From positions 868,001 to 927,781 of the forward strand of contig AP026151.1 of the NCBI GenBank assembly GCA_030295235.1: DNA of 59,781 nt. Direction: 5' to 3'. This DNA is from Fistulifera solaris. Its lineage: Eukaryota. Within the stretch, counting starts at the first letter, position 1, and each line of letters starts with the position of its first letter. Shown one piece after another: positions 1 to 59,781 of this stretch. The translations under genes and the position numbers were made by a program. The notes beneath the pieces were generated by a model. The model was not told the origin of the DNA. It saw nothing but the letters and a program-made list of their open reading frames with translations, and ran no database searches.

Positions 1-2292
1 TTCTTCTTCGACCGCTTCTGGACTATCTTTTTCAACAGGTTGAGCAAGATGTCGCAGTTCCAATCAATGAGGCGTTGGCGTCTTCTTTTCGTCTGCTGTC
101 ATGGGGACTTCGTCTTTCTCAGCGTCACCTCTGGATACAATCGCCGCAACTGCTTTGCACTGCTTTACTGAAACCCCATTGCTGATGTCGGGGTCGATCT
201 TGAGCCAGTACGTCTGGATGGCACCTTTTCCTTTGCCACGACGATATCCTCTCGCAAAACCAGCCAGTTCTCCTTTCCGTCGTTCTTCAAAAGCTCAGCC
301 GTTTCGGGGGACACATGAATTAAGTGCGGCTTTCCAGATGTTTCGATTCTCGATGTTGTATTCATAGTATCACCAAAGAGTTGCAATCTGGACCGTTCAC
401 CGCGCAGCACTCCAGCAGTAACTGGTCCACTATGCAAACCGCATCGAAGAGCGAGTTCACCGGTATCCGGTCCCAGCTTTAGCTCCAAGGACTCTGTGAC
501 TTCCGCCATCTTCTTCTGGCAGCGTTGAGCAAATTGGGCCATGACAACGAAGTGATCCTCGCGTGGTTCCGGAAGCCCCGACACAGCGACGTAGCAGTCT
601 CCTACAGTTTCGACCTTGAAGACGCCCATTTGTCGAGCGATATCGTCGAACTGGAAGAAAATGGACTCGAGTAATTGGAAGACTTGAGTGGGTTCTCGGA
701 CACTGCTCCACGCGGTGAAACCACAGATATCGGCGAAGAAAATAGTTGTTGCAACGTACAAATCAGCAATTGGCTTGCCCTTGAAGGCGATCACACATTC
801 TTGGCCTTCATCGGCGTCCATGAGGGTCTTGCTGCCCACCTGCGCTTCTTTTAGCTTCTCTGCTTCCTCCATTTGGCGGCGAGCTTCTTCAATCATTTCG
901 TCCTCTTTGGTCATCTGATGTTCGACCTTGGTAGGTGCAACTCCAGCGATGAGTTGCTTCGTCTGACTGATGTTGAAATTGAGCTTCGAAGTATTTTTAC
1001 GAACAGCGGAATCCAAGAAAAGAAAGGCCACTGCTGTAAAGAGAAAGATAAGTACGCTTGAAATTGCAAGAAGAGTTGGCTGCAGAGTAGAGTAGCTGGT
1101 GTCGAAGGATTTCGTCGGGTAGAGGTGCATCATGTAGACACAACGGGTAGTTTGTTGCAGCACGCGCTCGGGTGATGCTTCTGTAAGGTCTGCGTTGGCA
1201 AGTTCGAAAGAGACTTTCATATCGTCGTATGCCTGGTCATGAAGATCACCGTCACCCTTGTATGAAACGTCACCACCACCATGAAGCTGGTACGTAGTGA
1301 CGTATCCACACGAACTCTCGAGGACAGCCTCAATGACACCTTCTTGACCATGAACAATGTCTTTGAGAACAGCATCCCAGGCAAGAATAGCCGAGAAATA
1401 GGCAACCGGCGTTTTGCTCGTGTCAAGCGACAAATTTTCATATACAGGCCCAATGAGGAGGCAGTGCGGGACGTTGTCGGTATCCGTAGTGGCCTCCGAG
1501 AAATTGTACGCCGAGATGGTCTCGGAGAATACAGCTGCTTGTGATTCACTTGCAACTTGCACCGCGTCAGCGAAGGATGGAAGAGACATTAAATCCAGGC
1601 TCAAGATTGCATGGTCACTGGCCAACGACGGCGAAATTTGCCAAACGGGTGCGTAGGGCCCTTCGGAATCAACATGTTGTCCAGTAGCTGTTTGAAGAGA
1701 GTAAAACTCGTCGTTGCGACCCAACTGAGCGTACAGAGTCCATTCAACAAGGTCCTGGACGACGGGGCTGAACATCAATGCTTTTGTCTCGGTCAAGGCG
1801 CTGAAGCTTGTACCAAGACGATCGAAATAGGGAATGGTGACCTGGGGCCACGCGGCATCTTGAGAAGCGAGAAGCGAAGTGGTCGACGTACTCAGCTCTC
1901 TCGTTGCCTCCAACAGAGTAGTCACTTTGGTAACACTGAGACGAGCTACTTCATCCGCAGCCCTTTCATACTGCATTAAGATCAGAAAGAGAAATTATTT
2001 AAAAAAAGATGTCAGTTCCGCTCATGCTATAAAGCCTAATATTTTGAACTCAGTGCTATCGTACCTGAACTCTGAACTCCTCATTTTCGCTATCCTTTGT
2101 AACATAAAATGCCGTTAAGGCCACAGTCAACGCGCTCAAAATCAAAGTAATGGCGACGGCCATCTTCATCCCTTTCAACCAACGCGCATGGGCGACCAAA
2201 AGTCCACCCTGAGACACGTCTTCATTTATGCTATCGTTGGAACTATCATGCTTACTCGAAGCAGATCCTTCGGATTGGGACTGATCTTTCAT
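1..2292 (-). CDS. Receptor-type class III nucleotide (guanylate) cyclase with two TM helices and an extracellular sensor region; runs off the left edge, probably into a PDE-type C-terminus
   Basis: Exon 1 is 2292-2065 (TM AVAITLILSALTVALTAF), followed by a GT-AG intron at 2064-1971. Cyclase motifs: FFADICGFTAWSS, KVETVGDCYVAV, GLHSGPVTAGVL, QLFGDTMNTTSRIE. A 1-nt indel near 230 hides KGKGAIQTYWL. RLIDWNCDILLNLLKKIV near the edge is the linker typical of diatom cyclase-PDE proteins. Confidence 0.9.
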
Positions 2293-3411
2293 CCTCGGTG
2301 TTTCTTTGTTTCAGAAGGGAAAAAAAGTGATGAAAGAAGAAATGTGTGAGGTGCCGATAGTGCGATCTTCGTGGTGTCGATTCATCCATCGGTGGCACAT
2401 GACTTTTTTCCGAAGACGGATCGTTGCTCGAATTAGGTCCGAATCACTTTCTTCCTGGGCCTTTTGACTATAAACTTTTATGTGAATTTTAGATCTTAGT
2501 CGAACAGTCCATCCGTTCTTCAGTCTTCCTTGCCCTTCTCTCCTTCCAATCATACGATCTGAAATGGGCCCAGTTAGAAAAAGGCATTCTTCGACATACA
2601 GTTTGTATCCTTTTTACATGCAAAAAGAATCCGGAGAACGAATGGGGAGCATTTTTACAGAACCAGAAGAGCGGATGCCGATACAGATTGCCAGGTTACA
2701 GTACAAAGTACAGGCTAAATGCTAAATCTTGAACCAGGAGTTCGGATTTGTTGTCTATTCAAACAGTGCAATCGTTCTTGATTCTTGATACTTGTACTGT
2801 AGTTGAGAGTTGAGATTGAGATGGGATAGGCGATGATTGCAGATTGCAGATTGCAGAATAGAAGAAAATAATGACCTTTAGTTCACAACTTGAAGTTAAT
2901 GGTGGTTTGTGGCAAGCAATTGCTCGCTGCTCGCTGCTTGCGAGAATCGAGAAATATTACGAAAATTAAAGAGACAAAGACGCACTTAGTTGTTTGAATT
3001 GTTTAGAGGTTACCTTGGACAGTTGCTACGTTACCGAACAATTGAGTAACCTCACGTTTCCTCCCTTGAGCAAATTTTTTATCTTTCTTGAAAGCTGCCG
3101 GAACTACTACGTCCTAAGCGATATTAAGTTAATAGATGCTATCAAATGAAATTTTGTTATTCAATGGTTTTGTTTCAATAGACTACTGAAATTCTGTGTA
3201 GTGAGGATAAGACAGACTGAGATTGGTTGAGCTCATCATACAGAAATTCTGTGAAATGTGTACTTAGAAATACAAACATTCTGTGTGAAGTGAACAGGGG
3301 CATCGGTCTGGTCGTAAGGCATTAGTACAAATGTCCATTTGTACAAATGCGAAAGGATTAAATAATGGCGTGAATGTGGTCCTAATGTAAACGTTTCGGA
3401 TAATCTAGAAG

Positions 3412-4733
3412 AAATCGGTGTTTTGCATATAACAGAAATTCTGTGGTAGTTCCAGAATTCTGGAATCGATGTTGTCGATCAACCCGAGATTTTGTGGTCG
3501 TTCCAGAAATTCTAAAATCGGTGATTTGCGTCAAACAGAGATTCTTTGATCGTTCCAGAAATTCTGGAATAGGTGTTTTGGCTCAAACAGAGATTCTGTC
3601 GTCGTTCCAGAAATTCTAAAATCGGTGATTTGCGTCAAACAGAGATTCTTTGATCGTTCCAGAAATTCTGGAATAGGTGGTTTGGGTCAAACAGAGATTC
3701 TGTGGTCGTTCCAGAAGTTCTGGAATCGGTGGTTTGGGTCAAATCGAGATTCTTTGATCGTTCGAGAAATTCTGGAATCGGTGGTTTGGGTCAAAGTGAG
3801 ATTCTGTGGCAATTCCAGAAATTCTGGAATCGGTGTTCTAGGTCAAACCGAGATTTTGTCGTTGTTCTAGAAATTCTGGAATCGGTGGTTTGGGTCAAAC
3901 CGAGATTCTTTGATCGTTCGAGAAATTCTGGAATCGGTGGTTTGGGTCAAACAGAGATTCTTTGATCGTTCGAGAAATTCTGGAATCGGTGTTCTGGGTC
4001 AAACCGAGATTTTGTCGTTGTTCTAGAAATTCTGGAATCGGTGTTTTGGGTCAAACAGAGATTCTGTCATCGTTCCAGAAATTATGGAAACGGTGCTTTC
4101 CGTCAAACAGAGATTGTGTGGTCGTTCCAGAAATTCTGGAATCGTTGGTTAAAGTCATACAGAGATTCTGTGGTCGTTCCAGAAGTTCTGGAATCAGTGT
4201 TTTAGGTCAAACAGAGATTCTGTGGCAATTCCAGAAATTCTGGAATCGATGTTTTGGGTCACACAGAGATTCTTCCAGAAATGCTGGAATCGGTGTTTTG
4301 GGTCAAACAGAGATTATGTCGTCGTTCCAGAAATTCTGGAATCGGTGATTTGCGTCAAACAGAGATTATGTCGTCGTTCCAGAAATTCTGGAATCGGTGA
4401 TTTGCGTCAAACAGAGATTATGTCGTCGTTCCAGAAATTTTGGAATCGGTGATTTGCGTCAAACAGAGATTCTGTGGTCGTTCCAGAAATTCTGGAATCG
4501 GTGTTTTGGGTCAAACAGAGATTCTTTGATCGTTCGAGAAATTCTGGAATCGGTGTTTTGGGTCAAACAGAGATTTTGTCGTCGTTCCAGAAATCCTGGA
4601 ATCGGTGTTCTGGGTCAAACCGGGATTGTGTGGTCGTTTCAGAAATTCTGGAATCGGTGCTTTGCGTCAAACAGAGATTGTGTGGTCCTTCCAGAAATTC
4701 TGGAATCGGTGTTTTGGGTCATTCAGAGATTCT
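3412..4733 (+). repeat. Tandem satellite with a 52-bp unit (about 25 copies) and palindromic core TTCCAGAAATTCTGGAA
   Basis: Unit is approximately CCAGAAATTCTGGAATCGGTGTTTTGGGTCAAACAGAGATTCTGTGGTCGTT. Period of 52 measured at 4325->4377. Degenerate GAAATTCTGTG copies lie upstream at about 3190-3290. Confidence 0.95.
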
Positions 4734-5186
4734 TTTATACAGAGATAGTCAAGCTGTGTTAAGAAGAATGAATAAAGCTACGGTAGCCGTAGCTGGGTTT
4801 ATTCTTTTATTAGGCTAGACTATAGATCGAGTTCCTTGAGGGGTGAGGATCGCAGCATTGCCACGTCATTTAGTATCGTTTTTTGTGTAAGGAGTCTGTC
4901 GTTCCATGTTCCATCGGCGGCGTCATCCCGTCAGCAGCAACGAAAGAGAACGAGGTTCGTCGTTTTGTACACCATGACGGAGCCTCAACAACACAAGATT
5001 TCTTTTTTCGAGTTTCTCTTTCGTTCCTCGCATCGGCGTCGTGACTTTGTTGAGAGCGAAAGAAGAAAGAAGCATCGATAATCGATAAGCAGCCAGCTGT
5101 CGTCGTCTTTGAAGGATCGAAGGTGGAGGAAATCATATTTTAGTTTTATTGTTACCTATTCGGTTGATTCATTTTACAATCTACAA

Positions 5187-6477
5187 ATGACAGGAATGAC
5201 TTATCGGCTAGTATTCGCAACAATTGCATCCGCAGCACTTCTGTTGTCGTTCGCGACAGCTTTTCAGCCGCTGCAGCCGCAGCAAACACCGAAGCGAATG
5301 GCTAACTTGAACGTTCAAAGCTTAGCCGCGCCGACCGAAGAGAAAAAAGACAACAAATGCGGCATCATGGCCGGCTACCGGAATTCCCAATCACAAGATA
5401 TTAACCAAAGAACAAGAGCAAAAACTAGGCAAAGCGATTCAGAAATCACGGAAATTACGGCAGTGGCTTGAACAGCATTCAACAAAAGCACAGACACCGC
5501 TCGATGACGCTGCGATTGTTTATGCGCTTTCTCCATCGATTACTTCGCACGAATCCTCTTTGTATCACAACTACACGCAAGCTCAAATCGATACTATTTT
5601 AGAGAAAGGGCATCACGCCAAGCAGACTTTGATGATGTATAATCTTCGATTAGTATCGAAAATTGCCAAGAAATGGGCGTACATGACACACAACAACAAT
5701 GGCGATTACATGTCGAATGCCAACGATGGCTCGCTCACGCGTCCTTCGGTACAAGAAGCCATTCAAGAAGGTATTGAAGGACTCGCAAGGGCCGCCGATC
5801 GTTACGATCCCACCAAAAATTGGCGATTCTCAACGTACGCGACGTATTGGATCACCGACTCGATTCGGAACTGCTACGCATCGGCAACGAACGGCCACGC
5901 GATGCGATTGCCCTCGGCGTATTACGAAACCGTCGTGCGGTACAAGTCTCTCATCAAAGAACAGTATCACCTTCGCCAAGCACCACCGCCGATGGAAGAT
6001 CTCGCGGCACAGATGGACATGAAGCTTCCTCGGTTGCAAAAGATTCTTCGAGTCGCGCAGCCTCCGCTGTCGTTGGATGGGCCGACGTCTTCGTTTGCGG
6101 GTGCTGGAAAGTCGGGCATTGCGGAGGCATCGACCACCATGCTCGGAGAGATTCTGGTCATGGGAACGTCGGAAGATCCGGAAGCACTGTTGGAATGGAG
6201 TATGCTACGAGGTGCATTGGAGCACGCGTTATTGACCCAATTGACACCGCGCGAACGTGACGTTGTACGCTTGCGTTCGGGGTTCGATGATGGCGTGACG
6301 AGAACGTTTCGAGAAGTTTCCGAGGATTGTTACGAAGGCAAAATAAGTCCGGTTCAAGTTCAGGTCACATGGACCAAGGCCCTGAAGAAGCTTCGTTCTC
6401 CGCAAGCTTTGTCGAAGTACGGATGGATGTCCTACTTTGAAATGTGCGACGTGGATCCCGAGACTGTTACATTGTGA
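5187..6477 (+). CDS. Nuclear-encoded plastid RNA polymerase sigma-70 factor (1-nt indel at the A-run near 5345)
   Basis: Signal peptide plus ATAF|Q plastid-type motif. After the shift comes region 1.2 HKILTKEQEQKLGKAI. Region 2: YNLRLVSKIAKK and IQEGIEGLARAADRYDPTKNWRFSTYATYWI. Region 4: LTPRERDVVRLRSG...KALKKLR. Confidence 0.92.
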
Positions 6478-7107
6478 TGAACCGGAAGATGTTCTGCTAG
6501 GGAACAACGCTTCGCCCACATGAATCTGGCACGGCTGATTGTACAGACCGCGCATGCAATCAATTGTATCAAAATACCGATACTACTTTCAAGATGCATG
6601 ATCATTAACGAGGGCCATTAAATGCAGTGCTAGTGCTTGGATCTTGTACATCGAGCGCAGTGAGCAGTGAACAGGTCGCACGACGCACGATACAGAACGC
6701 ACGACGTAAACGGCAAGTCAACAGTCAACCAGTCTAAATGTCCAAGCGCTTAATACAACTCCTATCTCCCAAGAACCAGGCGTACTGCTTACTTGACGTT
6801 GTTTAATTGAACAATGCGCACCGAGAATTCTAATTTATTCGTTTTGGCAGATGATCGCGTTCAGCTCAAACCTCAAAACCATAATTCGTGACTTATGATG
6901 AAATGCAGTCGTGGTTAAGGTGAGATACACTTAGGGCCTATAGTAAATGATGAAGACAGCGATCCGCAATTACTTTCGGCTTTTTAAAAAAATAGAGATG
7001 TGAATTGCAACACATGCTGAAGGTAGACTCAATGGTGTCGTAGTAACGACAATTGTAGTTTACCAAGGTTTTCGAATGACAGATCACAGATCACCGAAGA
7101 GGAACAC

Positions 7108-7340
7108 CGGTTCCAGAGCTTGTGGAGTGTACACAGAATATCTGTATAAATGGTCAATATCACTACTTCCAGAATTTCTGGACTTCTTACAGGATTTCTG
7201 TATGCTTCAAAACGACAATTCCAGAATTTCTGGAAGCAGCACAGAATTTCTGTATTATTGAAACTGATTCCAGAATTTCTGGAACAAGCAAAGTTTGCAT
7301 TATTTTGCTTTTATTGCTTCAATTATTATTTTTCCAGAAT
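7108..7340 (-). repeat. Short degenerate array of the same satellite family, in reverse orientation
   Basis: TTCCAGAATTTCTGGA(A) alternates with CACAGAATTTCTGT at about 50-bp spacing, which is the reverse complement of the 3412-4733 unit. Confidence 0.8.
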
Positions 7341-7799
7341 ACGTTGTCGACAAAAGTGCGAATGATCTTATTGACAGCAACCGTGCTGTCCATAAGATGA
7401 AACGCATCCGACATTCAATGAGCAATGAAGTAGACTATGAAGCTATGAAGTAATCGATTATCGATTGCTGTGAATTGTGATGGTGAATAAATGATGAAGA
7501 ATGAAGAATGAGCGCAACTCGTTTTTTCAATTGCAAACTACAAAGAAGCAGACTGTCACTGCCGTTTATTGGAAGCAAGCCAGCAAGCCGCAAAGATAAT
7601 TCGAAGGCCGAGTGAATGAGACGAACCGGATGGCGCGCAATGCGCAATGAAAGATCGAATGAATGAAGTGTTCAACAATCTTCTCGAGACCCGCACCATT
7701 GGATGTGCTGGTGGCTTCTCAGCCACACAATCTTGTGCGATCTTTCAATAGATCTTTCGTCACAATCCTGTCCTCTCAATAAATTTGCTTGACAACACC

Positions 7800-8585
7800 A
7801 TGAAGATCGGTAACTACGCCATCGCCTTTGTGGCCCTTCCTACCTTGGCCTTTGGGGCTCGTCATCCTACCTGCCAGACGTTCACGGAGATTTACGCCGA
7901 TGGAACTGAACTTTGCGAGAAGATGTTCTCCGATGCCTTTGTCGTCGTCCCCGACGACCAACCAGCTTATCACATGTGGTTCTTCGACACGGATAACAAT
8001 CCGAACGATCAAGTTACTCGTGATATCTTCGGCACCGAGCCTCTCGAAGAATGCAACGTGCAGTACTTTCACAAACAAGTGCCAAGCCCGGAAGGTGATG
8101 ACATGGGCGAGTGTCACCCCTGGAAGCAGCGCTCTTGTTGCCACGGTGAAACCGTCGGAAGCGTCGAAGAGATGAAGGCCCTTTACGGAAGTAGCTGGGA
8201 TCGCTGCGGAACCATGTCGGAAGCTTGCGAGCGTTTCTTCGTCTTTGAGCTTTGCTTCTACGAGTGTGAACCCTCGGTCGGTTTGTTTCGTCGCTTCAAC
8301 GATAGTCAGACGGATCATCCTGACTTCAACACGTGGCAGCTCTATCAGATGCCCATGAAGAAAAGTTACTGTGATGCCTGGTTCGATGCCTGCAAGAACG
8401 ACTTCTTTTCCGAGGAGCGCTTCTCGACGATCAAGGAAGAGAAGGAAGTGAACAAACTTGGCGTCTCGTTGGGTGTCATCGGGGCATTCGCTTTCCTTCT
8501 TTGTCTCTTCTCCTCGTTCTTGGTCCACCGTGAACGCAGCGGCAAGCCCGTGTTTGTCGCTGAGAAGGCGAACCCGGTGGCTTAA
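7800..8585 (+). CDS. Folate receptor/riboflavin-binding-protein family (FOLR-like) protein with signal peptide and C-terminal TM helix
   Basis: Motifs HKQVPSPE, CHPWKQRSCC, WDRCGTMSEACERFFVFELCFYECEP and CDAWFDAC match the Folate_rec Cys pattern. Intact ORF with TM GVSLGVIGAFAFLLCLFSSFLV. Confidence 0.9.
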   Translation: MKIGNYAIAFVALPTLAFGARHPTCQTFTEIYADGTELCEKMFSDAFVVVPDDQPAYHMWFFDTDNNPNDQVTRDIFGTEPLEECNVQYFHKQVPSPEGDDMGECHPWKQRSCCHGETVGSVEEMKALYGSSWDRCGTMSEACERFFVFELCFYECEPSVGLFRRFNDSQTDHPDFNTWQLYQMPMKKSYCDAWFDACKNDFFSEERFSTIKEEKEVNKLGVSLGVIGAFAFLLCLFSSFLVHRERSGKPVFVAEKANPVA

Positions 8586-8633
8586 CTCGTTCTGTGAGAT
8601 ACGTGTTGCAACATGGATAATATGAAATGATAC

Positions 8634-8748
8634 TCTTGCCGCGGGAGCTTTGTGACGTGGGTATTGGCTGAGAGATTAAAGAGTCGAAAGATTCTTTGTT
8701 GACCGTTCGAACCTGAACATGGTAATGCATGCGAAAGGGAAGGTGAGA
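8634..8748 (+). ncRNA. TPP (thiamine pyrophosphate) riboswitch aptamer in the 3' UTR of FOLR-like copy 1
   Basis: P1 TCTTGCC/GGTGAGA; P2 GCGG/CCGT; GCTGAGA pyrimidine-sensor motif; P3a hairpin AAAGAGTC-GAAA-GATTCTTT; GAACCTGA-ACATGGTAATGCATG-CGAAAGGGAA pyrophosphate arm. Confidence 0.9.
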
Positions 8749-8867
8749 TGTGTCACGGAAATATTATCACGAAAGTGTTGCTATGAGGACGTTTAGTAAG
8801 ATAACATAGTAGTGAAAAGTGATTCTTTATTGAATGTTTCTATTGTCTATTGCGCGTTTACTCGTCA

Positions 8868-9909
8868 TCATGATCTACTTCGAATATTTCGCCATGCTTC
8901 TCGCATCCGTCGTGCCTGACCCTCGGTGAAAACATCGTCACAGCCTAAAGGAGCGTAATCCATAATGTTGTCCAAAGGGTCTGCACCCGGTCGATCCGGG
9001 CAACTATCGGGCAGCGGGTTGGGACATGCACCAATGATTCTTCCATAGTACCAGCTTTGTGCGTTCGTGTCGTCTACCAAGTCGCCTGGTGAACATCCAC
9101 CGTCAAACGTGTGAAGTAGATTCAGCCAGTGTCCTGTTATGGAACAAGCGTCGACCAGTGAGCATTCGCCCACGAAGAGAAACACAAAAGCTGTACGACT
9201 ATTTCGCAAACTTACCGACTTCATGTGCCAGTGTCGTTTTATCGGTCGCACAATCCGTATCGACAACGATGCCGTCTCCCTTCCCCATAGCCTTGGCATT
9301 TTCCGCCAAATTCGCATATCCGCAATAGCGGCCACCAAACATCCTGGCTGCTTTGTAGTAGACATTGAGTGTTTTGAGATTCCCTTTTCTATGTTTCTTT
9401 TCCATATTCTTTTGTTCGAAAGTATTCCATTCCGAATCATACCAGATTTTATCTACTACGCGATTCGTCGCGACGACATTCAGCTGAAAGCCGGTCGAGA
9501 GAAGGAGTTGGTTAGTTATATCAATGTTTTCTTGTAAAATTTCATCCGATAAAAAGCCGGTGTCGTTATCTTTTTGAATGGCGTGGATATATGTGGTGAT
9601 GTTGACAAAGCCGCCATTTTCCGGACCGAAGTCTTCATCATCAATATCACCCCAAGGGTTGCATCGAAACAGACGATTCTTCGAGTTTGACCTCCTTTCC
9701 TGCTCATATTGAGCACGGGATAAACGCTCTTGCTGTGCGACAGCCATTTCTTCAATGGAATGAACATCGGGCGCTTGAAATCCACAGCCTTGAGGAGTAT
9801 CGGAAAGATCTCGATGATGGTGATGGTGATGGTGAAAGCCATGATGCTCATGCGCGAGGACAGCGGAGGCTGTAAGAGCACAGATAACAACGGATTCGAT
9901 TTGCATCAT
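8868..9909 (-). CDS. Secreted M43 (pappalysin/ulilysin-like) zinc metalloprotease with a poly-His tract, copy 1
   Basis: Signal peptide, HEHHGFHHHHHHH, Cys-switch-like GCG. Intron 9215-9134 splits HEV|GHWLNLLH. Also GDLVDDT and the NIMDY Met-turn, then FTEGQARRM. Confidence 0.92.
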
Positions 9910-10677
9910 TGCAGTGTTTAAAATGTATAAACAGTTTCGCTTTTCATCGATTTCGAATTTGTATCAACCAAGTCAACAGCATCTTTCTCGTCAACAAGTC
10001 AACACAGCAAAATTCTGCGTCTTTCGGTGCAACGTTCTTGCCATCTCAGTAAAAAAATCACAAGCCCTTCATTCATGTATTTCAAATCCAATCACTAATC
10101 AGAAATATCCCATACCAAAGTGTACAGCAAGAAGCTGTTCATTACTTAACGTTTGTTTGTCGACAAGAAGACACTTAAGATATCGTTTGTCAGTCATGTT
10201 TAAGCCCTGTAATCTTTTGATTCTAGTATTGTTTTGACAGTACACATTGAATAACGATTCCGAAATTGTATCTTAAATGTGTCAGTTTGAATATTCCATT
10301 TAGTACATCGCACCAGAAGCTGGCGCGCGCTCCGGACACGTTATTGCCTTCGTGGCTCTTGAACTCCATGAAAGTTGAGGGTTGCTGCCGCAAGCCGCAA
10401 GAAAATGCAACATGCGATGCGCATGCGAAAAAAAAGTGAACGAGACGAAGGCGATGATGATGTAAGTGGCTACGAAAGGCAACTGAATGCAAACTGAGGA
10501 CAACACTTCCATTGAAATGTATCATTCAGGTCTAATCAAGCTGTCCTTCACACAACCGACTGTACATTCGCCTGCACAGTCACCTGGAATCCAAGATCAC
10601 ATCATGGCATCATTGAAAAATCACTACGACGACTTTTGACGACGACAAAAGAAAATGATTTTCACAATAATTTACTC

Positions 10678-11793
10678 TTATTTTTGACACTGTGAGACAT
10701 CTTTACATACAAAAGACAAGTGAATCAAGCCGTCGCTTATTAAGGGAAAGGATTTTGCCGGATGCGGCGGATCAGCTCTTCCAAGGCCGAAGATGCGTTC
10801 TGCATCGGAGCGCCGGCACTTTCCCAAGCGAAGAATCGGCGTCAGAGCCGGAGGAGCCGGCAATGGCGGCGGAAGCGTCAGATTCATCCGTAAACACTGC
10901 CTCATCCAATCAAGCGCGTCGGCTTCATGCTCATTGCGTAACTGATGAAACAAGGAATCAGAGAGAAGGGCTTGCGTCCGCAAATGCAGAAGCTGCTGAC
11001 TCAATACCGATTCTTGACTGGGAAATTGCGGAACTGCGAAACTTTGATTAGAGAGAGGTTGCATCCGACTCCCATGGTTAGGAGCAGCGTCGACCAGGCA
11101 AATTGTGTTTTGCTTCAATGCAGGCACCTTCGTTGCGGCCTTCTTCACTACGGGGCGTTTCGTTGTTGCTTTACTGGCACTTTTGATTTCACAGAGCTGT
11201 TCCGGCTGGTCACGACAAAAGTTAGGATGCGAAAACACCTGACAATTAATAGGAAAGCCATAGAGAGTCGGCGGTGACTTTCGAAACCTCCAGCGGTATG
11301 CCTTCCGAACGAAACTTTCGTATTTCACGTTGCCAAAGAACCTCCAGAGCCATTTCCCATAGAGAGCATTCGGGTCACGGATGACGACAGCAGTTCCATT
11401 GAGAGCCCAAAAGATTGCTTCCTGCTCCATTTTTCGACCAGCACCGGCGCATACGCGCTCGATATAAGTCATCATCAACATGAACTGATGGGAGCAACGA
11501 GGGCATAAAGTGTGAAACAAACTCGAATTATGATGCTACAATGTGCAATAATTTCTTACCTTCTCCGGGAACGTGAGTATGCTGTCGAAATCTCGCGTGT
11601 ATGCGGGAATGTGTGTTGTGGGTAGATGATTTATTGCGTGGATGAACTCGCTGGTGTTACGAGCCGGACGTGGGCTCTTTGATGCTCCCTCCACTGGACT
11701 TGCCACACTATCTGACTTCTCAGACTGAGTATCCTGGGCAATAGGTTTGGCATCTTCCACTTGGGGCTTTTTGTTGTTGTGAAGATCTTCCAT
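10678..11793 (-). CDS. Heat-shock-factor-type DNA-binding domain protein
   Basis: Exon 1 ends TFPEK, then a GT-AG intron at 11559-11485. HSF DBD motifs IFWALNGTAVVIRD, FFGNVKYESFVRKAYRWRFRK and FSHPNFCRDQPE. Confidence 0.88.
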
Positions 11794-12509
11794 CGATGTC
11801 AAACAAATATTTCAATGGAAGTCGTCGGTCTTAAGTAGTAGAAACTGTTATTGTCAGGCCTCTTGAACTTGAGTCAATTGAATGCTCAACGATGAGTCGA
11901 TTGTGAAATTGTGAGCAAAAATGTTGTAGGTCCATCATCTTGTGTCGGCGTTACGGCGGCGAGGGTGAGGTGATAAGGAGAAATGTTGTTGTCGCGTTTT
12001 TTGTCGCCGCTCGCCGCACGCCGCACTCATCCGCACCGAAAGGAAATGGACCGTGTCGAGTAGAGTAGAGCGCATCTTACGTGTTGTGTCGTGTGCTAAT
12101 TCGCGTTTGACGTCACGATTTGCTTGCAACGCTTCATAATTTCTTTCCAAATTGGCGTCCAGGATGTTCTTCAGTCTTCTGCGGACTCTTAGACTGAAAT
12201 CAAAAGTACATCCATGTCCTATTTACGAAGCTATGACTTTTACGGGAGTGCAGAAAACTTGTCCGCTTCTCCACCTTCCGGTTTTAGGATTAGGGCCAAG
12301 AGCCAGAACTACTATAGCTAAAAATGTACATACATAATTTCGGCTTGCGGCTTGCGGAAAGCGGTATGGGTTCGCAGTTCGCAGTGCCGGTTTCCGGTTT
12401 CTTGGTTTCTTCGCTTCATGTCGTATTGTGTATTGTGACCATGTGGGTCCGAAATATGAAATATCGCACAGAATACTACTGGTAAAAAGCAAGTCCGAAA
12501 ACCGAAAAC

Positions 12510-12772
12510 TATAGTTCGACAAATATCGATATTCGGATTTTTACGAATATCAATATCGTATAATACGATATAATAACCGTTATTAATACTCGCAACCGTC
12601 TGTTTTTGTCCGCAAATTACAGCCATTCTGATGTCAAAAGCCTCAAATCCGTCTGTCAGACGTACGAATATCAATAAATATCGATATTGGCAAAATGGCC
12701 CTGATATTATACGCTATTATAACGCGAATATCGATATTCGTTATTTGTTATTTGAGAGGGTGTCGAACTATA
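12510..12772. mobile_element. hAT-like MITE, family A, copy 1 (263 bp)
   Basis: Perfect 12-bp TIR TATAGTTCGACA...TGTCGAACTATA and 8-bp TSD CCGAAAAC. Internal AATATCGATATT palindromes. A near-identical inverted copy is at 41954-42217. Confidence 0.92.
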
Positions 12773-14022
12773 CCGAAAACCGAAAGACCTGTTGCGTGTT
12801 TGTTGTTTGTTGCGTCTTCTGTATCGTTCATTCTGTAGTTCATTTTTCAAACGCTGTTCAACATTACTTGTACTACGTATAAACAACAACAAGCTACAAG
12901 CTAATAAAAGCGACAAGGCTACTTGTACAAGGTAATCACGAGTCACGAGTCGTCCTTTCAGCTACTAATAGAATGCTGACTAAGTATTGGTAAGGAGTGA
13001 CGAGTGACGAGCATGTTAGCGGTTAGCGTGCTAGCTATAGCGATCTAATGTCATTACCTGGTACGGAAGCAATAACTATACTGTAAGCAACAACCAACAA
13101 CATAGAGCTTTAGAGCCACAAAATTTGATATTTTAGACTAAGTTTGAAGTTCTACTCTAGCGACTGAATTCTGTAACCTAATCAAAAAATACCGAGTATC
13201 CTACAAAGGTCTGCAGGCAGCAGTTACCAGTCACGGCATAACGAGTTGCACGAGTGCTCTACAAAGGTATACTCTCCAAAGATAGCTACGATGTATTCTA
13301 GATTACCGTTGCAAAAGTCACTTCATCCCCTGACGAGATAACAAACATGCTTGCCTCTGTTGATGAATGCTCTTTTTAGGGTATCATTTTAGTTAAAATA
13401 AAATTTATACGGAGTAAGAAGTAATTTAGCTGGCGTGCGGGATACCCTTTACGCTCGACAAGCGTCAAGCGCCTTCTAGAGCTTCTGGAGCAAAGAAAGG
13501 CATTTGGTGGAAATGTTGAAGCTAGAGAAAATACAGTAGCTCCTAGCTCTCTCTGGCTGGAGGCTGGAGAGAGTGAGCGAAGAGAGAAAGAGAAAGGTAT
13601 TTTGAATTTTGTGACCGCTGTACTTCAAACGGGATACTCGAAACATTCCTAAATTTGTGGAACTCTGCAGCCCACACAAAAACTTTTCAAAACAAAGCAA
13701 GAAGCCAAGCGGCAACTGCAGGCGAGTCAAAGTTAATACTAAATCTTATCAATCATTCTACTTATGGTACTTGAGAATCGATAAGTAAAACTCAATAAAT
13801 GAATGGGATCTGAAGTAAATGGAGACGTGATAAGTGATAAGTTTTACAACGATATACGATATCGGGTGATGCGTGGTGCGCCCTGCTCCTGTCGAAGATG
13901 TTGAGATCTTCAGTTCTTCAGTTGACAAAGATCTTTACACGCAGGAATTGCTCTGACAGCCACACAATTTGAAAAGCGATCTTTCACAAAACGCAACAAC
14001 GTATCTTTGTATCACCACGACC

Positions 14023-14865
14023 ATGAAGATTACGAACTTTGCTATCGCCTTTGCGGCCCTCCCTACGTTGACAGGGGGGAGCTCGTCATTCCTCCTGTAA
14101 GCCGTTTACGGAGATTTACGCCCATGGAACCGATCTTTGCGAGAAAATGTTCTCCGATGCCTTTGTCGTCGTCCCCGACGACCAACCAGCTTTATCACAT
14201 GTGGTTCTTCGACACGGATAACAATCCGAACGATCAAGTCACTCGTGATATCTTCGGAACCGAGCCTCTTGAAGAATGCAACGTGCAGTTCTTTCACAAA
14301 GATGTTCCGAGCCCGGAGGGCGATGACATGGGCGAGTGTCACCCCTGGAAACAGCGCTCTTGTTGCCATGGCTCTACGGTTGCCAGTACCGAGGAACTCA
14401 AGACGCTCTACGGCGGCGGCCCGGACAAGTGCGGAGTCATGTCGGATGCGTGCGAACGTTTCTTTGTTTTTGAGTATTGCTTCTACGAGTGCGAGCCCTC
14501 GGTCGGTCTCTTCCGCAAGTTCAACGATAGTCAGACGGATCATCCGGACTTCAACACCTGGCAGTTGTACCAGATGCCCATGAAGAAAAGTTACTGTGAT
14601 GCGTGGTTCGATGCCTGCAAGAACGACTTTTACTCCGAAGAAAGCTTCACGTCGGAAGAACCCAAAGAAGTTAACAAGCTCAGCATCTCGATGGGTGTCA
14701 TGAGTGTGCTTTTTCTTTTTTCTTTGCGTCTTTTCCGCGTTCTTGATCCACCATGAACGTAGTGGTAAGCCTTTTTTGGTACCACAAAATCGGTTCCTCC
14801 GGCTGAAGGCGATGTCGGTATTTAAAAAGACGGATTTTTGTAGCAACGTTGATATTGCGAAATGA
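14023..14865 (+). pseudogene. FOLR-like paralogue, copy 2, with three +1 homopolymer insertions (pseudogene or assembly error)
   Basis: Collinear with 7800-8585. Extra bases in the G-run near 14075, the T-run near 14191 and the T-run near 14715 break the frame. No other stops appear once these are corrected. Confidence 0.8.
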
Positions 14866-14866
14866 C

Positions 14867-14986
14867 ACTTTTGCCGCGGGAGCTTTGTGATGTGGGTAAT
14901 GGCTGAGAAATTAATGGAGTCGAAAGATTCTTTGTTGACCGTTCGAACCTGAACATGGTAATGCATGCGAAAGGGAAGGCAAAAGT
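14867..14986 (+). ncRNA. TPP riboswitch aptamer in the 3' UTR of FOLR-like copy 2
   Basis: Same core as 8634-8748. Perfect 9-bp P1 ACTTTTGCC/GGCAAAAGT, which differs in sequence from copy 1 but still pairs. Confidence 0.9.
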
Positions 14987-15124
14987 ATTATGAAACTAAA
15001 ACCATCCATGTTGTTACAATGCAAAATCGTGGTGAAGAACTTGTCTACGAATGTATTATGAATATAGTATAGGTGTGGTTTACTTTATGAATGTCGCTAT
15101 CGCCAATATAATGAATCAATTTCT

Positions 15125-16247
15125 TCACCGGTTGCGAATGTTGTTCCAGGCTTCTTGCATTCGTTGGGCTTGGCCTTTGGTGAATATATCATCGCATCCC
15201 AAGGGAGCATAATCCATGATGTTGTTCAAAGGATCCGGCCCTGGTTGATTCGGGCATGTATCCGGCAATGGATTGGGACAAGCACCGCTCGTTCGTCCAT
15301 AATAAGACTTTTGCGCATTGGTATCGTCCACTAAATCTCCAGGGGAACACCCACCCGAAAACGTGTGCAACAAGTTCAGCCAATGGCCTTAAAAGGAAAA
15401 TACAAGACGGCAAGTCAGCGCAATGTCATCCTCTTCTTTTACGAGGGTCGTGGATTACTGAACGTACCGACTTCATGTGCCACGGTCGTGCGATCCAACG
15501 CGCAATTGATATCAATGGTGACACCATCACCGTTTCCTACCGCTGCAGCATCTTCGGCAAGATAAGCATAACCACAGAATCTACTGCTCCCGGAAACGGC
15601 AAGCTTGAAATAAATGTTGAGTGTGTTGAGGCCTCCCCTTTTCAGCTTAGCCTGCATTTCTCTTTCTTCCGCCGATCCTGATTGTGCTTGGAACCAGTTG
15701 TCGTTTTGTGCACGGTTAATGGAAATGACATTGATTTGAAATCCGGCCGATGATAGTAAGCTGTTCGCGAGTTGAATACTCTGATTCAGTGTGCTGTCGG
15801 AAAGAAACCCTTCTCCGTTCGTTCGAGAGACGGCATGCACATAAGTCGGAATAGAGACTTGAGAGTTCCAGTTACCACCGCCACCGCTGCCGCTATCATC
15901 ACCGCCATCGCTTCCGCCACCACCGCCCGTGTCAGTATCGTCTCCAGGATTCCAAGCACTTCCTCCTCCGCCAAAGAAATAGAACAACCGCCTTGCTGTT
16001 GTTCATATTGCCGCTGTTGTAATGCGAACCGTTCTTCTTCGACACGAGCGACTCGCTCTTCCTGTTCGGCCTGTAATTGATAAATTTCGTGCACGGCCGG
16101 TTCGTGGAAGCCACAACCTTCCGGTGTTTGGGCCAGCAGTTCTCGCAAACGACGGTCTCCGTGATGGTGGTGTTCATGGGCCCGTACAAGCGCTGGTGTT
16201 ACTAGAAATAGAAGAGTAAAGCATGGTATTGGATTGAATCTGCGCAT
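15125..16247 (-). CDS. Secreted M43 metalloprotease, copy 2 (Gly/Asp-rich linker; 1-nt indel near 15985)
   Basis: MRRFNPIP signal peptide, HEHHHHGDRRL, EGCGF. Intron at the same position as copy 1 (HEV|GHWLNLLHTF), then GDLVDDT and NIMDY. Confidence 0.87.
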
Positions 16248-18424
16248 GATGGATGATATATTCCGATCGATTGATTGGCTTCCGAAGGATTTTGTTGTTT
16301 CGTTATGTGGCAAGCGAAAAAAGTAACCCAGCAATAAAGAAAACTTTGCAAGTTGGTTGGGACCGTACAACGAACAACAAGACTACAGTATGCTCTATTG
16401 TTCGTTATCCTTTGGCCGAAATGGCGAAATGGGTCACTATTCCGGATTCCGGCATTTTGATAAAGTCCTCGAAGACGTTTTGACTATTTCAACTACTTAC
16501 TATACTATCCAACAAGAAGTAAGGAATCCGGAGAAACAATGACCTTACTCCTATGCAATGACCGCGGAAAATGAGCTGACGGCTGACATACTGTACAAGT
16601 ATTTCCTCGAAACAACACTTGCGGCTCGTCGGACCATTGATGTTTATGGACAAAACTGTTAGCGATAAAAAGTTGACAATGTGCCTATACATCTAAAGCA
16701 AATTAGACACGATTGCTGCGAGGGAGATGTTACGTACAGGAATGGTGTTTCAGTTGCAATTTCTCTTGATCAACGACGACGCGAAGCCGACGGCCGACGG
16801 CCAACGGGAAGCACAAAATGCAACAATCTCTGGTGCCTTCGTTCCTTCCTCTCACTGGCAATTATTTCGATTGGGATTGATTTCTGGTTGTATAATATTT
16901 AGCCTAAATCATGCGCAACACGCCTCTGTCGTCGCACAAGAGTTAATGCTCATATCGGAGCGGATATTTTCGTTACTGTCCCTTAATATCAATGAGACCG
17001 AAAGAGACAGAATGTGCACGGCCAACTAGCACATATCAAAGAAACGCAGTTCTTGCAGACAGCGTTGCGCTGCTCGTCATACTGTTACCGAAAGTTTTGC
17101 TGCCCATCCGGCGTCTAGTGCATTCCTGCCACAAAGAACAGGATGCCGCATTCAAAACACAGGCTACGGTATTTGGAACCCAATCGGTGATACTTTGGAA
17201 ACCATCAACAATCAACCGTTCCTGCTTTTTCAGCAAGATCCACAGGCAGTAAGTTTCAGAGCAATAAAGGAAAGCAATTATTACACGAGTGCACCGCCAG
17301 AAGGTAAATGATATACGGAGTATTACTATTTGAATCCTTAAGCTAAATAATAAAATGCATAATTATATAAAACTGGGAGGGTCATGCGTCGGCTTTAAAC
17401 AAAAGCTTTGTCGGGCAATCACAATCAACACGAGCTAGTGACATAGGTGATTTGGATACAGAGAGTCGGTGCACCAATCAAAGGTCGACCGAGACATCAT
17501 TGTCTCGGCACATGTCGTCGTTTACATCGTTTTCATCTATCAGATCAAGCGCGCGTTGAAGAATGTCGCTAAGTTTACGCATTCGTGCCAAATGGTCTCG
17601 ATTTCTTGAAATTCTTGTGGAAAGCGGCTGCACGGAACGCATCTCCGTATTAGCGAAACCTTCGAGAGTGGTTACGACCCCTTTTACGGAAAAAAGGACG
17701 ATGGGGTTGTGAACTCGTTTTCGATTGCATGGTTAGCCGTTTGGTTTTATAATGAGGAGTGGAGTGAGTTGTGCGTTGTGCACAGGAAGACGAGGTGCGA
17801 ACCAGCTCCGCGAAAAGATTAGAACGCTATTCAAAAGGGTTCTTGACGATCAAGTGTATCGAGCGTGGCACGTGTTAAATTTTTCACCTAGCTTCTACTA
17901 TACGTAAGCAATGTACAGTCAAAAGGACCAAGAGGTGACGCAACATGATCAGTTGAAGTTCTGAGTTCGATAATTTCGTTGTCTCTATTGCCTTCCATGG
18001 TTGCGCTGAATTCGTCACTGGTACATAGAAAGAAACAAAGTAGTCGTTCACCGTTAAAGAACAAGAATTGCATGCCAGAGGGCAATAGGGACAGTACTTC
18101 TTTGCAGAGAGAAGTCATTCTGCGATCTTAGTCTTCCAAATTTCTAGCGTCGCTTCTTTGTTGACTGTAGAATGTATCACGCTGGTAATCTTCAAATGGT
18201 GACGCAGTTCTTCTCGAGGCTAGAGTTTCGGGGAATTAATATGTTTGACGTTGATTAGACTAGTAGTTAATGGGATCAAGTCTAATCTTGGTAGGGACAG
18301 ATGCACTTTAGGCAAAGGCAATGGTTTCCAGATAGTCGCTGGTCTTTCTAGGGGATATGGGATCTAGTCCTAGAATTAGACGCAATTAGACTTTTAAAGG
18401 AACCTAATGGGGTCTTAGGTCCTA

Positions 18425-18883
18425 CAAGGGGAAATCACTGGGGGACTCGCTTCTGCAGTCACGCGAGGATTGTACATTATACGCCCTACTCCAAGCTATA
18501 GAAAAATGACCCCTTATTATCCCCAAACCGATGAGTGCCGCCAAAATGAGACTGTAACTTGTTTGTGTCCCCCGCTCGCTGCTTCGAGCTTTGGTAAAAT
18601 TTTCAAAAATTTTCATCGCGACGCATCACGACAACAATGACAATGTTTGTCATTAGATATGAACGTCAAGGATGTTAAATTCTCGGTAGCCTTCATTTGG
18701 GAATAACTAATTAAAATATGAAGAATAAGATTCTCAGGTCGGCTACCGAGAATTAAGCTTTTATAATATTCTTTATTTTGCGTGAAATAAGCAGGCAAGG
18801 ACGCACACAGCAGCAGCGCGCAGCGGGGACAATAAGCGGTCCACGTGACTGAACGAGGCGAGTCCCCCAGTGATTTCCCCTTG
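18425..18883. mobile_element. Non-autonomous TIR element (459 bp) with P-superfamily-like termini
   Basis: Perfect 26-bp TIR CAAGGGGAAATCACTGGGGGACTCGC, extending imperfectly to about 40 bp. 7-bp TSD GGTCCTA on both sides. No ORF. Confidence 0.88.
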
Positions 18884-19322
18884 GGTCCTATCTCGAGACT
18901 GAAAGTTGGGAGGACGAGATTCGGAAAACATGCCATAGAGATTTTCTTTTTAAAGAGATCATTTCAGTCATGTACAAAGTGTCAAGGAAGTTTTTCACCT
19001 TTAAGGCATTGGCCCCCGCATTTCCAGACTCACTAACTTCTCGTCTTCACTGTTAAGTCCAATCTATAGAGAAAAATTACGGCAACCGTACTCGGTGTTT
19101 GCCGCAAGCCTATAATCAATAATGCAGACATCACTGCACCAATCATAATTGCAGTTGGAAAAACTGTCCTGTCGTCAACGATTGAATACAGATGACGGCA
19201 TTTTTTAACTAATTGGCACAAGGCACCGCGCACTCTAAGTTAGAGCCCAAAAACAAAGAGGAGATAAGAAATCACAATTTGTTTTCAATATAGATAAGCA
19301 TACAAGCAAACCTTCTTATTTT

Positions 19323-20072
19323 CTATGATCGTCCTCGTCCTCCACCACGTCGACGACCGCGTCCGGCTCCCCCACGACCCGCTTCTCCGCGTCCACCTTC
19401 TTGAATACGAGTACTCGTGCCCATACTACCTTTTGCTGCCGGTGATTTCGGGGGCTTTCCGTCTTTGGGTGCAAACGAAATCACCATTTTCATGCCATCG
19501 GGAATCTGAAAGCCCTTTTGCTCCATGGCTTGCACGGCGGCAACTACAGCTTTTCGCGGTGGAGGTTTTGCCGCAATCGGAGGAGCTTTCGCAATGGCTT
19601 TCGCAGTTTTGGTTGCTTTTTGCAGCGTCTTGGAATCCTCCATACGATCTTTTCGAGTCGCCTGTTTCGTTTTGAGGTCCGTTTTCGGGTGTGGTTTGTT
19701 TTGACGACGTCGTTGTCGGGCACGTTTGACTTGTGCTTGTTCGACTTGTTCTCCGATCTGTTTCTTTGCTGAGGGAGCGTTTGCGGCGGGCGTGCGACCT
19801 CGCTTGGCATCCATAATCGCTTGACGCCGGACACGATTCTTCGCTACCGAGCGATCCGCATTTTGTTCTTTGCGACGACTGGCGATCATATCGTCTAATT
19901 ATACGACAGTATCAAGCAATGCGTGTGAAAAGACGTGTAAGAGAAAGCCTCTTCTATAAATACTCGAATCAAAAGCTTCATTCAGATGAAGGTGCATACC
20001 TAACGACATATCAACCGCTGGTGCACTTGCAGTGCCCATAGAAAAGACCGGTTGCACTCCTAACAGTGTCAT
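19323..20072 (-). CDS. Basic RGG-tailed protein with an N-terminal UAP56-binding-like motif (ALYREF/UIF/CHTOP-like mRNA export adaptor)
   Basis: Splicing the intron at 19999-19895 gives VDMSLDDMIASRR. The body is K/R-rich and the C-terminus is GGRGEAGRGGAGRGRRRGGGRGRS. Confidence 0.65.
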
Positions 20073-20662
20073 TTTCAAAAAACTTGCAAAAAACTTAGTA
20101 AAGAAGAAAGGATAATGAGACAAATGCAGTGGGAAAGAACTTCTGCTTGCTTAGGTATTCAATGACTCCCAAGTTGCGTCGGCTAATCATTACATCGAGC
20201 CGTTGAGCTTTTGCAGCGCAACAGCATCGCAACGCGGCCGGACTCTTATTAAACAACTGTCGCATAGGGATGGACTATAGTAGCAAAGTGTGAAGGATAC
20301 TTTAGCCGCGATATCCGACGTTCTAAAGTAATTCAGTCTTTTGAAGTCATGAGTCAGGCGTCGCCCACTAAGGTGAACTGGGATACGAAATACTCCATTT
20401 TGTACGAGCAAAAAATACGTATCGTTTTTCCTTTTTACTTTGTGCCAACCAAGCCTATGAGTATTTCTTAGAAATTGTATGTTTGGAACATGGAACAATC
20501 GAGTGAAAGTCCTCTGGAGATGCGAAAAGGCATGCGTGCACAACTATTGATACCTCTACGCCGAACGTGCTTAGTTCAAACATTATTGCAGATATGCTTT
20601 AAACAAGAAGATTTATTGTGTTCACTAAACATATAGTTTCATGGCATCGCTACGTGTCAAAG

Positions 20663-22937
20663 TCAATTGGGCAATATCTTGCTCACTTGCCTAGTCTTGT
20701 AAAATACTCCGGCAATATAGGTCAATTTCCAAAAGAGAGCAATGCAAGCCAAGATCAACAGATTTTCACCAACGGACACATCCCCCTGCACGACAGCATA
20801 TGATTTGCTCAACTCATTCAGGACATTCGACCCAGTGGGAGGATCAGCACAGAAGGGTTCGGGGCAACTAGTTCTGTTCGTATAGCCCACACAGCAGGGT
20901 TCCCAGGTAGTATCCTCGAATTGGTTGTACATTTGCGTGCGCACGTAATAGGAGTATGGCATGACGTAGTAAAAGAGCGTAAACGGCCAGAACATGTCAC
21001 GTTTCGCAATCAAGAAACCACCAAACAAGAAACCCCCAAACCAAAAGTTCATGAATTGCAGCATACCGAGAATCGGATCGTCAATCCAAACACTCAAGCT
21101 TTCGGCAACGCATTCGTAGATGTACAGCGTCAGCGACCACGTGATCAAAACAATCGGAAACGTGTCGCCGGGAACGTCCATGATGGCGTACGAGGGGATG
21201 CCCAAGGCAAAGATACCAAAGACAATCATAATGGGTAAGACCAATATGGTCTTGGCCAACACGTAACTGAGTGGTGTCACCATGCCGTTTTTCGTTTCAC
21301 GCAAGATCGTTTTGAATTCATCGTTCAAAGCGTACACGGCCACGACACTCATGTTGTTGGCCACCGCAACGTGCCAAATGGTTATCCACAATTTGTTGGC
21401 TGCTTGATTCTGATCATACTTGCGAGCTTTCAAGTACACCAAGCTAAAAATGATGTTAGAAATCAAAAAGAGCACAGCACGTCCCATGTAGAGAATAGGA
21501 TCACGGGCGATCATCGTCGCACATCGACGAAACATGATCGAGACTTCACTTGCAAGGGAGGCGCGTTTCATATCCGTCACGCCGGTTACTTCCTCTTCCT
21601 TCCAGTCTTTGTGATGCGTCGTGGCCGCTTCGGGTCGTTTCTCTTCCCACATGTCCAATATTTTCGTGACTTCCGCATCATCCGAAAAGTCCGCATTCAC
21701 CAAATCCAAAAAGTGTTCAGCAGGGTTCGTCTGCACGGGCAAAGGGTACCCAATGCTCTCAAAGTAAGGGACGGCTTCTTCGACGGGGCCCGTGTAGGCT
21801 TCTCGCCCTTTACTCAAAATCATCGTTTCATCGAAACTATTGTAAACCTTCGTCGACGGTTGATGAATTGTACACAAGATAATGATCCGTTCCTCCTTGG
21901 CGACGCGAACGATTTCATTCATGATATTTTCGGCGGCCGCGGCGTCCTAGTTGGAGAGAGAATACAGTTGAAGACAATGTCAGATACACGCTCATGTTGT
22001 CACACGATGATCATTAATAACAAAAGAAGATCTTACCAATCCTGTTGTCGGTTCATCGAGAAATAATAGTCTGAGCGAAACAAAGGGAAAACGATAAAGT
22101 GAGTTGTTTGCAAATGTGCGCCTTTTCCTCTTCATACACACGGAACGTACGTCGGTTGCTTCAAGAGCGCAATGGCAATACTCAAACGACGCGCTTGTCC
22201 TCCACTCAAACGCGCATTCCGCGTATCCGCACAGACATCCAATCCCATTTTGGTAATAATTTCATCCACGACGGTGGGCATATCCGCTTTGTCGGCGACA
22301 TCGTACAATTCGGCGGCGTACAAGAGAGTTTCCCGACACGTGAGATACGGCCAGTGTTTGTCGTGTTGTACGACGACATAACTGTGTGTTTTGAACATTT
22401 TGTCCGTCATGGGGACACCATTGAGTTTGACGGTTCCCCGGGTTGTACCGAATGTAGCATCCAACGTCAACGCACTAATTAGGACCGTCTATGGAAGCAA
22501 ATCGAGGTTAGAGAGGGGATGAGATAACGATGTACTGCATTCTATGTCGAAGATCTACTCAAGGCAGCTTACCTTTCCGGCGCCTGATGGACCCATAATA
22601 GCCAGCACGTCTGTTTAAGAGAAGAAGAAGAAAAATGATTGTATGAAAAAATGAAGGAATGAGAAAGGCAACGCTCTCTCGCAGACAATGAAGAACTTCG
22701 TTACGTACGTCCCCATTTAACCGTATGCGAAACATCGGAAAGGATCTTGGTTTCTTTTGAGCCCTTCTTGACCGTGAAATTCAAGTTACTGAATCGAAAG
22801 ACGGACGAGTCCATGCCTTTCCCGTGATTACTTCGACGTGAAGAACTATTGTTGATGTTCTTGCTGCTGCCGGATTCATCTTCTTCGACTAATTTCGGTT
22901 CCTTTTGCGTTGCATCGGTGTCTTTCTCTTCCGTCAT
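20663..22937 (-). CDS. ABCG (White-family) half transporter, multi-exon
   Basis: NBD precedes TMD. Motifs: Walker A IMGPSGAGK|T (exon near 22572-22610), VVQHD, signature LSGGQARRLSIA, DEPTTGLD, CTIHQP, NPAEHFLD. ABC2-type TM domain follows. Confidence 0.93.
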
Positions 22938-23789
22938 TGTAGATTAAAATATTCTGCTTTTCCGTGTTTTGGCTGCTGAAAGAAAGATCCACAGAATGAA
23001 AGAATGAAGGACAACGTGAGTAAGATACCCTTGAAATAACAAAAACTGCACAGCTCTCCGTTATTTGTGGGCACGGGAAGCGCCACGAACATCCAGCGCG
23101 ACGATGAAGTTCAGAGAACGTCCTAAAACCTAAAACGTCGCGGCCAAAGGCCAAAGGCCAAAGCGACAGCGTTAAGTACCTTGTGCCTACATATTGTCTT
23201 ATACTATACAACAGACTGGTTTTGATATGATTAATAGTAAAACAACTCGGAGAAATACATAAGGCCAGGCCCATCGGCGTTTCTTGGACATTTTTTGAAC
23301 TACGGTAGACTAATCGTTGTTAGAAATTCCGCATTCCGAATTCCATTCTGATTCTTGAACCTCCGAAATAATACCGGAACAACAGTGTGACGTTTCGAAG
23401 CTTACGTCGCCTAGCCTATTAGTCAGGACCAGTCCGACGAAGATTCACTCTCTTGAAAAAAGTACTAAAGGTATGAATGACAGCTAATGTGTAGGTGTGA
23501 GTCACACGACAGTTTGGATGGCCGCCGCCGCGCTTTTGGTTGCACTCGCGTCATCCGCCTCGTTTTCGTTCTTTTTGAGGTGCCGACACCATTCAAAAAA
23601 ATTGACTTGCGAATCATCAAAAAATAATAATACCATTCCACCGCATCAAACAGCATTGTTTTAAATTCGTCCGGCTTTCTTTCATTCTTCAATCACCTAG
23701 TGGTTGCAAAGTGCCCGCTGCTTGTTGCAAGGAGACGGAAAACCAGCATTATACGTTCTCTTTTTGTCTCTGAATTAAAGCGCGGACGA

Positions 23790-24776
23790 ATGAAATCATT
23801 TCTTTTCACTCTTTTGTTAGGATGGCTATGTTTTTTACCCGGTCGGGCTTTCGTGCCGTCATCAATTCGTCGGCCGGCATCTCTATCCACGGTTTTTTCG
23901 AATCATTTGATACAAAAACAACACAAATCGCAACAACCCGCTCTTTCTGCTATTCATGGCGAAAGACGGATTAGTTCGATCGAACTGCGACAACAAAACA
24001 AACAATCTAAACTTCCTTTTCTGTATCTTGTCGGAAGCACTGGCTTACTATCCGTGCTTTCGAAATGGACCGATCTCGTCTCGACATGGCAAGAACGATC
24101 GCAATGGCTATCCTTCTTTGCCCTTCTGGGCAGTCTTTCCCGAGTCCCCCTCGGCGCGTTATTGCAAACATACACACTCTGGTTGACGACACAACCATTG
24201 TTGACCAAGTCAATCACATCGGCAGTCATGGGTTGTGTTGGGGATGCCGTTGCACAACGGTGGGAGCATCATCCAGTCTATTCGAAACGACGGGGTGTCG
24301 CGGCCATGGTCGAAGGATTGTTGTGGAGTGGACCCCTCATGCATCTCGCGTATTCCCTATTTGAACACATCTTGCCGATTGGCAATAACATGGGATTCGC
24401 GTTGATTCATGTGTTACTGGATTCGTTATTACTGGATAGTGTTTTTGTGACGAGTGCTTTTTGGATTACGGGTTTGTTGGAAGGTTTTTCCTTCAAGCAA
24501 TTGCGACAACAATACCAACGAGATATTGGTGGAACACTCAAAGCTAGCTGGCTGACGAGTTTGTTCTTGTTGCCAGTCGAAGTCGTATGCTTTCGTTATT
24601 TACCCGTCACGTACCGCGTGTTGGCTGTCAATGTGCTGGATATTGTATGGGATACAGTGATCTCGTTCATGTCACATAAAACACGAGGAAAAGAGCTTGC
24701 TTCTACAACAACAGACGAATCATTATTACAGTCTCCCATTCTATCCCCCAGCGATGCCGTCTTGGCCACAAATTAA
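23790..24776 (+). CDS. Mpv17/PMP22 family membrane protein with a bipartite plastid-type presequence
   Basis: Signal peptide plus GRA|FVP. Motifs PLLTKSITSAVMGCVGDAVAQ, GPLMHLAY and FRYLPVTYRVLAVNVLDIVW. Confidence 0.88.
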   Translation: MKSFLFTLLLGWLCFLPGRAFVPSSIRRPASLSTVFSNHLIQKQHKSQQPALSAIHGERRISSIELRQQNKQSKLPFLYLVGSTGLLSVLSKWTDLVSTWQERSQWLSFFALLGSLSRVPLGALLQTYTLWLTTQPLLTKSITSAVMGCVGDAVAQRWEHHPVYSKRRGVAAMVEGLLWSGPLMHLAYSLFEHILPIGNNMGFALIHVLLDSLLLDSVFVTSAFWITGLLEGFSFKQLRQQYQRDIGGTLKASWLTSLFLLPVEVVCFRYLPVTYRVLAVNVLDIVWDTVISFMSHKTRGKELASTTTDESLLQSPILSPSDAVLATN

Positions 24777-25634
24777 ATGGAACAAGGCGAAGAAAACAAA
24801 GAACATACAATTGTAAAATAGAAAACAAGCAACGAGGTCCTGTATTTATAGCAACAAAAGTGTAGCGGAGGAGGCATAGCAAATGTGGTTGCTGGTGTTT
24901 CAACTCAATGGCTCAGCATTGCGGTTTATCGATGTTCCCGACGCCCCGAGTGTACTTGTACTCTGTCCCCGTAATCGCAATAAGACGAGCGGCCGTAAAG
25001 AATGAAAGTAATGCGATAGTTTGTTCGGATAAGCGCTCTCACTGAAGCTAGAGTTACAAATTTGTGCGTTTGCGCAAGCGTTAAAGAACGATAAAGAACC
25101 CTTCGTTCATAAGTCGCAAAGAAAGCAGGAGAACGGAAGGCGCTCTTGGCTGGCTCGTTTCACTTATGACTCCAACTTTTGAGCCATTCATTTTGTGTTC
25201 TTCAAAGACGTCTATAATATGAATGCAGTCGTTTCCAGAAGGACAAAAGAGTTTAGCAATCAAAATCATCCATGAGACGAAGAAATGTGAGTGACGTGAT
25301 ACGAAATTCCTTATGTGACAGGCGGGCTTCGATCCGCGACTGGAACTGTAGGACTTTCTCACATTGTAAAACTCCAACGGACTTTGTAGTGCCTATCTAA
25401 CCAAAAATGGCCATGATACATTTTCCGTTGCACAGAAAGGGGGTTACACAGAACGTCTATTTCTCCAAAAATTTTGGACCTTACGAAACCCACACACAAT
25501 TTGATGATTTTCAAAGAAACAGGAAGCATCTGCCTTTGCTGACAGGTCTTTTGCGTTTCATGATCAAGCCAGCTATTCCCAGAAAGAAAGACGCAAAGAA
25601 GAAACAAAATTTGATACAACAATAAGCGATCGCC

Positions 25635-27302
25635 ATGAAACGGTGGCTTCTTTTCACGAGTATCGCGCTCGTCACGGTGCACGCCGATCCAGATATCGCC
25701 ATCGAAGAAAATGAAAACTCACGGAATGTATTCCGGAGAGGCATTCATCCTCGCGGTCAAATAGTACCTCGAATGGCTGGAGGATTTCCCAGTGGCCCGG
25801 GTGCCTTTCCTTTTACAGTTCACACATTTGATGGCGATCAAGGCGTATGCGGTGGTGTTTTAGTTCATTCCGATGTTGTTGTCACGGCAGCGTCGTGTCA
25901 GAGTGTCTTTGAAGCTACCAATACTATCTATATCGGTAGCAACGATCTGTATGGACGCGATTTTGCTCCGCTATTAGCAATATCATCAGCATTGCCACAT
26001 CCGGACTTTGATGAGGTGACCTACGAGAATGATATAATGCTGTTGCATCTAGAAACCCCTGTTGGCAGTGCAGTGGCTTCCATAGCTACAACAATCCCAT
26101 CGGAAGATCAGTTATTATTTGCTTTGGGCTTTGGGAGACTCAATCCACTCGATGAAACATATCCTACGACTCGGCATGAAGTCGACATGCCCGCAGTCAG
26201 TTTTTCGTCTTGTCGAGATGTGTACGCGGACGCTGTCAACTCGGAGCGAAATGTCTGTGCAGGTATTGCCGGGATGGGACCTTGTGACGGAGACGAAGGA
26301 GCACCTTTGCTGGATGCTGTCACAACGACACTTCAGGGCATTTGGTCCTATTCCGAAGGGTGTGGGGCAGCACCGGCAGTCTTCACACGAGTGGCTTACT
26401 ATGATTCATGGATTCGTGAATTTATATGCAACAATTCGCAAGAGCCTCCAGACGATTGCTCGTCGCCAGGAGAGGATGATGATGTACCCGTTACTGATGA
26501 CGAGCCGACGAATGATGACATTCCCGTAGACGATGACGTGCCGGTTCCAGCAGATGATGATGTACCTGTAGATGACGACAACATTCCGACACCCTCACCG
26601 ACACATGAAGAAATGCACCCGACGAACGGAAAGGGTAAAGGTAAAGGAAAGAGATCCAGAAAATCGGTAGACAGCACATCGCACAAGATGAACAGATCGA
26701 ACAAATTGTCTAAGAAGTCTTCGTCATTAGGGAAAGGCTCTACGGGGAAAGGGTCCGGGAAAGGGTCAATGGGAAAAGGTTCTAGTGGAAAAGGATCATT
26801 AGGCAAGGGATCTAACGGAAAGGGCTCAAACGGAAAAGGTTCTTCAGGCAACGGATCCGGAGGCAAAGGTTCTTCAGGCAAAGTATCTACTGGAAAGGGA
26901 TCGAATGGCAAAGGATCCTCTGGAAAAGGATCGACGGGTAAAGGATCAGCCGGCAAGGGATCTAACGGCAAAGGTTCTTCTGGTAAAGGATCCGGCGGTA
27001 AGGGTTCTTCTGGAAAAGGCTCGGGCGGTAAAGGTTCGTCGGGAAAAGGATCGAGCGGAAAAGGATCTTCTGGAAAAGGATCGAACGGCAAAGGTTCGTC
27101 GGGAAAAGGATCACGCGGAAAAGGATCCGGCGGTAAAGGTTCTTATGGAAAAGATCGAGCAAGAAAAGTTCTTCTGGTAAAAAGTCATACGGCAAAGGTT
27201 CATCAAATGGAAAACGTATCTACAGAAAAGGTTCAGACCGACAATCGACAACAACATCAACAGATGATCGTGCCATCGATGTGTCCCCCTACAATATATT
27301 GA
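25635..27302 (+). CDS. Secreted trypsin-fold (S1A) pseudo-protease with acidic PVDDD repeats and a long GKGSx repeat tail
   Basis: CGGVLV, VTAASC (catalytic His->Ser), NDIMLL, CDGDEGAP (catalytic Ser->Glu), VFTRV..Y..WI. About 28 GKGS(S/N/T/G) pentapeptides. Possible indel near 27150. Confidence 0.88.
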   Translation: MKRWLLFTSIALVTVHADPDIAIEENENSRNVFRRGIHPRGQIVPRMAGGFPSGPGAFPFTVHTFDGDQGVCGGVLVHSDVVVTAASCQSVFEATNTIYIGSNDLYGRDFAPLLAISSALPHPDFDEVTYENDIMLLHLETPVGSAVASIATTIPSEDQLLFALGFGRLNPLDETYPTTRHEVDMPAVSFSSCRDVYADAVNSERNVCAGIAGMGPCDGDEGAPLLDAVTTTLQGIWSYSEGCGAAPAVFTRVAYYDSWIREFICNNSQEPPDDCSSPGEDDDVPVTDDEPTNDDIPVDDDVPVPADDDVPVDDDNIPTPSPTHEEMHPTNGKGKGKGKRSRKSVDSTSHKMNRSNKLSKKSSSLGKGSTGKGSGKGSMGKGSSGKGSLGKGSNGKGSNGKGSSGNGSGGKGSSGKVSTGKGSNGKGSSGKGSTGKGSAGKGSNGKGSSGKGSGGKGSSGKGSGGKGSSGKGSSGKGSSGKGSNGKGSSGKGSRGKGSGGKGSYGKDRARKVLLVKSHTAKVHQMENVSTEKVQTDNRQQHQQMIVPSMCPPTIY

Positions 27303-27937
27303 AGCGACGCCATAATCGGTCTCCATACTCTCCATAAACCATCACGACTAGACCAACAGTTTTATGAAAAGCAATTCTTTTACATTTTCCAATTCAGTAT
27401 GCTGTATTACCGACGCTACTGATACTTAGTTGATAAGCAGTGACTATCCTTGGTAAGGAACAACTCTTATACGCAACATTATTAGCAAATGGTTCATTGA
27501 TTGTGTCGAGATACTTTCCAATCGTTGTCTGCAATGTTTCAATATAGACCCAAAGTGTAGACGACTTTTTTCGCGACTGCATTTCGGTCACGAATGTAAT
27601 TTCATCCGACGGACACAGCTACCTAACTAAGTGAAGGTTCTTCTGCAAAGTTGCTAAGCTACAACTGTCTATGACACGATGCAATTGTCGTAGGCATGAA
27701 TTGCAGTGGATAACAATACAATTGTGCCGAATAACTTTGCGAAAGTTTGTTTGATCATTTCCTGTAGGCCCTGAGTGTGGGTTCGTGATTCGTGATTGAG
27801 CGTGATGTTTCTCGTCCGTGACCGACTCACTTTTTTCTTCCTTTCGCAGCACCACAAAAAAGTACTCCGTAGATGTTTTTATTTTCGTCGACACGCTCTT
27901 GCAATAATACTCTCAATCAACCTTTCGACGAAAACAG

Positions 27938-28590
27938 ATGTTAAAACGACGTCAATTATTACTGCTACAGTGCTTCGGTATACACTGGTTGTTCTGTCAA
28001 GCCAATGGGTTTCCGATCACCCGCGAGACGCAGTTAATACATTCTAGGGGGTTGCTGAGAAACCAACGTCGCCCTCTTGTATCAAAAGTGACGAAATGCG
28101 CACCCCGTAGCACAGCGCTATCATTACTCAACTGGCGAGGCGGTGCGATACTAACATCCACAACAATTTCATCGTTGACACAGCGAATTGTGTCGTCTAG
28201 TCAAGCGTGTTGGGTGGTATTGATCTGCACCGTTGTCTTGGAAAGCTGTGCTACCTCTGTCTCCAAGCAATCGCGCGATCTCAAGTCAAAGCGACTGTTC
28301 GCGCTAGCGTGTGCCATGTATCTTCTGAGGTACGTTCGATTGTAGTGAAACATCACTCCAGTCCTGCATTTCTCGACAGCTAACTTCAATTTGTCTTTTA
28401 AAGCATGTGGGGCTTCAATTTGTGCTTGGCGCAAGTTCCTATCGGTATCGCGTATGCGGTATGGAGTGCACTCGGTACTACGTTGGTGAGTACCATTGGT
28501 ATTCTACATTTTGATGAAACAATGAATTGGAAGAAAGCGGTTTGTTTGCTGTTGATCGTCGCGGGAGTTGTCGGATTGAATGTTGGATGA
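27938..28590 (+). CDS. Small multidrug resistance (SMR/EmrE-like) transporter with an N-terminal targeting extension
   Basis: TM1 VLESCATSVSK contains the conserved Glu. GT-AG intron at 28330-28403. SMR signature PIGIAYAVWSALG...FDE...LLLIVAGVVGL. Confidence 0.85.
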
Positions 28591-29188
28591 TACTTCGTTA
28601 CGCTATGCATAGATAACAAGCGAAATAAAGAAGCATGACAAGCGATTTTTACATACTCCTTAGTAATTAACGTTTTAGAGCGACAATTGACCTGTCATTC
28701 TTTGCACGTACACATGCCGCACGTTTTTGTTCAATGAGTGATGAGAAGCGCAATACGTGATGCTAGTTACTTTTTTTGGCAATTGTTTCACATTAACAGA
28801 CAGCTATCGCGCATATGATGACACCGTCCCGCCCACGGTAGCCTCAACCGAGCCCAGTTCTTCCTCGACCTCTCATTACTCTGTGCGAAAGCTCGAATTC
28901 ACTGACTTTTATTCGCTCGTGAAATTACATGATCGTTCAATCAGTTGCAGTGCATTGCGGAGACCCCGACGTAGCGCCTTTTTCGTCCCAAATTTCTGGT
29001 CTAGACAACATCATTGACCAGAAATGAGACGATGAGTAATTTGGGTGTTACCGTTCGACCGCATTGAAAAGTTCGAGATGCAAGCCAGTGACGAAACAGC
29101 TGCAGCTCGTATCGAGTGTGTCTTTTGACTCGTTGTAGCCCTGTAAGGTAACTGAGTTTCTTTCGTAGCGAATGATAGCATAGCGTCT

Positions 29189-29873
29189 TCACGACCGCAA
29201 TTCTACAACACAAAACGATGTTCCTTGACAGGCCGAGATGCCACTAAAACATTGTTGACTGAAAACAAGAAGTAACTGGTTAGATTGATTCTGTGTGTAA
29301 GACCTGAAGCACAATACACTACACAAAGACTTACCCCGACGCACAATCCTCCGAAGTCGAACACAGCGTAGCGGTACTATCGGTAGCACAAATCGGAAGG
29401 CCTTCAACCGATCGTACACACAATCCATTCGCCCCACAAGGATCCCCGTCCGTGTCACATGTCTCGAACGAGTTGTTTTTGTTGCATAAACTAAAGGGCG
29501 TGGGTGCGATGCTCGGATTCTTGGTCGGCTCGTCGGTGGGCTCCAACGTCGGCGCGAGCGAAGGATGTACCGAAACGGAAGGAGCCGCTGAAACAGAAGG
29601 TTGAGGAGATTGGCTGGGTTGCAGTGAAGCTGATGGTTTCGCAGAGGGAATCGGTGAAGGGGCTGCTGATACAGTCGGTTCCGACGATGCCGTTGGTGAC
29701 ATCGACGGTACGGGCGACTGAGTCGGCGCTAACGTTTCTTTGCGGGGAATAGAAGAGACACGACCGCAGATAGCATTGACGCGATCGAACAAAATCATAT
29801 TTTGTGCGTTTGTTGTGAAAGCATTCGAGAGGAATGATAACAAGAAAATCGTATACAGGAAAGAGCGAGGCAT
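29189..29873 (-). CDS. Secreted Pro/Ser/Thr-repeat (SxxPS) protein with a Cys-rich C-terminal domain
   Basis: Signal peptide, PSMSPTASSEPTVSAAPS-type repeats and a Cys-rich end. Intron 29334-29259. Confidence 0.65.
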
Positions 29874-30400
29874 CTTGGCTTGCGGGGGCGCTTTCTTTCG
29901 TCACTTCAACTGGCTAAGTTGATGTTTGCTTTTATGATCGAGGATTGTTTTTATGCAAGCAAATCAATACGATGATTCACTTATTATCGTGCATCCTTTG
30001 TTTTGCTGCTTTTGTTCGTCGTTGCCTGCGCGGCGGAGGAATACCAACTACCAACACCGAAAACTTTTGTGTGTCGTGGTTGTCGTAGGCCTTATCGTAC
30101 TATACTGTGTGTGAATTGCATGTTGTATTCTATACTGTACGATTCATAAGGCATAATGCATAACCTACTTTTCGCATACATACAGTTAGGCCCAGCGGTA
30201 ACCAGTCATCAGTCATTTGTTCTTTAACCTCCCAAATCTTAGGAGCCACAAGAAAGATGACACTACATAACATTGTAGATTTTGGTCGTCAAAAGTCTCC
30301 ACCGTCGTCCACAATGACTTGTCTGCGTGGGCTCGCTCGCTTTCGTCTTTCGTCCCCTCCCCTCCATTTTTTTCATCACCATTAATCTCTTATCAGCACC

Positions 30401-31721
30401 ATGAAAAGATATAATTATCATTCCGTTCTCCGTTCTTTATCATATCTTCTTTGCCTTACATCACAAACAATATGCATATCTGCCGAGTTCGCGCGTGTGA
30501 ATAATCTGGAAATGAGCGCGACAGCTTCGTCGGCTCCGGTCGTAATTCCGAATCAATACATTGTGTTTTATACACCCGATGCGGATCGAGCTGCCACGAA
30601 TGAACGACTCTTCTTTTCTTCCAATTCTTCTATTGCGTCCTCCGATTCCTTTTCGGTGGTACACGAAATGGACAGAGCCATTGCGGTGACGGGAATTTCC
30701 GATGCACAAAGTGAAGAATTAGCGCAAGATCCGTCTGTCGCCAAAGTGATTCCTGTGAGTGCTGACAAGTTGATTTGATCCGCGTGTCGTTCCACAACTC
30801 ACACACCAAGTATCATAGGACTATGAAGTGTCGATTGACGCTGTACAAGCCAGTCCCTATAGCTGGGGCTTGGATCGAATTGATCAATCCAATTTGCCCC
30901 TCGATGACACGTACGAATACACTTACACCGGTGCCGGGGTTCAAGTTTATATTTTTGATTCGGGCATTCGAAAAACACACGAAGATTTTGGGGGACGAGC
31001 GACCTGTGGTATCAATTTAGTAGCGACGGAAACGTGCACCGATTTGAATTTTCATGGTACACACGTGGCTGGGACGGTGGGTGGAACAATTTCTGGAGTT
31101 GCCAAGGGTGTACAGCTAGTTGATGTAAAAGTCCTGGATAAAAGCGGAAGAGGCTCCTTTTCTGGAATACTAACCGGGTTGGAGTATGTGATCGCGCAGA
31201 AGCAGAACAATCCGACCATCCCCATGGTCATCAACATGTCCCTAGGAGGAAACGTTGTTTTACCAGAGGTTGAAGACGCCATTGATGACGCCGTAAATGC
31301 TGGAATCGTTGTGGTAGTTGCGGCTGGAAATTCTGCCTTGGACGCGTGTGAGCAAACGCCGGCATATGTTTCCAGCGCTGTGACGACCGGAGCGAGTAAT
31401 ATGGATGACACACGAGCCGATTTTTCCAATTTTGGCGATTGCGTGGATATCTATGCACCAGGAGTCGACATTGTATCTGCGTATTATACAGGAGATGACG
31501 AGTATGCTTACGCGAGTGGAACCAGTATGGCGGCACCGCACATTGCGGGTGTGGCAGCTCTTTATCTCGAGGTGAACCCAACTTGGACCCCCGCTCAAGT
31601 ATGGAATGCCATGCGAGACGATGCAGTCGAAGAAATTCAGCGCACCTACGACCCAATAGAGAACTACTTTCGAATGCGAAGAACAACACGGCTACTCACA
31701 CAAACCCAGCCTATATCATAA
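30401..31721 (+). CDS. Secreted subtilisin (S8A, proteinase K/aqualysin-like) with I9 propeptide
   Basis: IPNQYIV prodomain and an intron near 30754-30819. Motifs WGLDRIDQ, IFDSG, HGTHVAG, AAGN and SGTSMAAPH give an intact triad. Confidence 0.95.
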
Positions 31722-31787
31722 TTCATAATTTAAAAATACAATACTCTCATAAATGAATGAGCGCTGCCTTTGTGTCGTTCACCACCT

Positions 31788-32510
31788 TCACATCACTGAC
31801 GAATAATGCTGTGTCAAGCCGTTTGCAATGCACCGATTGACGATTGTGAGCAAATGCGGATTCTCCAAAGCCGCTCGCAGTCGTTCCTTGTCTTGCAGTT
31901 GCTTGTTGATGGCGTGTTCACTGGCATGCGTACCGGGCTGTATTTTGACTTCAATGTGTGTCCGCGGCAATTGACAGCGTTGCAGCTTTACCGATAAACA
32001 CAAACCTATGAGCGTTGCCATACTACAGTGCGGAATGGTGGGAGTAAATTCAACCGTAATCTTGTTGTGATGCTTGTTGTTGTTGTTGGTGACAATGTCG
32101 ATCTGATTTAACTTGACAACTCCCAAAGCTTCTAAACTATGCGGATGCTCCGGGTCTTGAATGTGTCGAATCAGTTCAAAGATTTCGGAAGCTGTTATAG
32201 GATCGGGTGACGTCGAGGCTGCTGTGGTGGGTGTATTGTTGGTTTCTTTCGCAGCTGAAAGATCGTTGCTTGCAGGATGAAATAGCAACACGGGCTCGAC
32301 ACTCGAGGAATCCCAGAGCCCCGTGTTCTTTAATAAATTTACCGATGACGCATTTGATTGAGCAGCGTCTTGTAAAGCACACCGTACGACGCTCCTCGTT
32401 CGAAAATCCGCAATCAATTCTGGATGCGCTTGCAACCATGCTTGTGTGCGCTCTTCTTTGTCGTTATCGTCAATGTGATGCAAAATAGGATTGGCGTTTT
32501 CTTTCATCAT
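31788..32510 (-). CDS. CIAO2B: Cytosolic Fe-S assembly component 2 (MIP18/FAM96B/CIA2)
   Basis: ENANP N-terminus, IQDPEHPHSLEALGVV, FTPTIPHCSMATLIGL, GTHASEHAINKQLQDKER..AALENP. Confidence 0.93.
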   Translation of the reverse strand: MMKENANPILHHIDDNDKEERTQAWLQAHPELIADFRTRSVVRCALQDAAQSNASSVNLLKNTGLWDSSSVEPVLLFHPASNDLSAAKETNNTPTTAASTSPDPITASEIFELIRHIQDPEHPHSLEALGVVKLNQIDIVTNNNNKHHNKITVEFTPTIPHCSMATLIGLCLSVKLQRCQLPRTHIEVKIQPGTHASEHAINKQLQDKERLRAALENPHLLTIVNRCIANGLTQHYSSVM

Positions 32511-33519
32511 TCTCGCGCCTCTCTCAAACTTACTTCTGTCAAGCTGGCTTATGTTTTTGTTTTTAGTTGCATTCGTATCGAACGAGAAGCGTAGCAACAA
32601 CTATTTATTTTGTCGTCGTCGTGGTGCTCCTCGTCGTCGCGTCGACTGCGCCTTTTTATTTGCGACTTTGCGACGCTTTTGCCGACTGGGTTTTCAGTCA
32701 TGAGTACTACGTAAAATAAAAACAATTGACTATAAACATAAAGTGTAGATTACTTTTTTCACGACTGGCTTTTTAGTCATGAAGCAATTTAGCTCCGAGC
32801 AATAGGTGAGCATTAGACATACGGTACCGTTCCAACAACCCCCATTTCTTTTGCTCGAAGATAAGATGGTCAGTTGGCAAGTCATCTGTCTAGAAGGAGA
32901 ATAGATTTTGTTTTTTAACGCTATGCTATTAATGAAAAAGTCTCTCGAATTCAACTCAACAGAGTATTGCTAATAAATTCATCCCCATGCTATCTCAATT
33001 GTTTATGTTTGTAATATAGCAGCATTTTCCCGTATGATCGTGTTGAATCTATTGTCTTTGACGGTACGGATAGAAACTCTTGCTAGAAAGCTTTTCTTGT
33101 TTCATCATTATTCTTTGCCTAGGTTGACTGTCGACAAACTTTCGATACGATTAAGGTTATTCACCTTGGCGCGCGCAGTTAAACACAGACTTCGTCACAC
33201 ATGCTCGAACGGAAGAATGAGTTTCTGTAGATACGCCAGACACTTCTAAATGACAAGGAGAGTCATGGTTGTTACTGGCATTGCTACTGTCGAAACGCTA
33301 AGTATGCATGTCTATTTAGAAGTCCGAAAATTCAGTTAGATTGGAGTAGTCGTATCAAACGAAGTGCAAAGTCCAACTCCGCTATAGTGTGAGTACCGAA
33401 TGCCTTTTCGTTTAGGACTTGCCTTTTGGGTTGGATCGTCGACATTTTTTTCTTTCCATTCTTTCAATGTTTCGTTTCCTTCGGCATCCCTTTCATTTAT
33501 GTCACTTCAGCGATAAAAG

Positions 33520-34913
33520 ATGACTATCAGTAATCTTCGCACCGTTCTCCTTCTTCTCCTCGCCTTGAGCGTATCATGTCAACAGATCGGAAGTGCCGAG
33601 AATAATACGGCTCCAGTGAGTGCAACAACGGAAGTTGTGTCAACGGAAGGCACGATGACTTCTACGGAGGAGACTGCACTGAATACTAACGTGACTTCCG
33701 ACAATCCTATCATTCCAGGGCAATTCATTGTCTTTTACAAGCGAAAAGCCGATCGTCCTTCCATTGCGACAGTACAACAACAACGTCTTCCCTTTCGAAT
33801 CATTCGCGAGTTGCGGAAGGCTATAACAGTGGCGGGTATGGATGACGAGCAATATCAGCAAATGCTTCAAGATCCCACGGTTGAGAAGATCGTGCCAGTA
33901 AGTTGCCGGCGTGTAGGGTGTGTCGACTTGTCTCGAACTTCGTTCTCTTACTGACCCATGTATTTTTTCTTTCTTTAGGACTTTACTATTACAGTTGATG
34001 ATAGCAAAACCTATTTCGAACGACCCAGATAACATGCAGTGGTTTGACGCAGCCATCTTGTGGACTCGCGGAAGTAGCCCAGAATGCACCTGCCAATTGG
34101 GGTTTAGATCGGATCGATCAACACAGTTTGCCACTCGACAACAGTTACACAACGCGATGTGATGGATCTCGCGTCCAAGTCTATGTTCTGGATACGGGCA
34201 TTCGAAAGTCGCATGTTGAATTCAATGGTCGAGCTATATGTGGGGCAAATTATGTTTCCGGGGAATCTTGTCAAGACTTTGATGGACACGGTACCCACGT
34301 AGCCGGAACGATCGGCGGTGCAACCTATGGCGTGGCGAAAAGAGTTGAGATATTAGATGTCAAAGTTTTTAATCGGGAGGGTGTGGGTGCCTTGTCGACG
34401 GTGTTGGCTGGATTGGAATATGTTGTCTCTCAGAAAAGGAGGAATCCTGATATACCGATGGTCGTTAACATGTCGTTGGGGTCAGTGGGGACCAGTAACG
34501 AGATAAAGAATGCTGTCGATGAAGCTGTGGCTGCCGGGATTGTGGTCGTGGTAGCTGCCGGAAATAAAGGCATGGATGCTTGCAACTACTCTCCAGCGTT
34601 TGTCCCATCTGCAATAACGGTTGGAGCAACGGATCGACAGGACGCACGACCAACATGGTCAAACTTTGGTAACTGCGTCGATTTGTCAGCACCGGGGGTC
34701 CAGATTGTGTCTGCCTACTTCATAAATGACAGGGCAACCGCTTCGTTGAGTGGGACGTCTATGGCTGCGCCGCACGTGGCGGGGGCAGCAGCTTTGTATT
34801 TGCAGGCAAATCCGAGTTGGACCCCAGCACAAGTTTGGCAAGCCATGCGCAATGATGCCTCCGATTCGGTACAGGGTACCGCACGACGAATGTTGCAAAC
34901 ACAGTTTATTTGA
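33520..34913 (+). CDS. Secreted subtilisin S8A, paralogue of 30401-31721 (1-nt deletion in the A-run near 34007)
   Basis: IPGQFIV prodomain and the same intron position (33898-33978). Motifs WGLDRIDQ, VLDTG, HGTHVAG and SGTSMAAPH. Confidence 0.93.
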
Positions 34914-35085
34914 AAGCTTAGTATCCGAAAGCATTACTACAAAGCATGGAAATCGACAAGCTTAAGTTAATACCTCCAAATTTTAATTAATTTTCTTCGG
35001 AGTACGTGTTGTATCTCTACTAGACATCACTTGCGACAATGGCCATTCACTTCTGATCGGATGGGATATAATGAAGCACCTGTTT

Positions 35086-37334
35086 TTAGGCAATTATTCC
35101 CGCCATGGAACATGCTAAAATTGCCCAGCTACTTGTCTCCACAATTCCTGGTCCACCACTCTTCTCCCTTACCGTTGCGTTTGAAGACGAAGCTTGAGGA
35201 CAGTTCAAGCAACAAGTACAAGCCACTTCGCCTGGACAGTCAGCATAAGCTTCCGCGCCGCCCGCTACGATAGCCGCACATGTTGCGTCGCTGATAACGC
35301 CCGACAGCTCATTGTCGCGAATATTCAACATCGATAAGTTACTTAAAGCCCCTAAATCGGGGACTGGCCCAGTTAAGAAATTGTTTTGTAGTTCGAGGTT
35401 TTTCATGTCCGTTAAGGCGACAAGTGAAGAAGGGATAGTGCCGGTCAATTCATTATCCGAGAATCTTAGCCCAGCTTTGATTAGCTTCAGATTACCGAAC
35501 TCATTTGGGATAGGACCAACGAAGTTGTTGTTATTAATCCAAACGCCTTTGGCATCAACCAGTGAACCCAACTCTGTGGGAATTGTTCCTGTAAGGCTGT
35601 GTCATCGAGAAGCAACTTTGGATTAGATTTGTTGTCTCATTCATTCTCGCAAAACAGTCATTATTGACTAAAACTCACCGATTGGCGTCGACGCTGAGCT
35701 GGAGCATACTTCTCAAATTGCCCACTTCGGTTGGAAGAGGACCCGTGAGATCGTTCTTGCGAAAAGAAACTTTTGTACTGGATGTCAGCAAACCAATAGT
35801 TGTAGGAATCTTCCCGATTAATTTACATCGTTCCATCAACACCAGCGTTGCACGAGGCCATTCTAGGAATAACGAAGATGGGATGGTTGCATTGCTCATG
35901 TCATGATTTTTGATAACAAATTCCCGAATGGTGGTCAGCTTACCAAGCTCTGGAGGTATAGTCCCCGTCATTTTCGCGGCGCCTGTCGGATCGTTCACAA
36001 TGGATAAAATTTCTAAATTGGTCAAAATAGATAGCTCCGCAGGCAAAGTGCCACCGATGTTGTTTTTGTCAAACACCAATTGCGAGACACCGGTTGGACT
36101 CGTATTCCCATTGCAACTGGTCGCCTCGGGGGCATCTGTTTGCCACAAACATTCATCGGAAGCCGAAAGCCAGTTTCCTCCCTCGCGTCCATGTATCACC
36201 ATTTGTACTGAAATAGAACACCGCTAGGGCATACCGTTGCGCCAACCGCGCATCCAGGACGGGTTCAATGTCCTGCAACACAATGTCTTCCTCGAGCCAT
36301 AGATAAGCTTTATTCTGCGGAGTACCCTCGACACGAATACTGGCACCCTGATCATTGGTGAAAAATGTCGACAAGCGAGTGAAAACGCCGGGAAATTGTG
36401 CATCGAATCCATCATTTTCGGTAACATTGGTGGGTAATACCGTAGGTGCGAGAGATTGTGGACTCTGTGTCGGCGACGTTTCGGCTGCCACTGGTGCTTT
36501 GGTTGTATCTGGAGCAACTGGAGCTAGTGTTGTCGCCTCCACGGGCTGTGATGATTGCGTACCCGGCACAGGAACGACGATTGTAGTTGGCGGTTCCTTT
36601 TCTTGGTTGGCTTGTCGAATCGCAAAGCCCATCACTGTGCCAACAATAGCCAATAAAAGTACGACGCCCACAAAGAGGAAGATGAACCATGTGCGCATAC
36701 TCGATTTCTCGGCCTCGATTTCTTCAAGTTCTTCCAACGGATACTCCGATTCTGACGCTAAAGACATTCCGTCACGATAAAATGGCATAGGCGGTGGTGC
36801 GGGGAGCGAGCTCACACTGCGCGACGACGATATTGTCGATCGAGGCGGTCCTCGTACACTCTTGGAAGGCGATCGATCGTACTTCATGGGAGACGATCGC
36901 ATCGATTTGAAGGGCGAAGAGTCATAACGTGAACGTCGAGGCGAAAGTGACCGAGAGCGAGAAGTAGAATGCGCCGATGACCTCATCGGAGATCTCATAT
37001 TGCGCGAAGGAGATTGATAGGGGTTCGATGAAGAACTCGACCGAAATTGCTCATCAAAGGGTCGCGAACTTCGTGAGGGCGATTGATACGTTTTAGGTGG
37101 AGAACTTGCACGCAATTCATCATCTGGCTGCCTCATATTCGGATTGCGTGAAGGAGATTCGTATGTTTTGGGCGGCAAATTGGGTTGATATTGTTCCTCA
37201 AGAGGCGCTTGTGAGATGACACGCGCTGTTGCACGTGGAGGCGCCGGAGGGAGAGTCGGAATCTGAGGAGGCGTCTTCGGGTGAGGCGCCTGCGTTGCTT
37301 TGGGAGATTGTGGCGGTGTTATAGGGAGCTCCAT
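35086..37334 (-). CDS. Diatom-type leucine-rich-repeat membrane protein (Pro/Ser-rich cytosolic N-terminus, single TM, plant-like LRRs)
   Basis: TM WFIFLFVGVVLLLAIVGTVMGFAI. Cap motifs PQNKAYLWL, QRYALAVFYFSTNG..W and WLSASDECLW. LRRs GTIPPELGKLT and NxLTGPLPTEVGNL. Indel near 36180; intron near 35678-35598; terminal CTCC. Confidence 0.88.
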
Positions 37335-38123
37335 TGGTCGGTTCGGTTGCCGCAGAGGAGAATTAGTGCCCGAAAATGTTGCCTGGCTGGGTCGAAAAAA
37401 TCTTTGGAATACACGACAGGATCTGTGAGTCAGTTAATCTCTTTTCGTGTAGATTGTTTTCCTCCCGACTCTTTTGATCAGTAGAACCTTGGAAGTAATG
37501 CAAATGATGCAGTTGTTGCTATTTGATTGTTTATTTGACTGGTTGACGAAGGGTGTTAATCAATCGAGCCATAGTCATCTTTTTTCCTTGCAGACAACAC
37601 CCGTCGTTTCGTCGCTCTTCGCGGTCGTTGTCGAAGATGAGGGTCATTCTTCGCTTGTCAAGCGTCACAGTCAAAAGCCAGAAATGCTTTAACCGGTACT
37701 CAAGATTAAAAGCTATTAAGTTATGAGTATCGGAGACTTCAATATTTTTTTATCGGAAACTTTGTACAAATCTCTTTTGGGGAAGTCACAATTACATTGT
37801 GTTGCTATAGCCAAGTGCCGGGTGTCCACTGAGATTTTTAGCGGCCTTTGCTTTATTGTCGTGACGCCCTATTTTGGACTATCGGATAAACTGTAACAAT
37901 TGCCTTCTAAAAATGCAATTCCTTTGACGATTTTGTATCGATGCTGCTGTAGCGTGACGTAATCAACTACACTTAGTGTAGGCTTCAACGTATTTCTGAC
38001 GTGGTGCCTGCACCAATTTCGAACGATTGCACTGGTCAAACAGAAACGCTATACGATGCGCGGTCACGCCGAGTTTATTCCACAGCAAAAACACCCCATG
38101 CAACGATCATCTTTTGCTTCACA

Positions 38124-38703
38124 ATGCCGCAAATGGGTCTCTTTGGAGGTATCTTTCGACGCAAGACAAAGCTGCATCCCGAGCAATTGCACAAAGAAGA
38201 GGAGATAGCGGCAACTTACCATGACTGGACGTCATCCGACTCACATGATTGCTCCTGTTCGTTGCCGTCATGGCGTGTAGGTGAGATCCTTCAAGGCAAA
38301 ATCGATCGAATCATCAACATCCGATTGCGTCTCAAATATTTGATCTTTTGTTATCTCAGAGAAATTTCTCGTCAACGAGCTGAAAGCGGAGGAATGGCGT
38401 TGTAGAAAGGGCGAAGACGAGAATGCTGAAAGCCAGGAGTCATTCTTCAATCGAGGAGAAGATCTGTGGCATAGCACACGCGAAGCATGGCTAGAACGAT
38501 CTGAGAACCCTCAGCCACTTTCAAAACCTCTGTCACAAAAGGGAACCGAAGCGCTGGTGAAGTTCATGAAAGAGAAAGAAGGGGCACATCCGTTGCCTCG
38601 AAGAATACCTCTTTCTTGTATGGTTCGCATGTACAACCAGCATATCTGGGACGATGGTGACACAATATGTGACGAATGTGAGAAAGATATACAAACTGAT
38701 TGA
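38124..38703 (+). CDS. DUF4050/Gag1-like clamp domain protein
   Basis: Splicing the intron at 38281-38359 gives FFNRGEDLWHSTREAWL...LPRRIPLSCMVRMYNQHIW. Confidence 0.75.
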
Positions 38704-39317
38704 GAAGTATGCTGCAAACGATTGTCGAAGGAATGCAACCAAAGAAATGATTGAGTTGATGCCGTTGTTGCGTGGTCTTCTGAGTGCTGATTGGTCCGTT
38801 CTCTCTCTTCTGCTACACCGAAGCTCTTGTTCATCCATTCCAAGTCACTGCTAGGCGTCAAGGACACTGACGAGCTTCGATTCATCCATCCTCATGGTTG
38901 ATATCGATGATGCTCGCGACGGCGGATGCTCAACGATGCATCATCATCATTCACATCTCGCACATCGTTGCCCTTTTTTGTCACGGCCCGAAGAACATGC
39001 AGAACACCACCAGCACCTCTCTAGCTACAGTACCCTACCTACAAAGTACATAATGCCACTTCTACCTGTTACGGTTATGACTTTATGACGTCACCATAAA
39101 TAATTCTTATTGCTGTAAGTAGCAGTACAATTTACTCTATAATATATTTTAACGGTTGAAAACATTGAACCGTTTCACGGAGAACCAAGACTGCAAACGA
39201 TCGTGTCAAAACGAGGGAACTTTTGCGCGCGCCACGAAAGTGGGACAGCGCAACGCCGTCATGATCATCGCGGCCTCATGACACGGCTAGTGCAAGTTTT
39301 GTTGCAACGCTTACACC

Positions 39318-39812
39318 ATGTGGAAAAGGATTCGAAAACAACTGTTTTCTAGCAGTAAGCAAAAGGCCCGTCATGAGGGAATGGTACAAGGAGAAAAGCA
39401 ATGGACGATCGAACGGACGAAGCACAATCGAAGACGCGTTCGTGAAAAGATGTGTTCTCATACCTCCGGAACGACGTGTCCGGAGTTTTTCGCTTCGGGA
39501 CGTACATTGACGGCAGAAGACATGCGAGCTATTGAAAATTGCAGAGCCATTAACGAAAAAGACATTATTGAGACTCAAGAGAATGGTTGGTGGGTTTCAA
39601 AGACTTCCGCCGAAGGAGAAGAAGAGGTAGAATTTCGCAACAAAGGATACGATCACTGGGAATCTGGAAGACAGGAATGGTTACAGAGTAGCAATAAAAA
39701 TGCAGTTCACAGGCGACCTGTCTGCGTGGAAAGGAGCCTATCATTAGTCGTTTCGATCTGCAATGATTTAGAGTGGTCTGATTCTGATAAGCACGACTCG
39801 GATAGCTGGTAA
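39318..39812 (+). CDS. DUF4050/Gag1-like clamp protein (short form)
   Basis: NGWWV...EFRNKGYDHWESGRQEWL...LSLVVSICNDLEW. Confidence 0.65.
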   Translation: MWKRIRKQLFSSSKQKARHEGMVQGEKQWTIERTKHNRRRVREKMCSHTSGTTCPEFFASGRTLTAEDMRAIENCRAINEKDIIETQENGWWVSKTSAEGEEEVEFRNKGYDHWESGRQEWLQSSNKNAVHRRPVCVERSLSLVVSICNDLEWSDSDKHDSDSW

Positions 39813-40222
39813 ATTGCTTGTAAACAATTTAATAATTTCAAAATCAAACAGAAGTGAAAATAGTGCAAGGATAACGAGTAAGAATCAATGACGAGAGAAT
39901 ATTATTTTTTCCTCTCTAGGCTATCAACTTTTACAATTAGTCGGGACTGACGGTTGAGTCGGAAATAACTTACGTACACTTCGGCATATAGCCACTTTTC
40001 CTTAATTCTCGGAACTCGGGACGCTCACGTTTGCATAGGACTATAGATAAGAAAGTAGTGACGCGGTGTCCGAAGTCCGCAGGCTAAAAACACCGATCAA
40101 AGAACAAGAAACAAGAAAGATCGTGAATGAGGTGAATAAAAGACAAGACGTTTGGAGATTGGGGACCATCATTCATTTGATTTGCTTCATTGTGGATCCA
40201 GCATCAATACATTCTTTCCACC

Positions 40223-41125
40223 ATGAGCTCGACACTGAACTCGTCTTTTGCTACTTTCAACAATAGCAAAGTTTCCTTCGACGATTCCGCAACTCAATTT
40301 GGATACGAACACGAAGATATTGTTGAAGGATTTACAATTGGCTCGAATCGAGAAACACAGGCCCGAGTAGGACACGACACGCAACCTTTACGTCCAATTC
40401 GACGCAGCACCGTTCAGGAGTCGCACTTTCATTATCGTCCCTCGATTTGGTTGTTTGGCAGTGACGACACTGCGCAGGCTTTTACAGGTTGGGCAGGCAC
40501 CATTGCGCATGCGTATAGTCAACGTGCGGACGTTTTCAACCGAGGTTATGATGGATATAATACTTTGCACGCCTTGCACGTCTTTCCCAGAATTTTCGGA
40601 AAGACGGAACAAACTGTATTATACGTTACCGTGTGGTTTGGCGTGCACGATGCAAGCCTAGGGTCGAGACATGTCTCATTGACAGAATACATTGACAATA
40701 TCAATTGTATTCTCAAGAAATTTCGCATTTTACAACGATCAAGCTTTCCCATTTTGCTCTTGACCCCCGCGCCAGTCAATGAAGCAGCGCCTTGTTTTGT
40801 AAAACTCTCTGATAGCTACTCGAACGATAGGGCACGCGAATATGGTGAAGCTCTCAAAGAAGTAGCCACACTTGACGAGAACTGTGCTGTTGTTGATGTT
40901 TGGGAATGTTTGGATGGTGATTCAACAGAACGTGCCCTATATTTACAAGAAAATGGTATCCATTTGAATGAAAAAGGCCACGTAAGAGTCGCTGACGCTA
41001 TTTTGAGCACAGTGCAACGAATATTTCCGTATGCCTATCCTATGGAATACAATGATGATGGAGAACCTATTTTAAGAGCAGGAGTCGATCGAGAGCAATC
41101 AACTTGGAAAGATCTTGTTCGCTAG
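40223..41125 (+). CDS. SGNH/GDSL hydrolase, IAH1-like, with a degenerate active site
   Basis: RPSIWLFGSDDTAQ, GW....AHAYSQRADVFNRGYDGYNT, VWFGVHDA, HVSLTEY..N, LLTPAPV, ENGIHLNEKG. Confidence 0.85.
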   Translation: MSSTLNSSFATFNNSKVSFDDSATQFGYEHEDIVEGFTIGSNRETQARVGHDTQPLRPIRRSTVQESHFHYRPSIWLFGSDDTAQAFTGWAGTIAHAYSQRADVFNRGYDGYNTLHALHVFPRIFGKTEQTVLYVTVWFGVHDASLGSRHVSLTEYIDNINCILKKFRILQRSSFPILLLTPAPVNEAAPCFVKLSDSYSNDRAREYGEALKEVATLDENCAVVDVWECLDGDSTERALYLQENGIHLNEKGHVRVADAILSTVQRIFPYAYPMEYNDDGEPILRAGVDREQSTWKDLVR

Positions 41126-41234
41126 TATACACGTCTAGAGTTTCTTTGTTAATCCTAGAGACATAATTCTTTGCTCGACATCTGGGCTAGTGCATCGTGC
41201 ACTAATGAGGCAAGCATCTGTACAAGTAAGAGCA

Positions 41235-41597
41235 CTAGCTGAAGAATCCTTCCTCGTCTTCTGTTTTATATTCCGTGTCAACATCGTCATCATCGGGGCT
41301 AAAATGCAGGGCGATCAATAACGTTAAACTTCGTTCTCGTGGCGCAGCCTGACCGCATCCGTCGCGCTTGAGCCATTTTTGACGTCCTTCCTCCCATGCC
41401 TTCAAGCCTTTATTTACGAACTGAGCTTCTCCATCCTTTTCACACCACCAATCTGATTCGGTTGCGGAAATAGTTTTGTGCTTATCGTCATCGACGGCCG
41501 ATCCCTTGTCTATCTTTAACGTTCGGAAAGACTTTTGTCGTTTCGCTCCTCGATCGGAACGCAACATGTGTGGGACTTCCCTATTCTTGGTTTTCAT
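41235..41597 (-). CDS. DUF4050/Gag1-like clamp protein (short form)
   Basis: SDWWC...QFVNKGLKAWEEGRQKWL...RSLTLLI, similar to 39318-39812. Confidence 0.65.
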   Translation of the reverse strand: MKTKNREVPHMLRSDRGAKRQKSFRTLKIDKGSAVDDDKHKTISATESDWWCEKDGEAQFVNKGLKAWEEGRQKWLKRDGCGQAAPRERSLTLLIALHFSPDDDDVDTEYKTEDEEGFFS

Positions 41598-41953
41598 TTT
41601 CTGTTATTCAATTGACAAGAGATCGGAATTGATTGTTTGTCCAGCTCGACAATGAAAGAAGCCTTTCTTCCTTCGAGAAAAATGCGAAGTATTTTTTTGG
41701 CTGCCAGCGACGACGACGACAGCAAAAACCAAACGCGAAACCGCGATCGTTTCAAATAAAACGGAGAAACAATTAATCCATCTATTGAACTTTGACACTA
41801 GCGTATAATGTAGAAGCTGACAAGCCAAATTTCTCCAGTACTGGTACTTTACTCTGTACTGTACATGGTTTCTGAACTTGAATATCTGCCACGTGGCGCT
41901 GACAAAACGTTGTGTAGTCGTGTCAAGCTGTTTCTGACTTCAAGGTTCAAGGC

Positions 41954-42217
41954 TATAGTTCGACACCCTCTCAAATAACAAATAACGAATATCGATATTC
42001 GCGTTATAATAGCGTATTATATCAGGGCCATTTTTGCCAATATCGATATTTATCGATATTCGTACGTCTGACAGACGGAATTGAGGCTTTTCACGTCAGA
42101 ATGGCTGTAATTTACGGACAAAAACAGACGGTTGCGAGTATTAATAACGGTTATTATATCGTATTATACGATATTGATGTTCGTAAAAATCCAAATATCG
42201 ATATTTGTCGAACTATA
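41954..42217. mobile_element. hAT-like MITE, family A, copy 2 (inverted relative to copy 1)
   Basis: TIR TATAGTTCGACA/TGTCGAACTATA. TSD TTCAAGGC/TTCAAGGT (7 of 8 match). Reverse complement of 12510-12772 with few differences. Confidence 0.92.
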
Positions 42218-42759
42218 TTCAAGGTCGGCCTTACCACTTACTGTACCACTTACCAGTAGGCCAGCACTTTCTACGACCGGATTTTAGTCACGAAGTTGGT
42301 TTCTCGTGAAGCTAGGGAGCCACGCTACCGTACTTGCCAACTTCTTTCCATACAATTCGCAGGCCTTACTTTGCAAGCAACCGTAGGCTAAATTCCTTAC
42401 TAACTAACTAGTGCTTTCATTGGGAGAGGGGTTCAAGACAACAGCTCAATAATTGAAGGAGGATGAATTATGATTGCTGATCAATTGAATTACCGCAACA
42501 GCACTTAACGGTTGCTCTAATGCTTGCAAAGTATGATGATGAAGCTATGGGTTGGGATTTGGAGATTTGACCTTTTGTCCAATCACGACTAAAGCTAAAA
42601 ACGAAACTCATAAAAAGTCACTTACAAAGTTGTGTCGGATCAATTTGATTTAATTTAATTAAACAAGAGAGGCCAATCCAGTTTTATTAAAACTCACGAA
42701 GCGTGTTGATCTGTCATGGTCAAGATTTGTACACGGTTGGTGTGCGCGAAGCAAAAGTT

Positions 42760-43920
42760 TCACTGTTCCACCATGCTAATACGGCGCTCATGTCGGAGCA
42801 AGCGAAGCTCGGGCAATTGGCCGCGCTCATACCACAAAATGCTATTCTTAGGAAGTGGCGTCCAGGTGTGCGTCTTTGTCAGTGGGCAGCTTGCTACAAT
42901 TAAACAAGCAGTGGTTGGGTCGACCTCATTATAAAGCCGACCGGGACGACTCTCGGCGTTGATCAAGCACATCTTCTTCTCAGCGTAGTCTTCTCCATCC
43001 GCAAGACCGTCATCATCAGAACTGTTGTCATCACTTGTGCTGTTGTTAACACTCTCCGCTTCCAGCGTCGCTTCTTCATGCGTGAGCTCATAGTATAGAC
43101 GCTCCGCATTCCCAAACGCCATGTAGAGCGAAGGCGGTGGTACTCGGGGTGACTTGTCGCAGAAACGCGTCGCGACGATCGTATCACCATCCACCAAGCA
43201 AAAGTTGAAAGTGCTGTAGGTCGTTTCGTAGATTCCAGCTTCATCCATGAGAATCTCAATACTTCGTAGAGCTTTCTTCACGGCGTTCACTAAGCGCTTC
43301 GTGTCGAATGGCGCTGTCTGATGAAACGGCGAAACGCCATCAGGAGAATCCTTCGTCAAGAATGTGAGAATGAGTGCAAAAATACATTCCGAGTCGGTTG
43401 TTCCTCTCACTGCAATAAACGCTTCGTCCGTTAACTTTTGCATGAGTGCGCGACGAATCACGGGGAAGTTTTCGATGCGGCCGTTGTGACAAAACAGGAG
43501 ACGTCCTGCTTTGAAGGGGTGACAATTGACTTGCGAGATTCCTGTAAAGGCCGAAGCCGCGCGCACGTGAGCGATTAAGCAGCGTGTATGCACAGCTTTC
43601 ACCAATTCGTGAAGGTTGAGATTGCTCCAAGCCGGCTGAGTGTCCTTAAAGACAGCTGCAACCGTTTGATCTTTTCGCTTCGCAGCATCCGCCTTTACAA
43701 TTTCTCTGTTCTCATCGTACGGAGAAACATGAACTCGTTTCTCGTAATACCAACCGACACCGAACCCGTCGCCGTTCATAACGTGATTGTTGGTGCTGTC
43801 GCTTCCTGGATGAAAGGAAGCATCCTTCGCGAGCTGCACGAGAGAATTCGAAGGCGCCAAAACAACATCCGCCAAGCAGACGTCTTGCTGGTTGCTCAAC
43901 AGAGCGATCCAGCGACACAT
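42760..43920 (-). CDS. Class II (Ntn) glutamine amidotransferase, DUG3/EgtC/YafJ-like
   Basis: N-terminal MCRW nucleophile, NGDGFGVGWY, PAWSNLNL, AHVRAAS, NCHPF, FCHNG, GTTDSE. Confidence 0.92.
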   Translation of the reverse strand: MCRWIALLSNQQDVCLADVVLAPSNSLVQLAKDASFHPGSDSTNNHVMNGDGFGVGWYYEKRVHVSPYDENREIVKADAAKRKDQTVAAVFKDTQPAWSNLNLHELVKAVHTRCLIAHVRAASAFTGISQVNCHPFKAGRLLFCHNGRIENFPVIRRALMQKLTDEAFIAVRGTTDSECIFALILTFLTKDSPDGVSPFHQTAPFDTKRLVNAVKKALRSIEILMDEAGIYETTYSTFNFCLVDGDTIVATRFCDKSPRVPPPSLYMAFGNAERLYYELTHEEATLEAESVNNSTSDDNSSDDDGLADGEDYAEKKMCLINAESRPGRLYNEVDPTTACLIVASCPLTKTHTWTPLPKNSILWYERGQLPELRLLRHERRISMVEQ

Positions 43921-44907
43921 TTTAAGACCTCTTATGCTGGTTGAAAGGCAAGAAACGAAGAGGAACTTCAACGAAAATGAATGAAAGAAGGTTCCTTTTG
44001 CGGCTCAAATATGCCGACGTTTCGCGGGCACTTTTATCGACGTTTGGGCGTGCTGTCGGCTGTCTGTTTCTTTCAAGTTTTCACCCGTCCATTTTCCCTG
44101 GTTCAGATTTTTCGTATCGCTAATAGTGTACGGAGTCAACGGCGTAACGCCTTCTCCGAGCGTTCACGATGCGAATAGACGTTTCACAAATAGATCCTTT
44201 TTCAGACACGGATCCATGTATCCGTCGAAGACAATCTAACTGACTTCGCGGAATCGACGAGCTTCATAGTGCAAACTGTAGTCACGTCCGAGTGTACGAT
44301 CCGTGTTCTGGGAGACCGGTGCTCGATCGAAAGTACTATGGTTCGATGTGTTGCTTGACTGTCTATGTGACGCAAGCCTGGTCTTGCTTGGGCCTAACTC
44401 CATCTCGGAATTCGCAATCGTTCCGAGTTCCGACCGAACATTCGCACAAAAACCAGAATTTCTGAAAATTCTTTACATAATCACAAACAACATTAGAGCT
44501 AACGATAACTTGGAGCTCTTGACCCGTGACTCACTAACGAATATTGATCCGGGACTCAATACTCAATATCGGGGTTCGCCAGTGACATGGGACATCCGGT
44601 GTTCGTACATTTCGTTGTACGGCATTTCTCCAAAACTACTGTAGCAATCAAATAATAAAGTGTTCTTTTGGGCGTCGGAGGGTCGGAAATAGGGAATATC
44701 CGTACTTTTTCTATCGAAGTAACGTCACAACCAAGACCCAAACAACGAACAACGCTATACCTGGTACTGTATGCTATTATTGCGTGGTGCATCTTTTGTT
44801 TTTTCCATTTCTCCGATCTCCGCCATCTTCCGCGCAATCCTCCGATCATCATTATCACGCAAAAAGACGCGATGTTGCACCAAAAAAGAATAATCTATTA
44901 GAAACAA

Positions 44908-45339
44908 ATGAACAAAGTGCGACTACCAAATCAATCAAACCTCAAATCGGGTAAAATGTTGAGCAAGCACAACATGCTAGGAAAGAGATTATGGCTCGAT
45001 GTAGAACAAATGTCCTTGTCGGATCTTCGTGATACGAAGAAATCGGCTGCTTGCTCGGATCAAGACTCTCCTATAGTCCGGCAAAAGTCATCTGCTTGCA
45101 CGCCTTGTAATAGAGAAGATCTAGTGCTGTCGACTTGTACGTTGTCGGGTGATGTAAAGCAGAACAACATATCCGACCAACGAGACCGACCCATGGACCC
45201 TGCCTACCGCAAATACGTGTTTCGACACGTGTTGCAACCAAGCGGACAGTCAATGCTTCCTGAGCGCGTTTCACTCAAGAATATGGTCCAGATATGCCAT
45301 GCAGTTTGGAATCGAGAAGATGATGATTCATCCTTTTGA
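44908..45339 (+). CDS. Small protein carrying only the C-terminal DUF4050-like motif
   Basis: LPERVSLKNMVQICHAVWNREDD resembles LPRRIPLSCMVRMYNQHIWDD (38124 gene) and LPQVIALSEMVQMYNFMWNEDD (55006 gene). Confidence 0.55.
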   Translation: MNKVRLPNQSNLKSGKMLSKHNMLGKRLWLDVEQMSLSDLRDTKKSAACSDQDSPIVRQKSSACTPCNREDLVLSTCTLSGDVKQNNISDQRDRPMDPAYRKYVFRHVLQPSGQSMLPERVSLKNMVQICHAVWNREDDDSSF

Positions 45340-45638
45340 GAAAGGTGGGATTATCGAATTTTGAATGTCTCTTAGACGAAAATATATCATAATATAGACT
45401 TTATCACTCCAAACTCAGTGAGCCTGTCAAAGAACGTAAAACAAAGCAGCAGAAATAATACGTAAAAGCCTTTAGTCGTTACGATGCCTTGGTATCCGAA
45501 ATGCGGTCAGGAAAATGATGCATGAAAACATTACGCAAGGTCTACGTAGATTGATTTACACCGAGTCAAGAATAGAGAGCAGCCAGCCAATGACTGCTTT
45601 ACATCCAGAAACGGGAAATGCCGCATGAGAGTGCGGAT

Positions 45639-46421
45639 TCACTTGGTGAACTTATCCTCGGGATCTGCCGTATCAACACACAAAGTCGAGTGAGCTCATT
45701 GTACTCACAAGAAAAATACACAGGAAAACAAAACTTACAATCAAATGAATCGGTGATGCCGAGTAACTTGTTGGCCGCCTTCTTTTCGAAACCGCGTTTC
45801 TTGACCAAGTAGCTCTGCGCATTAAATATGTTATCCGTCCACCGATTCGCCGCCTCACGACACAACTTGAGCTCATGCTGCAAATCCGCCAACGCCTGTG
45901 GATCGTTTTCTTTCAGAGAAGCTAGTTCTGCTTCCAAAGGCTTCATCAATGAAGAAATCTCCTGCAAACGAGCTAATTTTCGAGCACGAGTCCCGTCGTC
46001 GTCCTCTTCACGGCCTCGTTTCGCGTCCGCAAGTTGCGCCTGTGTTTCCGTTAGCTCGATTTTGCGTTTCTCAATATTTTTCAATCGATCTTGGTGCTGC
46101 AACTGCATCATGCGATCTTTCTTGGCTGGGAAACTCCAGAAAAAGTTGCTTCCGCCAATCTTGTCTTTGTCGACAAGATCGTCTTCGATCAGTCCATTGT
46201 GAACATCCGTGAAGCTGTGTACGAAAGCAAGGCAAAAAGATCGAGCATGAGTGTTTAGTAGAGAGAAATCCAATATTCTGAAAGAGGACTCACGCATTCG
46301 CATTGACACCCGCTTTTGCGGCGAGCACCGACATTTCCTTTTCCGTGTAAACTTGCTTTGTGCTGTGATAAATGCCAAGAATCGTCTTGCGTTTCTCTTC
46401 GAGTGACATGCGTTTCGCCAT
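45639..46421 (-). CDS. MND1: Meiotic nuclear division protein 1
   Basis: MAKRMSLEEKRKTIL, LIEDDLVDKDKIGGSNFFWSFP, coiled coil, ENDP, AANRWTDNIF. Two GT-AG introns (near 46292-46215 and 45739-45665). Confidence 0.93.
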
Positions 46422-46902
46422 GATTTGTTGCTATAATATGAAGATGCTGATAGAATCTATACAAGAAGGGGGGCAGAAAGGTTGAATGAAGTTTTGTTTT
46501 TGTCATTGTGCCGTTCATGCATGATGCACCATGCGGGGGAATATACTTCGAAAACGAGTACCGGTACGTCTTTCACAAAAGCATTGGTACTACGGCTCAG
46601 TCCCGAGAAAGCTAGCCATCATCACTTCCGGAAACTATGGAAGAATATAGCCAATGCTTATTTGTTTCGTTACCAGCGATAGAACAAGTTGATGATACAA
46701 CTGCTTTAACAGGCATATTGGACCGATAGCCATGATTCCATCGAAGCAAAATGAATTGTGCGACGGATTGTTTCAAAATGAAATGCTAAACACTGACGAT
46801 GCCGGAGGAATATTGCTTGTTCTTTTAGAACAAAGCAACATGCAAACATCAATTTGTTACATACAGATTATTTTTGTCAAGGTAAAGGTTGACGTCCTCC
46901 CC

Positions 46903-47997
46903 TTATACGTGGATACTGAATTTGTCGTCTTTTGCGACGTGTTCGTTGTTGATGAGTAGTTCTCGTTGCCGGAGAGTGCACAACGCCGTGCTGTTCACCT
47001 TTTTAAACGATTTCTTGCTGCTACTGCCTCTGTCATGGACTGTTGCATTGTGAAAATGTGTCTCGTTTAGAAAATGATGCGTCGAGTTCATGTAAAAGTA
47101 ATCCTCCATTTCAACGTCTTCGCTGCCCTTGCCTTTGCCTCCTTTCCCCTTTTTACTGCTTTTGCCTGAAGCGGACTTTTTACTTTTACTACTGCTTTTT
47201 GACTTCTTGCCCTTCTTCGATTTCTTTCCTTTGTTGCCGCCCATCACGCCGCACAGCACCTCTGGTGCCTGTGTCGAGTTGGAACAAACAAAATCCGTGA
47301 TCCAATCTGCATATGTACTCAATCGAATATAAACAGAAGGTTGATTGGTGCAGCCAATATTGTAGCTATAAACACCGGATTGCTCTTGAGTGATTTGGTC
47401 CAATAGCGGGCCCCCCTCGTCCCCATCGCAAGGTCCTCCAAATGGAAAGCTTGCACAGTACTGAGTTGTTTCATTGAATAGATCGCCGACTTGCAATCGA
47501 CAAATACCGTTCTCAAGAAGAAACATGTCCACCTCCATCAGAGAATCACTGTATGCCGACTCCTCTTCCGTTGATTTACCGAATCCGATTGTGAACAGGG
47601 GTAGATCCGCTACGAGTGTCCCTTCTAAGTTTAGTGATACGAGTGTGTTGTTACTTGATTCGTTGAGTAAAACAAGCATGAGGTCTTCCGTCGGATGCAT
47701 TTGAAGCGACGAAACACTGATGCGCGGAGCGAAGTCTCGGCCAAGTCGATCGTTGGATCCAATAAATACTTCATTGTTATCAAACACATTCTCGCACGAT
47801 TTGACTGTCAAGACTACGTCTGCAGCAATTAAAGTTCCTCCGCAAACGCTGCTATTGGTGATTGCATGACAGAAGTACGGGTAGGCTCCGATTCCACCGG
47901 GAAAACCACCCACGATTCTCGGTTGGATCTCATTGTGTGCAAATATATTGCTCGCAACAGCGAGTGATGGCAACATTAGAGCAGCTATTACATTCAT
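46903..47997 (-). CDS. Secreted trypsin-fold pseudo-protease with a Lys/Ser-rich silaffin-like tail, paralogue of 25635-27302
   Basis: R|IVGG, CGGTLI, VLTVKSC (His lost), DLML, CDGDEGGP (Ser->Glu). Tail GKKSKKGKKSKSSSKSKKSASGKSSKKGKGGKGKG, with RQRELL near the end. Confidence 0.88.
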   Translation of the reverse strand: MNVIAALMLPSLAVASNIFAHNEIQPRIVGGFPGGIGAYPYFCHAITNSSVCGGTLIAADVVLTVKSCENVFDNNEVFIGSNDRLGRDFAPRISVSSLQMHPTEDLMLVLLNESSNNTLVSLNLEGTLVADLPLFTIGFGKSTEEESAYSDSLMEVDMFLLENGICRLQVGDLFNETTQYCASFPFGGPCDGDEGGPLLDQITQEQSGVYSYNIGCTNQPSVYIRLSTYADWITDFVCSNSTQAPEVLCGVMGGNKGKKSKKGKKSKSSSKSKKSASGKSSKKGKGGKGKGSEDVEMEDYFYMNSTHHFLNETHFHNATVHDRGSSSKKSFKKVNSTALCTLRQRELLINNEHVAKDDKFSIHV

Positions 47998-48594
47998 GCT
48001 CGGTTTTGTTCACGGCTTCTTGTACTTGGCGATGAGTGCCAATGCATGAATGCTGTTTTGCTCAGTCTTGCATGAATGTAGCAAATGGAAAACAATCAAA
48101 ATGAAAGAGTCGTCGGTCCTGAAAGAGTCGCCGAAAAAGCAAATCATCAAAATAAAAAAATGTGACGGCCGAAGTCACCGTCTTTCGGTTGCGATGTCCC
48201 TCGACGAATTTAGTATGAAATAAGTAGAAGCAAAGACCATGAAGGATGACTTTGTTGCAGTAGCGAATGAAGCGCGTTTTGATAAGGGCTTAAGAAAAAA
48301 TGAGACGGCTATCGCTTATAGTGTACCTTGCGCTACAAGTCTTACGTCATGCAACGGTCGGCGAAAGAAAAATTTGAAATGGATGGACCTTTCGCTCTAA
48401 CTTTATTTTAAAAATACAATCTTTTTCTAGAGAAACTAGCAAGAGCTATTGTGGTAATTCCTCCTAGCGTAAGACTGGCTTGTAGCACGCGTTAGCTTAT
48501 TCGTTCACGCTGAACAAAATGATCAGCTGTTGATCCTTCAATGCTTCGAAGTTTATGTTTTATCTAGCTGATGATGATTAGATCTTTAGCCAGA

Positions 48595-49635
48595 TCAATC
48601 ATCTTGTCTTTGAAATGATCTAGGCCAAAATCGTTCGGGGAGTCCCAGGAATACCATGTTGTTATAAACTTTTAGCAGAAATGCGTCAGTATTTCTTGTC
48701 TTCTCGGCCTGTTGAACTGCGCGGTAAGCTATTTGTCCCAGCGATAAAAGAGGAGGTTCCATTTTAGGCAGTTCCATCGATTTCTTTACGCGGTGAATGA
48801 AGACTGTACTGGTCCCGCCCACAACATCGCGGTCCGGTTACAGTGTCGACTAATTCCAGTTCATAGCTCCCTTCCGGAATGCGTTCTTCGTCATCGATTA
48901 CCGCTGGACACGTTCCCGAAAGATGAAGAGGATATTCTGAAGTCATGATAATGGTTCCATTACTGCATTGACGTCCAATTTGAATCGCTAAAGCAGCTCT
49001 GACGGGTTCCGGCATGCAGCTCATAAAAACAAAAGATGGCATCGGCGTCGCCCTATAAACATGTAAGGATCTTCCAATGAACCCTGTTCGAACTGAATAA
49101 AGGGTTTAAGCTCAATATCGTTGCCGGGGAAGACAAGGATGCCTTCCTTGTTGCGACAACATCGATCTAGGTTCGATATGGCACATTCGTGTAGCCGTGG
49201 CAAAATTTCCAATCCAGAACATTTCTCAAAGGGGCGGCATAAGGGCTGCAGAAGCAAAAACCAGTCGACCTGTACCGCTGCCAATATCTCGAAACGATCT
49301 GCATTCTCGACAGTATGTTGTCAAAAGATGTGCGAAAAATGAAAGATCAAATTCTCCATAGGTATATTCTCGAGGAGGGTCGCGATTGCTTTCGACGTAA
49401 GGCCAGTATCCATCCATTCGGCTTAAAGCGTTCGCTCCTCGAGCAACGAAGAGTCATAGAGGGATTCAAGAGCTTCGAAAATCGCTTGCTGTGATTTAGT
49501 GACGGTGATTTCAATCGGCTGGGCTGCTTCTTCGAGAAATGTACCACGCCGTCGCGTGAATGTGAACGGAAAGCTTGAAAATGCACCAACTATCGATACG
49601 AGGCTTATCAGTGGTATACAGGCTTGAATTTTCAT
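48595..49635 (-). CDS. Class I SAM-dependent methyltransferase (DOT1-like YGE motif) with a plastid-type presequence, broken by about 5 single-base indels
   Basis: VGA|FSS presequence, then YTYGEFD, FRDIGSGTGRLV and GLEILPRLH in successive frames, with no introns at the breaks. Confidence 0.7.
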
Positions 49636-49937
49636 CTACTCAAACAAAGAGATTGAATGCCACGTTTCACTATCGCATAGACCACTACGATGAAGCCATC
49701 TTCGAGATGAAAAGAGATGAAAATGAGTGAAAAATTTCATGGCGGCGACGATCAATGACACTGTCAAAGGACGGACTGACGTCATCGACTATATTGCTAC
49801 TAATGCTAGTCCAAACTAAAAAGAGTTCATCAAAAGTGTAAAATGCAAACAATGCAAAAGATTACTCCGTAAGCCAATATTATTGGAAAGTTTAAGCTCA
49901 TCACAAAGCGGCATGCCACACTATAATTTTCTCGGTT

Positions 49938-51182
49938 CTATTGCGTCGCGTATAGCTTGACGATAGTCATGAGCTGCTCCTGCCAGTAATAGCGGCGACG
50001 TTTAGTGGAAGAAAATTTGGCGTTGCACGCGGAGTCCTCTTGACTGAAGGCTAGCTTACTGCTGGAAGCCCGACGCTGTTGTGAATCACCCATTTGTGCG
50101 TCACATTTAGCCACAAGGTCCACCCGAGACATGCGAATTGTCTCGTACAACTCCATACTTTTAGCCGTCAGACCGAACTCTTCAATAAGGAGGCGCCAAG
50201 CGTTGCCGCATCTTCGTAGCCTTGTTGGCTACCTTGACCAAGAAAGGGATGAGGCGGATGGGCCGCATCACCCAGCAGTACAACACGACCGTATACCCAA
50301 TGCTTCAGAGTTGGATTCAGTTCGCCGAAGCCGACTTGAGCGCTTCGTTGGGCTGTCTTTAAATGTTGGAGAAAAGATTCATCCCAGCCATCTGCCTCTA
50401 GCTCATTCGCAAGTTTCTGACACATTTCAGCCGGAGCGTTTGCAGGTCAAAGTGCCCCAACACTCTGGGTTTGTAGACGACAGGGGGAAATGAATTTGAA
50501 AGCAGGATTCAAAATCGCCCGATAGGAAAGAAAGTCGCGTGGCACTTAGTTGTCAAACTACTTGGCATCGCAGCCGAACTTTCGGCGTGAGAAATTCCCA
50601 TAAAACTCGTCCAACCAGAATAATGCCATTCTACATCCGGCGCAACTGTTCGACGAACTTTGCTTTTACGCCATCTGAAGCCATCAACCAAGCAGTTGTT
50701 GTCTGTGTTCCATCAGCGAAGTTAACTCGTGCACGTACTCTGAAGAGGACTGAGAGTCGACTTTTGTAAGCTCCTTTCCCCAATGTACATTTATTCCTTT
50801 TCGACATACGGCTTCATGAAGTAAGTTTTGCAATCGCCATCGCTGCATCCCTCGACTATTACTCTCAGGTGCTGCTGCGATCACAGTTCCGTCGTGACGT
50901 TCCCAGAATGCGTTCTGTGAAATCAGAACTGGCTTGCAATATTGCTTCATACAAAGTCTCATCAATGTCTCGAAGCACTTTCAATCCATTTTGTTGTAGA
51001 ACTAACCCTGCTCCAACATTAGGAAGCATAGTAGCAGAGCGTTCGAACACTGGTACTTTTCGTCCTGTATATTTTTCCAAAGCGAGAGCCAGAACGAAAC
51101 CGACTAGACCACCGCCGATAATGATCACTTCATGCTGTGGGCTTTCGGCAACGACCGGTACCGATGCTTTTCGTTGACACAT
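49938..51182 (-). CDS. FAD-dependent monooxygenase (salicylate hydroxylase/UbiH-like), multiply frameshifted
   Basis: IIGGGLVG...VFER, GAGLVL, DG motif and [28 protein letters not shown] spread over five ORF pieces. Confidence 0.8.
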
Positions 51183-52691
51183 TTTTGTTTCTTTAACAGT
51201 GGCTGTGTAATATAAGTCCTTTGTGCAACAGCACTAGGAAGACCTCTTTTCAAGTAATAGAATGCATCGTATTATTATTCGATCCGTTTGATGAGTTTGA
51301 GCGATCAGCAAAGATCGGCAGCAGTTCGTATTTTCGCATCGGTGGGTTCGGGTTTCGTGTTTGTTTGAACTTTTATTTTTTCTTAAAAACGGTCAACCAT
51401 GTTGTCTCACCAGCACTCAAAAATTTTCCTTTTAAACGCTTCCCGCCATTTTTCAAATTTGAGATTACTGACGTTGACTATGGAATAAATAGATCGATGG
51501 TGTCAATGAAAGAACGTCAACGAAGCGCAAACATCGAGACAACCATAACATCGCACGCCGGGCGGATGAGTAGTTACCCAGCGCGGAACACATTTGAAAA
51601 TTCTAGTACTCAGAAACTAATAGTATAACCTGATGGAACGGGGCTTGGGGGTCATTGCTTGTGAAGCGCACAGCGCACTGTCGAAAACGAGCACGGAGAG
51701 GACGGCAACAACAACAACGCCAACACAAAGCGACAGGCAATCCCTCCAACCATCTCTTTTCAATCGATAAGTGATCCTTGAACCGCTCTCGATGAGTCTT
51801 TGGAGGCACCGGAAGAAAGAACAAAGCTTTGACTCAAGCAATTGTGCCGGAAAAGGTTTGAGGCGACGAGAACAGACACAACAGTAAGAAAATGTCAATC
51901 GGTACGGCCGGCGCGACGATGCGAAAAACATCGAATTTCCCCCTTTCCACAAGTGACCATGGCGAGGATCTTTTTCCAATAACAAACGGCCGTCGTCATC
52001 CTCCAGACGATTCTATTCGGAACTCCGTGAGAATACAATGCGATTGAGAACTCGTTTCTCAACAACAACCTTTCTTTGGGAGAAAGCACGTTGAATTGCC
52101 GTTTAGGGAGTTCTCAACGGCGGTCAGACGTGCTCGCCCAGTTGACCGAGCAGTCACTGAGAGAGAAACACACTACTTCTTATCCCAGAGTGCAAGAGGC
52201 ACGGTCCGCTCGTACGATTGGTTTCGAATTCACCGCGAGTTCGCGGGTGCTTGACACTGACACACTCTTCTCAACAACAAGAGAACGATATGATGGCTTG
52301 AAGCGACAAACTGTTGCAAACACAACAACCACAATTGATAACAATATCATTTACTGTGATCCTCAAACGCAGGAACGATCACAAAGCGACCATTGCGAAA
52401 ACGGAGCGGCTTTAGAGGCAACAAATCGTGCGATACATCAACGAGACATTTCTATCATTTCTTAGGTCAATCGTGTGTCAAGCGAAAGGGACCGAAGGGG
52501 TGTAATTACGCAGTTAGACCGATCACAACGCAATCATAATAGCCAGAGCAACGCGCGTATCTCAATTCATTCGTCAAAGGAGGCGTTTGAAGTAAAAAAT
52601 CGGTATTCTTTGACAGAAAAGAAGGAAAAAACTACCATTTCCGAGTTCAGTAAAAACAAAGCGTCTCAGCTCGACGCTGTCGGGACGAACC

Positions 52692-54822
52692 ATGGGTTTC
52701 AACAATACGACGGCTTCTTCATCGGCGTGGAATGCGCCGGGTACTACAGTCGAAAAGTTAGAAGCTTCTACGCTGCAGACGGAGCAGTCACGAGAAGACG
52801 AGGATGATAACTCAACAATTCGCTCCTTAGACTCGTTACTGCATGATGCGATGTACTCTCCGCAGCTGCCTCCGGCATGTCACAGGAACGCCATCGACAA
52901 TTTCAACCGCTGCCTCAGCGGATGACGCTCGTTTCAGCATCATCCGCTTAACACCACCGAAGGGTTGATTCATGGGAAGGACTTCCTCCTTATTCCTTAG
53001 ATGAAGGTTTCGCACCAAATTCACAGCGACCCAGGGCGGCTCATTCACAGGGTGCTTGGTCAGCTCCGCGGTCCCAACAACACGTTGCTTCTTTTCGAAC
53101 AGGCGGTGTCCCGCCCATTGCACCAAGATGGCAACAACAGCACCACCCTCTGCCTTTTGTTCAGCGAGGGCGAATAGTTAGATCCAAATCGCACAGGGCT
53201 TTATATGGCTGGAGCTGGAGCAACGTCACGAAAACCGGCGAGGTCCCCCACCTTTGCATCCATCATCGGCTACAACGCCTCGCCTCGAACGCCAGCGACC
53301 CAGCAATCCACAACCTCCTTCTGCACCTCCAGCTACCCCGAATAATGTAAATAACAGTCCACATCGGTGCAGCAACAGGATCCAGATCAAGCTCGGAGGT
53401 ACTAAAGAGCGCTCCTTCGGGAAGAAAGCTTGCTTGTACGAACCTGACACATCGAGAGCGGTGACCTTGATTACATGGTTGGTCGGGCGAATATTGGCGC
53501 TGGAATTCGGGTATTTTTCACGACAACAGCTGCAAGCTGGTGTTCATGCTGCGTTTCCCACAAAATCGATTCCGGAATCATCACAAGGACGAAGGTGAAT
53601 CGTTGCATGCAAATCATACTCAACAGTTGCTTTCACTACATCATTCAGCGACCTGATGGTACCTGAGGGAGAATGGAGATACTTTCCGTGAAGCATTCGC
53701 GGCTCAAGTCAGCAATGATGATCATATGTTACGGCATCTTCCTTCTCCGTTGGAATGATATGAAGGCGTCCGTGAGGCGATGTACTACTTGCATCCACCA
53801 GTGCCCTGGATTCCCCGGCCTTTTACGCGAAGCGTCTCCTCAACTCACTTCCGTGAATGCCCCTGTCAGTCCAACGCAGAGACTTTCGGATGACAAGCGA
53901 GCGGTCTTGCTTTGTTTCAATGAGAGCGTCACGGAGTGCTTTGGATGTTTTTCGATGCCACAATGAGTTCATTCATGATACGGTAGCATGCTTCTCACTT
54001 GCAGTTGTCAAGTCACGAGTGGCGTCAATTCTTTGGTGCCGACAATCCCGACAGCGCATACATTTGGGGCGATGTAGGAGTTCGCTGACACATCCGGATG
54101 GACAAAGCAGCGGATTGATTCTTTGGGAGTTCTATCGAACCAAGAAGCGGCAGCTTTAGAAACGACTTGGTGTTCCGAAGCGTTACGACCATCAACCACG
54201 AGCTTTGTGGATTTGCGCGCGGAGGTAAGCGGCGGTTGGCTACGGCGTAATCCTGCTGTGTTCGAATACAGCGAGGAAATGTGTCCTTTCGTTCATAAAC
54301 TTCAAAAAGATTCCGAAAGTCTTGGTTCTCCATGAATGCCCGAATGGTATCCGTTGTCCGAAAGCACATTCCTTAGAAGAAGTCGCTTATCATCCCAATC
54401 AATACAAGACCCGTATTTGTCAGCAACGCCAATGCTCGTTTGGAGACGTGTGTCCCAATTTTCACCCGGTAGAAAGTCATCGTACCAAGAAATCTGACGT
54501 TCGTGGAAGCCATGCTCGGACTCCTCCCACCAGTTCAAAACCAGCCGGAGCTCCTATTTTGTATACTTGCGATGCACCCATGAGTGCATTTGATATGGAC
54601 ATCAAGACTCCCGGGCTACAAAATCTTTACCGGCGACATTGCGCTGTGGCCCGGGCCTTGTTACGCCAACAGAACCCTGCATTTTATCACTTGTTTGATA
54701 CAAATAACGTTTCTCCGGATAAAAGCCATGCGGCAGCAACAGAGTCGCTGACCAGTGGAACCATTTCAAGGCCGATTGAAAGCTTGACAGATTCATTGAT
54801 GCATATTTTGAATGTAAATTGA
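52692..54822 (+). CDS. CCCH zinc-finger (Unkempt-like) protein, frameshifted; start uncertain
   Basis: WLRRNP..FEYSEEMCP, CPNGIRCPKAHSLEEVAYHPNQYKTRIC...CSFGDVCPNFH. Upstream pieces look coding (TWLVGRILALEFGYFSRQQLQAGVH). Confidence 0.75.
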
Positions 54823-55005
54823 GGCGCGTCAATCATTTCCATCACAAGAGCGAGTGCTTCGTTCTACGCACTAGTATTGTTACCATTATATTACCACATA
54901 GATCATTGTTTGTTATATTGTGCGATAATTTACATCAATTTCAACTTGCTTCCAAGGTTTGAATGCAGCCTTGTTGATCAAAGACTAGGCTTGGAGCCAT
55001 GAAGA

Positions 55006-55725
55006 TCAAGCATCGCTGTCATCCTCATTCCACATAAAATTATACATCTGCACCATTTCGGAAAGAGCAATGACTTGTGGCAAGGGATGAGGACCGGTTA
55101 AGCGTCGTAATAGGACTTGTACTTGTTCACGATCCGCGACGGCGAAGAGGTTGAGAATGCGTAGTTTTCGTTGCTTCACCTGAAAGCGATTGTCGCCATG
55201 CTAATCGAGAAGTGTTCCATAACTCAAGTCCACAGTTTGAAAGCTCGCGGGGTTCTTTGACTGTAATGAGTGTTCCTTACAACTTTCACAAGTAGATTCG
55301 ACATTTTCGCAACACGAAGAATTCACCCACCAGTCACCTTCAAGGAATGAATTGTTTCGTAACGATGATACAACAATTGATTCTGTAACCGAGAGAAACC
55401 CAACACCCGTAAGAGCGACCGACTTAATGTGCGACTTGGCGGACTGAGTAAGCGTACCAGTATCTTTATTCGAGGCGAATGACGAATAGGACAGCGTTGC
55501 CGACGGAGCTGTCATCGCGCTAGTGTTAAGATCGCCCCGTCGCTGCGCTTTCGATCCATTTTCGGGCTCTGATTGCGCTTTAATAAAAGGGGAAATTTTT
55601 CTAAGGAAAATAACATAGTAATACGCGGAATTTCCCACTTTTCTTCATTAAGAGCAAAGACGGATACTCACGGTCTTTTTCATGTCAACAAAGCCAACGA
55701 AGATTTCGGAGCACGAGAAATCCAT
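55006..55725 (-). CDS. DUF4050/Gag1-like clamp protein, frameshifted; 5' end uncertain
   Basis: Read across two indels: GDWWV...F.NCGLELWNTSRLAWR...HPLPQVIALSEMVQMYNFMWNEDDSDA*. Confidence 0.65.
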
Positions 55726-56002
55726 CAAAAGAAAAGAACGATCGAGAAGCCAAGGCCAAAATCGCTCAGAAATGAGGAACACAATCTGCATTTGCGTATA
55801 GAGTGACCTCGAGAAAAGGAAGCATCAGCAGAATGGCCTACTCCGAAATTGGTATCTATTGTACAATAACTTGTATACTTTGTGTCCCGCTTGTCCTCAC
55901 CAGATGGAGCGCCAATCGTCCGCCGTGCGCGTAGGGGGGTGGATAACGGACCGACGGACCGACGTGGTTGGTGATTGAATTGTTTAGTCCTCCACTTCCA
56001 AC

Positions 56003-56566
56003 TAGTGTTCGACAAATACCATTTTATTGAAATTGAAAAAAACCAAAGCGGTTTTAAACCGTATTAAACCGGTTTTATCGTATTTTATGGTTTTATTCCG
56101 TATTATTCAAAACACCGTCATTACGTCCCTGTAGCTACAGCTCCAGGCTTTTCAAGAAGAAAAGCTTCAAAATTTGATCTTTTATGCAATGAGATCATCT
56201 ATAATGTGCTCAATTGATTGGCCAGGTTAAAACATTCTTGGTTTACTTGAAGCTTAGCGAAAAAAACATTAAGTTCTCTCAAAACCCATGCCAATTTACT
56301 GGCGTAGCGAAACTTTCAAGGAATATAAAACTCAACATTTAATCAAGACTGGTGATTGGTTATTGATCTGCTGCGCTCTGATAGTCCATTGCTTGGAAAA
56401 AGGCGTGCTAGGCTAAAAAAGATATCAATCGGAAACTTAGGGGTCTCACGGTACAGGCGTCTAACGAAAAAAACCGTTTTTTCAAAATCAAAAAACCAAA
56501 AACCAGTTTGAGTACGGTATAGATACGGTTTTCTGTTTTTTGGTATTAATACCGTGTTGAACACTA
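56003..56566. mobile_element. hAT-like non-autonomous element, family B (564 bp)
   Basis: TIR TAGTGTTCGACA/TGTTGAACACTA (11 of 12 match). Perfect 8-bp TSD CTTCCAAC. Subterminal AAACCG/CGGTTT repeats. Confidence 0.9.
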
Positions 56567-57899
56567 CTTCCAACTTACCAGAGTCGGCTGTGGAGCCTGC
56601 TATGACTTGGGATGTCAGAGCGGTTTCTCCCAACTTCTATTTTTAAGGTTCACGTCCGCATTCTATCTTCAAGTTAGCGTCGTCCTTCCTCTACATGATC
56701 CTGCCTATGGTGGGTGTCCTGTGAAGGTACAGAAGCTAAATCCGTTTTCATTCTATACTCAAAAGGCATATTGTTATCCCATCTGCCACGCCAGTGCAGC
56801 CATCTGTTCGAATCTTTGGCGAAGCTGGTGGTAGTCTCAAATTAAGCTTCCTCTCATGATGCATGTAGCTTAACACTCACAATTAATTGATCGTTTATGC
56901 CTAATTCGCTCAATTGTCTGTATCTACCGCATTATCAAGAGACTTGGCAGCTTTGGTGTCGTTAGAACCCTTGAAATTGACTGGTAGCACTGCTGGTTGT
57001 AGATGACCGGTTCGAGGTCCTGAACACGGCATCGAAGATCCAATAAATAAATAATAAGAATGTTTGAGCTCCGCACTGTTGTGAGTCATCCCCTACTCGT
57101 GAAACATCATTCTCACGGGGGGAAGAGTAGGATTTGAGGGAGTGGCACTCATGTCAGTACCTTTGAATTCCTTAATACGATCATTGATACGTCCAGCGCA
57201 CTTCTTTCATTCCAGAGCCCACGGTGTGCGGCTTCCGCGACTGAACAGTTTCTGAGCATAAAGAACTGCCCGTCCGCCGGGGAGAGTCAGGATATCGCAT
57301 TATCAGGAATCGGGTTAAATACAATAATATCCGCCCGCTCCCTCACGGGGAGCCTCTCTTTGAGGCACAGTCGGCTCAGCATGTCAATAATTGACTACCA
57401 GGTAGGTCAATTCATGTTGAAAGGGCTTTATGCATTTATGTTGAAAAATGATGCAATTAAGGTTGTCAATCTCGGAGCAGATTATTGTTGGGATTGAATA
57501 TTTTAAGTTCCAATTGCTACTTGGTGAGTTTCAACTAGACATCCAAAGCGCATCTGTGATTCAAACCAACTGTAATCATCGTTAACTACTGTCAGTCAAC
57601 CTTCACAGAATTTTGTAAGAATCAAATCACTGCTTCCATAATTTCTGGAGCGTCCACAGAATTTCTGAAAGACTGAAAACAACTTACTAAAATTTCTCAA
57701 ATTTACATACTCAAGTTTCAACTTATTGTAGTCAGGTGGCGGGCTTCCTGTCATGATGGTTTCCGGCAAGATATCTTTCAAGGCGGCCGTAATTTCCAGG
57801 GGAAAATATTCAAACAATTCACCACGTGCATCATCAGGTGTTGAATGAAAAGGATAGGAAGTTTCTTGTAGGGGAGCCCATGGATGGTGGTTCAAGCTC

Positions 57900-58415
57900 T
57901 CTCCTTAATTGTTCTGTTGGATGCGTTCTATCTACCGGGAACATGCGTATTTGGCGCCACAATATCAAGTACAACCGGCCCTAAATCACCGCACAAGCAT
58001 GCAAATTCGTTGTCACTGTGAATTGCAGTAACTGGGAGGCCCGACTGCGGTAAATATCCAGCGGTTGCGGATTTCCTTCAACATCACTGTTTTTGATGCG
58101 ATCCGGGACCGGCAGAATGGTGTGCCATCCAATATTTCGGGATATTGTCACTAGAAGCGGGATTTTCTTGACAAAAACATAGTCAACTGCCAGCTTGGCG
58201 TGGTAGGTGGTGCAGCAAGATTGACCTTGGTACAGCAAGTCGGACTTGATCCGATGCGTGTGCTGGAGGGGGTCCTGCTGTCATGGTTCCTTTCAGTTTT
58301 GGAACATCGGGTCCATAGATGGTAACAGCTTGTCGCGCATCATCCACTGTCACAGGGAAGTTGTGAATTTTGCTGTTCCTCAAATAATCTTCAAATGCCG
58401 GCTTGGCCAGGTCAA
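57900..58415 (-). mobile_element. Degenerate Ty1/copia (CoDi-like) pre-integrase/integrase fragment
   Basis: IHNFPVTVDDARQAVTIYGPDVPKLKGTM and LAVDYVFVKKIPLLVTISRNIGW resemble the NCPVT..D...A..I.GP...LKGK and L..D.FFV..IPFL motifs of diatom copia pol. Frameshifted; no LTRs seen. Confidence 0.75.
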
Positions 58416-58418
58416 GGG

Positions 58419-58713
58419 TTAGGAATTTGGAAATTGGGATATGGAACTTGGAATGTGGAAAAGGGAACTTAGAACTAGGTAAAGCGGAATATGGTAACTA
58501 GGAAGAGGTAAATGAGGTAGAAGGAACAAGCAGATAATTGGAAAAGAGGAATAGGTGGGAAAATAGTTAGGAATTTGGAAATTGGGATATGGAACTTGGA
58601 ATGTGGAAAGGGAACTTAGAACTAGGTAAAGCGGAATATGGTAACTAGGAAGAGGTAAATGAGGTAGAAGGAACAAGCAGATAATTGGAAAAGAGGAATA
58701 GGTGGGAAAATAG
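58419..58713 (+). repeat. Purine-rich direct tandem duplication (148 + 147 bp), subtelomeric
   Basis: 58419-58566 is repeated at 58567-58713, differing only by one A in a run. Confidence 0.95.
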
Positions 58714-59255
58714 GGAAATAGGAAAGATATTGGACATTGTGCACCAGTAAGACAATTCGCTGCAGCACGGTCTGTCTGGCAGACCCACTGACATATCGAA
58801 AAATTCAGCAGTCTGTCCTTCCCACCCGACAATGGCACTCATTGTCATGCAAGAAGGAATGAAGAAAATACACTTGCAAGTCGAAATTGATGCCGTTTTA
58901 AAGCCTGCAAATTGCGGATATGATACTTTGGAGACAGGAAGGGAGGATGAGAAAAGAAGCGGGTGATTGGAGCCGAATATTGGGCGAGTTACGGTGCCTC
59001 AAAGGTCACCATGCTTGTAGGCAGCCACAATGGGTCCTTTCTATGACATGGACCGACGCTTTTCATGTCATTCATATGAATTTAAAAACCAGAAACCACA
59101 TCACCGGACAAAGGAGTGATACATGGAGGAGTTTGGTGGCCAAAGGTGCGCACATGGATGAATAAATGCTGTCTGAAAAGGATGAGACTTTGGCAGCAGC
59201 CATGAAAGTGGAAAAAACAATGTAGTAAAATGACTAATAGACACCGCTTTTTTTG

Positions 59256-59781: not shown

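Follow-up and report, generated by a model that had tools for sequence, protein, structure and literature searches.

The ORF at nt 7800–8585 of the window (the whole stretch of DNA that was analysed, 59,781 nt from contig AP026151.1 of the diatom Fistulifera solaris) very probably encodes a circularly permuted folate-receptor-like protein. Judged from its sequence, the last 55 or so residues of the canonical ligand-binding-type domain have moved to the front, directly behind the leader, and are followed by a junction of about four residues and then by the canonical core. The gene product is best explained as a type I membrane protein from the folate-receptor-like family of algae, whose published names are ATS1 (green algae) and FOLR (diatoms). 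Taken as a whole, the reading towards which we lean is that of a permuted type I membrane receptor, linked to thiamine, whose expression is tied to a TPP aptamer. That FOLR-like genes are linked to TPP aptamers has been published before (PMC4260697, PMC9544697), and what is new here is the permutation; a search of the literature for folate receptors with a circular permutation found no published account.

The coding sequence (ORF call; forward strand, as are all features described here) specifies 261 aa, with no intron needed, and the product is 95% identical to a 261-aa F. solaris protein named folate receptor. It opens with a hydrophobic leader (aa 1–19, nt 7800–7856; Kyte-Doolittle peak of 2.27 over aa 8–18) that is a probable signal peptide. 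A hydrophobic N-terminus lies a few residues ahead of the first Cys in all aligned relatives; for the F. solaris FOLR proteins, SignalP 4.1 is reported to have called no signal peptide (PMC9544697). The moved module, here called the tail (aa 23–74, nt 7866–8021), corresponds to approximately residues 147–205 of FOLR1/2, as indicated by phmmer and BLASTP matches and a pLDDT of 84–95 over aa 21–60, and its residues W60, F61, F62, N67, P68 and N69 are invariant across 64 relatives. The gap between the two matched stretches (aa 75–78, nt 8022–8033) is the short junction from the old C-terminus to the old N-terminus. Next is the core module (aa 79–204, nt 8034–8411), equivalent to FOLR1 residues 9–130 according to Pfam, phmmer, BLASTP, Foldseek and VIA. 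An acidic/basic linker of low confidence (aa 205–219, nt 8412–8456; alignment, and pLDDT below 50 for aa 208–218) stands in place of the C130–C147 loop and everything beyond it. A transmembrane helix is predicted at aa 220–242 (nt 8457–8525), where hydropathy in 19-residue windows reaches up to 2.46 (aa 216–245) and the AF2 model has a helix at 219–246, and is followed by a conserved cytosolic motif, E-x-x-G-x-P-x-F (aa 245–252, nt 8532–8555). In the alignment of 64 relatives E245, G248 and F252 of this motif are invariant and P250 is present in at least 90%. The protein is likely to be a membrane receptor with its ectodomain outside the cell.

Membership of the family is clear from Pfam PF03024 (Folate_rec; E 5.6e-36; 124.4 bits, the cut-off being 29.8), which matches in two stretches; the colinear order of that model, core and then C-terminal part, is absent, and separate profiles made for the tail (T) and the core (C) read the protein as T-C. 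The first-pass annotation had proposed a permutation and advised that the two halves be aligned separately to the receptor; in sequence searches the N-terminal piece matched the C-terminal module of FOLR and the remainder its N-terminal core. Against solved folate receptors, phmmer places query residues 79–204 on chain residues 4–125 or 9–130, and residues 23–74 on 147–205. Similarly, BLASTP against a starfish FOLR of canonical order (P0065) aligns residues 82–209 to 28–151 (E 8e-23) and residues 24–72 to 168–215 (E 2e-11). With both programs returning matches in swapped order, the match of the N-terminal piece is far beyond chance.

Structural comparison covers the core. The best Foldseek match of the AF2 model is 4lrh (E 3.3e-06), and VIA-align superposes the model on FOLR1 over about 126–132 residues, all within the core (model residues 78–216), with a Z of 7.4, which the tool rates as middling; a control with a canonical relative (P0152) against 4lrh gave 185 residues and a Z of 20.3. 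Both are sequential aligners, and aa 23–76 stay unaligned in them. The tail is the region of highest pLDDT in the AF2 model.

Ahead of the membrane helix there are 12 cysteines (residues 25, 39, 85, 105, 113, 114, 136, 143, 152, 156, 191 and 198), while a thirteenth, C235, lies inside the helix. This count agrees with the earlier claim of an ectodomain with 12 rather than 16. The sixteen-cysteine framework of FOLR forms eight disulfides in the FOLR1 structure. Twelve of the 16 positions are kept and the equivalents of C113, C187, C130 and C147 are without Cys, the norm in the family being 14. Loss of the cysteines of the VPLC and GRC motifs, also noted at first pass, is borne out by the phmmer alignment, which puts K187 and A56 at those positions. 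Two of the retained residues, Cys191 in the core and Cys39 in the tail, are kept or lost together: among permuted units 223 have both, 18 have neither and 3 are discordant (Fisher p 5e-24, with units treated as independent and relatedness uncorrected), and the replacement pairs are W/A, F/A and A/V-L-I. Since the tail cysteine and its core partner are lost together, and since tail pLDDT in the model is high, the moved module probably still packs against the core.

The swapped order is common in this family. Among 348 collected relatives 273 are permuted (272 TC and one TCC), as are all 101 new matches recovered by a profile search; permuted holders include diatoms, a pelagophyte, a dictyochophyte, dinoflagellates and amphioxus, and the sources include chromosome-scale animal contigs. 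The survey of relatives for the same order or for tandem domains, which had been advised at the outset, found both, the tandem forms being eight proteins with two to five C-T units and four of the type C-T-C. Together with the swapped-order matches and the paired loss of tail and core cysteines, the distribution bears out the permutation. It would have come about when a gene with two domains in tandem shed its first core and its last tail. P0084 and P0108, both with two domains, belong to a canonical clade (support 99) within the algal group, and the AU test does not reject a single origin for the permuted order (p 0.73). In free trees the canonical-order proteins P0110 and P0129 fall among permuted ones, P0110 pairing with P0122 (support 96), so that the order may have switched more than once. 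As canonical, tandem and permuted forms are all extant, the family offers a good case for the study of how permutations arise and what they change.

What changes together with the order is the way the protein is held at the membrane. A hydrophobic helix follows the domain in 235 of the 273 permuted proteins, and 199 of these carry E-x-x-G-x-P-x-F, a motif that none of the 38 canonical proteins has. A hydrophobic stretch is present in 25 of the canonical proteins, 23 of which end no more than nine residues past it, and this GPI-like, motif-free end is absent from all permuted forms checked. On these sequence comparisons the change of anchor to a predicted membrane helix with a cytosolic motif goes with the permutation. 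In the F. solaris protein the chain leaves the domain at the site of the canonical C130–C147 loop and runs through a linker into a single predicted membrane helix, beyond which lies a short cytosolic tail. Together, the different anchor and the conserved cytosolic motif point away from a passive binding protein and towards a receptor that signals or undergoes sorting.

The pocket appears to be kept in part. In the alignment E150, Y154 and F43 (or W) stand at FOLR1 D81, Y85 and W171, in keeping with the initial observation that the acidic pterin-binding position is retained as Glu, and over the permuted units the D81 column has E in 240/244, the Y85 column Y in 241/244 and the W171 column W or F in 240/244. 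In contrast, R103 is replaced by N177 and R106 by Q180, and the loop carrying H135, K136, W138 and W140 is absent; in FOLR1, R103, R106 and H135 are described as making hydrogen bonds to the pterin, and K136, W138 and W140 as contacting the glutamate tail (PMC9055165). The first-pass annotation had read this as a rewired fold with a ring pocket but no folate-tail site, and the alignment fits that description. However, the lost disulfide and the short loop also turn up in every one of the 19 algal units of canonical or tandem order that were examined. With the loss of the disulfide and of the folate-tail loop common to algal relatives of canonical order, the remodelling is not a result of the permutation but older than it or independent of it. 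The loop with the other lost cysteine pair and the HKGWNW residues is absent at the break here, as had been claimed, but most permuted relatives keep the C130 cysteine (Cys in 227 of 244 permuted units at that column, Ser in only 4). On the alignment, the missing loop with its cysteine pair is peculiar to the Fistulifera-like clade, and in the family at large the permutation break falls just after the short loop.

A TPP aptamer was said to adjoin the gene, and one is found on the same strand, 46 nt past the stop codon (nt 8631–8758). It matches the full model (1–105) of Rfam RF00059 with an E of 7.6e-08, at 49.7 bits, below the Rfam gathering score of 54.3. The window contains a tandem paralogue, copy 2 (nt 14023–14825), detected by tblastn of P0003, which requires three frame changes in this assembly (frames 1, 2, 3, 1, with breaks near 14082, 14191 and 14735) and has its own aptamer (nt 14866–14994; RF00059, E 9.4e-09, 57.8 bits, above the gathering score). 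A 63-nt aptamer core is 100% identical between the two copies and its flanks have diverged; the coding DNA is 84–90% identical. In a supplementary table of PMC9544697, the two aptamers of a homologous F. solaris locus are assigned to convergent metalloprotease genes and not to FOLR; the current data reassign these two published aptamers to the FOLR genes.

A same-strand TPP aptamer was found by Rfam (E <= 0.001) at 58 of 79 related loci, 18 of them downstream and 40 upstream of the gene. Sixteen of the 18 downstream loci are most like diatom proteins and 36 of the 40 upstream ones most like dinoflagellate proteins, which places the aptamer in the 3' UTR of the diatom-like and the 5' UTR of the dinoflagellate-like genes. 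At that threshold 21 of the 79 loci are without an aptamer, several of them on contigs with less than 200 nt of flank, and rescanning 20 aptamer-less loci at E <= 1 gained a single weak match. A regular-expression prescreen had flagged 48 of the 79 loci, including some chance matches within genes (L049, L052), and was replaced by the Rfam scans. The association of gene and aptamer is thereby much widened, to two algal lineages and two UTR positions. The aptamers of THIC and SSSP in P. tricornutum and T. pseudonana are described as unresponsive to thiamine (PMC9544697), so the aptamer may not regulate in diatoms, and we consider it somewhat doubtful that it actually does so in this one.

From the gene–aptamer association, a thiamine-related ligand is on balance slightly favoured. 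The ectodomain would bind thiamine, its moieties or its breakdown products, an aminopyrimidine such as HMP being the obvious candidate. The bound compound would occupy the ring pocket that has been kept, with its acid at the D81 site and its aromatics at those of Y85 and W171. Such a receptor would concentrate the ligand at the cell surface, from where it would be handed to a transporter or taken in by endocytosis via the cytosolic motif, and its expression would be tied to cellular TPP through the aptamer. In Micromonas, ATS1 is reported to rise 80-fold without thiamine (PMC4260697). The wider aptamer association makes the idea of a thiamine-related ligand directly testable with a small soluble ectodomain.

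It is improbable, but conceivable, that the protein binds no small vitamin and instead recognizes another protein, as Juno does, or handles a lipid or sterol in the manner of the NPC1 N-terminal domain, its gene being co-regulated with thiamine status and no more. In both sequence and fold Juno is no more distant than FOLR, the Pfam NPC1_N model gives a weak match (E 0.0049, below the cut-off), and signalling or sorting is what the conserved cytosolic motif points to. The family also has members in amphioxus, and TPP riboswitches are not known from animals; given the permuted amphioxus proteins, a tie to thiamine may not hold throughout the family. Near-invariance of the pocket-floor residues over 244 permuted units, however, would be unexpected in an unused pocket, and a riboswitch is generally found on a gene whose product makes, carries or uses the ligand (PMC9544697).

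Continued binding of folate, another pterin or riboflavin, as in animal relatives, with the TPP aptamer a relic or serving an unrelated purpose, is quite improbable. It draws on membership of PF03024, on the pterin-site acid and two stacking aromatics that are kept, and on riboflavin-binding protein being an equally close solved relative (E 4e-16; Z 7.2), and the unresponsive aptamers of two diatom species (PMC9544697) would suit a relic. The equivalents of R103, R106, H135, K136, W138 and W140 have nevertheless been changed or deleted, and a relic would be expected neither to keep 63 nt identical between paralogues whose coding DNA has drifted to 84–90% nor to recur at 58 of 79 loci, in two UTR positions and two algal lineages. 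That the swapped order is an artefact of assembly or gene model, or the stump of a two-domain gene with a vestigial leading piece, is close to refuted, since, although tandem-domain relatives exist and copy 2 is frame-disrupted, the ORF is uninterrupted and opens with a hydrophobic leader, 273 of 348 proteins, drawn from many sources (chromosome-scale animal contigs included), share the order, the tail has invariant residues and loses its cysteine together with the core, and public contigs from four runs of one study, whose status as RNA is a guess, match the stretch with 0 differences.

Among relatives of known function, FOLR1 is GPI-anchored, riboflavin-binding protein is a secreted carrier, and Juno has lost folate binding. 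Human FOLR1 and FOLR2 (PDB 4LRH, 4KMZ) share with the diatom protein the Pfam family, the core fold, 12 of 16 cysteine positions and the D81/Y85/W171-type residues; the diatom protein differs in its swapped module order, in having N and Q for R103 and R106 and no H135–W140 loop, and in being anchored by a predicted membrane helix with a cytosolic tail instead of GPI. Chicken riboflavin-binding protein (PDB 6HCE) has the same fold and family, re-tuned to another vitamin, but in canonical order. Juno/IZUMO1R (PDB 5F4E, 5JKA), which shares the fold and matches about equally well in sequence, is likewise canonical and binds a protein, not a vitamin. Micromonas ATS1 (Algal Thiamine Sensitive 1) is a FOLR-like protein whose gene has a TPP riboswitch and is thiamine-responsive in that alga (PMC4260697), and diatom FOLR genes of Halamphora sp. 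and F. solaris (FisN_9Hh048) belong to the same family, have a 3' UTR aptamer and have been proposed to act in receptor-mediated uptake (PMC9544697). The latter paper makes no mention of a permutation ('permut', 0 occurrences). Canonical order and GPI-like ends are seen in a green-algal relative from Cymbomonas (P0135) and in the clade to which it belongs, unlike the permuted diatom form.

Sensing and uptake of vitamin B1 and its precursors by marine algae are only partly understood, with one validated transporter, SSSP, and the FOLR-like/ATS1 genes have been listed as 'function unknown' since 2014 (PMC4260697, PMC9544697). More tentatively, and as a proposal that we regard as rather unlikely in its entirety, the permuted membrane-spanning FOLR-like proteins could be the missing high-affinity receptors with which diatoms, dinoflagellates and other marine algae scavenge picomolar thiamine or pyrimidine precursors. 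Moving the exit of the chain to the mouth of the pocket would have allowed the lipid anchor to be swapped for a helix and an E-x-x-G-x-P-x-F sorting signal, coupling capture to endocytosis, and one animal lineage, amphioxus, would have acquired the same receptor.

Neighbouring genes encode an M43-type metalloprotease, an HSF-type DNA-binding protein, an ABC-2 transporter and a guanylate cyclase with a CHASE domain, none of them thiamine-related. The best feature matches in the ESM Atlas are FOLR-like clusters, with scores of 0.82–0.85, below the level that the tool treats as more than a lead. Some contigs of the public runs span the stop codon into the aptamer (nt 8495–8717 and 8482–8755), which is not counted as evidence of transcription, and in two of the four runs cover is confined to nt 7738–8829.

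The ORF at 7800-8585 (+) is uninterrupted and encodes 261 aa that match the folate receptor family PF03024 of Pfam in two stretches (E 5.6e-36; 124.4 bits, cut-off 29.8). All matches in a search of solved structures (folate receptors alpha and beta, Juno, and riboflavin-binding protein) also fell into two pieces, invariably in swapped order: residues 79-204 of the protein correspond to chain residues 4-125 (or 9-130), and residues 23-74 to chain residues 147-205. The swap recurs with a starfish folate receptor (FOLR) protein of canonical order found by homology search (P0065), where query residues 82-209 align with 28-151 (E 8e-23) and 24-72 with 168-215 (E 2e-11). The first-pass annotation had proposed a permuted order; since both halves match solved receptors and the starfish protein in swapped order, that observation is correct and statistically solid. 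Judged by these alignments, the circular permutation is real. Three further details also agreed with that annotation: 12 cysteines lie ahead of the membrane helix (with C235 as an additional one within it), K187 and A56 occupy the positions of two replaced cysteines in the alignment to solved receptors, and a glutamate, E150, stands at the acidic pterin position, D81 of FOLR1.

The protein begins with a hydrophobic leader (aa 1-19, by hydropathy), followed by the moved C-terminal module of the canonical domain (the tail, aa 23-74), a junction of four residues and the N-terminal module (the core, aa 79-204), both modules being delimited by alignment to canonical FOLR. A charged linker of low model confidence leads from the core to a membrane helix (aa 220-242, from hydropathy and the AF2 model) and a short cytosolic tail with the motif E245-x-x-G248-x-P250-x-F252. 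Across 64 aligned relatives, E245, G248 and F252 of this motif do not vary and P250 hardly does; W60, F61, F62, N67, P68 and N69 of the tail module are likewise invariant.

Model confidence, an aligner shortfall and cysteine covariation stand in for direct evidence that the tail, as predicted, remains in the fold. The AF2 model (mean pLDDT 74.6, pTM 0.65) is most confident at aa 21-60 (84-95). Foldseek and VIA-align are sequential aligners, and only the core of this model was aligned to FOLR structures, by Foldseek over 119-127 columns (4lrh, E 3.3e-06) and by VIA-align over 126-132 residues (Z 7.4, model 78-216). For P0152, an algal relative with the canonical order, the model aligned with 4lrh over 185 residues (Z 20.3; model 26-223, chain 13-208), and the shortfall between the two models matches the moved module in length. 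Cys191 of the core and Cys39 of the tail are at positions that we take to be those of the FOLR1 C117-C167 disulfide, and C25-C136 is presumably FOLR1 C153-C67. Among 244 permuted domain units, Cys191 and Cys39 occur together in 223, are missing together from 18 and disagree in 3, of which two are alignment gaps. The replacements are size-complementary pairs (W/A, F/A, A/V-L-I), and the losses are spread over several separate clades of the tree; the co-loss gives a Fisher p of 5e-24, uncorrected for relatedness.

A survey of FOLR-like proteins, which the first-pass annotation had suggested for algae, found the same order to be widespread and tandem-domain forms to occur as well. Two profiles built on relatives of the window protein, for the tail (aa 23-76) and the core (aa 82-204), were used to score 348 proteins collected by a representative search (best 150 of 626 matches at E <= 0.001) and three word-index searches. 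The permuted order, tail-core, was found in 272, with one more in which the core is partly duplicated; 38 were canonical (core-tail), 25 had only a core (mostly fragments), 4 were core-tail-core, and the core-tail unit was present twice in 6, four times in 1 and five times in 1. The permuted members of named origin belong to the diatoms Fistulifera, Nitzschia and Cylindrotheca, a Bacillariaceae MAG, Pelagophyceae sp. CCMP2097, Pseudopedinella elastica, the dinoflagellates Prorocentrum cordatum and Polarella glacialis, and three Branchiostoma species (contigs up to 43 Mb). In the nearest canonical clade, only one of the collected proteins has a named source, the prasinophyte Cymbomonas (P0135).

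Trees inferred from the core and tail columns combined divide the family (support 100) into an animal-type group of canonical and tandem forms, the starfish protein among them, and an algal-type group containing every permuted form and one clade (support 97-99) of canonical and two-domain proteins. Free trees place two canonical proteins, P0110 and P0129, amid the permuted ones. A tree constrained to keep the permuted forms together was likelier than the quick free tree and was not rejected (AU p 0.73), so that a single origin of the permuted order is compatible with the data, but not proven. The permutation may have arisen by the textbook route to circular permutation, in which a domain is duplicated and the outer halves are then lost, since the tandem arrays in both groups would fit it; no direct intermediate was identified among the 348 proteins scored. 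Five tandem canonical domains are present in P0067 (1671 aa) and four in P0078 (1105 aa), and the unit-1 tail and unit-2 core of P0067 are co-linear with the window protein over 180 residues.

The amphioxus members (P0214, P0244, P0259, P0271, P0278, P0293, P0331, P0332, P0338) are several paralogues on chromosome-scale contigs, permuted and membrane-anchored with the same cytosolic motif, and form one clade (support 98) within the permuted algal group; they may stem from gene transfer or from ancient inheritance. In P0329 and P0334, cysteine-rich somatomedin-B repeats (PF01033) follow the permuted domain and replace the membrane helix.

The lost disulfide and folate-tail loop had been tied to the rewiring, but a site table places both losses in canonical algal relatives also. 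Cysteines at the C113/C187 columns are absent from 244/244 permuted units and from 19/19 algal-group units that are canonical or tandem (the C113 cysteine is kept in 28/28 animal-type units), and the long H135 to W140 loop is short in canonical algal proteins too. Only the Fistulifera-like clade has lost the C130-C147 pair entirely, the C130 column having Ser in 4 and Cys in 227 of the 244 permuted units. The permutation is real, but it did not bring about the remodelling of the pocket. As far as can be read from sequence, it is the type of anchor that goes with it. A hydrophobic helix lies past the domain in 235 of 273 permuted proteins, 199 of which also carry E-x-x-G-x-P-x-F, a motif present in 0/38 canonical proteins. 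Where canonical proteins have a terminal hydrophobic stretch, the chain ends <=9 residues beyond it in 23 of 25, and these ends resemble a GPI signal or a simple C-terminal anchor. In the permuted order the chain no longer leaves the domain where the tail module ends but at the loop lining the FOLR1 pocket entrance, which may bear on how the pocket is oriented to the membrane.

According to PMC9055165, the pterin ring of folate receives hydrogen bonds from D81, R103, R106, H135 and S174 and is stacked by Y85 and W171, while W102, K136, W138 and W140 grip the glutamate end. In the 244 permuted units, D81 is replaced by E in 240, Y85 is Y in 241 (Y154 in the window protein), and W171 is W in 204 and F in 36 (F43). 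R103 has become N in 234 (N177), R106 is Q in 187 (Q180), S174 is A or S (A46), and the 135-140 loop is absent from the permuted family, including the window protein. With an acid below two aromatic plates and the tail site missing, the pocket would fit a small amino-substituted heteroaromatic ring, which we infer to be the aminopyrimidine of thiamine or HMP.

A TPP aptamer (8631-8758) lies on the strand of the gene (+), 46 nt past the stop, as a full-length Rfam match (49.7 bits, E 7.6e-08). The gene has a tandem paralogue at 14023-14825, 6.2 kb downstream, whose protein is 80% identical and equal to the F. solaris FisN_9Hh020-type protein P0003 and which has its own aptamer at 14866-14994 (57.8 bits, Rfam). 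This second copy is readable only with three frame changes in the assembly (near 14082, 14191 and 14735); it is either a pseudogene of recent origin or the product of single-base errors in the assembly. Between the copies the 63-nt aptamer core is 100% identical, a further 76 nt 86% and the coding DNA 84-90%; beyond the aptamer, the alignment is poor. Downstream of each copy, in convergent orientation, lies an M43 (pappalysin-type) metalloprotease gene whose product has a His-rich N-terminus (8868-9909 and 15786-16247, both -), and therefore the entire ~6.2-kb unit has been duplicated. Contigs from public runs stop either side of the aptamer core (window 8697-8760; loose ends at 8697, 8701, 8752 and 8760) and continue as other sequence, as expected if other loci of the organism carry the same core.

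Scanning metagenome contigs with the family alignment gave 79 loci, every one of which is co-linear with the query in its permuted order. In 58 of these (13/20, 17/20, 16/20 and 12/19) Rfam detects a TPP aptamer on the strand of the gene (E <= 0.001), counts that refer to contigs rather than species because some loci, such as L059-L061, are near-duplicates. The aptamer is downstream of the gene in 18 and upstream in 40; by best tblastn match to ten named proteins, 16/18 of the former are diatom-like and 36/40 of the latter dinoflagellate-like. A rescan at E <= 1 of 20 of the 21 aptamer-less loci, several on contigs with little flank, gave one weak match (L023, E 0.011). Dinoflagellate-like loci (40 among L021-L076) have a 5' UTR aptamer with a very short P3 stem and scores up to 77 bits, whereas those of diatom-like loci are long-P3 aptamers in the 3' UTR.

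A Micromonas FOLR-like gene with a TPP riboswitch, up 80-fold without thiamine, was named ATS1 by McRose et al. 2014 (PMC4260697). Llavero-Pasquina et al. 2022 (PMC9544697) describe TPP aptamers on FOLR genes of Halamphora and F. solaris, suggest receptor-mediated endocytosis, and report that in two other diatoms the THIC and SSSP aptamers are unresponsive to thiamine. Permutation is unmentioned in the available text of both papers ('permut' has 0 occurrences in that of PMC9544697), and literature searches for a FOLR-type permutation found nothing relevant in print. In the supplementary table of PMC9544697, the two aptamers of the homologous F. solaris locus are tabulated under the convergent metalloprotease genes. 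The window aptamers are on the same strand as the FOLR-like genes and opposite the M43-type protease ORFs, and therefore belong to the FOLR-like genes. The window protein is a new structural variant within a known family of unsettled function, with a thiamine-related compound as its putative ligand. Permuted FOLR-like proteins are candidates for a role in vitamin B1 scavenging.

Neighbouring ORFs encode a guanylate/adenylate cyclase with a CHASE domain (165-1976, -), a sigma-70-like factor (5632-6477, +) and an HSF-type DNA-binding protein (10678-11481, -), none of the three being thiamine-related. A weak miRNA-like Rfam match at 7220-7281 proved to be a minisatellite repeat. This 52-bp minisatellite, built around the near-palindrome CCAGAATTTCTGG (41 matches to the pattern against 0.11 expected), occupies 3555-4703 and 7169-7282, with ~23 units in one orientation in the former array and three oppositely oriented units in the latter, which lies ~520-630 nt ahead of the start codon of the FOLR-like gene.

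What the first reader, a model, noticed from the sequence alone, without database searches (positions are those of the whole stretch)
8634..14986. Two TPP riboswitch aptamers in FOLR-like 3' UTRs, conserved while their flanks diverge
Seen: about 110 nt (8634-8748 and 14867-14986) are almost identical between the duplicates while neighbouring UTR sequence has diverged. The P1 stems differ in sequence yet both pair, and there is a GAAA-capped P3a arm. Established: TPP aptamers are the known eukaryotic riboswitch class and have been reported beside thiamine-related and FOLR-like genes in marine algae. Whether diatom ones actually regulate expression has been questioned. Inference: selection on the RNA structure in both copies implies function. 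Copy 1 has AG|GTGAG in the 3' strand of P1 (8741-8747), a possible splice donor. Copy 2 has GGCAAA there, so the paralogues may use different expression platforms.
Basis: partly seen in the sequence, partly recalled or inferred. Interest (0 to 1): 0.75.

Follow-up and report, generated by a model that had tools for sequence, protein, structure and literature searches.

The report
Published thiamine aptamers on long stem
Two diatom genes for folate-receptor-like surface proteins end in a vitamin-B1-sensing RNA fold that is already in print, but the fold sits on a long conserved stem shared with ten other thiamine genes, in an alga that appears unable to make the vitamin, which makes it a good place to test whether diatom riboswitches work.

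Summary
Both aptamers are real (RF00059, 49.7 and 57.8 bits) and already published: their letters equal two rows of Table S1b of PMC9544697. The scan noted the FOLR and NMT1 aptamers before on other pieces of this genome. 'Flanks diverge' is wrong as a rule: copy 2 is the outlier. G000 holds 12 aptamers (6 FOLR, 6 NMT1-like genes), all on a 33-37 bp basal stem with two-sided changes at 10 of 37 pairs; 11 keep a downstream motif. Purifying selection is shown and no conversion signal lies in the UTR. The donor-like site is real and ancestral, but one RNA-like run reads through it unspliced and no acceptor is evident. Copy 2's frameshifts look like assembly errors. G000 gave no ThiC, ThiE or SSSP hit but has TPK, so it is a predicted thiamine auxotroph. 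The FOLR protein is a circular permutation of the animal folate receptor. Best reading: a TPP-responsive 3' UTR off-switch on thiamine-capture genes that works without splicing (0.5); binding and switching are untested, and the one diatom aptamer tested in print did not switch.

The parts
7800..8585 (+). FOLR/ATS1-like gene, copy 1 (261 aa): hydrophobic N-terminus, circularly permuted folate-receptor domain, one C-terminal membrane helix, short tail with E-x-x-G-x-P-x-F
   Evidence: PF03024 E 6e-36; swapped block order against human FR-alpha/beta; hydropathy and tail conservation 60 of 60; covered by RNA-like runs X1, X3 from 7738
8601..8640 (+). 5' arm of the long basal stem, copy 1 (four helices, innermost = P1)
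   Evidence: 35 pairs, -30.3 kcal/mol, z -4.9; covariation on 12 copies
8641..8741 (+). TPP aptamer core, copy 1: GCGG-type P2, P3, CUGAGA (8668-8673), P3a with GAAA loop (8686-8689), P4/P5
   Evidence: RF00059 49.7 bits over 8631-8758; row 20 of Table S1b, PMC9544697
8740..8748 (+). Donor-like site AAG|GTGAGA (GT at 8743-8744) in the 3' strand of P1; no splicing seen
   Evidence: contig 8688-8829 of run X1 bridges it without a gap
8742..8792 (+). 3' arm of the long basal stem, copy 1
   Evidence: 43 of 46 identical to the C26 partner
8803..8816 (+). Conserved downstream motif AACATAGTAGTGAA, recognisable in 11 of 12 cassettes; can pair with the outer 3' arm; candidate 3'-end signal
   Evidence: exact 11-mer 24 times in G000 (control 72), 7 of them behind aptamers; X1 contig ends at 8829
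8868..9909 (-). Convergent M43-type metallopeptidase gene, duplicated with the FOLR gene; not the owner of the aptamer (wrong strand)
   Evidence: PF05572 on the last exon; alignment of the duplicates
14023..14825 (+). FOLR/ATS1-like gene, copy 2; four single-base indels in homopolymer runs in this assembly
   Evidence: tblastn with P0003 in four pieces; indels at 14710 and 14771 contradicted by DNA-like run X2; P0003 is an intact 266-aa form
14833..14875 (+). 5' arm of the basal stem, copy 2 (outer 10-bp helix and a perfect 9-bp P1 kept, middle helix eroded)
   Evidence: 35 pairs, -27.7 kcal/mol, z -5.4; middle-helix probability 0.01
14876..14977 (+). TPP aptamer core, copy 2: CUGAGA 14903-14908, GAAA loop 14922-14925
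   Evidence: RF00059 57.8 bits over 14866-14994; row 19 of Table S1b, PMC9544697
14978..15036 (+). 3' arm of copy 2 (GGCAAAAGU in P1, GT lost) and decayed downstream motif (15024-15036)
15125..16247 (-). Second convergent M43-type metallopeptidase gene with an 80-nt intron
   Evidence: weak PF13582 hit; CT..AC joint 15386-15467 in run X4

Best explanation
Each copy is a diatom-type TPP aptamer forming the apex of a roughly 215-nt 3' UTR cassette: a 33-37 bp interrupted basal stem that extends P1, the aptamer core, and a motif about 60 nt further on, near the transcript end. The cassette is shared by all six FOLR/ATS1-like and all six NMT1-like genes of this genome, so it was moved between unrelated genes. 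Shown: sequence, fold, constraint, sharing, presence in RNA-like contigs for copy 1. Inferred: the organism cannot make thiamine (no ThiC, no ThiE found, TPK present), lacks the SSSP transporter and captures thiamine with the FOLR-like membrane proteins. Inferred mechanism: the long stem holds P1 shut at all times, so P1 is a clamp and not the switch; the core inside is poised (1.0-3.2 kcal/mol to fold), TPP binding closes it, and this lowers output from the mRNA (stability, 3'-end formation or translation) without splicing, so that capture genes are high when the vitamin is scarce. Copy 2 is a drifting version of the same cassette.
For: Rfam matches. 91.6% of cells paired over 37 basal pairs, 10 pairs with two-sided change, 0 of 500 shuffles reach the paired share or covariation score, slid controls 29-60%. 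Outer-arm duplex z -2.0 to -6.0 in 12 of 12, against z below -2 in 3 of 106 and below -3 in 0 of 106 scored metagenome aptamers. Arms constrained in two of three partner pairs (6 of 81 and 1 of 81 differences, p 5e-4 and 8e-6). FOLR and NMT1 cassettes share 27-31 of 41 and 36-39 of 52 arm columns and 11-13 of 14 motif columns, but 3-5 of 15 just beyond. ThiC, ThiE and SSSP not found, TPK found; the 18 rows for the closest named species in PMC9544697 file 4 list none of THIC, TH1, SSSP either. In Micromonas RCC299, which lacks THIC and TH1, the riboswitch-bearing homologue ATS1 rose 80-fold without thiamine (PMC4260697, passages). Pocket residues for the pteridine end are kept in the protein family (D81 as E in 59 of 60, Y85 in 60 of 60, W171 as W/F in 60 of 60), those for the rest of folate are not (R103 as N, R106 as Q/E; roles from PMC9055165). 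P1 probability 0.58-1.0 without ligand.
Against: No binding or regulation was measured. The one diatom aptamer tested in depth (P. tricornutum THIC) did not switch in transcript, 3' RACE, reporter or chimera assays (PMC9544697 and its preprint, sections 15 and 20). The 12 copies are related, so pair counts overstate independent events, and the structure was drawn from these sequences; 'pairs with two-sided change' was reached by 13 of 500 shuffles and 'further pair types' by 162 of 500. The arms of copy 2 and its partner are no more conserved than fourfold sites (25 of 82, p 0.74). No output element that responds to aptamer folding was found in 10 of 12 copies. Absence of genes rests on searches of one assembly. 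The metagenome control is mostly GC-rich bacterial DNA; among 16 hand-picked eukaryote-like loci 4 also have strong basal pairing (z -4.2 to -5.9), so the stem is not unique to this genome.
Confidence: 0.5

Rival explanations
1. The cassette is a conserved structural element that no longer switches: it sets mRNA stability, localisation or the 3' end constitutively (with or without bound TPP), as proposed for other diatom aptamers.
For: No response of PtTHIC in four kinds of assay. The basal stem is predicted formed without ligand, and motif accessibility is unchanged by aptamer folding in 10 of 12 copies.
Against: Ligand-contact motifs are invariant in 12 of 12; the cassette sits only on thiamine-linked genes and was acquired by a second family; the negative result comes from a prototroph.
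Confidence: 0.27
2. Alternative-pairing platform for 3'-end formation: the outer 3' arm pairs either with the 5' arm or with the downstream motif, so that TPP decides whether a poly(A) signal is exposed.
For: The arm-motif hairpin pairs in 97.9% of cells and is what RNAalifold picks for that region; it competes with the outer helix in 6 of 12 copies (probability 0.2-0.98); the X1 contig ends 21 nt after AACATA.
Against: No two-sided change in its 8 pairs, 82 of 500 shuffles reach the paired share. Coupling to aptamer folding only in 2 of 12 (0.31 to 0.03; 0.34 to 0.10), since about 20 fixed pairs lie between. The diatom near-upstream signal in print is the triplet UAA (PMC6413133, passages). 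One contig end is no poly(A) site.
Confidence: 0.1
3. One reading: the GT in the 3' strand of P1 is a splice donor (or U1 site) hidden when TPP is bound and used when it is absent.
For: 8 of 9 consensus positions in 8 of 12 copies, GT in 10 of 12; the U is kept opposite G, A or U; AGGTRAG occurs 7 times in 120 kb of both strands; copy 2 lost the GT and both AGs of the motif together. The runs' culture conditions are unknown and contigs drop rare forms.
Against: X1 bridges the site unspliced and no joint starts there in 4 of 4 runs. The 62-67 nt stretch to the motif AG has no CT[AGC]A[CT] branch in 12 of 12, is 20-55% pyrimidine and holds 3-6 earlier AGs in 11 of 12, unlike the neighbouring real intron. 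The C25 third paralogue lacks the GT though its arms are nearly unchanged and its transcript type appears in X1 and X3. The site lies inside a stem of -28 to -39 kcal/mol.
Confidence: 0.1
4. The likeness is neutral: recent duplication or gene conversion between tandem copies.
For: A conversion tract exists in the coding region: 15 same-chromosome sites against 1 partner site in 7901-8140. Only one informative site lies inside the aptamer.
Against: In 8586-8867 the pattern is 34 partner sites to 0; fourfold divergence between copies is 23-59%; constraint holds between chromosome sets, in the unlinked third paralogue and across gene families; FOLR genes of other organisms carry the aptamer too.
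Confidence: 0.03

Closest known systems
Predicted diatom TPP aptamers behind FOLR and NMT1-domain genes (Llavero-Pasquina et al. 2022, PMC9544697, Table S1b)
   Same: Rows 19 and 20 carry the letters of window 14838-15023 and 8602-8787 (compared by eye); 12 accepted aptamers are listed for that species, matching the 12 found in G000; GCGG P2, P3a, 3' UTR position.
   Different: In the passages read, P1 is described as short and A-rich; no long basal stem, shared cassette or downstream motif is mentioned. The two C26-type copies are filed there under the convergent metalloprotease; strand and position put them in the FOLR 3' UTR. The passages do not discuss auxotrophy of that species.
TPP riboswitch aptamer, Rfam RF00059
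   Same: Full-length model match, CUGAGA, P2, P4/P5, GCG motif.
   Different: P1 extended to 33-37 bp; copy 1 is below the gathering score; no known platform.
ATS1 of Micromonas RCC299 (McRose et al. 2014, PMC4260697)
   Same: PF03024 protein with a TPP aptamer, in a genome without THIC and TH1, beside NMT1-like genes with aptamers.
   Different: Prasinophyte; induction by starvation measured there, not here; I did not compare the sequences.
Plant THIC 3' UTR riboswitch
   Same: Aptamer in the 3' UTR.
   Different: Plants and green algae use an AG acceptor in P2 (AGGG) and alternative splicing; here P2 is GCGG and no splicing was seen.
Human folate receptors alpha/beta, Juno, riboflavin-binding protein
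   Same: Homologous disulfide-rich fold (E 5e-32; Z 5.0-6.0, rmsd about 3, over model residues 77-213).
   Different: Blocks in swapped order (profile 21-76 = FR-alpha 169-227; 75-211 = 24-154); membrane helix and tail; R103 and R106 replaced and the 134-140 loop not aligned.

Membership tests
TPP aptamer (RF00059) | Covariance-model match over the whole model | tested here: met
   Copy 2 57.8 bits (cut-off 54.3); copy 1 49.7 bits, E 9e-9, positions 1-105, below the cut-off
TPP aptamer (RF00059) | CUGAGA and P4/P5 with GCG motif | tested here: met
   Invariant in 12 of 12 copies
TPP riboswitch | Aptamer is part of the transcript | tested here: met
   Copy 1: runs X1 and X3, guessed RNA, cover genes only (6 and 7 of 30 bins); X1 contigs run 7739-8829. 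Copy 2: no contig of its own listed, undecided
TPP riboswitch | Binds TPP selectively | not testable with these tools
   Needs in-line probing or ITC
TPP riboswitch | Ligand changes gene expression | not testable with these tools
   No thiamine-shift data; negative for PtTHIC in print, positive for Micromonas ATS1 transcript
Plant/green-algal splicing-type TPP riboswitch | AG acceptor in P2 (AGGG) | tested here: not met
   P2 is GCGG in 12 of 12 (feature)
Splicing-type eukaryotic TPP riboswitch | Alternative splice forms around the aptamer | tested here: inconclusive
   No joint at the GT in 4 runs, unspliced contig in X1; contigs drop rare forms and conditions are unknown
Diatom-type TPP aptamer (PMC9544697) | 3' UTR, GCGG P2, P3a stem | tested here: met
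Folate receptor family PF03024 | Profile match above cut-off | tested here: met
   124 bits against 29.8, two stretches
Folate-binding folate receptor | Folate contacts D81, R103, R106, H135, S174, W102, K136, W138, W140 | tested here: not met
   D81 as E, R103 as N, R106 as Q/E, S174 as A/S, W102 as Y/F; 134-140 loop outside the aligned blocks
Thiamine receptor | Binds and delivers thiamine | not testable with these tools
   Inferred from aptamer linkage and gene content only

The most novel reading that the evidence does not exclude
A working eukaryotic TPP riboswitch with an undescribed, non-splicing 3' UTR platform (aptamer clamped on a 35-bp stem plus a 3'-end motif), copied as a mobile cassette onto two unrelated gene families, controls thiamine capture in an auxotrophic diatom whose receptor is a circularly permuted folate-receptor protein standing in for the missing SSSP transporter.
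Probability: 0.3. Interest if true: 0.78.

Novelty: new variant of a known kind. Interest (0 to 1): 0.4.

Why it matters
The aptamers and their gene link are known. What is open is whether any diatom TPP aptamer regulates anything, and how eukaryotic riboswitches act in genes without splicing. The negative test in print used a species that makes its own thiamine. This genome predicts an auxotroph with twelve constrained cassettes and a natural decayed variant (copy 2), so starvation, 3' end mapping and cassette mutants give a direct test. The stem also means that constructs with the bare aptamer leave out a conserved part. The permuted folate-receptor protein is a concrete candidate for an algal thiamine receptor.

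Tried and rejected
Splicing at 8743: no joint in 4 of 4 runs laid; no RNA holder is on record as RNA, three runs behave like RNA and X2 like DNA. Copy 2 has no RNA contig of its own listed; this is no evidence that it is silent. Contig depths were not used to rank genes. Copy 2 as a pseudogene: rejected as likely assembly error (two of four indels contradicted by X2; an intact 266-aa protein is on record; the other two indels were not shown in the cut table). Conversion as the cause of aptamer identity: rejected. The motif as a general genome signal: rejected, 24 matches against 72 for the reversed control. Aptamers behind THIC or SSSP in G000: none; family and pattern searches give the same 12. 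SSF-family genes exist in G000 (8 matches) but the 4 loci fetched did not match a diatom-like SSSP query (best E 0.007, 25% over 93 aa); the other 4 matches were not fetched. Foldseek gave no match at E 0.001 or better (best 1.1e-3, folate receptors); the model is middling (pLDDT 72), and no structure alignment covered residues 24-74, so the permutation rests on sequence. Pair counts under forced arm pairing do not separate this genome (33-37) from other loci (25-33); only the energies do. Literature searches for the long stem, the permutation and auxotrophy of the closest named species listed nothing that describes them; I saw listings and abstract starts only for the other hits, and subscription papers are missing from the library. 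The published aptamers of other diatoms were not folded. No SignalP run; the signal peptide is judged by hydropathy.
Full report
Observation. Rfam finds a TPP aptamer at 14866-14994 (57.8 bits, above the 54.3 cut-off) and at 8631-8758 (49.7 bits, E 9e-9, whole model, below the cut-off). The two are identical at 106 of 117 columns from P1 to P1. Each lies 50-60 nt behind a PF03024 gene in a tandem duplication that also holds a convergent M43-type peptidase gene. The P3a GAAA loop, the two different but paired P1 stems, AGGTGAG at 8741-8747 and GGCAAA in copy 2 are as described.

Already in print. Table S1b of Llavero-Pasquina et al. 2022 (PMC9544697; I saw passages, sections 15 and 20 of the preprint, and rows of supplementary files 2 and 4) lists both sequences, rows 19 and 20, as 3' UTR aptamers of genes with similarity to folate receptor in Fistulifera solaris; by eye the letters equal window 14838-15023 and 8602-8787. 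Of the 13 rows for that species 12 are accepted aptamers, and G000 gives 12 by family search and by pattern. The closest named proteins are from the same species. I cite the genome as G000 only. Earlier notes of this scan reached the same verdict for the FOLR and NMT1 aptamers on other pieces of this genome; I had formed my reading before opening them and checked the paper myself.

The larger element. The 12 aptamers lie behind six FOLR-like genes (three paralogues on each of C25 and C26) and six NMT1-like genes (triplets on C7 and C8; the three on C7 tested, PF09084). Aligned, conservation runs about 40 nt upstream and 75 nt downstream of the core. The two arms pair with each other: four helices, 37 pairs, 91.6% of cells paired, 10 pairs with changes on both sides, no shuffle of 500 reaching the paired share or the covariation score, slid controls 29-60%. 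Two measures are weaker (13 and 162 of 500), the sequences are related and the structure was drawn from them, so this is support, not proof; the alignment also puts the outer helix of copy 2 and its partner about three columns out of register. Leaving out the 12-14 nt next to the core, arm pairing beats shuffles in 12 of 12 copies (z -2.0 to -6.0), against z below -2 in 3 and below -3 in none of 106 scored of 121 metagenome loci (output partly cut; most of these loci are GC-rich and bacterial-looking). Of 22 loci at or under 53% GC I picked 16 as eukaryote-like by eye; 4 have basal pairing at z -4.2 to -5.9, 5 between -2.1 and -3.8, 7 weaker. Long P1 stems thus occur in other such aptamers, but not in all. 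Five of these loci carry a FOLR-like gene upstream (two confirmed by Pfam; three labelled by eye), so the link is widespread. FOLR and NMT1 cassettes share 27-31 of 41 and 36-39 of 52 arm columns and 11-13 of 14 columns of a downstream motif, but only 3-5 of 15 beyond it (four pairs compared): one cassette was copied between unrelated genes. The paper cites a suggested horizontal origin for these NMT1-like genes; I did not test that.

Selection or conversion. Tandem copies did exchange sequence: in 7901-8140, 15 informative sites group the copies by chromosome and 1 by partner. In 8586-8867 the count is 0 against 34, though only one such site lies in the aptamer. Between partner copies the core differs at 5 of 101, 4 of 101 and 1 of 105 columns against 27 of 98, 26 of 93 and 20 of 87 fourfold sites (p 1e-5 to 5e-7). 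The arms are constrained in two pairs (6 of 81, 1 of 81) and not in the pair that holds copy 2 (25 of 82, p 0.74). Copy 2 carries 18 private changes in 8599-8795 against 4-7 for the others; three of them and a deletion turn wobble pairs and a bulge of P1 into a perfect 9-bp helix, while the middle helix and the motif decay.

Transcripts. Four runs hold the region, none on record as RNA. X2 covers all 30 bins like DNA; X1, X3 and X4 cover 6, 7 and 9 bins over genes, and X4 shows a spliced 80-nt intron of the second peptidase gene. X1 contigs cover 7739-8829; one spans 8688-8829 with no other letter and no gap, across the GT at 8743. So the copy 1 RNA holds the aptamer, both arms and the motif in unspliced form. 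No joint starts at the GT in any run; contigs drop rare forms and the culture conditions are unknown. No contig of copy 2's own is listed in the RNA-like runs. X2 contradicts the indels at 14710 and 14771, and an intact 266-aa protein is on record, so the frameshifts of copy 2 are probably assembly errors.

The donor-like site. It matches MAG|GTRAGT at 8 of 9 positions in 8 of 12 copies and has GT in 10 of 12; AGGTRAG is rare (7 in the window, 9.5 expected), and the U is kept opposite different partners. Copy 2 lost the GT and both AGs of the motif. Against it: the 62-67 nt stretch to the motif AG has no branch motif in 12 of 12, is purine-rich and has 3-6 earlier AGs in 11 of 12, whereas the real intron next door has CTGAC and a pyrimidine tract; the third paralogue on C25 lacks the GT while its arms are nearly unchanged; and the site is buried in a stem of -28 to -39 kcal/mol. 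I give it 0.1.

How it could switch. At 25 C the models give P1 formed with probability 0.58-1.0 without ligand, P2 only 0.01-0.19, and a cost of 1.0-3.2 kcal/mol to fold the core: a poised core inside a fixed clamp. The outer 3' arm can instead pair with the downstream motif (97.9% of cells, no two-sided change), but forcing the aptamer fold shifts that balance in only 2 of 12 copies. The motif is no general genome signal (24 exact matches against 72 for the control, 7 behind aptamers), and the diatom poly(A) element in print is a UAA triplet (PMC6413133, passages). The output step is therefore inferred, not found: most likely mRNA stability, 3'-end formation or translation read from the state of the core.

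Physiological setting. G000 gave no hit for ThiC (family, control rings in 13 of 14 genomes; diatom-like protein), none for ThiE (control 11 of 14), none for a diatom-like SSSP query, and four hits for TPK. The paper's own tables list no THIC, TH1 or SSSP among the 18 rows for the matching species. This predicts need for intact thiamine and no known transporter; absence from one assembly is not proof. McRose et al. 2014 (PMC4260697, passages) report the same gene set in Micromonas RCC299, where the aptamer-bearing PF03024 gene ATS1 rose 80-fold on starvation. The negative diatom result comes from P. tricornutum THIC, a prototroph.

The protein. It aligns to human folate receptors in swapped order: profile 21-76 to FR-alpha 169-227 (E 6e-5) and 75-211 to 24-154 (E 2e-24); 57 of 60 relatives show this order by motif. 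The model (pLDDT 72) matches folate receptors and Juno over residues 77-213 only, as expected for a permutation but not an independent proof of it. D81, Y85 and W171, which hold the pteridine ring (PMC9055165, passages), appear as E, Y and W/F in 59-60 of 60; R103 and R106 are replaced. A smaller aminopyrimidine ligand such as thiamine is my inference. There is one C-terminal membrane helix and an invariant E-x-x-G-x-P-x-F tail.

Verdict. The finding as given is a rediscovery of published aptamers. Not found in print: the long covarying stem, the shared cassette with its motif, the predicted auxotrophy and the permutation. Functional TPP switch without splicing 0.5; static element 0.27; arm-motif poly(A) switch 0.1; splice or U1 site 0.1; neutral 0.03. 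Supplements of the bioRxiv version were not seen, nor figures of either paper, which may show the stem.

Noticed in passing
window 7800-8585 and 14023-14825; alignment A3: The algal FOLR/ATS1 family is a circular permutation of the animal folate-receptor fold, with an invariant cytoplasmic E-x-x-G-x-P-x-F motif that may be a sorting signal.
   Followed up: partly
G000 whole genome: No ThiC, ThiE or SSSP hit but TPK present: predicted thiamine auxotroph, unusual among diatoms according to PMC9544697.
   Followed up: partly
L028:3720-8130, L029:3438-7817: Tandem triplets of NMT1-like genes, each with the same cassette; their P5 has a C where the window copies have A (CCTGCTCATGG), as does the third FOLR paralogue.
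   Followed up: partly
window 7901-8140 and 14125-14365: Gene-conversion tract between the tandem FOLR copies, independently on both chromosome sets.
   Followed up: yes
window 13327, 14710, 14771, 15972; L026 near 1800: Single-base indels in this assembly that run X2 contradicts; the C26 partner of copy 1 also has a one-base gap that a stored protein (P0001) lacks. Frameshifts in this genome should be read with care.
   Followed up: partly
window 3345-4832, 7141-7263, 57608-57681: Array of a 52-nt unit (about 28 copies) with dispersed inverted partial copies, one about 540 nt upstream of FOLR copy 1.
   Followed up: no
window 12510-12772 and 41954-42217: A 260-nt element present twice in inverted orientation at 96-99% identity, with high depth in run X2: probably a small non-autonomous transposon.
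   Followed up: no
window 5326-6477: Sigma-70-like ORF (regions 2, 3, 4), probably a nucleus-encoded plastid sigma factor.
   Followed up: no
window 10678-11535 (-): HSF-type DNA-binding gene between the two duplicated blocks; the C26 interval between the copies is about 1.7 kb shorter.
   Followed up: no
L055, L117, L146, L161, L162; L063, L067, L071, L078, L150, L164; L059, L158: Metagenome loci with diatom-type aptamers behind FOLR-, SSSP- and THIC-like genes; four FOLR ones share a GATCAAA-like word after P1.
   Followed up: partly
window 59262-59781, 26742-27191, 58418-58713: Tandem repeats of 12, 15 and 147 nt; the 12-nt array runs to the end of contig C25 and may be subtelomeric.
   Followed up: no
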